From the NCBI GenBank assembly GCA_964373605.1, contig CAYJVQ010000002.1, positions 1-25,202 on the forward strand: a stretch of DNA of 25,202 nucleotides, written 5' to 3'. The DNA is from an uncultured Gammaproteobacteria bacterium. Its GTDB lineage: Bacteria; Patescibacteriota; Patescibacteriia; UBA9934; GWF2-40-263. The translations under genes were made by a program, and so were the position numbers. Below the pieces are notes generated by a model, which searched no databases, had not been told where the DNA came from, and saw only the letters and a program-made list of their open reading frames with translations. How positions within the stretch are numbered: the first letter of the stretch is position 1; each line of letters opens with the position of its first letter. This document shows, in pieces, positions 1 through 25,202 of this stretch.

Positions 1-6
1 CGTTCG

Positions 7-74
7 CTCAAAACAGATCAAACCGTTGGTTTGCTCTGTTCTCTCGCTCACTCACAGCTCGCGAGTTTTGAGAG
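7..74. repeat. Nested inverted-repeat (multi-hairpin) non-coding element, possibly truncated by the window edge
   Basis: AACAGATCAAACC (12-24) pairs with GGTTTGCTCTGTT (28-40) at 12/13 around a 3-nt loop. CTCAAAAC (7-14) is the reverse complement of GTTTTGAG (65-72). CTCTC (41-45) pairs with GAGAG (70-74). Palindrome CTCGCGAG at 58-65. Confidence 0.6.
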
Positions 75-80
75 CAATCT

Positions 81-1271
81 CTATTTTATCTCAAGGTAAA
101 CATGATCCACCAGCCGAGAAACCTTTCGAACCCAAAAAGGAAAAAATTGCACATCCACAGAAGTGGCAACGCCTTCTTGAATCAACGTGCGACGCACCTC
201 CTCTTCTGACATTCCAACAAAACGTCCGGCCTCCAAAGCTTGACTTGTCTTCGAAGTCATCGCGCGACCGGTTTGGCTGACTTGAATGCTTGCCGTTGCG
301 TCTTGAAGATTCACTTGTTGAACCGTCACGCGCCGATTCTCTTCGCCAAAATCCACAAATTCCCGCCCTTGACCCAAACCTTCATGCAGTTTGCGAAGAG
401 TGATTTTTTTCAGCGCCTCTTCATCGTAAAAAACGGCGGTCACACTCACTTTCAGCTCCACATCAAACGTCCCCACTTCCTCACCGGCTTTTACATCGGT
501 TTTTTGATCGAGGACTTCAACAAAAAACGCCTCGCCAGTGTACAACGGTTGACGTTGCGCTCGCAACATCGCTTTGGCGTCCTCAAGCAATTCCGCTTTC
601 AATCCTTCAAACCCGCGATCAATCTCCGCCTGCGACAACACGGAAATAAATTTCACCCCGCCGGTCATGGGTGCAAGGGATTGAGCGGTCACGAGCGTTT
701 GTTTCGCTTGAGACAATCCCGGAATCGTAAAGGAAGATGGGCCGATATTGCCTTCCACTCCTTTTTTGTCCGCATACACTTCTGCCTCCACACTTCCCTG
801 TGCCGGAATGGTCAGCGTCTTTTTTAATCGATAAAGAATACCCTCGGGAGTCAAAAAACGCGTGGTCGCCACAAGCAGTTGCGGCGTTGACATGATGTTT
901 TTGATCGTCACGGTTCCCACCGCTTGACCATCTATCGCTTTTTGTGACGGTTCTGTTGGGGTGACAACTTTCTTTCGACCAAGCGACCCTGAATATATTT
1001 CGCCTTGGATTTCACCTTCTTTCACGGCCACCTCAACCGTTTGTACAATAAAATCCGTTGTGATTTCTTTTGAAACGGTTGTCACACGAATCACCGCTTT
1101 CATCGTCGACAAATACAAAACCACAAACAAAACCGTTACGACAAGAATCACAAAAACGATCGCGATGCGCCGATACAACAAAAGAGGTATCGCGTGGGAC
1201 AACGGTTCCCTTGGCGCCTGTTTCTTGTTGATGGGAATGCGGGCTGTTTTTGCCATTTTGTGTGCAGACAT
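81..1271 (-). CDS. Single-pass membrane protein with a baseplate J/gp47-like extracytoplasmic domain (CPR-type)
   Basis: ORF of ~396 aa from ATG 1271 (alternative ATG 1256). The ORF-track start at 1355 is a GTG inside the inverted-repeat element. One TM helix (IAIVFVILVVTVLFVVLYLS) is followed by GTVTIKN..TRF..G..V.A...G..GNI...F.IPGL....GG, a pattern I recall from CPR proteins annotated as baseplate-J-like. Family call from motif memory only. Confidence 0.6.
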   Translation of the reverse strand: MSAHKMAKTARIPINKKQAPREPLSHAIPLLLYRRIAIVFVILVVTVLFVVLYLSTMKAVIRVTTVSKEITTDFIVQTVEVAVKEGEIQGEIYSGSLGRKKVVTPTEPSQKAIDGQAVGTVTIKNIMSTPQLLVATTRFLTPEGILYRLKKTLTIPAQGSVEAEVYADKKGVEGNIGPSSFTIPGLSQAKQTLVTAQSLAPMTGGVKFISVLSQAEIDRGFEGLKAELLEDAKAMLRAQRQPLYTGEAFFVEVLDQKTDVKAGEEVGTFDVELKVSVTAVFYDEEALKKITLRKLHEGLGQGREFVDFGEENRRVTVQQVNLQDATASIQVSQTGRAMTSKTSQALEAGRFVGMSEEEVRRTLIQEGVATSVDVQFFPFWVRKVSRLVDHVYLEIK

Positions 1272-1300
1272 AAAGACGCAGACTGATGAGAATCTCTCAT

Positions 1301-1370
1301 GGGACCTCTGAAAAAGTGATGGATTTTCGTTAAACAGAGAGACGAAAAGACACACTTTTTCAGAGGTCCC
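1301..1370. mobile_element. MITE-like element with 18-bp perfect terminal inverted repeats
   Basis: GGGACCTCTGAAAAAGTG (1301-1318) is the exact reverse complement of CACTTTTTCAGAGGTCCC (1353-1370). An inner pair TTTTCGT (1324-1330)/ACGAAAA (1342-1348) is present. No transposase inside and no clear target-site duplication. Confidence 0.6.
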
Positions 1371-1416
1371 TTCAGGATGACAACAGGGAAACTCGCTATA
1401 GGTTCTCCCCTATTTA

Positions 1417-4400
1417 TTATACCACCTCCACATTCTGCCTCCCAACCAATGAAGCGATCTCATCAATCAAATGATCGGAAACGGTGACGGAATAATCCGT
1501 TTCAATCTGGCGCAGACGTCCGCCGGAATCAACAAGCAGACACACCGGTTTTGAACCCGGCGTTGACTGAAGAAGATGTCGCAATTGTTCGACAAGCTCG
1601 GGTGTCGGTTTCCCTTTGAGCGCGATGGAAAGAGCGCCGCGCCGGATGACATCTTGCCCTGTTTTGAGCGAACGGACCATCGAGGGGAACTCGGATTCAT
1701 CAAACGGGTCAAAACGACTGGCAATGAACGTCACTTCACCATCTCGATAGGAAATTTTTCCGGAGACAACAACAAACTGATCTAAACGCAAAGACTCTTT
1801 TGAGGTCATGTACACTTCAGGAAAAACCACGACTTCTTGACGATGCGCCGTATCCTCCAACCCAACAAAGGCCATCGGAGCGCCCTTGCGAGTGACGATT
1901 TCTTTCACGCTCACGATCATCCCGCCGATGTTCACAAACGCGCCATTTTTCTGTGAAGCGATCTGTTCAAGCGGCGTCACCAGTTCTTCCAGCATCTTTT
2001 GCGCCGGTTCAAACGGGTGCGCGGATACATACAAGCCGAGCAATTCTTTTTCCCACGCCAACCGCTCGCGCAAACTTGCCGGTTCAACTTCACGAAGCGC
2101 AATCTTGGATGACAAAATCGACGGAGTAGACGCAAACAAACTTTGCTGATTCATTACCTTCTCTTTCTGAACGTTTTTATTGTACATCAAAATGCGATCC
2201 GTATTTTCAAGCAGTTGTTTGCGATGACCAAAGCGATCAAGAGCCCCTGACTTAATGAATGCCTCAAGCGACTTTTTGTTAAATGCCTGATGGGAAACAC
2301 GGCCGGCAAAATCCGCCAAATCTTTAAACGATCCGTTTTTCTTGCGCTCTTGAATGATGGTTTCCACCACTTCCGTTCCTAAATTTTTGACCACGAGCAA
2401 ACCAAAACGAATTTGAGCGTCATGGATGTACGTAAAATCCCGCAGAGATTCGTTGATGTCCGGCGGAAGAACCGCGATACCCATACGTTCGCATTCATGC
2501 ACCGCTTCCGCAATTTTTTCCAAATCGCCGGACTCCGCCGTCATGAGCGCGGTCATATACTCCGCCGGAAAATTGGCCTTCATGTACGCGGTCTGATAGG
2601 CAACCATCCCGTAACTGGCGCCGTGCGCTTTGTTAAACCCATAGGCGGCAAACGGTTCGATCAGTTTCCACAGCTCCCGCGCTTTTTGCTCGGACAATCC
2701 GTTCTGTACAAACCCATCCATCAGTTTGATTTTTTGCAAGGCCATTTCAGCCGGAATTTTTTTTCCCATCGCTTTGCGCAACTTATCCGCTTCCAACCAT
2801 GAATATCCGGCCAAATGAATCGCGATCAACATCACGTCGTCCTGATAAACAATCACCCCGTAGGATTGATCCAAAATGGTCTTCATGCGCGGATCCAAAT
2901 AGGAAACAAGCGAATCATCATGTTTGCGACGAATGTACTCGGGAATGGATTCGATCGGTCCAGGACGGTACAAGGCCACCATCGCCATGATATCCTCCAC
3001 GCGATGAGGCTGAAGATCCATGAGATATTTTGTCATTCCGTCTCCATTGAGCTGAAAAGTTCCCATGGTGTACCCCTTGGCAAGCAGAGCGAACGTTTTT
3101 TGGTCGTCAACCGGAATGCGTTCAATGTCGATATCGACTCCTTTCACTTTTTTCACAAGAGCCACCGCATCTCCCAAAATCGAAAGATTGCGAATACCCA
3201 AAAAGTCCATTTTGATCAGACCGGCTTGTTCAACCGATTTCATCTCATATTGGGTAATAATTTTTCCCTCGCGCGTGTCAATTTGCAGGGGCGTAAAATC
3301 CGTCAGAGCGGAGGGAGAAATAACCGCCCCGGCCGCGTGAATGGAAACATGCCTCGCACATCCTTCGATGCGCCGCGCCAAATCAATCATACGTCGAACG
3401 TTGACATCCGTTTGGTATTTCTTTTTCAAATCCGGCGATTCGTTCAGCGCACGCTCAAGGGTCATCGGAAATCCCTGCGAACCCATGGGAACGAGCTTCG
3501 CGATCTCATCCACCATGGCATAGGGAAATCCAAGCGCACGACCCACATCTCGAACACTGCCGCGCGCAAGCATCGTTCCAAATGTACAGATCTGCGCGAC
3601 TTTGTCATGGCCATATTTCTCACGCACATAATCGAGCACTTCATCGCGTCTGTTATCCGCAAAATCCGCATCAATATCCGGCGCGGACGGACGCTCCGGA
3701 TTTAAGAATCGTTCAAACGGCAGTTTATATAAAAGCGGATTGATCGAAGAGATGCCGATCGCATAACTGACAAGCGATCCTGCCACAGATCCGCGCGTGG
3801 TCGTGGCAATTCCTTGGGCGCGAGACCAATTGATAAAATCAGAAACAATCAAAAAATAAGGACAAAATCCTTTTTGATCGATAATCTCAAGTTCATAGTC
3901 CAACCGCTCTTTCATTTGCTCGTTGAGCACGTTTTCTTTTTTTTCCAATTGCGCGTACGCCTGTTGTGTCAGCACTTGACGAAATGTTTTATCTTTGGGA
4001 ATCTCAAAATGAGGAAAATTCCACTTCCCCAACTCGAGCGTCACCTCACAGCGATCGGCAATCGCCCGAGTGTTTTCTATGGCTTCCGGCACGTCTGCAA
4101 ATCGCTCAATCATGTACGCCTCGCTCACCATGGACGCGTCATAATCAAATTGATTCATCCGTTCAAACTGTTCGAGCGTTTTTGCCCCTTTGATGCAATT
4201 CAAAATCTTCCACGCCTCCACATCTTGGGGCTTCAAATAAAACGTATTCTTGGTCGCGACAACCGGAACACCCAGTTCTTTTCCCAGTTCAATGAGCCGC
4301 GCGTTTGTGCTTTCCTGTTCGGCAATTTCAGGACGATCAACCAGTTCAAGAAAAAAATTTCCCTCTCCAAACAGGTTGACATACTCTTGAATCGCTCTTC

Positions 4401-4866
4401 GAGCTTCTTGAGACTTTTCTGCCTTGATCAGTTCATCAATTTCCCCTTGATACCCGCCTGAAAGAGCGATCAAACCCTTTGCATGCGCGGCCAGAACGTC
4501 TTTATCAATGCGCGGCTTATAATAAAATCCTTCCAAAAAACCAATGGAAGAAAGCTGAATCAGATGATGATACCCCTCGTTGTTCTGTGCGAGCAATACC
4601 AAACGGTTGGGTTTGACATCGATATGTGCGCGTTTCAAATGCCTCCCCTCGCGAGCCACATAAGCATCCATTCCCAACAGAGGTTTAATGCCGGCTTCGT
4701 GGGCTTTTTGATAAAATTCAATGCTTCCATAGAGGGCTCCGTTGTCCGTAAGAGCAACCGCGTCCATTTCCAATGATTTGACATGCGCAATCAGCTCCTT
4801 GAGTTTTGGAAGTGCCTCAAGAAGCGAATAATGACAATGTGTGTGGAGGTGAACAAAACGAGACAT
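1417..4866 (-). CDS. dnaE: DNA polymerase III subunit alpha
   Basis: PHP start FVHLHTHCHYSLL, ALTDNGALYG, catalytic region RGSVAGSLVSY..GI and PDIDADF, KMDFLGIRNL, YGFNKAH, C-terminal OB fold. Start placed at ATG 4866 (1149 aa) because it lies just before the PHP motif and downstream of a promoter. Confidence 0.97.
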   Translation of the reverse strand: MSRFVHLHTHCHYSLLEALPKLKELIAHVKSLEMDAVALTDNGALYGSIEFYQKAHEAGIKPLLGMDAYVAREGRHLKRAHIDVKPNRLVLLAQNNEGYHHLIQLSSIGFLEGFYYKPRIDKDVLAAHAKGLIALSGGYQGEIDELIKAEKSQEARRAIQEYVNLFGEGNFFLELVDRPEIAEQESTNARLIELGKELGVPVVATKNTFYLKPQDVEAWKILNCIKGAKTLEQFERMNQFDYDASMVSEAYMIERFADVPEAIENTRAIADRCEVTLELGKWNFPHFEIPKDKTFRQVLTQQAYAQLEKKENVLNEQMKERLDYELEIIDQKGFCPYFLIVSDFINWSRAQGIATTTRGSVAGSLVSYAIGISSINPLLYKLPFERFLNPERPSAPDIDADFADNRRDEVLDYVREKYGHDKVAQICTFGTMLARGSVRDVGRALGFPYAMVDEIAKLVPMGSQGFPMTLERALNESPDLKKKYQTDVNVRRMIDLARRIEGCARHVSIHAAGAVISPSALTDFTPLQIDTREGKIITQYEMKSVEQAGLIKMDFLGIRNLSILGDAVALVKKVKGVDIDIERIPVDDQKTFALLAKGYTMGTFQLNGDGMTKYLMDLQPHRVEDIMAMVALYRPGPIESIPEYIRRKHDDSLVSYLDPRMKTILDQSYGVIVYQDDVMLIAIHLAGYSWLEADKLRKAMGKKIPAEMALQKIKLMDGFVQNGLSEQKARELWKLIEPFAAYGFNKAHGASYGMVAYQTAYMKANFPAEYMTALMTAESGDLEKIAEAVHECERMGIAVLPPDINESLRDFTYIHDAQIRFGLLVVKNLGTEVVETIIQERKKNGSFKDLADFAGRVSHQAFNKKSLEAFIKSGALDRFGHRKQLLENTDRILMYNKNVQKEKVMNQQSLFASTPSILSSKIALREVEPASLRERLAWEKELLGLYVSAHPFEPAQKMLEELVTPLEQIASQKNGAFVNIGGMIVSVKEIVTRKGAPMAFVGLEDTAHRQEVVVFPEVYMTSKESLRLDQFVVVSGKISYRDGEVTFIASRFDPFDESEFPSMVRSLKTGQDVIRRGALSIALKGKPTPELVEQLRHLLQSTPGSKPVCLLVDSGGRLRQIETDYSVTVSDHLIDEIASLVGRQNVEVV

Positions 4867-4878
4867 AGGATTCATCAA

Positions 4879-4907
4879 AGAGTAGCAAAGGTGCGGTGGG
4901 AATACAA
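4879..4907 (-). promoter_or_regulatory. sigma70 promoter for dnaE
   Basis: Minus strand TTGTAT (4907-4902), 17-nt spacer, TACTCT (4884-4879), with an extended-10 TG-n motif. Confidence 0.6.
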
Positions 4908-4939
4908 AAACGCGCTCTTGAAAATGGCTCTTGAGCGCG
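4906..4939 (-). terminator. Probable intrinsic terminator after the tyrS-rseP-pheS-pheT cluster
   Basis: Minus strand CGCGCTC-N15-GAGCGCG followed by TTTTT, starting 7 nt after the stop of ORF 4947-5237. The loop is large. Confidence 0.5.
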
Positions 4940-4946
4940 CGTTCAC

Positions 4947-5237
4947 TCACTTTCTTTTCTTTTTTCCTTTCTTGTTCCTCTTCGCCTGCAAATACTCCAT
5001 CCCTTTTGCCGCGAGTTGAATCGCGCTTCCAAGCGAAGACGTGGTGGATTCAAACTTATGACCAATACCCATGAGCGCGCGTTCAATCTTTTGCATAACC
5101 TCGCGACTCTCTTCCATCACATCATTGATGTGTCGCATCATCGTCGCCACTTGCCAAATCAGCCAGAATAGCGCGGCCGTGAACCAAAGCACGCAAAACG
5201 CAAGCACGATGTATAAAATATCCAATGGTGAAAACAT
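4947..5237 (-). CDS. Small membrane protein, hypothetical (N-terminal TM helix, amphipathic helix, polybasic tail)
   Basis: 96-aa ORF with hydrophobic ILYIVLAFCVLWFTAALFWLIW and C-terminal KRNKKGKKKRK. It fills the gap between pheT and dnaE on the same strand. Confidence 0.75.
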   Translation of the reverse strand: MFSPLDILYIVLAFCVLWFTAALFWLIWQVATMMRHINDVMEESREVMQKIERALMGIGHKFESTTSSLGSAIQLAAKGMEYLQAKRNKKGKKKRK

Positions 5238-5259
5238 ATCCTCCTCAAACTTCTGACGC

Positions 5260-7659
5260 TTATGAACGCATCATAGCATGAAATTTATTCTCAAGCACAT
5301 TTCGCATCTTCTCGAGTTCCAGATCCACCTCTTTGGCCTCCAGCGTGCGCTCATCAGATCGAAAGAAAAAATGAAGCGCCAGAGACTTTTTGCCTTCTTC
5401 CACTCCTTTTCCGCGATAGATGTCAAACAGTTCAACGCTCTGAAGCAACGCGGACATTTTTTCCAAAACAGCCACGACCGTTTCATATTCCACGCGCTCG
5501 TCGAGCACAAACGCCAGATCACGTTTCACAAAAGGAAATGGGGAAAGAGGAGTGTACGATTTCGAGGCGCGAAAAAAACTCACGAGCGCTTCAAAATCAA
5601 ATTCAACAAGCACCGTTTGCCCATCCAGTCCGAAAGCCCGAGAAACGGTATCGCTTATCTGTCCGATGACGCCAATCGTTTGTTTTTCTTTTTGAATGCT
5701 TGCCGAACTCCCCGCATGCCAAAGAGCTTCATTTGTCCCGCGTTTCAAGAGCATGCCCCCGACTCCTGTCACACGCACAAAACGATCGAGGAAACCTTTC
5801 GCCCGCAAAAAGGATTCACGTCCGTCTTTTCCATACACCGCCAACACCAATCTCAACGGTTGTTCAGGAAGATCCTGTTTTTTCAATAGATACACAGGGG
5901 CAATCTCGAACAAATGACCGGAAGGAAAACGGGACTGATTCTGTTCGATCGAGGTGAGCATGCTTGGCACAAGCGATGGACGCATAAACTCCAAATCGAA
6001 ACTAAGCGGATTGCGAAGTTTCACCGACTGTTTGGGCGAAAGCGCATAACATTCAAGTTGCTTTTGTGACACAAAGCTTTGGCTGTACATCTCGCTCAAC
6101 CCCATGCCGCACAGGAGGCGTTTTGCTCGCCGCGTCCACTCAAGAGCAGGAACAGAGCGTCCTGTTGGCAACAGGCCTGTTGGAAGGATGGAGGGAAAAT
6201 TCTCATAACCATAAATTCGGGCGATTTCTTCGACAAAATCAACTCGAGTCTCGATATCATGATCTCTCCAATAGGGCACTGTCACTCTCAAATCGTTTTT
6301 TTCTTCCGTCTGAAACCCAAGACGTTGTAAAATCTCAACCATCTCATGAGGGGCAAGTTCCATTCCCATCAAACGGTTCGCGGCAACGGGATCGAATGAA
6401 AGAACAACCGGCTCGTACGGCTTTGCTTCTATTTCCATCAGGTCAGACGCGATGGAACCACCGACGACTTGCAAAATAAGTTCCACGGCACGTTCAAGCG
6501 CCGGTGTTGTCGCTTGCGTGGAAAGCCCTTTTTCAAAAAGCCGTTGGGAATCAGAAAACACATTGAGCGCGCGAGCGGTACGACGCACCGACACGGGATC
6601 GAAGGTGGCAGATTCGATGAGCACGCGCGTGGTGCCCGGGGTCGTTGCGCTCTTTTCTCCACCCATGACTCCGGCCAGCGCCACGACTTTGTGCGCATCC
6701 GCAATCACCAACCTCTCACTGCTAAGCTCGTATTCTTTTCCATCCAAAGCCAAAAACTTCTCTTTGTTCTTTGCTCTACGAACAACGATCTTTTGGCCAT
6801 CCAACTGATCCGCATCAAACGCATGAAGTGGCTGGCCGTATTCATGCAAAACGTAATTGGTGATGTCCACGATGTTGTTGATGGGACGATGACCGGCAAG
6901 AAGCAAACGCTTTTGAAGCCACCACGGGGAAGGGCCAACATTCACGTGATCAAGAAGAATGGCACAATATTTTGGACACAACGCGGATTCTTTCACCTCA
7001 ATCGTCAATGGCATGGATTTCTTGCCGGAGGGAACAGAGGCGACCGTCCTCTGGCCCGGAGGCAAAAAATCCATACCTAGCACCGCCGCTCCTTCTCTTG
7101 CTTGCCCGATAATCGACTGACAATCAGGACGATTGCTCGTCACCTCGATATCAAAAATCACATCATCCAAGTCAAGCGCCTCAAGAATCGGTGTTCCCGG
7201 CTTGGCATCCGTCACATTCGTCATGTCCCAAATGTTTTGTTCACCGGTCGCGAGTTTTTCAAAACCAATCTCATCAGCCGCGCAGATCATTCCGTGACTC
7301 TCGATCCCTCGAATCTTTGTTTTTGAAAGTTCGACCGGATCCCCTTGACCATGCCAGCGCACGCGCGCTCCCGGAAGTCCCACCACAACGCGCATTCCTT
7401 CCATCAGATTGACCCCCCCGCAAACAATTTCAACCGTCTCTTTTCCGATGTCGACTCTGGCTATTCGGAGTTTGTCCGCTTGTGGATGTTTCTTCACCTC
7501 TTTGACAAATCCAACAACCATTTTATCGAATTTCTCATGCAATTTGTCCATCCGTTCAATGGAATTCCCCGCCGCCGTTGTTTTCTTCGCAAACGCTTCC
7601 GCAGACAAATCCGTGTTCAAATATTCTTTCATCCATTTGTAGGAAAGAAGAAAGTTCAT
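5260..7659 (-). CDS. pheT: Phenylalanine--tRNA ligase beta subunit
   Basis: 799 aa. tRNA-binding OB domain (KKHPQADKL, IVCGG.N, RGIESHGMIC), B3/4 domain (INNIVDITNYV..EYGQPLHAFD), B5, and C-terminal FDX-ACB (RDLAFVL..FDIYRGKGV..GKKSLA). Confidence 0.97.
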   Translation of the reverse strand: MNFLLSYKWMKEYLNTDLSAEAFAKKTTAAGNSIERMDKLHEKFDKMVVGFVKEVKKHPQADKLRIARVDIGKETVEIVCGGVNLMEGMRVVVGLPGARVRWHGQGDPVELSKTKIRGIESHGMICAADEIGFEKLATGEQNIWDMTNVTDAKPGTPILEALDLDDVIFDIEVTSNRPDCQSIIGQAREGAAVLGMDFLPPGQRTVASVPSGKKSMPLTIEVKESALCPKYCAILLDHVNVGPSPWWLQKRLLLAGHRPINNIVDITNYVLHEYGQPLHAFDADQLDGQKIVVRRAKNKEKFLALDGKEYELSSERLVIADAHKVVALAGVMGGEKSATTPGTTRVLIESATFDPVSVRRTARALNVFSDSQRLFEKGLSTQATTPALERAVELILQVVGGSIASDLMEIEAKPYEPVVLSFDPVAANRLMGMELAPHEMVEILQRLGFQTEEKNDLRVTVPYWRDHDIETRVDFVEEIARIYGYENFPSILPTGLLPTGRSVPALEWTRRAKRLLCGMGLSEMYSQSFVSQKQLECYALSPKQSVKLRNPLSFDLEFMRPSLVPSMLTSIEQNQSRFPSGHLFEIAPVYLLKKQDLPEQPLRLVLAVYGKDGRESFLRAKGFLDRFVRVTGVGGMLLKRGTNEALWHAGSSASIQKEKQTIGVIGQISDTVSRAFGLDGQTVLVEFDFEALVSFFRASKSYTPLSPFPFVKRDLAFVLDERVEYETVVAVLEKMSALLQSVELFDIYRGKGVEEGKKSLALHFFFRSDERTLEAKEVDLELEKMRNVLENKFHAMMRS

Positions 7660-7660
7660 A

Positions 7661-8707
7661 CTAAAACTGTTTCACAAATCTCAAATCGCCTTTATAAAGA
7701 AGACGGATATCTTCAATCTTCAACCCTTCACGCATCATGAGCGTTCGTTCCACTCCCCACCCAAAGGCGAATCCCGAATAGACATCCGGATCAATCCCGC
7801 CCGCTTTCAAGACAGAAGGATGCACCATGCCGGCACCCCCAAGTTCGACCCATCCGCCTTTACACAATCGACACGATCCTGATTCATTGCCACCGCAAAC
7901 CTCACAACTGATATCCACTTCAAAGCTCGGCTCGGTAAAACGAAAATGATGCGGTCGGAGTCGTGTGCGGCGATCCGAGGAAAAAAATGTTTTCACAAAA
8001 TAATCAAGCAGGCCTTTGAGATGCACAATGGAAATTCCTTTATCAATAAGCAGTCCCTCAAACTGATGGAACATGGGGAGGTGACTGATGTCGATCTGGC
8101 GCCGATACGTTCGGTTGATGTTGATCATTCGAATGGGCGGACGGGTCTCTTCCATGTGCCGTATCTGGGAATTTGAGGTATGCGGAGTCAAAACCATTTT
8201 TCCCTTCTTCCCTTCCGGCAAATCAACAAAAAATGTTTCCCAATCATCGCGCGCCGGATGATCTTTGGGCATGTTCAGCGCGGAAAACACATAATAATCC
8301 CAATCAATCTCCGGAACTCGAACTTGGGTGAAACCTATGCGGGAAAAAATATCCGTGATTTCTTCGAGCGCTTGGGAGGTCAGATGCAAGTGACCTTCTT
8401 CTGGCGCTTGTCCCGGCTCGGTGATGTCGATCCACTCTCGCTCTGTTCGCGTTCCTTGCTCTGCTGTGTCCAGTTCTTGCTCTTTTTTTTCGTAAGTCGT
8501 CTCCAGAAAATTCTTCACCTCGTTGGCAAATTCTCCGATGATTTTTCGTTCTTCTTTCGCCAACTCTGCCACCTTTCCAAGAAGGGTCTTGAGCTTGCCT
8601 TTACGACCAAGAAATTCATGTTTGATCTGTTCAAGCGCCGGGCGATCCATCGCCTGGGTCATGAGTGTTTCAAAATCCTTTTTTAATTGCTCAAGTTCAA
8701 ATTTCAT
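7661..8707 (-). CDS. pheS: Phenylalanine--tRNA ligase alpha subunit
   Basis: 348 aa. FLGRKG N-terminus, GHLH, F..LN.PKDHPARD, LTPHTS..QIR, FHQFEGL, RPHHFRFTEPSFEVD, GAGMVHP, GFAFGWGVER. ATGA overlap with the rseP stop. Confidence 0.97.
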   Translation of the reverse strand: MKFELEQLKKDFETLMTQAMDRPALEQIKHEFLGRKGKLKTLLGKVAELAKEERKIIGEFANEVKNFLETTYEKKEQELDTAEQGTRTEREWIDITEPGQAPEEGHLHLTSQALEEITDIFSRIGFTQVRVPEIDWDYYVFSALNMPKDHPARDDWETFFVDLPEGKKGKMVLTPHTSNSQIRHMEETRPPIRMININRTYRRQIDISHLPMFHQFEGLLIDKGISIVHLKGLLDYFVKTFFSSDRRTRLRPHHFRFTEPSFEVDISCEVCGGNESGSCRLCKGGWVELGGAGMVHPSVLKAGGIDPDVYSGFAFGWGVERTLMMREGLKIEDIRLLYKGDLRFVKQF

Positions 8708-9813
8708 ATAAGTAATCTCAGCGCATTTAAAATCTCATCTCCGAAATTGACAAAATCTTTGTACGTCACCAGCACGACCAGAACCATGAGCAACATGAAT
8801 CCAAAGTTATGCGCCGCCATTTCTATTTTTTCGTTCACAGCGCGCCCTCGCAACTTCTCAATGATCAAAAACAGAATACGTCCGCCGTCCAGTGCGGGAA
8901 ACGGGAGGACATTGATCACGGCCAGATTGATGGAAAGGAGCGCGGTAAACTGAAGCAAATAAACAAAACCCATGGCTGCGATTTGTCCGGTGATGACGGC
9001 AATCCCAACAGGACCGGAGAGATCAACGTTGATCCCGTTTCCTGTCACCAAGTTCACGATCAGACTCCCAAACGCCAAAACAACTTCCACCGTGAACAGG
9101 GCTGTGGCGCTGATGCCTCGCAGAATCGCGGAAACAAACGGATAAGACACCAATCCTGTTTGCACGAGTCCGACCCCGATGCCCGTCACTTGCTGTTCCG
9201 AAAGATAGGTGGGGGTGAGTTCATGCGTGATGATGGTTCCGTCTGCTCCTTTGATCGAAAGTTTCACCCCTTCTTGTGCACGCTGTGAAATAAACGTGCG
9301 CGCTTGCTCCGCGCTTTCAAATGTCTGTTCGTTGATGGAAACGACGGTGTCGCCTTGTTTGATCCCGGCGGCGGCAGCCGACGATCCGTCAACAACGGCC
9401 ATGATGGTGAGCGTGGAATCGGAAACATGCGCGGAAGAAGGCAAATTTTCATCCACGATACCGGGTAGTCCGATCAGAAAACCGATCGAAAGCAGGATCG
9501 CGGCGAGCAATAAATTCATCGCCACTCCGGCAACGAGAACGATAAATCTTTGCCACGCTTTTTTGGAAGCGAAGCTATCCTTGTCGTTCTTCTGTTCTCC
9601 GGACTCGCCTTTGATACGAACGAATCCTCCAAGCGGAATCCAGTTAATCGAATAGACGGTCTCGCCTTTTTTGATTCCAAAAAGTCGCGGTGGAAACCCA
9701 AATCCAAACTCCTCAACTTTCATGCCCATTTTCTTTGCCATCAAAAAATGGCCGAGTTCATGGACAAAAACCAGCAGAGAGAGAATAAGGACGAACAAAA
9801 AAAGTGTGCCCAT
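8704..9813 (-). CDS. rseP: RIP metalloprotease RseP (site-2 protease, M50 family with PDZ domain)
   Basis: HELGH Zn motif, FGFGFPP, WIPLGGFVRI, PDZ (SAAAAGIKQGDTV), NVLPFPALDGGRI. Start placed at ATG 9813 to avoid overlap with tyrS. Confidence 0.93.
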   Translation of the reverse strand: MGTLFLFVLILSLLVFVHELGHFLMAKKMGMKVEEFGFGFPPRLFGIKKGETVYSINWIPLGGFVRIKGESGEQKNDKDSFASKKAWQRFIVLVAGVAMNLLLAAILLSIGFLIGLPGIVDENLPSSAHVSDSTLTIMAVVDGSSAAAAGIKQGDTVVSINEQTFESAEQARTFISQRAQEGVKLSIKGADGTIITHELTPTYLSEQQVTGIGVGLVQTGLVSYPFVSAILRGISATALFTVEVVLAFGSLIVNLVTGNGINVDLSGPVGIAVITGQIAAMGFVYLLQFTALLSINLAVINVLPFPALDGGRILFLIIEKLRGRAVNEKIEMAAHNFGFMLLMVLVVLVTYKDFVNFGDEILNALRLLI

Positions 9814-9856
9814 AATCAATGGCAGTATAAATGAAATCGAAAAAACGAGAAAGAGC

Positions 9857-11071
9857 CTATTTTTGAACAACCTTTACAAAATGTCTTTTCCCTTTTTGGA
9901 TGAGCGCGCCTTGCGCGGTTGGGACAACCACAAATTCATGGTCTGTGATGATCTGATCGTCCACTTTCACTCCTCCACCATCAACCAACCGACGGGCATC
10001 GGATTTGGATTTTGCCAAACCGCTTTTCACCAGAACGTCGATGATTGACGCGTTCTCTGTGAGCTGATATTCCGGAACATCCGTAGGTTTTTCATGCTCC
10101 TTAAACAACTGATCAAACCGATCGCTTGCCGCCTGCGTTTCTGTTTCGTTGTAAAACAGTTTGACCACTTCACGCGCGAGTCGTGCCTTCACATCGCGCG
10201 GATTCGCCTTTTCTTGAACAAGCGATTTGGAAATCGCGGCGATCTCCTCGTTCGGAACATCTGTCATCAACTCAAATCCACCAACGATCATTCCATCAGT
10301 CCAGTTCATGACTTTTCCAAACATCTCGTCCGCACGGTCGCGAAAGCGAATCATGTTGCCTTCGCTTTTGCCCATTTTTTTACCGGTCGGATCAACAAGA
10401 AGCTTCGTTGTCATGACGAATTTCTCTTTTTGCTTCAGTTCCTTCATGAGCGTTCGCCCTGCAAGCATGTTAAACATCTGATCATTGCCGCCAAGTTCGC
10501 CGTCCACATCCATCGCAACGCAGTCATACGCCTGCAGGAGCGGATACAAAAATTCGTGAAGATAAATTTCTTTATCTTCTTCGAGCCGTTTTTTGAACAT
10601 GTCACGCGCCAGCATCTGTTGCACGGTGAAGTGCGAGCACAGTTCGATCACTTCCTCAAAATTCATCTTGGAAAGCCACTCACGATTATGGCGAAGTTCC
10701 GCCGGATTCTCCCCTTCAAACGAAATAATTTTGCTCGCTTGATGCTTGTAGGTTTGCGCATTATTCATCACTTGCTCGCCTGTCAAACGCACACGCGTCG
10801 CCGACTTATCGCTCGGATCGCCGATAAGACCTGTAAAATCGCCGATGAGCAGAATAATCTTATGGCCAAGCTCCTGAAACTCGCGCATTTTTCTCAAAAA
10901 AATACCATGGCCAATGTGCAAATCCGGCGCGGTGGGATCAATGCCGACATACAAGGAAAGCGGTTTTCCTTCTTTCAATCGCGCTTCCAAAAACTCACGG
11001 GTTGGGTAGATGTGTGCCACTCCGCGTGTTAATAAATGTTCAATTTTTTTTGGGTCGGTTGAGACAGACAT
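9857..11071 (-). CDS. tyrS: Tyrosine--tRNA ligase
   Basis: LYVGIDPTAPDLHIGH (HIGH motif), YPLLQAYD, KMGKS (KMSKS variant), C-terminal S4 domain (SKSDARRLVDGGGV). Likely start ATG 11071. Confidence 0.97.
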   Translation of the reverse strand: MSVSTDPKKIEHLLTRGVAHIYPTREFLEARLKEGKPLSLYVGIDPTAPDLHIGHGIFLRKMREFQELGHKIILLIGDFTGLIGDPSDKSATRVRLTGEQVMNNAQTYKHQASKIISFEGENPAELRHNREWLSKMNFEEVIELCSHFTVQQMLARDMFKKRLEEDKEIYLHEFLYPLLQAYDCVAMDVDGELGGNDQMFNMLAGRTLMKELKQKEKFVMTTKLLVDPTGKKMGKSEGNMIRFRDRADEMFGKVMNWTDGMIVGGFELMTDVPNEEIAAISKSLVQEKANPRDVKARLAREVVKLFYNETETQAASDRFDQLFKEHEKPTDVPEYQLTENASIIDVLVKSGLAKSKSDARRLVDGGGVKVDDQIITDHEFVVVPTAQGALIQKGKRHFVKVVQK

Positions 11072-11120
11072 AAGGAAATTTCCCTTCAATGAGACCGCTC
11101 TCAATTTTAATGAAAGACAT

Positions 11121-11891
11121 CTACACTTGCAAGAGCCAATCCCGAATCAATTCCTTGGTATCCTCCGGTCCGTCTACCGCAATCGTTTCAATACCGGTAC
11201 GCTTAACGGGTTCATCATTTCCCCCTTCATACAACGCATCTCCGACAAAAATCATTTTCTCAATGGCGATGCCCAAATGTTTTTGCATCTGAAAAACACC
11301 GTATCCCTTGTCGATCCCTTTCATCGTCACATCAATGGAAGATTTTCCAGGAACCTTGATCTCAAATTCAGGCAAATATTCTTTCAGTCTTCCAACGATT
11401 TCCCATCGTCTATCCGCGGCCGAACCTTTGTAAGCATCCTTCCGTTCAATCGGGGCTTGTTGTCCCAGCGCGGAAAATGTCACCTGTGTCCCGCGATCTT
11501 CGATAATTTCTCCATACACGGTTTTTGGATGCTCATAACCGATATCTTTGAAAGCCGACGCAAACGCTTGCTTAATCTTTGCGCGCTGTTGTAAAGAAAG
11601 CTCATGCGCATACACGGTCTTCCATATCCCATCTTCATATCGCAAAAACTTCGAGCCGGAGGTTGGAAACAAGAAAAGTTTCTCAAAAAGACGTTCATGG
11701 CCTTTCAGACTCTCCAATAACTGCATCTCAAACACAGGAAACCACCCGCCTCCAATGACCGCAACGGATTTTTTTTCCAATAATCCGCAAAAAAGTTCCA
11801 CCATTTCCGCATCCATGGGAGTCTTACTTCTCGCCAAGGTCCCATCCAGATCAAAAACCAGGAGTTCTTTTTCAAGAAGAGGTGAATTCAT
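11121..11891 (-). CDS. HAD-IIB family hydrolase, phosphomannomutase (eukaryotic PMM)-like
   Basis: Motif I FDLDGTL, EDRGTQVTFSALGQQAP cap segment, K in GIDKG, and motif IV FVGDALYEGGND, which resembles the PMM-family FFGD...GGND. Confidence 0.8.
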   Translation of the reverse strand: MNSPLLEKELLVFDLDGTLARSKTPMDAEMVELFCGLLEKKSVAVIGGGWFPVFEMQLLESLKGHERLFEKLFLFPTSGSKFLRYEDGIWKTVYAHELSLQQRAKIKQAFASAFKDIGYEHPKTVYGEIIEDRGTQVTFSALGQQAPIERKDAYKGSAADRRWEIVGRLKEYLPEFEIKVPGKSSIDVTMKGIDKGYGVFQMQKHLGIAIEKMIFVGDALYEGGNDEPVKRTGIETIAVDGPEDTKELIRDWLLQV

Positions 11892-11906
11892 AGTCAGGCC
11901 ATGTTA

Positions 11907-11935
11907 TTGACGATTGCTCACGATTCCCGTATGAT
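11907..11935 (+). promoter_or_regulatory. sigma70 promoter for the lemA-htpX-clpC...radA cluster
   Basis: TTGACG (11907-11912), 17-nt spacer, TATGAT (11930-11935). lemA ATG at 11962. Confidence 0.75.
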
Positions 11936-11961
11936 TTGATTACCATTAACCCCGAAATTCT

Positions 11962-12513
11962 ATGGAATTTATCTGGATCATTCTCATTGTTCTTGCCATC
12001 ATCGCCTTTTGGTTCATTCTAACATACAACGGACTGATCGGCTCAAGAAACCGTGTCGAGGAAGCTTGGTCGGACATTGATGTCCAGATGAAGCGACGAT
12101 ACGATCTGATCCCAAACATCGTGAACTCGGTCAAGGGATACGCCACGCATGAAGAAGGCGTCTTTACAAAAGTGACACAAGCGCGCGCACAGGCCATGAG
12201 CGCCAAAACGGTTCAAGATCACGCACAGGCCGAAAACATACTGACAGAAACGCTCAAATCGCTTTTTGCCGTGGCAGAAAGTTATCCGCAACTTCAAGCG
12301 TCTCAAAACTTCCTCCATCTCCAACAGGAACTCACAGATGCGGAAGACAAAATTCAAGCGGCTCGCCGTTTCTATAACGCAAACACCCGCGACTATATCA
12401 CCCAACTTCAAGTCTTCCCAACCAACTTGATTGCCGGCATGTTTGGATTTACAAAACGGGAATTTTTTGATGCACCGGATACAGAGTTGGAACGACCGGA
12501 AGTAAAGTTTTAA
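11962..12513 (+). CDS. lemA: LemA family protein
   Basis: N-terminal TM, then YNGL...RNRVEEAWSDIDVQMKRRYDLIPN, AVAESYPQLQASQNF, EDKIQAARRFYN, FPTNLIA. Confidence 0.95.
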   Translation: MEFIWIILIVLAIIAFWFILTYNGLIGSRNRVEEAWSDIDVQMKRRYDLIPNIVNSVKGYATHEEGVFTKVTQARAQAMSAKTVQDHAQAENILTETLKSLFAVAESYPQLQASQNFLHLQQELTDAEDKIQAARRFYNANTRDYITQLQVFPTNLIAGMFGFTKREFFDAPDTELERPEVKF

Positions 12514-12543
12514 AGAACGCACAAGGGAAAAGTCGGGAGAAAT

Positions 12544-13428
12544 ATGTATTCCCAAATCACTGCCAACAAACGCAAAACTTGGGTGCTCATCTCGCTTTTT
12601 ACCATTGTCATACTCTTGCTTGGATGGGCTCTTGGCGTTTGGTATGGTGACGCAAATATCGGCATCATTCTTGCGGTGATCGTTGCCACCATCATGACGC
12701 TCTTTGGATATTATCGCGGCGATTCCGTTGCTCTGACGGTTGCCGGCGCGAAAGAAGTAAAAAAACAAGAGGCGCCAGAATTATATCGGCTCGTTGAAAA
12801 TCTTTCGATCGCTTCCGGACTTTCGACTCCGCGCGTCTATGTGATTGAGGATCCATCCGCAAACGCCTTTGCCACCGGACGTGATCCGTCGCATGCATCC
12901 ATCGCGGTCACCACCGGCTTGTTGCGTCTCTTGGAAAAGCCGGAATTGGAAGGTGTGCTTGCCCATGAACTTTCTCACATCAAAAATTACGACATTCGTG
13001 TCATGACGATTGTGATCGTGCTGGTCGGGGTCGTGATTCTCCTTTCCGATGGGATGCTTCGTTCGATTTTCTTTCGAAATCGCGACAACGATAACAAGGG
13101 AGCCGGCATTCTCATCTTGATCGGCCTTGTGCTCGCGATTCTCTCCCCGTTATTTGCCGAACTGATAAAACTGGCCGTTTCGCGTTCGCGCGAATATCTT
13201 GCGGATGCATCCGGATCGCTTCTGACCCGTTATCCCGAAGGCCTTGCGCGTGCGCTTGAAAAAATCGCCAAGGAAGATCGGCCCATGAAACGCGCAAACC
13301 ACGCGACCGCGCATCTTTTCCTTGCCAACCCGTTTGATCCTCACGTCACCAAAAAATTTGAGCACTGGTTTGGCACGCACCCACCGATCGAAGAACGCAT
13401 CAAACGCTTGCGCGGAATCCCCACCTAA
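12544..13428 (+). CDS. htpX: M48 family membrane zinc metalloprotease HtpX
   Basis: NAFATGRDP, LEGVLAHELSHI (HExxH), SRSREYLADA, THPPIEERIKRL. Classic lemA-htpX pair. Confidence 0.93.
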   Translation: MYSQITANKRKTWVLISLFTIVILLLGWALGVWYGDANIGIILAVIVATIMTLFGYYRGDSVALTVAGAKEVKKQEAPELYRLVENLSIASGLSTPRVYVIEDPSANAFATGRDPSHASIAVTTGLLRLLEKPELEGVLAHELSHIKNYDIRVMTIVIVLVGVVILLSDGMLRSIFFRNRDNDNKGAGILILIGLVLAILSPLFAELIKLAVSRSREYLADASGSLLTRYPEGLARALEKIAKEDRPMKRANHATAHLFLANPFDPHVTKKFEHWFGTHPPIEERIKRLRGIPT

Positions 13429-13437
13429 CCTCTCCCC

Positions 13438-15897
13438 ATGTCACGCGATATCGTTGACAAATTTTCCACTCATCTCAAAAACGTGCTGACGCGCGCGCTT
13501 TGTTTTGTGGTCGAAAACAATGAAAAAACGATCCAACCGGAACATTTGCTTTGGGCGGTTGGGACACAACGCGGATGTATCGGCGCAGAAGTTCTGAAAA
13601 AAACAGGGGTAAAACAGACGGATCTTCGCGCACTGGTGGGTGCAACATCGCGCGTAAAATCCACTCCTCTTGCGTCCACAAACGCCTCATTGCATCTCTC
13701 CGGCGATGCCAAACGCATTGTGGAAAAAGCCGTGTTGACCGCAAACATTTACGGCCATCGCTATGTCGGAACCGAACATCTGCTTTCGGGAATCTTGCAA
13801 GTTGAAAACCAAACCATTCACCAATTTTTTGATCACCAAAAAACGGATACGAAAGAATTGCGCCAACAGCTTTCTCTTGTTCTTAAAAGCACATCAAAAT
13901 TCCCGGATATGACAAATGCGATGACAAAAGAAACCCTCGAGGAGGAGGAACAGGAAAAACTAGCCGCCCTGGAATACTTCGGTCGCGAACTCACCACACG
14001 GGAAGCGCAGCAAAAAATTGACCCGGTCATCGGACGTGATGAAGAGATCAACCGCCTGATGCAAATTTTATCCAGGCGCACCAAAAATAATCCGCTTTTG
14101 ACCGGCGCGCCCGGCGTTGGAAAAACAGCGATTGTGGAAGGGCTTGCCAAACACATCGTGGAAGGACGCGTCCCACCCGCTCTCCAACATAAACGGATCT
14201 TTGCCCTTGATTTGGCGCTCATGGTCGCCGGGACGATGTATCGTGGAGAATTCGAAGGGCGTCTGCGACAAGTGGTGGATGAAGTGAAAAAAAATGAAGA
14301 TATCATTCTTTTCATCGACGAAATCCACACGATTGTTGGAGCCGGCGCGGCCTCCGGATCGATGGATGCGGCGAACATTTTAAAACCGGCGCTCGCGCGC
14401 GGCGACATTCGTTGTATCGGCGCGACCACTCCGGACGAACACAAAAAACACATCGAATCAGACAGCGCGCTTGAACGCCGTTTCCAAACGATCTTGGTGG
14501 AAGAACCTTCACCAAAAGATGCCGAGCGCATTTTGCAAGGAGTGGCGCCCTACTATGAATCCTTCCATCGCGTGCGGATTTTGCCGGAAGCCATTATCTC
14601 CGCGGTCAGACTTTCCAGCCGCTATGTGCAGGACCGTCAGCTTCCGGATAAAGCCATTGATCTGATTGACGAAGCGGCCGCGGGAATTCGGATCGCGCAA
14701 GGCCAACCGACATCTTTTCAAAAACGTCGTCAACTTGAACAAGAACTGCAACAGATGAAAGACGTCAAACGCCAAGCGGTTGTCGAGGAGAGATTTCATG
14801 ATGCGTTTGAACTCAAAATAAAAGAGGAACAGATGCGGCGATCCATGGAAACAACCATGGGAGAATCGCCGATCGAGTTTGTCCCGTCCGTCACGGCCAC
14901 AGACATTGCCGGCGTCATTTCCCGCATGACCGGCATTCCTCTCTCGATTTTGCATGACCAATCCAATGTCACCATTGACGCGTTCTACGAACAGCTTGAA
15001 ACGCGCATTTTGGGACAAGGCGCCATTCTCAAAACGGTTTGTGCGGCGCTCGCGCGAGCGCGCGGGGGCGTGACACATCCAAAACGGCCACTGGCGTCTT
15101 TCTTATTCGCGGGGCCATCCGGCGTGGGAAAAACAGAACTGGCAAAAGCCATTGCTCACGTTTTTTTTCATGATCATCGAAACTTCATTCGCTTGGATAT
15201 GTCCGAATACGCCGAAGGATTTACGGTTTCAAAATTGATCGGCTCACCAGCCGGGTATGTCGGATACAAAGACCAATCCAACCTCACGGACCGTGTAAAA
15301 CAACGTCCCTACAGTGTTGTCCTGTTTGATGAAATGGAAAAAGCGCATCGGGACGTCCAAAATTTGCTTTTGCAAATTTTGGAAGAAGGCGAACTGGCGG
15401 ACGCCACAGGCAGAACGATCAATTTCAAAAATACCATGGTCATCATGACAACGAATGTCGGCCTTGAATCGTTTGAACATTCAGGAATTGGATTCGCCCA
15501 ATCCGAAGAAACCGCCCGCTTGGGAATCACACAAGATGTACGCAAAGAACTCGAAGAACGATTCCGACCCGAACTCATCAACCGCATTGAAACGGTTTGC
15601 GTTTTTGATCCGCTCAATAAAGAAACCGTCACGCGTATCGTTGAAAAAGAGCTTCGTGATCTTCAAGAGCGCTTGCACGAACACAACGCTCTCACCTTCA
15701 CCTTGGATCCAAACGTGTCCGGTCATCTTTCCGCGCAGGTCAATCTCAAATTCGGCGCCCGCAGTGTCCGTCATCTGATTCAAAAAGAAATTGAAACACG
15801 CATTGCGGAACGTCTCTCAAAAAAAGACCGGCCGAAAAAATTACACTTGGGCCTGCACCGATCAGGAATCGTTATCACCAAACCGCGAGTCGTGTAA
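13438..15897 (+). CDS. clpC: ATP-dependent Clp protease ATP-binding subunit ClpC
   Basis: Clp-N repeats (EHLLW, YVGTEHLL), NBD1 GAPGVGKT/IILFIDEIH, UVR-like M domain, NBD2 GPSGVGKT/VLFDEMEK, GYVGY pore loop, IGF ClpP-docking tripeptide. Confidence 0.92.
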   Translation: MSRDIVDKFSTHLKNVLTRALCFVVENNEKTIQPEHLLWAVGTQRGCIGAEVLKKTGVKQTDLRALVGATSRVKSTPLASTNASLHLSGDAKRIVEKAVLTANIYGHRYVGTEHLLSGILQVENQTIHQFFDHQKTDTKELRQQLSLVLKSTSKFPDMTNAMTKETLEEEEQEKLAALEYFGRELTTREAQQKIDPVIGRDEEINRLMQILSRRTKNNPLLTGAPGVGKTAIVEGLAKHIVEGRVPPALQHKRIFALDLALMVAGTMYRGEFEGRLRQVVDEVKKNEDIILFIDEIHTIVGAGAASGSMDAANILKPALARGDIRCIGATTPDEHKKHIESDSALERRFQTILVEEPSPKDAERILQGVAPYYESFHRVRILPEAIISAVRLSSRYVQDRQLPDKAIDLIDEAAAGIRIAQGQPTSFQKRRQLEQELQQMKDVKRQAVVEERFHDAFELKIKEEQMRRSMETTMGESPIEFVPSVTATDIAGVISRMTGIPLSILHDQSNVTIDAFYEQLETRILGQGAILKTVCAALARARGGVTHPKRPLASFLFAGPSGVGKTELAKAIAHVFFHDHRNFIRLDMSEYAEGFTVSKLIGSPAGYVGYKDQSNLTDRVKQRPYSVVLFDEMEKAHRDVQNLLLQILEEGELADATGRTINFKNTMVIMTTNVGLESFEHSGIGFAQSEETARLGITQDVRKELEERFRPELINRIETVCVFDPLNKETVTRIVEKELRDLQERLHEHNALTFTLDPNVSGHLSAQVNLKFGARSVRHLIQKEIETRIAERLSKKDRPKKLHLGLHRSGIVITKPRVV

Positions 15898-15901
15898 TAC
15901 G

Positions 15902-16639
15902 ATGATTTTTTCTATGCCCCTACCCGTTATTGCCGCTGTTGGAGCCGGTATTGTGCGAGGCGCCGCCGTTGCCGGACGAGCGGCTGTTAGCTCTGGACGC
16001 GCGGCCGGATCTGCAAGCGCGCGATCGTCTTCACAAATGAAAAGCCGATTTCAACAAGGACGCACACAGGCAAGACAGATGGAAAACGTGAACAAACTCA
16101 ATAAAAGAGAACGGACGGAACAAGAAGATGAAACGGGACCGCAGCCGAACATGTTTGGCGGCGCAAGCCGATCAAGCCAATTCAAATCCGCAACCGCCAT
16201 GCTCAAACAGTTCAATGCCATGCAAGCCCAGACGCCTGCGGACGCGAAACCTGCGCAGGATCTCGCAAAAGCGGCCGCAAAAAAAATGATCCCGAAGGCC
16301 GCGATCTTTATCGCCAACCAAATCGCGGTCACGCTGGAACTCGGAACCGCCGGCATTGCTTTTCTCCTCACGGTTTTCATTCGATTAATCACTTTAGGAT
16401 GGTACAATACAGAAATGATCTATGGCGGTTGGATCATGAAAGGAAAACACAAACTGATCGGGCCGCTCAACTGGGATCCGATTCCCATCCCTTTTGCAAA
16501 AAAAAATAGCAGCGAAAACGCCATCAGCAAAACTCTGTTGGTTCTCATCGCTGATTTCATGATCGTCATTGTCATGATGCTTCCGCTTGTTTATCTGATT
16601 GTTTATCTTTCCATTCTGGACTCGATAAATCCATTCTAA
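15902..16639 (+). CDS. Hypothetical membrane protein (Ala/Gly/Ser/Arg-rich N-terminus, C-terminal hydrophobic helices)
   Basis: ORF with ATG at 15902 (or 15914) just after the clpC stop. Hydrophobic segments LGTAGIAFLLTVFIRLITLGW and LLVLIADFMIVIVMMLPLVYLIVYLSIL. Confidence 0.7.
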   Translation: MIFSMPLPVIAAVGAGIVRGAAVAGRAAVSSGRAAGSASARSSSQMKSRFQQGRTQARQMENVNKLNKRERTEQEDETGPQPNMFGGASRSSQFKSATAMLKQFNAMQAQTPADAKPAQDLAKAAAKKMIPKAAIFIANQIAVTLELGTAGIAFLLTVFIRLITLGWYNTEMIYGGWIMKGKHKLIGPLNWDPIPIPFAKKNSSENAISKTLLVLIADFMIVIVMMLPLVYLIVYLSILDSINPF

Positions 16640-16643
16640 TTTT

Positions 16644-17870
16644 ATGTCAGAACGCACAAAACGCTTCCTGCTCATTATCGGATTTATCTTGTCTGTCATC
16701 GTCATCGCGACTTTGTTGTATTTCGCCTTTTTCAGATCCACGCCTTCCAAACCCGTTGTCGAGCCCACGAAAACGGAACCCACCGCTTCTTTGGGTGGGC
16801 TTGATCCGTCCGGCTTGGGTGTTCCAAGCGAAATCACCCAGCCCGGCGCCTCGACCGGCCTTCAAGAAGCGGACACCGTTGCACAAGGCGGACTCACGCA
16901 AACAACGCAACTCACGAGCGCACCGATTGCGAGTCCGACCCTTTCCGAGGATGGAACGGCGGTTCATTTTTATGATGCAACGGATGGAAAATTCTATCGC
17001 CTTGATGCCAACGGAGAAATCAAATCCTTATCTGAAAAACAATTTCCCTCGCTCGAGAAAGCGACCTGGGGCAAAGAGGCAAACAAAGCCGTGCTCGAAT
17101 TTCCGGACGGCTCAAACATCGTGTACGATTTTGAAAATGAAACTCAAGTCACGCTTCCCAAACACTGGGAGGATTTTGACTTTTCACCGACCACCGATGA
17201 ATTGATCGCAAAAAGCATCGGGATTGACCCGGAAAATAGATGGTTGGTGGTTTCAAACGCAAACGGATCAAACGTCAAAAGTATTCAAGCTCTTGGAAAT
17301 AACGAATCGAAAGTTCAAGTGAATTGGTCCCCCAATGATCAAGTGATCGCGTTTTCAGATACGGCGGAAGGGTTAGGCAGCTTCGACCGCCGAACGATTA
17401 TTCCTCTGGGAAAGAAACAAGAAAATTTTAAAGGGCTCGTCGTAGAAGGACTCGGATTCAAATCCCAGTGGTCGCCGGACGGAAAAAAACTTCTTTATTC
17501 CGTTGCCGGTTCTTACAGTCAGTATCGTCCCCTTTTGTGGATTGTGAATGCAACGAGCGCGAGCATGGGGGAAGAACGAAAAAGTCTGTCGCTCAATACC
17601 TGGGTGGATAAATGCACATTTTCATCTTCAAACACGGCCTTGTGTGCGGTTCCGCAAGGTCTTCCGCCCAATGCCGGACTTCAACCGGCCGCTTTTAGCG
17701 ATTATCCGGATGCTCTGTATGAAGTGAATATCGAAACAGGCGCCACCAAACTCATCGCCATCCCATCGGGAAACAAAGAAATGAAGAATCTTTTTGTGAC
17801 CGCGGATAAGTCTCTCTTGTATTACACAAATGCGGATACGGGCAATCTGGAATTTATCAAATTGAAATAG
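16644..17870 (+). CDS. Membrane-anchored extracytoplasmic protein with a TolB/WD40-like beta-propeller
   Basis: 408 aa. N-terminal TM (FLLIIGFILSVIVIATLLYFAFF), Pro/Thr/Gly linker, repeated blade-type motifs (PTLSEDG, FDFSPT, NWSPND, QWSPDGKKLLYS), one Cys pair. Confidence 0.75.
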   Translation: MSERTKRFLLIIGFILSVIVIATLLYFAFFRSTPSKPVVEPTKTEPTASLGGLDPSGLGVPSEITQPGASTGLQEADTVAQGGLTQTTQLTSAPIASPTLSEDGTAVHFYDATDGKFYRLDANGEIKSLSEKQFPSLEKATWGKEANKAVLEFPDGSNIVYDFENETQVTLPKHWEDFDFSPTTDELIAKSIGIDPENRWLVVSNANGSNVKSIQALGNNESKVQVNWSPNDQVIAFSDTAEGLGSFDRRTIIPLGKKQENFKGLVVEGLGFKSQWSPDGKKLLYSVAGSYSQYRPLLWIVNATSASMGEERKSLSLNTWVDKCTFSSSNTALCAVPQGLPPNAGLQPAAFSDYPDALYEVNIETGATKLIAIPSGNKEMKNLFVTADKSLLYYTNADTGNLEFIKLK

Positions 17871-17886
17871 GGAGATTTTAAACTTT

Positions 17887-18543
17887 ATGAACAATCGTTG
17901 GCTCGCATTTCTCCTGATTGGATTTTTCACGCTCATCACCTTTCTTTTTTATTGGCTCACCATTAAACCCATTGACCTCACCGTGCCTGCGAGCCACTTA
18001 AACCCTGTCACCGTGACAGAGCCGACCGTCACTTTTATCAACCCATCCAAAGGCGCGCAAAACCCTCGATTGACTCTTGTCGAGTTTGCGGATTTTCAGT
18101 GCAAATACTGCCAAAGCATCCAAATCGCTCTGGAGGCCGCGCTACGCGCATTTCCAAATGACATTCGACTCGTTTGGAAAAATCTTCCAAATCCATCCGC
18201 GCAACCGGAATCCATTCCCGCGGCGATCGCGGCTCATTGTGCGAACAGACAGGGAAAATTCTGGGAGTTTCATGATTTGCTTTTTGCTCGACAGGATGTT
18301 CTTTCTCCGGAGATTTATTCCCAGATCGCCAATGAACTGAAATTGGACGTTAAGCGATTTTCCGCTTGTTTTGAAGCGCAAGACACCATGGCTATCATTC
18401 AAAAAGATACGGATGAAGGCCTCGCGCTCGGTCTTGTCGCCACTCCCACTTTGTTCATTGGTTCCCAAAAAATCGTCGGTTTGATCACCGCAGAAGAACT
18501 TATTGGTGTCATTCAAACCGAACTTCAAAAAATGGACTTATGA
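17887..18543 (+). CDS. dsbA: DsbA/BdbD-like thiol-disulfide oxidoreductase with N-terminal membrane anchor
   Basis: LVEFADFQCKYC (CxxC), LVWKNLP, AAHCANRQGKFWEFHD, cis-Pro loop GLVATPTLFIG. Confidence 0.88.
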   Translation: MNNRWLAFLLIGFFTLITFLFYWLTIKPIDLTVPASHLNPVTVTEPTVTFINPSKGAQNPRLTLVEFADFQCKYCQSIQIALEAALRAFPNDIRLVWKNLPNPSAQPESIPAAIAAHCANRQGKFWEFHDLLFARQDVLSPEIYSQIANELKLDVKRFSACFEAQDTMAIIQKDTDEGLALGLVATPTLFIGSQKIVGLITAEELIGVIQTELQKMDL

Positions 18544-19898
18544 AACACGGGGCGCTTATTTTTTTTGTCGTCATGACCTTTCTTTTCCCGATGCCTTCTT
18601 TGGCATCGCCTCTTTGCGCTTGTTATTTTGGGGAAAAAAATGATTGCGCGGCGGAAGCCGTCAACGAGGATGCAAAAGAGGTAAATTGCAAAGCCGCGTG
18701 CGAAACAAAATATAAAACACAACTCAACACCTATCAATACAATGAATCAGCCCTTTCAGCGACCATCTTGTTCAGCTGTACGCAAGCGCATCAATTTGCT
18801 CTGGAGGCCAAATCCAAAACAAATCCGGTCGTTCCAAAATTAAATGTCGAGATCCCGGGATTTGAATTTAGCCCCATCAAAGAATTCGGTGGCAATCTGC
18901 ACGTCAATTTTTTGGGAGAGTACATTGCGGGTGTGTACTCTTATCTCATCACCATTTCAACGGTCGCCGCCGTTATCTTGCTCATGGTCGGCGGCCTGCA
19001 ATGGTCCATGGGCGCCATGTCACCCGGCCAAATGGCAAAAGGGAAGGAACGGATTAAAAATGCGATCACGGGACTCGTATTGCTCATGAGCGTGGTGTTC
19101 ATTTTAAAGATGGTGAATCCTCGGCTCGTCACGTTTGATCCGCTGCAGCTAAGATTTATCGAGGAACTTGGACCGGCAGAAAAAGACGATCCTGGCGATG
19201 TGGCAGAGGAAGGAAGCTTAGCGGATGTGCCAAAACCGCTACAGGGACAGGGAGGAAAATTCTTTGATGGAGTGACCATATGCGGCTCCAAAAATGATTG
19301 TGTGAAGTGGTGTAAGGAAAATCAGAACGCAAATGAATGGCCGGACTATAACAAAAAAACAATTGACTTCTCCCTGACAAAATCCATTCCCTCTTCCCCA
19401 GGATTGGTAGGCCGCCAAGGTCACAGAGCAACGGATGAAATGATCACCGCACTGAAAAAAGCCGGACAAATTGCCGTTTCAAAAAATTCAAATTATCTCA
19501 TTAAGGCCGGTGGAGTTCGAACACTCAAACAACAGATCAAATTAGTGTGCGATAAAGTGAAAGAGGCAGAAGCCACGACCGATCCGGAAAAAGCTCAAAA
19601 AATCCTTAATAAAATCGGCAAGAGCGTCGCGTTCCCGGGAAACTCAAATCATGGCAATGGCGTCGCAACTGATGTCCAATTTTATGAAGGAACCAAACCG
19701 CTGATTGAACCGAGTTTTGCCACATCAAGCCAAAATGGACCGCAGTGGGAAAAAGGAGCTGAAGAGCTCGCAGACATTATGGCGGAAGCCGGATTCCTGC
19801 GATTAAACTCTGAAGTCTGGCATTTCGAACTCGAAGGAAAAGCAGGAACGAACAACCGTTGTAAAGGATCGGCTCAATGTCCTTTCCCGGTAAAATGA
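18540..19898 (+). CDS. VirB2/TrbC-like pilin fused to a C-terminal M15 (VanY-like) Zn peptidoglycan peptidase
   Basis: Signal peptide (aa 1-22), Cys-rich domain, two-TM pilin-like hairpin at aa ~124-199 (GGLQW...AKGKERIKNAITGLVLL...VNP), then GVRT..QQ (R327), PGNSNHGNGVATD (H371, D378) and EVWH (E425, H428). Confidence 0.82.
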   Translation: MKHGALIFFVVMTFLFPMPSLASPLCACYFGEKNDCAAEAVNEDAKEVNCKAACETKYKTQLNTYQYNESALSATILFSCTQAHQFALEAKSKTNPVVPKLNVEIPGFEFSPIKEFGGNLHVNFLGEYIAGVYSYLITISTVAAVILLMVGGLQWSMGAMSPGQMAKGKERIKNAITGLVLLMSVVFILKMVNPRLVTFDPLQLRFIEELGPAEKDDPGDVAEEGSLADVPKPLQGQGGKFFDGVTICGSKNDCVKWCKENQNANEWPDYNKKTIDFSLTKSIPSSPGLVGRQGHRATDEMITALKKAGQIAVSKNSNYLIKAGGVRTLKQQIKLVCDKVKEAEATTDPEKAQKILNKIGKSVAFPGNSNHGNGVATDVQFYEGTKPLIEPSFATSSQNGPQWEKGAEELADIMAEAGFLRLNSEVWHFELEGKAGTNNRCKGSAQCPFPVK

Positions 19899-21214
19899 AC
19901 ATTCTGAATCCACTGAGACCGTTGAAAATTGACGCTATGTATAGTTGCTCTAAATGCGATGCCCAATCAACCAAATGGTCCGGTCGTTGTTTTGAGTGTC
20001 AGACTTGGGGAACGCTTGTTGAAGAGACCGGAACAACGCAGGTAAAAAATTCATCGCAAGCAACAAAGACTCTCAAGCCGACGCGACTGACGGAAATGAC
20101 CGGCCAGAACGAGCACACACGTTTTGAAACCGGCGAACCGGAAATAGATCGCGTGCTTGGAGGAGGCATCGTCAAAGGATCTCTTGTGCTTCTCTCCGGC
20201 GAACCGGGAATAGGAAAATCCACACTGGTGGCGGATATCACAAAACGTTTTGCACAAAAAAATCTTTCCGTTTTATACATCTCCGGAGAAGAATCCGGCG
20301 CACAGCTCAAAACGCGTTTTGTGCGCCTCCAAACCAACCTCGATCGTATTTCGTTTTTGGAATCAGACGCCGTTGAGTCACTGGTGAAAACGATCGAAAA
20401 AGAAAAACCGGAGGTGGTGATCATTGATTCCGTTCAAACCATCGCGTCGGAACAATTGGATTCACTTTCCGGAAGCCCAACGCTTATCCGCTACGGAACT
20501 TCCCTCTTGCTTGAAACCGCCAAACGCACCGGAATTTCGATTCTGTTGATCGGACAGGTCACCAAAGACGGCGCCATTGCCGGACCAAAAACACTTGAAC
20601 ATTTGGTTGATGTTGTGCTGTCGTTGGACGGAGACACCACTCATCCCTATCGCTGGCTCTCTTGCACGAAAAATCGTTTTGGAGCAACGGACGAGATGGG
20701 TGTTTTTGAAATGACGTCAAGCGGCTTTTTGCCGGTTGAAAATCCATCCGCTCGATTTTTGGAAGAACGTGTGGCGGTGCCGGGCTCCGTGGTTGTCGCG
20801 ACGGCCGAAGGCACGCGTGTGTTTCTGGTGGAAGTGCAGGCGCTGGTTGAGAAGTCCACCTATTCCACTCCTGTCCGTCGCGCATCCGGTTTCGATCCAA
20901 ACCGTCTTCAAATGCTGATCGCCATTCTTTCCAAACGAGCAAACCTGAAACTCGGTGAACAAGATGTGTATCTCAATGTGATCGGTGGAATGAAACTGGA
21001 TGAACCTGCCGCGGATTTGGCGGTTTGTGCCGCAATCGTGAGTGCGTCAAAAAACATCACACACGAACAGCCCACCGTTTTTTTTGGAGAAGTGGGATTG
21101 GGTGGAGAAGTTCGACGAGTGCCAATGAGCGAAAAACGAATGAATGAATGCAGGCGTCTGGGGATCGAAACGATTCTCGGACCACATTCGATAAAAACAG
21201 TGCACGATCTCTAG
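19895..21214 (+). CDS. radA: DNA repair protein RadA/Sms
   Basis: Zn finger CSKC...WSGRCFEC, Walker A GEPGIGKST, IIDSVQT, KNRFG motif, Lon-like C-terminal domain (GEVGLGGEVR). Start is either 19895 (ATGA overlap with the upstream stop) or 19937. Confidence 0.96.
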   Translation: MNILNPLRPLKIDAMYSCSKCDAQSTKWSGRCFECQTWGTLVEETGTTQVKNSSQATKTLKPTRLTEMTGQNEHTRFETGEPEIDRVLGGGIVKGSLVLLSGEPGIGKSTLVADITKRFAQKNLSVLYISGEESGAQLKTRFVRLQTNLDRISFLESDAVESLVKTIEKEKPEVVIIDSVQTIASEQLDSLSGSPTLIRYGTSLLLETAKRTGISILLIGQVTKDGAIAGPKTLEHLVDVVLSLDGDTTHPYRWLSCTKNRFGATDEMGVFEMTSSGFLPVENPSARFLEERVAVPGSVVVATAEGTRVFLVEVQALVEKSTYSTPVRRASGFDPNRLQMLIAILSKRANLKLGEQDVYLNVIGGMKLDEPAADLAVCAAIVSASKNITHEQPTVFFGEVGLGGEVRRVPMSEKRMNECRRLGIETILGPHSIKTVHDL

Positions 21215-21234
21215 GCGGGGTGAAGGCGGGGTCC

Positions 21235-21274
21235 GTCGTCACCGGAAATCCGTTACCGGGTTACGGATGACGAC
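21235..21274. terminator. Hairpin at the convergent radA/recG junction (possible bidirectional terminator)
   Basis: GTCGTCA (21235-21241)/TGACGAC (21268-21274) outer stem and TCCGT (21249-21253)/ACGGA (21263-21267) inner stem. No U-tract on either side. Confidence 0.35.
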
Positions 21275-21296
21275 AGATGACAGAGGCCTTACCCCT

Positions 21297-23348
21297 CTAC
21301 TCTAAATGTACGGCCTCAAACAATGCGGCGATCTGCTCCCCAAGTCGCGGATGGGCTTCCAAAAACGGATCTTGTTCAAGAAGACTCGTGGCGTGCTTGT
21401 TGGCTTGTTTCATCAGATCAACATCCGCCTCTGTGGCAAGTTTGAAATCCGGAAATCCGGACTGTGCCGTTCCAAACACGTTCCCTGATCCGCGCAGATG
21501 CAAGTCTTTCTCCGCAAGTTCGAATCCATCTTGAATCCGCTCGAGCAATCGCAGACGTTCAATCGCGGACGTCTGTGCTTGATCCGGCAGGACATAACAA
21601 TAAGACGAGATGGACGAACGCCCGACGCGGCCGCGCAATTGGTGAAGTTGCGCCAGCCCGAATCGCTCTGCGCCCATAATGACGATGACCGTTGCATTGG
21701 GCACATCCATCCCCACTTCAACGACGGTGGTGGAAACCAGTACATCAATCTGTTTTTCTCTGAAACCAGAAAGAGTGGATTGCTTTTCATCTGATTTCAT
21801 CTTCCCGTGCAACATGGCCATTTTCAACCCTTTGAGGACATCCTTTTTTAACCATTCAAAAACTTCTTTCACAGATTTGGCGCCGAGAGTATCGGAAGGA
21901 TCGATCAGCGGGCACACAACGTAAACTTGTCTTCCTTTTTGAATTTCAGCTTTGACATGTTGCCACATACCTGCACGCTCTCTGTTGAGCACAACCGCCG
22001 TGCAAACGGGTTGACGTCCTTTTGGGAGTTGTCGAATCGATGAAACGTCCAAATCGCCAAAAATCGTCAGCGCGAGCGAACGCGGAATCGGAGTCGCGGT
22101 CATGGAGAGCAGATGCGGGGAAAGGGCGCCTGAACGTTTGAGCAGTGCGTGTCGCTGTGCAACGCCGAACCGGTGTTGTTCATCGATAATCACCAGATTC
22201 ATGTGAGAAAGATTTACCGTTTCCTCAAGAAGCGCGTGCGTGCCGATCACACAGCAAATTTTGCTTGAGGCGATCTGTTCAATCAGTTTTTCTTTTTTTA
22301 TATCGTCCTGGCCAATCCGTTTTTGACTGCGCGTAAATAAACCGATCGCCTCATCCGGAAACCAAGTTGAAAAAACCGCGTGTTGTTGAACACAAAGAAT
22401 TTCCGTTGGCGCAAGATAGACGACGAGTCGATTTTGTGCAAGCGCGCTTGCGGTCGCAATGGCGGCCACAACCGTTTTTCCGGATCCGACATCCCCTTGA
22501 AGCAGACGATTCATCGGATGGGTTTTTGCGAGATCTTGAACGATCTCCCATGCCGCTCGGCGTTGCGCAGGCGTGAGCGTGAAAGGTAAAGAGTCAACAA
22601 ATGTTTTCAAACGAACCTGATTCAACGGAATGGGATGCGCGTGGGAAACGAAACGCTCGCGGCGCACATGCGCAAACATGAGTTGATGCAAAAACAGTTC
22701 ATCAAATTTCAACCGACGGATCGCGGAAGAAAGTTCCGCTTGTGTGTTTGGATGATGAATGAAACGAATGGCTGAAACCAAATCCGGCAAGTCTTCCGCT
22801 TTTCTGATGGTGTCCGGAAGCCAATCAACCAATTCATGATCGGAAGAAACAGCCTGGGAGATCGCACGGCGAATTCGATGCTGTTTGAGGGATCCGGAAA
22901 GTCGATACACCGGAACAAGACGACCCGTCAGCACATGGCGGCCCGCCGGTTCCTGTATCGGGTTGACCATGGCACGACGAAAACGAACATCTACGCTTCC
23001 CGCGAGCGCGAGTTCCGTACCGGGACGAATCGTTTGCGTGAGATATTCCTGATTGAACCAAACAATGGGAAGAGTTCCTGTCTCGTCTTCCAAAACCGCC
23101 TCCACAATTTTCAGGTGACGATTTTTTGCAGGACGCGATTTGATGGATTGAATCCTTCCTATCACGGTGAAGGTTTCTCCCGGCTTGATAAAACGAATCT
23201 TCTTTATCTGCGAAAAATCATCGTAACGAAATGGAACGACAAAAAGTAAATCGCGTACAGACACGATTCCCATATTTTTCAAATCCTTTACTGCCGTCGG
23301 TCCGATCCCGAACAGTTCGCCGACCGATGAAGACAAATGCAAGGCCAT
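21297..23348 (-). CDS. recG: ATP-dependent DNA helicase RecG
   Basis: GIGP N-terminus, wedge OB domain (VWFNQEYL), RRLKFDELF, LPFTLT.AQ, RLLQGDVGSGKT, DEQH, SMTATPIPRSL, QLHQLRGRVGR, DLHLRGSG. Confidence 0.97.
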   Translation of the reverse strand: MALHLSSSVGELFGIGPTAVKDLKNMGIVSVRDLLFVVPFRYDDFSQIKKIRFIKPGETFTVIGRIQSIKSRPAKNRHLKIVEAVLEDETGTLPIVWFNQEYLTQTIRPGTELALAGSVDVRFRRAMVNPIQEPAGRHVLTGRLVPVYRLSGSLKQHRIRRAISQAVSSDHELVDWLPDTIRKAEDLPDLVSAIRFIHHPNTQAELSSAIRRLKFDELFLHQLMFAHVRRERFVSHAHPIPLNQVRLKTFVDSLPFTLTPAQRRAAWEIVQDLAKTHPMNRLLQGDVGSGKTVVAAIATASALAQNRLVVYLAPTEILCVQQHAVFSTWFPDEAIGLFTRSQKRIGQDDIKKEKLIEQIASSKICCVIGTHALLEETVNLSHMNLVIIDEQHRFGVAQRHALLKRSGALSPHLLSMTATPIPRSLALTIFGDLDVSSIRQLPKGRQPVCTAVVLNRERAGMWQHVKAEIQKGRQVYVVCPLIDPSDTLGAKSVKEVFEWLKKDVLKGLKMAMLHGKMKSDEKQSTLSGFREKQIDVLVSTTVVEVGMDVPNATVIVIMGAERFGLAQLHQLRGRVGRSSISSYCYVLPDQAQTSAIERLRLLERIQDGFELAEKDLHLRGSGNVFGTAQSGFPDFKLATEADVDLMKQANKHATSLLEQDPFLEAHPRLGEQIAALFEAVHLE

Positions 23349-23357
23349 GGAAACGTA

Positions 23358-24296
23358 TCAGTTTGTTCTTCCTTGTCCGCGATCGTGGTAGGGGGCTTGA
23401 TTTGTTGACGTTGAATTTGCCGGCGCCACAATCGTCGTGGGTCGTTCGATGGCTTTTACGGCAAGCGCTTGCGCTTTCTCATTCGCTTCCTGGGCTTGTT
23501 GTTTGAGCGAATCGAATTGCTGATCTTGCGCATTAAGACGATCTTGCAGATTTTTGACTGTCAACTCCAATAAACGAATTTGCGCGCTTGTCTCTTTTTC
23601 CATGAGCGCTTTCTCATGAGCGAATTGTTGTGAAATTCGTGCGATCACATCCTTCTCACATTGTTCACGACCCAGTTCTAACTCCTTTGGATGCTGTTCG
23701 ATTTTTAGTTTCATCTGCACAAACTCCTGCTCTTGCGTACGAATCATCGCTTCGCGCTCTGATAACATTTTTTCTCGTTCTGCCGTTTCCACCTGATCGC
23801 GTTCTTGTTTTAATTTTTGTTGATAAACATATTCCTCCGCTTCCCGTTCCCACGTTTTTTTTCGCGTAGCGATCTGTTCATCCAAATCATGCTTGCGTTT
23901 TTCTGCTTCCAACTCAAATGCCAATGCACGTTTTGTTTGATCCTCCACAAGGAGATCAAGTGTGTCAGCGGCAACGGTAATATGCCGTTGCAATTCAAGC
24001 TGTTGGCGTGAAAGATCAATCGCTTTTTGGACATCTTGAAGCGTCGTGGTTTGATCGAGTAAAGATGTTCTCATTTCCATGAGATGTGTTTGAAGAGATG
24101 ACTGAAATTCGCCAAATGATTTGTCTATTGTTTGTGGCGTTTTCGCCTTGGCTTTTTCAATCAATTCCATCGCAGGTTGACTAAGCACGGTTTGTGAAAC
24201 CGCACGAAGATCTTCTAACTGTCCTTGAAGTCTTTCGTATTCATTAAGAATGTCTTGCTTTGTGCGTTTGGATAACGCGGAGATAGATTGGTTCAT
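23358..24296 (-). CDS. Uncharacterised long coiled-coil protein
   Basis: ~312 aa from ATG 24296. E/Q/K/L-rich and helical throughout, no TM, motifs TKQDILNEY and WEREAEEYVY. Start chosen because it lies downstream of a promoter. Confidence 0.8.
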   Translation of the reverse strand: MNQSISALSKRTKQDILNEYERLQGQLEDLRAVSQTVLSQPAMELIEKAKAKTPQTIDKSFGEFQSSLQTHLMEMRTSLLDQTTTLQDVQKAIDLSRQQLELQRHITVAADTLDLLVEDQTKRALAFELEAEKRKHDLDEQIATRKKTWEREAEEYVYQQKLKQERDQVETAEREKMLSEREAMIRTQEQEFVQMKLKIEQHPKELELGREQCEKDVIARISQQFAHEKALMEKETSAQIRLLELTVKNLQDRLNAQDQQFDSLKQQAQEANEKAQALAVKAIERPTTIVAPANSTSTNQAPYHDRGQGRTN

Positions 24297-24304
24297 ATGA
24301 CGAG

Positions 24305-24332
24305 AGGTTAACATGATAGAAATGTTCGTCAA
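24305..24332 (-). promoter_or_regulatory. sigma70 promoter for the coiled-coil gene (and probably recG)
   Basis: Minus strand TTGACG (24332-24327), 16-nt spacer, TAACCT (24310-24305) with extended-10 TG-n. ATG follows after 8 nt. Confidence 0.5.
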
Positions 24333-24408
24333 GGGTGAGTTTTTGACACAATAAAAAGCCGCTATTTCAGGCCATTTTTTACTCCTCAATCACTTGCAAT
24401 TTCCTCAA

Positions 24409-24485
24409 TGGTGCACCCGGCAGGGCTCGAACCTGCGGCCTACAGCTCCGCAAGCTGTCGCTCTATCCAACTGAGCTACGGGTGC
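24409..24485 (-). tRNA. tRNA-Arg(GCG)
   Basis: 77 nt: GCACCCG TA GCTC AGTTGGATA GAGC G ACAGC TT-GCG-GA GCTGT AGGCC GCAGG TTCGAGC CCTGC CGGGTGC A CCA. Full cloverleaf, A20 Arg identity element, encoded CCA. Confidence 0.96.
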
Positions 24486-24502
24486 ATACGATCACAAAAA
24501 CT

Positions 24503-25015
24503 TCACAGTTTATACATCCGACGAGCAACATCTGTCAATCGTTCTTCGTTGCGGGAAAAATTTTCCGCGCAAAAGGGACGAAGCGCATCGCGAACTTCGT
24601 TTGGATCCATCTGCTCAAGCGGAACCGCAAGAAGCGGCTGAAACTGACTAAAAAAATCCAAATACAAAATACTCGTCGCGGGCGGATCATAGACAATGGA
24701 AAAATCCCGAACCGCTTCATAATCATAATAGGTGTCATCGACAAGAATGCCTGTGGTGGTAATAAAAACCGGAACTCGATCCGGCTTCTTAAACGTCGAA
24801 AGCAACATAATCACACCGGTCATCAAAATGATGACCGCAAACAAAAAATTCGCTGTTGCAATCGCATAAACAATGAGCGATACACCAAGCACAACCGCAA
24901 GGATATACCAAGTTCGAGATCGCTCATGTTGCAGATACTCATCGACTTCCCATTCCAAAAGCGATTCGCCGATATCCATTTCCTGAATTTCTCTTTCCTC
25001 AAAAGTCTCTTCCAT
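24503..25015 (-). CDS. Hypothetical membrane protein (two TM helices plus small soluble domain)
   Basis: ~170 aa from ATG 25015. LLEWEVDEY..HERSRTWY, then hydrophobic ILAVVLGVSLIVYAIATANFLFAVIILMTGVIMLL and an acidic C-terminal domain. The pattern resembles conserved CPR hypothetical proteins (from memory). Confidence 0.8.
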   Translation of the reverse strand: MEETFEEREIQEMDIGESLLEWEVDEYLQHERSRTWYILAVVLGVSLIVYAIATANFLFAVIILMTGVIMLLSTFKKPDRVPVFITTTGILVDDTYYDYEAVRDFSIVYDPPATSILYLDFFSQFQPLLAVPLEQMDPNEVRDALRPFCAENFSRNEERLTDVARRMYKL

Positions 25016-25038
25016 ATAAAACAAGTCTACCAGAACGC

Positions 25039-25067
25039 TTGCCTTTTTTCCAGAAATCTCGTATTCT
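25039..25067 (+). promoter_or_regulatory. sigma70 promoter for tRNA-Ser
   Basis: TTGCCT (25039-25044), 17-nt spacer, TATTCT (25062-25067). The tRNA starts 10 nt later. Confidence 0.65.
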
Positions 25068-25077
25068 ACTCTCGTTT

Positions 25078-25171
25078 GGAGAGGTACCCAAGAGGCTGAA
25101 GGGGCGGGTTTGCTAAACCTGTAGGTCGGGGTTTACTCGGCGCGGGGGTTCGAATCCCCCCCTCTCCGCCA
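25078..25171 (+). tRNA. tRNA-Ser(GCT)
   Basis: 94 nt: GGAGAGG acceptor pairing with CCTCTCC, anticodon arm CGGGT TT-GCT-AA ACCTG, long variable arm, GGGGG TTCGAAT CCCCC T-arm, G73 and encoded CCA. Confidence 0.96.
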
Positions 25172-25202
25172 ACGATGGAAACGGAAAAACATAATGCGAG
25201 AC

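Follow-up and report, generated by a model that had tools for sequence, protein, structure and literature searches.

A conserved pilin-like hairpin joined to a predicted VanY/LdcB-type peptidase in Candidatus Uhrbacteria

Why should a predicted cell wall peptidase be fused to a hairpin of the kind found in secretion pilins, and where would such an enzyme act? The question is raised by one gene in a stretch of 25,202 nucleotides (hereafter the window), which comes from an ultra-small groundwater bacterium of Candidatus Uhrbacteria, Patescibacteria. Type IV secretion systems (T4SS) and pilin arrays are essential in the single genetically tractable Patescibacterium, and their function has been called completely unknown (PMC11665869). 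VirB1 is reported to be scarce in Patescibacterial genomes having VirB2 homologues, and how the T4SS crosses a Gram-positive-like wall without it is an open point (PMC12102498). A pilin-family carrier bearing nearly every class of wall hydrolase would be a concrete candidate for this crossing. We found no description in the literature of a design that joins a pilin-like hairpin to a VanY/LdcB-type peptidase.

The fusion gene (18540..19898; all features given here lie on the + strand) encodes a protein of 452 aa (P0001), for which we found ten full-length homologues with 37–57% identity. Its reading frame is intact and its start codon aligns with the starts of the homologues. The protein opens with a signal peptide (aa 1–23, 18540..18608) that ends in SLAS, has a hydrophobic core centred at aa 12–19 with one basic residue ahead of it, and is present in all the homologues. 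It is followed by a Cys-rich N-domain (aa 24–90, 18609..18809) with a beta-beta-alpha-beta-alpha arrangement, modelled alone by AF2 with a pLDDT of 77–91, and by a motif, PxLxVxIPGxxFS (aa 99–113, 18834..18878). Next come a two-helix VirB2-like hairpin (aa 124–193, 18909..19118), an acidic disordered linker (aa 194–243, 19119..19268; pLDDT below 50 at aa 199–219), and a predicted M15B/LAS zinc peptidase domain (aa 244–452, 19269..19895), referred to below as the head. Hydropathy analysis picked out hydrophobic stretches in three places, with centres near aa 12–19, 137–151, and 180–190. The basic loop of the hairpin (aa 153–176) has four K/R against one D/E, and the linker has 11 D/E against five K/R. 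The preliminary description of this DNA had placed the ORF, signal peptide, six-Cys domain, hairpin, acidic linker, Cys patch, and catalytic residues at positions that were all confirmed in the sequence.

All 12 Cys (26, 28, 36, 50, 54, 80, 248, 254, 258, 337, 441, and 447) and the catalytic set R327, S369, H371, D378, E425, and H428 are invariant among the ten full-length homologues, so that the pattern is under selection rather than due to chance. Within the linker, D217-x-G219-D220 is also invariant. The first six of the Cys (26 to 80) belong to the N-domain and the other six to the head, where C248, C254, and C258 make up the Cys patch and C337, C441, and C447 lie further on.

Three signature motifs occur in the head, GxR...Q, SxHxxGxAxD, and ExWH, which supply the Arg and the catalytic Glu as well as the predicted His-Asp-His ligands for zinc. 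With the single sequence, the Pfam score was 23.3 bits for VanY, slightly short of the cut-off of 25, and 19.3 bits for Peptidase_M15. The family profile, run against the PDB, matched YodJ/LdcB (4ox3) at 3.5e-7 and BaLdcB (4mph) at 5.4e-6, as well as VanY, and it aligned the catalytic set to the YodJ motifs SEHQTGLAMD and EPWH. Nine homologues carry a precomputed PF02557 match. The structural model of the head has a pLDDT of 80–94 over most of the domain, and Foldseek paired it with VanX (1r44), VanY (5hnm), and LdcB (4mph/4jid) at probability 1.00, with TM values by target of 0.50–0.56 and an identity to solved enzymes of 16–24%. Together, the invariant motifs and the profile and Foldseek matches to LAS enzymes support a LAS fold for the head and the intact predicted M15 zinc site that had been proposed.

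The hairpin matched the Pfam family T4SS_pilin (PF18895) with 31.7 bits against a cut-off of 26.6, over aa 129–190 and profile positions 9–69 of 71; in the whole-genome scan the match had an E value of 5.1e-9. Its helices were modelled at aa 124–160 and 162–192. Matches were also reciprocal between the HMM of the carrier, by which we mean the N-domain, motif, and hairpin, and the small pilins that this genome encodes. By these profile comparisons, the hairpin is homologous to the pilin family and to the small pilins of its own genome. A chance pilin resemblance of a generic two-TM anchor was rejected on the above-cut-off Pfam score and the reciprocal matches. Pfam PF04956 (VirB2/TrbC, the subunits of T-pili and F-pili) gave no match up to E = 1, and a strict VirB2/TrbC pilin would have about 70–120 aa when mature and little beyond the hairpin, a size that does not fit a protein of 452 aa with about 100 before the hairpin and about 260 after it. 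The same hairpin is the N-terminal anchor of other large surface proteins in this genome, namely Big_5 and a protein of 3366 aa.

Among 20 carriers with different heads, five of the N-domain Cys are invariant and C36 is nearly so (at least 90%). In the motif, P99, L101, I105, P106, and F110 are invariant or conserved in at least 90% of these 20 carriers and of 150 representatives; this part of the structural model has low confidence, and the motif is missing from the small pilins of the genome. Searches for the fold of the N-domain brought up no convincing known fold, with a best E of about 1 with Foldseek against the PDB, a best Z of 4.2 with VIA-align against 48,161 chains, and a TM of at most 0.45 by query in a shape search of the ESM Atlas. 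Feature searches of the Atlas with the N-domain and with the tail of a C40 paralogue yielded no usable match. In AFDB, its own family was the sole match at Foldseek probability 1.00.

The preliminary description had placed the enzyme outside the cell. This location is supported by the cleavable signal peptide, the even number of TM helices, the basic loop, the conservation of all 12 Cys, and co-translation with a DsbA-like gene, which together predict an extracytoplasmic C-terminal domain. The DsbA-like thioredoxin gene (17887..18543; Pfam Thioredoxin_4 3.4e-20, DSBA 2.3e-13) has its stop overlapping the start of the fusion gene (ATGA), and a gene of this type was found directly upstream and on the same strand in 65 of the 80 related loci. 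Judged by this arrangement, the DsbA-like gene is dedicated to the fusion gene and translationally coupled to it.

On the other side, the fusion gene overlaps radA/sms by 22 nt (19877..21214; Pfam KaiC-type ATPase, zinc ribbon, and Lon/ChlI C-domains), a downstream neighbour that is conserved. A gene for a membrane-anchored PD40-type beta-propeller (16644..17870; Pfam PD40) lies upstream of dsbA here and in relatives. Before it there is a 282-aa gene (15791..16639) with an uncertain start codon and no Pfam match, whose position is kept by a gene of 212–380 aa in most sampled relatives. The slot ClpB–X–propeller–DsbA–[carrier-enzyme]–RadA–RecG is conserved across six families, and the fusion gene appears to form an operon with clpB, dsbA, and radA. 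An origin from a mobile element or phage was rejected by this housekeeping synteny. When the PD40 propeller (aa 96–408) was modelled with the N-domain and motif (aa 24–126), the complex score was 0.00 and the partner was poorly folded, a result that counts neither for nor against a contact. The stretch was found in DNA runs from two studies and in no RNA run, and promoter and terminator counts over positions 11800–21400 were not above the shuffled expectation.

The carrier was present in all 151 sampled genomes of the order, and what it carries varies. We surveyed the heads of 150 representatives by clustering the tails with BLAST and running Pfam on the cluster representatives. The classes recovered were M15, Amidase_2, NlpC/P60, M23, SLT, C39-like, and glucosaminidase, that is, almost all of them peptidoglycan hydrolase classes; the M23, NlpC/P60, and lysozyme-type heads that had been anticipated on this pilin core were indeed found. 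Within the VanY cluster, ExWH was kept in 42 of 42 tails and SxHxxGxAxD occurred exactly in 19; the eight printed non-matching tails had SxHxxGxAxD with one substitution, or H-x2-G-x-A-x-D after CPH. The possibility that this cluster was inflated by the common Cys linker was rejected, since the tails keep their motifs. Head type is nearly random over the tree of carriers, with 68 changes where shuffling gave a mean of 72.9, and in relatives the slot itself holds an M23, NlpC/P60, or Amidase_2 head in place of M15. From these comparisons of predicted proteins we recognize an order-wide family with one conserved carrier, interchangeable peptidoglycan hydrolase heads, and a conserved chromosomal slot. 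Such a slot offers a natural example of domains being shuffled while their membrane chassis stays fixed.

A profile scan of the whole genome revealed a T4SS core of PrgI, VirB4, and two VirD4-like genes, together with a five-gene array of small pilins. The genome is fragmented, with VirB4 and PrgI on one contig (C8) and the fusion gene on another (C2), outside the T4SS operon and the pilin array. In four of five near-complete relatives, from four families, a lone VirB4 ATPase lies 6–8 kb from the slot, across radA and recG; in locus L022 VirB4 is nine genes off, and it lies within 10 kb in 7 of the 20 loci with full flanks. These cases amount to few independent observations, because the synteny is conserved among kin. 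Across Uhrbacteria the carrier is universal; it comes with a DsbA of its own and stays close to VirB4.

We take as the best explanation, tentatively and with slightly more doubt than belief, that the protein is an extracytoplasmic VanY/LdcB-type peptidase held by its hairpin at or in the T4SS/pilus apparatus as a VirB1-like partner in wall remodelling. Once the signal peptide is cleaved and the hairpin inserted, DsbA would oxidize six pairs of Cys. The VirB2-like hairpin would hold the predicted zinc peptidase on the outside of the cytoplasmic membrane, where the head, on an acidic tether of about 50 residues, could hydrolyze stem-peptide bonds, most likely removing the C-terminal D-Ala. Through its strongly conserved hairpin, the enzyme may be positioned beside or within the type IV secretion/pilus apparatus, where it could serve as the VirB1-like wall-remodelling partner that is otherwise mostly absent from Patescibacterial T4SS clusters, and its first target would be the wall of the cell itself. 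In favor of this explanation stand the conservation of the hairpin, the range of heads on the carrier, the nearness of VirB4 to the slot in relatives, the T4SS core and small-pilin array of the genome, and the presence in it of ordinary wall enzymes that lack the carrier, namely three PBPs, two S11 carboxypeptidases, and two M23 enzymes. Against it, the gene is not part of the T4SS operon, and its VanY score is slightly below the cut-off. A VirB1-like role also suits the sibling heads better than the M15 head, because a carboxypeptidase opens no holes in the wall.

Functional parallels to this explanation are the VirB1-like hydrolases of monoderm conjugation systems (PrgK of pCF10, TraG of pIP501, CwlT of ICEBs1, and TcpG), which are membrane-tethered wall hydrolases that serve a T4SS. 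Their head types (SLT, NlpC/P60/CHAP-like, M23) overlap the repertoire of the carrier family, in which SLT, NlpC/P60, and M23 heads occur. They differ in being anchored by a lipid or a simple N-terminal TM helix, in lying inside the T4SS operon, and in usually combining a glycosidase with a peptidase, whereas each carrier bears one head, is held by a hairpin of the pilin family, has a dsbA as partner, and in relatives lies 6–8 kb from virB4. To our knowledge, there is no M15B example among them.

A rather unlikely alternative is that the protein is a housekeeping enzyme, an LdcB-type LD- or VanY-type DD-carboxypeptidase that trims the stem peptides of the cell after DacA, with the hairpin as a mere anchor. 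Its best solved relatives are LdcB/YodJ, and the LdcB/DacB/YodJ and VanY enzymes (M15B; 4ox3, 4mph, 4jid, 4ox5, 5hnm, 5zhf) share with it the LAS fold and the three signature motifs; LdcB is likewise a membrane-tethered, extracytoplasmic enzyme. The genome makes peptidoglycan; its two S11 DD-carboxypeptidases would yield the tetrapeptide substrate, and the fusion gene is its sole M15B gene. The conserved operon with housekeeping genes and the occurrence of the carrier throughout the order fit as well, and the Big_5 and 3366-aa proteins are also anchored by such a hairpin. However, other heads occupy the slot in relatives, so that it does not depend on the LdcB reaction, and it stays close to VirB4. 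The hairpin, with an identity of about 45–50% even across carriers with different heads, its loop residues, and the motif before it are conserved far beyond the needs of a simple anchor, which counts against a pure anchor. The fusion also differs from LdcB and VanY in an extra Cys-patch subdomain (aa 244–290), in three predicted disulfides, and in its anchor, which is a pilin-type hairpin and not a lipid or one TM helix. If the housekeeping role were true, minimal cells would still organize wall remodelling on an unusual, conserved anchor.

Two further readings take the hairpin as a part of filaments. In the broader one, which we regard as improbable, it is a true pilus-assembly module, and Patescibacteria, including Uhrbacteria, would build or tip VirB2-like filaments with rare, DsbA-oxidized subunits that display hydrolases; these would be the "missing VirB1" and would open the walls of partners or hosts as well as their own. 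In the papers that we searched, PF18895 matches were counted, a pilin-hydrolase fusion was not described, and we found no experimental demonstration of pilus formation by PF18895 proteins.

The narrower reading, a minor or tip pilin that polymerizes into a VirB2-like pilus and whose displayed enzyme cuts the host wall in epibiotic attachment, seems quite doubtful to us. Both termini face outward in the VirB2-type pili whose structures are solved, so the C-terminal head would be displayed. The near-random distribution of heads and their differences at one slot would fit diversification against varying targets, and Southlakia cannot grow epibiotically without its T4SS and pilin arrays (PMC10633639, PMC12857230). 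On the other hand, an N-domain of about 100 aa and a C-domain of about 250 aa on every subunit would crowd the filament, so that incorporation is conceivable only as a rare event; the lineage has no known host. The idea of a "drill tip" against the host wall, which the preliminary description had put forward, is weakened because the nearest solved enzymes (LdcB/YodJ, VanY) are carboxypeptidases that trim stem peptides and do not breach the wall. The gene, moreover, lies in a housekeeping context between dsbA and radA, not in the pilin array or T4SS operon.

That the head is a non-catalytic stem-peptide-binding module, or the gene a functionless, decaying one, is scarcely credible: the sub-threshold VanY score and the low identity to solved enzymes would agree with it, but the zinc ligands, catalytic Glu, Arg, and 12 Cys are invariant down to 37% identity, and the intact frame, the aligned start, and the confident model over most of the domain also stand against it.

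Compared with the Patescibacterial VirB2-like pilins (PF18895) known from the arrays of Southlakia epibionticum and Nanosynbacter lyticus TM7x (Quinonero-Coronel et al. 2025, PMC12102498; Wang et al. 2023, PMC10633639), the fusion shares the signal peptide, the two helices, and the short basic loop. The likeness extends to its own genome, where its hairpin has homologues in the five tandem small pilins and the PrgI/VirB4/VirD4 core is present. Array pilins have about 120–150 aa, against 452 in the fusion, whose hairpin is preceded by a Cys-rich domain and a conserved motif and followed by an enzyme, and whose gene belongs neither to the pilin array nor to the VirB4 operon. They are also hypervariable, with a mean identity of 25% in published arrays (PMC12102498), whereas the hairpin of the fusion is highly conserved.

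The preliminary description had also supposed that similar fusions might already exist in CPR annotations, and uncharacterised entries of this kind were found in UniProt/AlphaFold DB. The predicted structures of three CPR proteins (A0A1F7W770, A0A0G1XH28, and A0A1F5T0L6) match the fusion with Foldseek E values of 1e-19 to 6e-17 at about 22–23% identity; they bear the automatic name "Peptidase M15B domain-containing protein," which leaves the pilin hairpin unmentioned. A0A1F7W770 and A0A0G1XH28 align over residues 1–443 or 1–446 of the fusion, covering N-domain, hairpin, and M15B head, and A0A1F5T0L6 aligns over residues 94–443, covering hairpin and head.

The fusion gene (18540-19898, forward strand) is an uninterrupted open reading frame of 452 amino acids. 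Its product begins with a hydrophobic signal peptide and has two more hydrophobic segments, centered at about residues 137-151 and 180-190 and separated by a basic loop, followed by an acidic linker (residues 194-243; 11 D/E vs. 5 K/R). The catalytic set consists of R327, S369-x-H371-x6-D378, and E425-x-x-H428, and the 12 cysteines lie at positions 26, 28, 36, 50, 54, 80, 248, 254, 258, 337, 441, and 447. A sequence check found all the features listed in the preliminary description, with the residue numbers claimed there. In Pfam, residues 129-190 matched T4SS_pilin (PF18895) with 31.7 bits, above the curated cut-off of 26.6, which upholds the pilin-family identity proposed for the hairpin; PF18895 was also used in the survey of Patescibacterial type IV secretion systems (T4SS; Quinonero-Coronel et al., 2025, PMC12102498). 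At the C-terminus, VanY scored 23.3 bits, slightly below 25, and Peptidase_M15 was matched as well. Nine full-length homologues were found (37-57% identity), and in the ten-sequence alignment 12 of 12 cysteines and all six residues of the catalytic set were invariant. The architecture is confirmed and under selection. A D-x-G-D motif within K-D-D-P-G-D (19188-19199, residues 217-220) is invariant also in the aligned homologues, although the disordered acidic linker around it, from hairpin to enzyme, is variable; metal binding or processing at this site is conceivable.

An AlphaFold2 model, built from the ten-sequence alignment, gave a confident N-domain of beta-beta-alpha-beta-alpha order (residues 24-90), a pair of long helices (124-160 and 162-192), a linker disordered over 199-243, and a confident C-domain with pLDDT of 80-94 across most residues. 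The best solved match to the family profile was LdcB/YodJ (4ox3, E 3.5e-7); the profile also matched Bacillus anthracis LdcB (4mph, 4jid), VanY, and VanXY. The family motifs SxHxxGxAxD and ExWH align with the zinc and catalytic motifs of LdcB/YodJ and VanY-type enzymes, and Foldseek returned VanX, VanY, and LdcB at probability 1.00 (TM by target 0.50-0.56). These profile, motif, and structural matches identify the C-terminal head as an intact LAS/M15B zinc peptidase. LdcB/YodJ and VanY, its nearest characterized relatives, remove the C-terminal D-Ala of stem peptides.

None of the 12 conserved cysteines falls outside the N- and C-terminal domains, and the stop codon of a DsbA-like thioredoxin gene overlaps the start of the fusion gene (ATGA). 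The cleavable signal peptide, the two helices with their positive loop, the cysteine distribution, and the overlapping DsbA-like gene all make both domains extracytoplasmic; the proposal of an enzyme outside the cell thus stands, and a cytoplasmic C-terminal domain, named beforehand as a refuting outcome, found no support. In 65 of 80 loci encoding the carrier (N-domain, pre-hairpin motif, and hairpin), the next gene upstream, on the same strand, was DsbA-like, and 24 of the 80 had at least two carrier genes. Contig C40 of the source genome (L013:112-2327) has another DsbA-like gene (242 aa), and after it come a 440-aa carrier paralogue, 30% identical to the fusion protein over residues 1-210, and then UvrA. 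The paralogue's C-terminal head, about 220 aa long and Cys-rich, had no Pfam or Atlas match. Uhrbacteria loci L081 and L085 show the DsbA-carrier-UvrA order as well.

Folded alone, the N-domain resembled no known fold (Foldseek E about 1; VIA best Z 4.2), and in AlphaFold DB nothing outside its own family reached Foldseek probability 1.00. The short motif PxLxVxIPGxxFS, ahead of the hairpin, is near-invariant throughout the carrier proteins and missing from the small pilins of the source genome. Among 1.84 billion proteins clustered at 50% identity, the carrier profile matched 361 representatives at E <= 1e-30 and 11,636 at E <= 1e-10. All 151 sampled genomes of the order encode the carrier; named relatives come nearly all from Candidatus Uhrbacteria MAGs and a few from Magasanikbacteria, and AlphaFold DB holds CPR entries of the same architecture, automatically named "Peptidase M15B domain-containing protein". 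For 169 carrier proteins, we clustered the C-terminal tails and ran Pfam on cluster representatives. The M23, NlpC/P60, and lysozyme-type hydrolases anticipated on the same core were indeed present among the heads: beside 42 M15-type tails there were 22 with Amidase_2, 19 with C39/C70-like peptidase, 19 with NlpC/P60, 18 with M23, 16 with SLT, and two each with Glucosaminidase and M15_4 heads, plus several groups without assignment. A tree of 118 carrier proteins requires 68 changes of head type vs. a shuffled-label mean of 72.9 (minimum 66); therefore, at long range the carrier tracks lineage rather than the type of head. Within the 26-row clade that includes the fusion protein, hence at short range, VanY and Amidase_2 carriers are separate.

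The window's housekeeping genes are dnaE, pheST, rseP, tyrS, lemA, an htpX-like M48 gene, clpB, radA, and recG. The fusion gene occupies a chromosomal slot of conserved order (LemA-M48-ClpB-X-PD40 propeller-DsbA-one or two carrier-hydrolase genes-RadA-RecG), found in three database contigs and in 12 of 13 loci sampled across six of the order's families. The exception retains DsbA-carrier-RadA-RecG but lacks ClpB, X, and the propeller. Of these 13 loci, 12 had a DsbA call. Slot heads are VanY, M23, NlpC/P60, Amidase_2, or unknown. Since neighboring genes overlap or stand at most 16 nt apart over at least 16644-21214, a single long transcript from upstream of lemA to radA is suggested; a promoter-like site upstream of lemA (11907-11935) did not exceed chance. 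The radA start precedes the fusion gene stop by 22 nt (19877-19898), and a 424-aa ORF beside dnaE (81-1355, reverse strand) had no Pfam match at E <= 0.001. Many TPA MAGs titled "uncultured Gammaproteobacteria bacterium" (L039, L042, L046, L048, and others) carry an Uhrbacteria-type locus with the same synteny, and this organism label looks wrong.

The molecular description of the fusion protein is secure; its role is not. It combines traits of VirB2-like pilins, M15B peptidases, and membrane-anchored VirB1 analogues, and we tentatively favor, at somewhat under even odds, a wall-remodeling enzyme put at a secretion or pilus apparatus by its pilin-type hairpin. Less likely is a plain housekeeping role as an LdcB-type trimmer whose anchor is borrowed. 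Among the wall enzymes of the source genome are three PBP transpeptidases, two S11 DD-carboxypeptidases, and two conventional M23 proteins, Amidase_3 was not found in it, and the fusion gene is its sole M15B; this inventory fits an LdcB role downstream of DacA. The PBPs, S11, and M23 proteins lack the carrier, which shows that ordinary wall enzymes in this genome manage without it. The pilus-displayed drill against the host wall, as first proposed, is unlikely, and a non-catalytic or decaying protein is highly improbable, with the complete M15 zinc set claimed earlier confirmed by invariant catalytic residues and a predicted LAS fold. Pilin-hydrolase fusions are not described in the T4SS survey or in Wang et al. 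(2023; PMC10633639), and are likewise missing from a PNAS perspective, a 2025 T4SS review, and the other papers that the search turned up. We consider new and useful the order-wide slot, the dedicated DsbA partner, the N-domain without known fold, and the exchangeable heads.

As to the secretion apparatus of the favored reading, the fusion gene lies outside all T4SS, pilin, and hairpin-surface-protein clusters of the source genome (contigs C8, C15, and C4, and two VirD4-like genes). Among five near-complete relatives from four families, the only VirB4 is 6-8 kb away from the slot in four and 20 kb away in the fifth; in locus L022 it is nine genes away, and it lies within 10 kb in seven of 20 loci with full flanks. 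These are few independent observations, because kin share synteny. Two relatives' VirB4 matches (G007:C1:251980-253896 and G063:C2:194420-196294) have one in-frame stop each (TGA and TAA); faulty assembly, splitting of the gene, or its decay could account for this. The T4SS core on C8 (L019:5989-16378) comprises an M23 peptidase (646 aa), 1059-aa and 361-aa proteins without family matches, PrgI (VirB3-like), a 228-aa gene, a VirB4-like ATPase (668 aa), a 192-aa gene, and a ComF-like phosphoribosyltransferase. Because the fusion gene's contig (C2) ends just past recG and C8 just past virB4, the two may adjoin. C8 ends about 1 kb beyond the ComF-like gene, and the corresponding end in relatives faces recG and the slot.

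On C15 (L012:6636-8833, reverse strand), five small T4SS_pilin genes (118-150 aa) stand in tandem beside a solute-binding protein gene and form a pilin array of the type reported from Saccharibacteria. The pilin farthest upstream has its own Cys-rich N-terminal stretch. On C4 (L011:8564-19998), a few genes downstream of a signal peptidase gene, two adjoining genes encode a signal peptide and the same pilin-type hairpin followed by a large surface protein (602 aa with Big_5 domains, and 3366 aa). In this genome, surface proteins seem to use the hairpin as a general carrier at their N-terminus.
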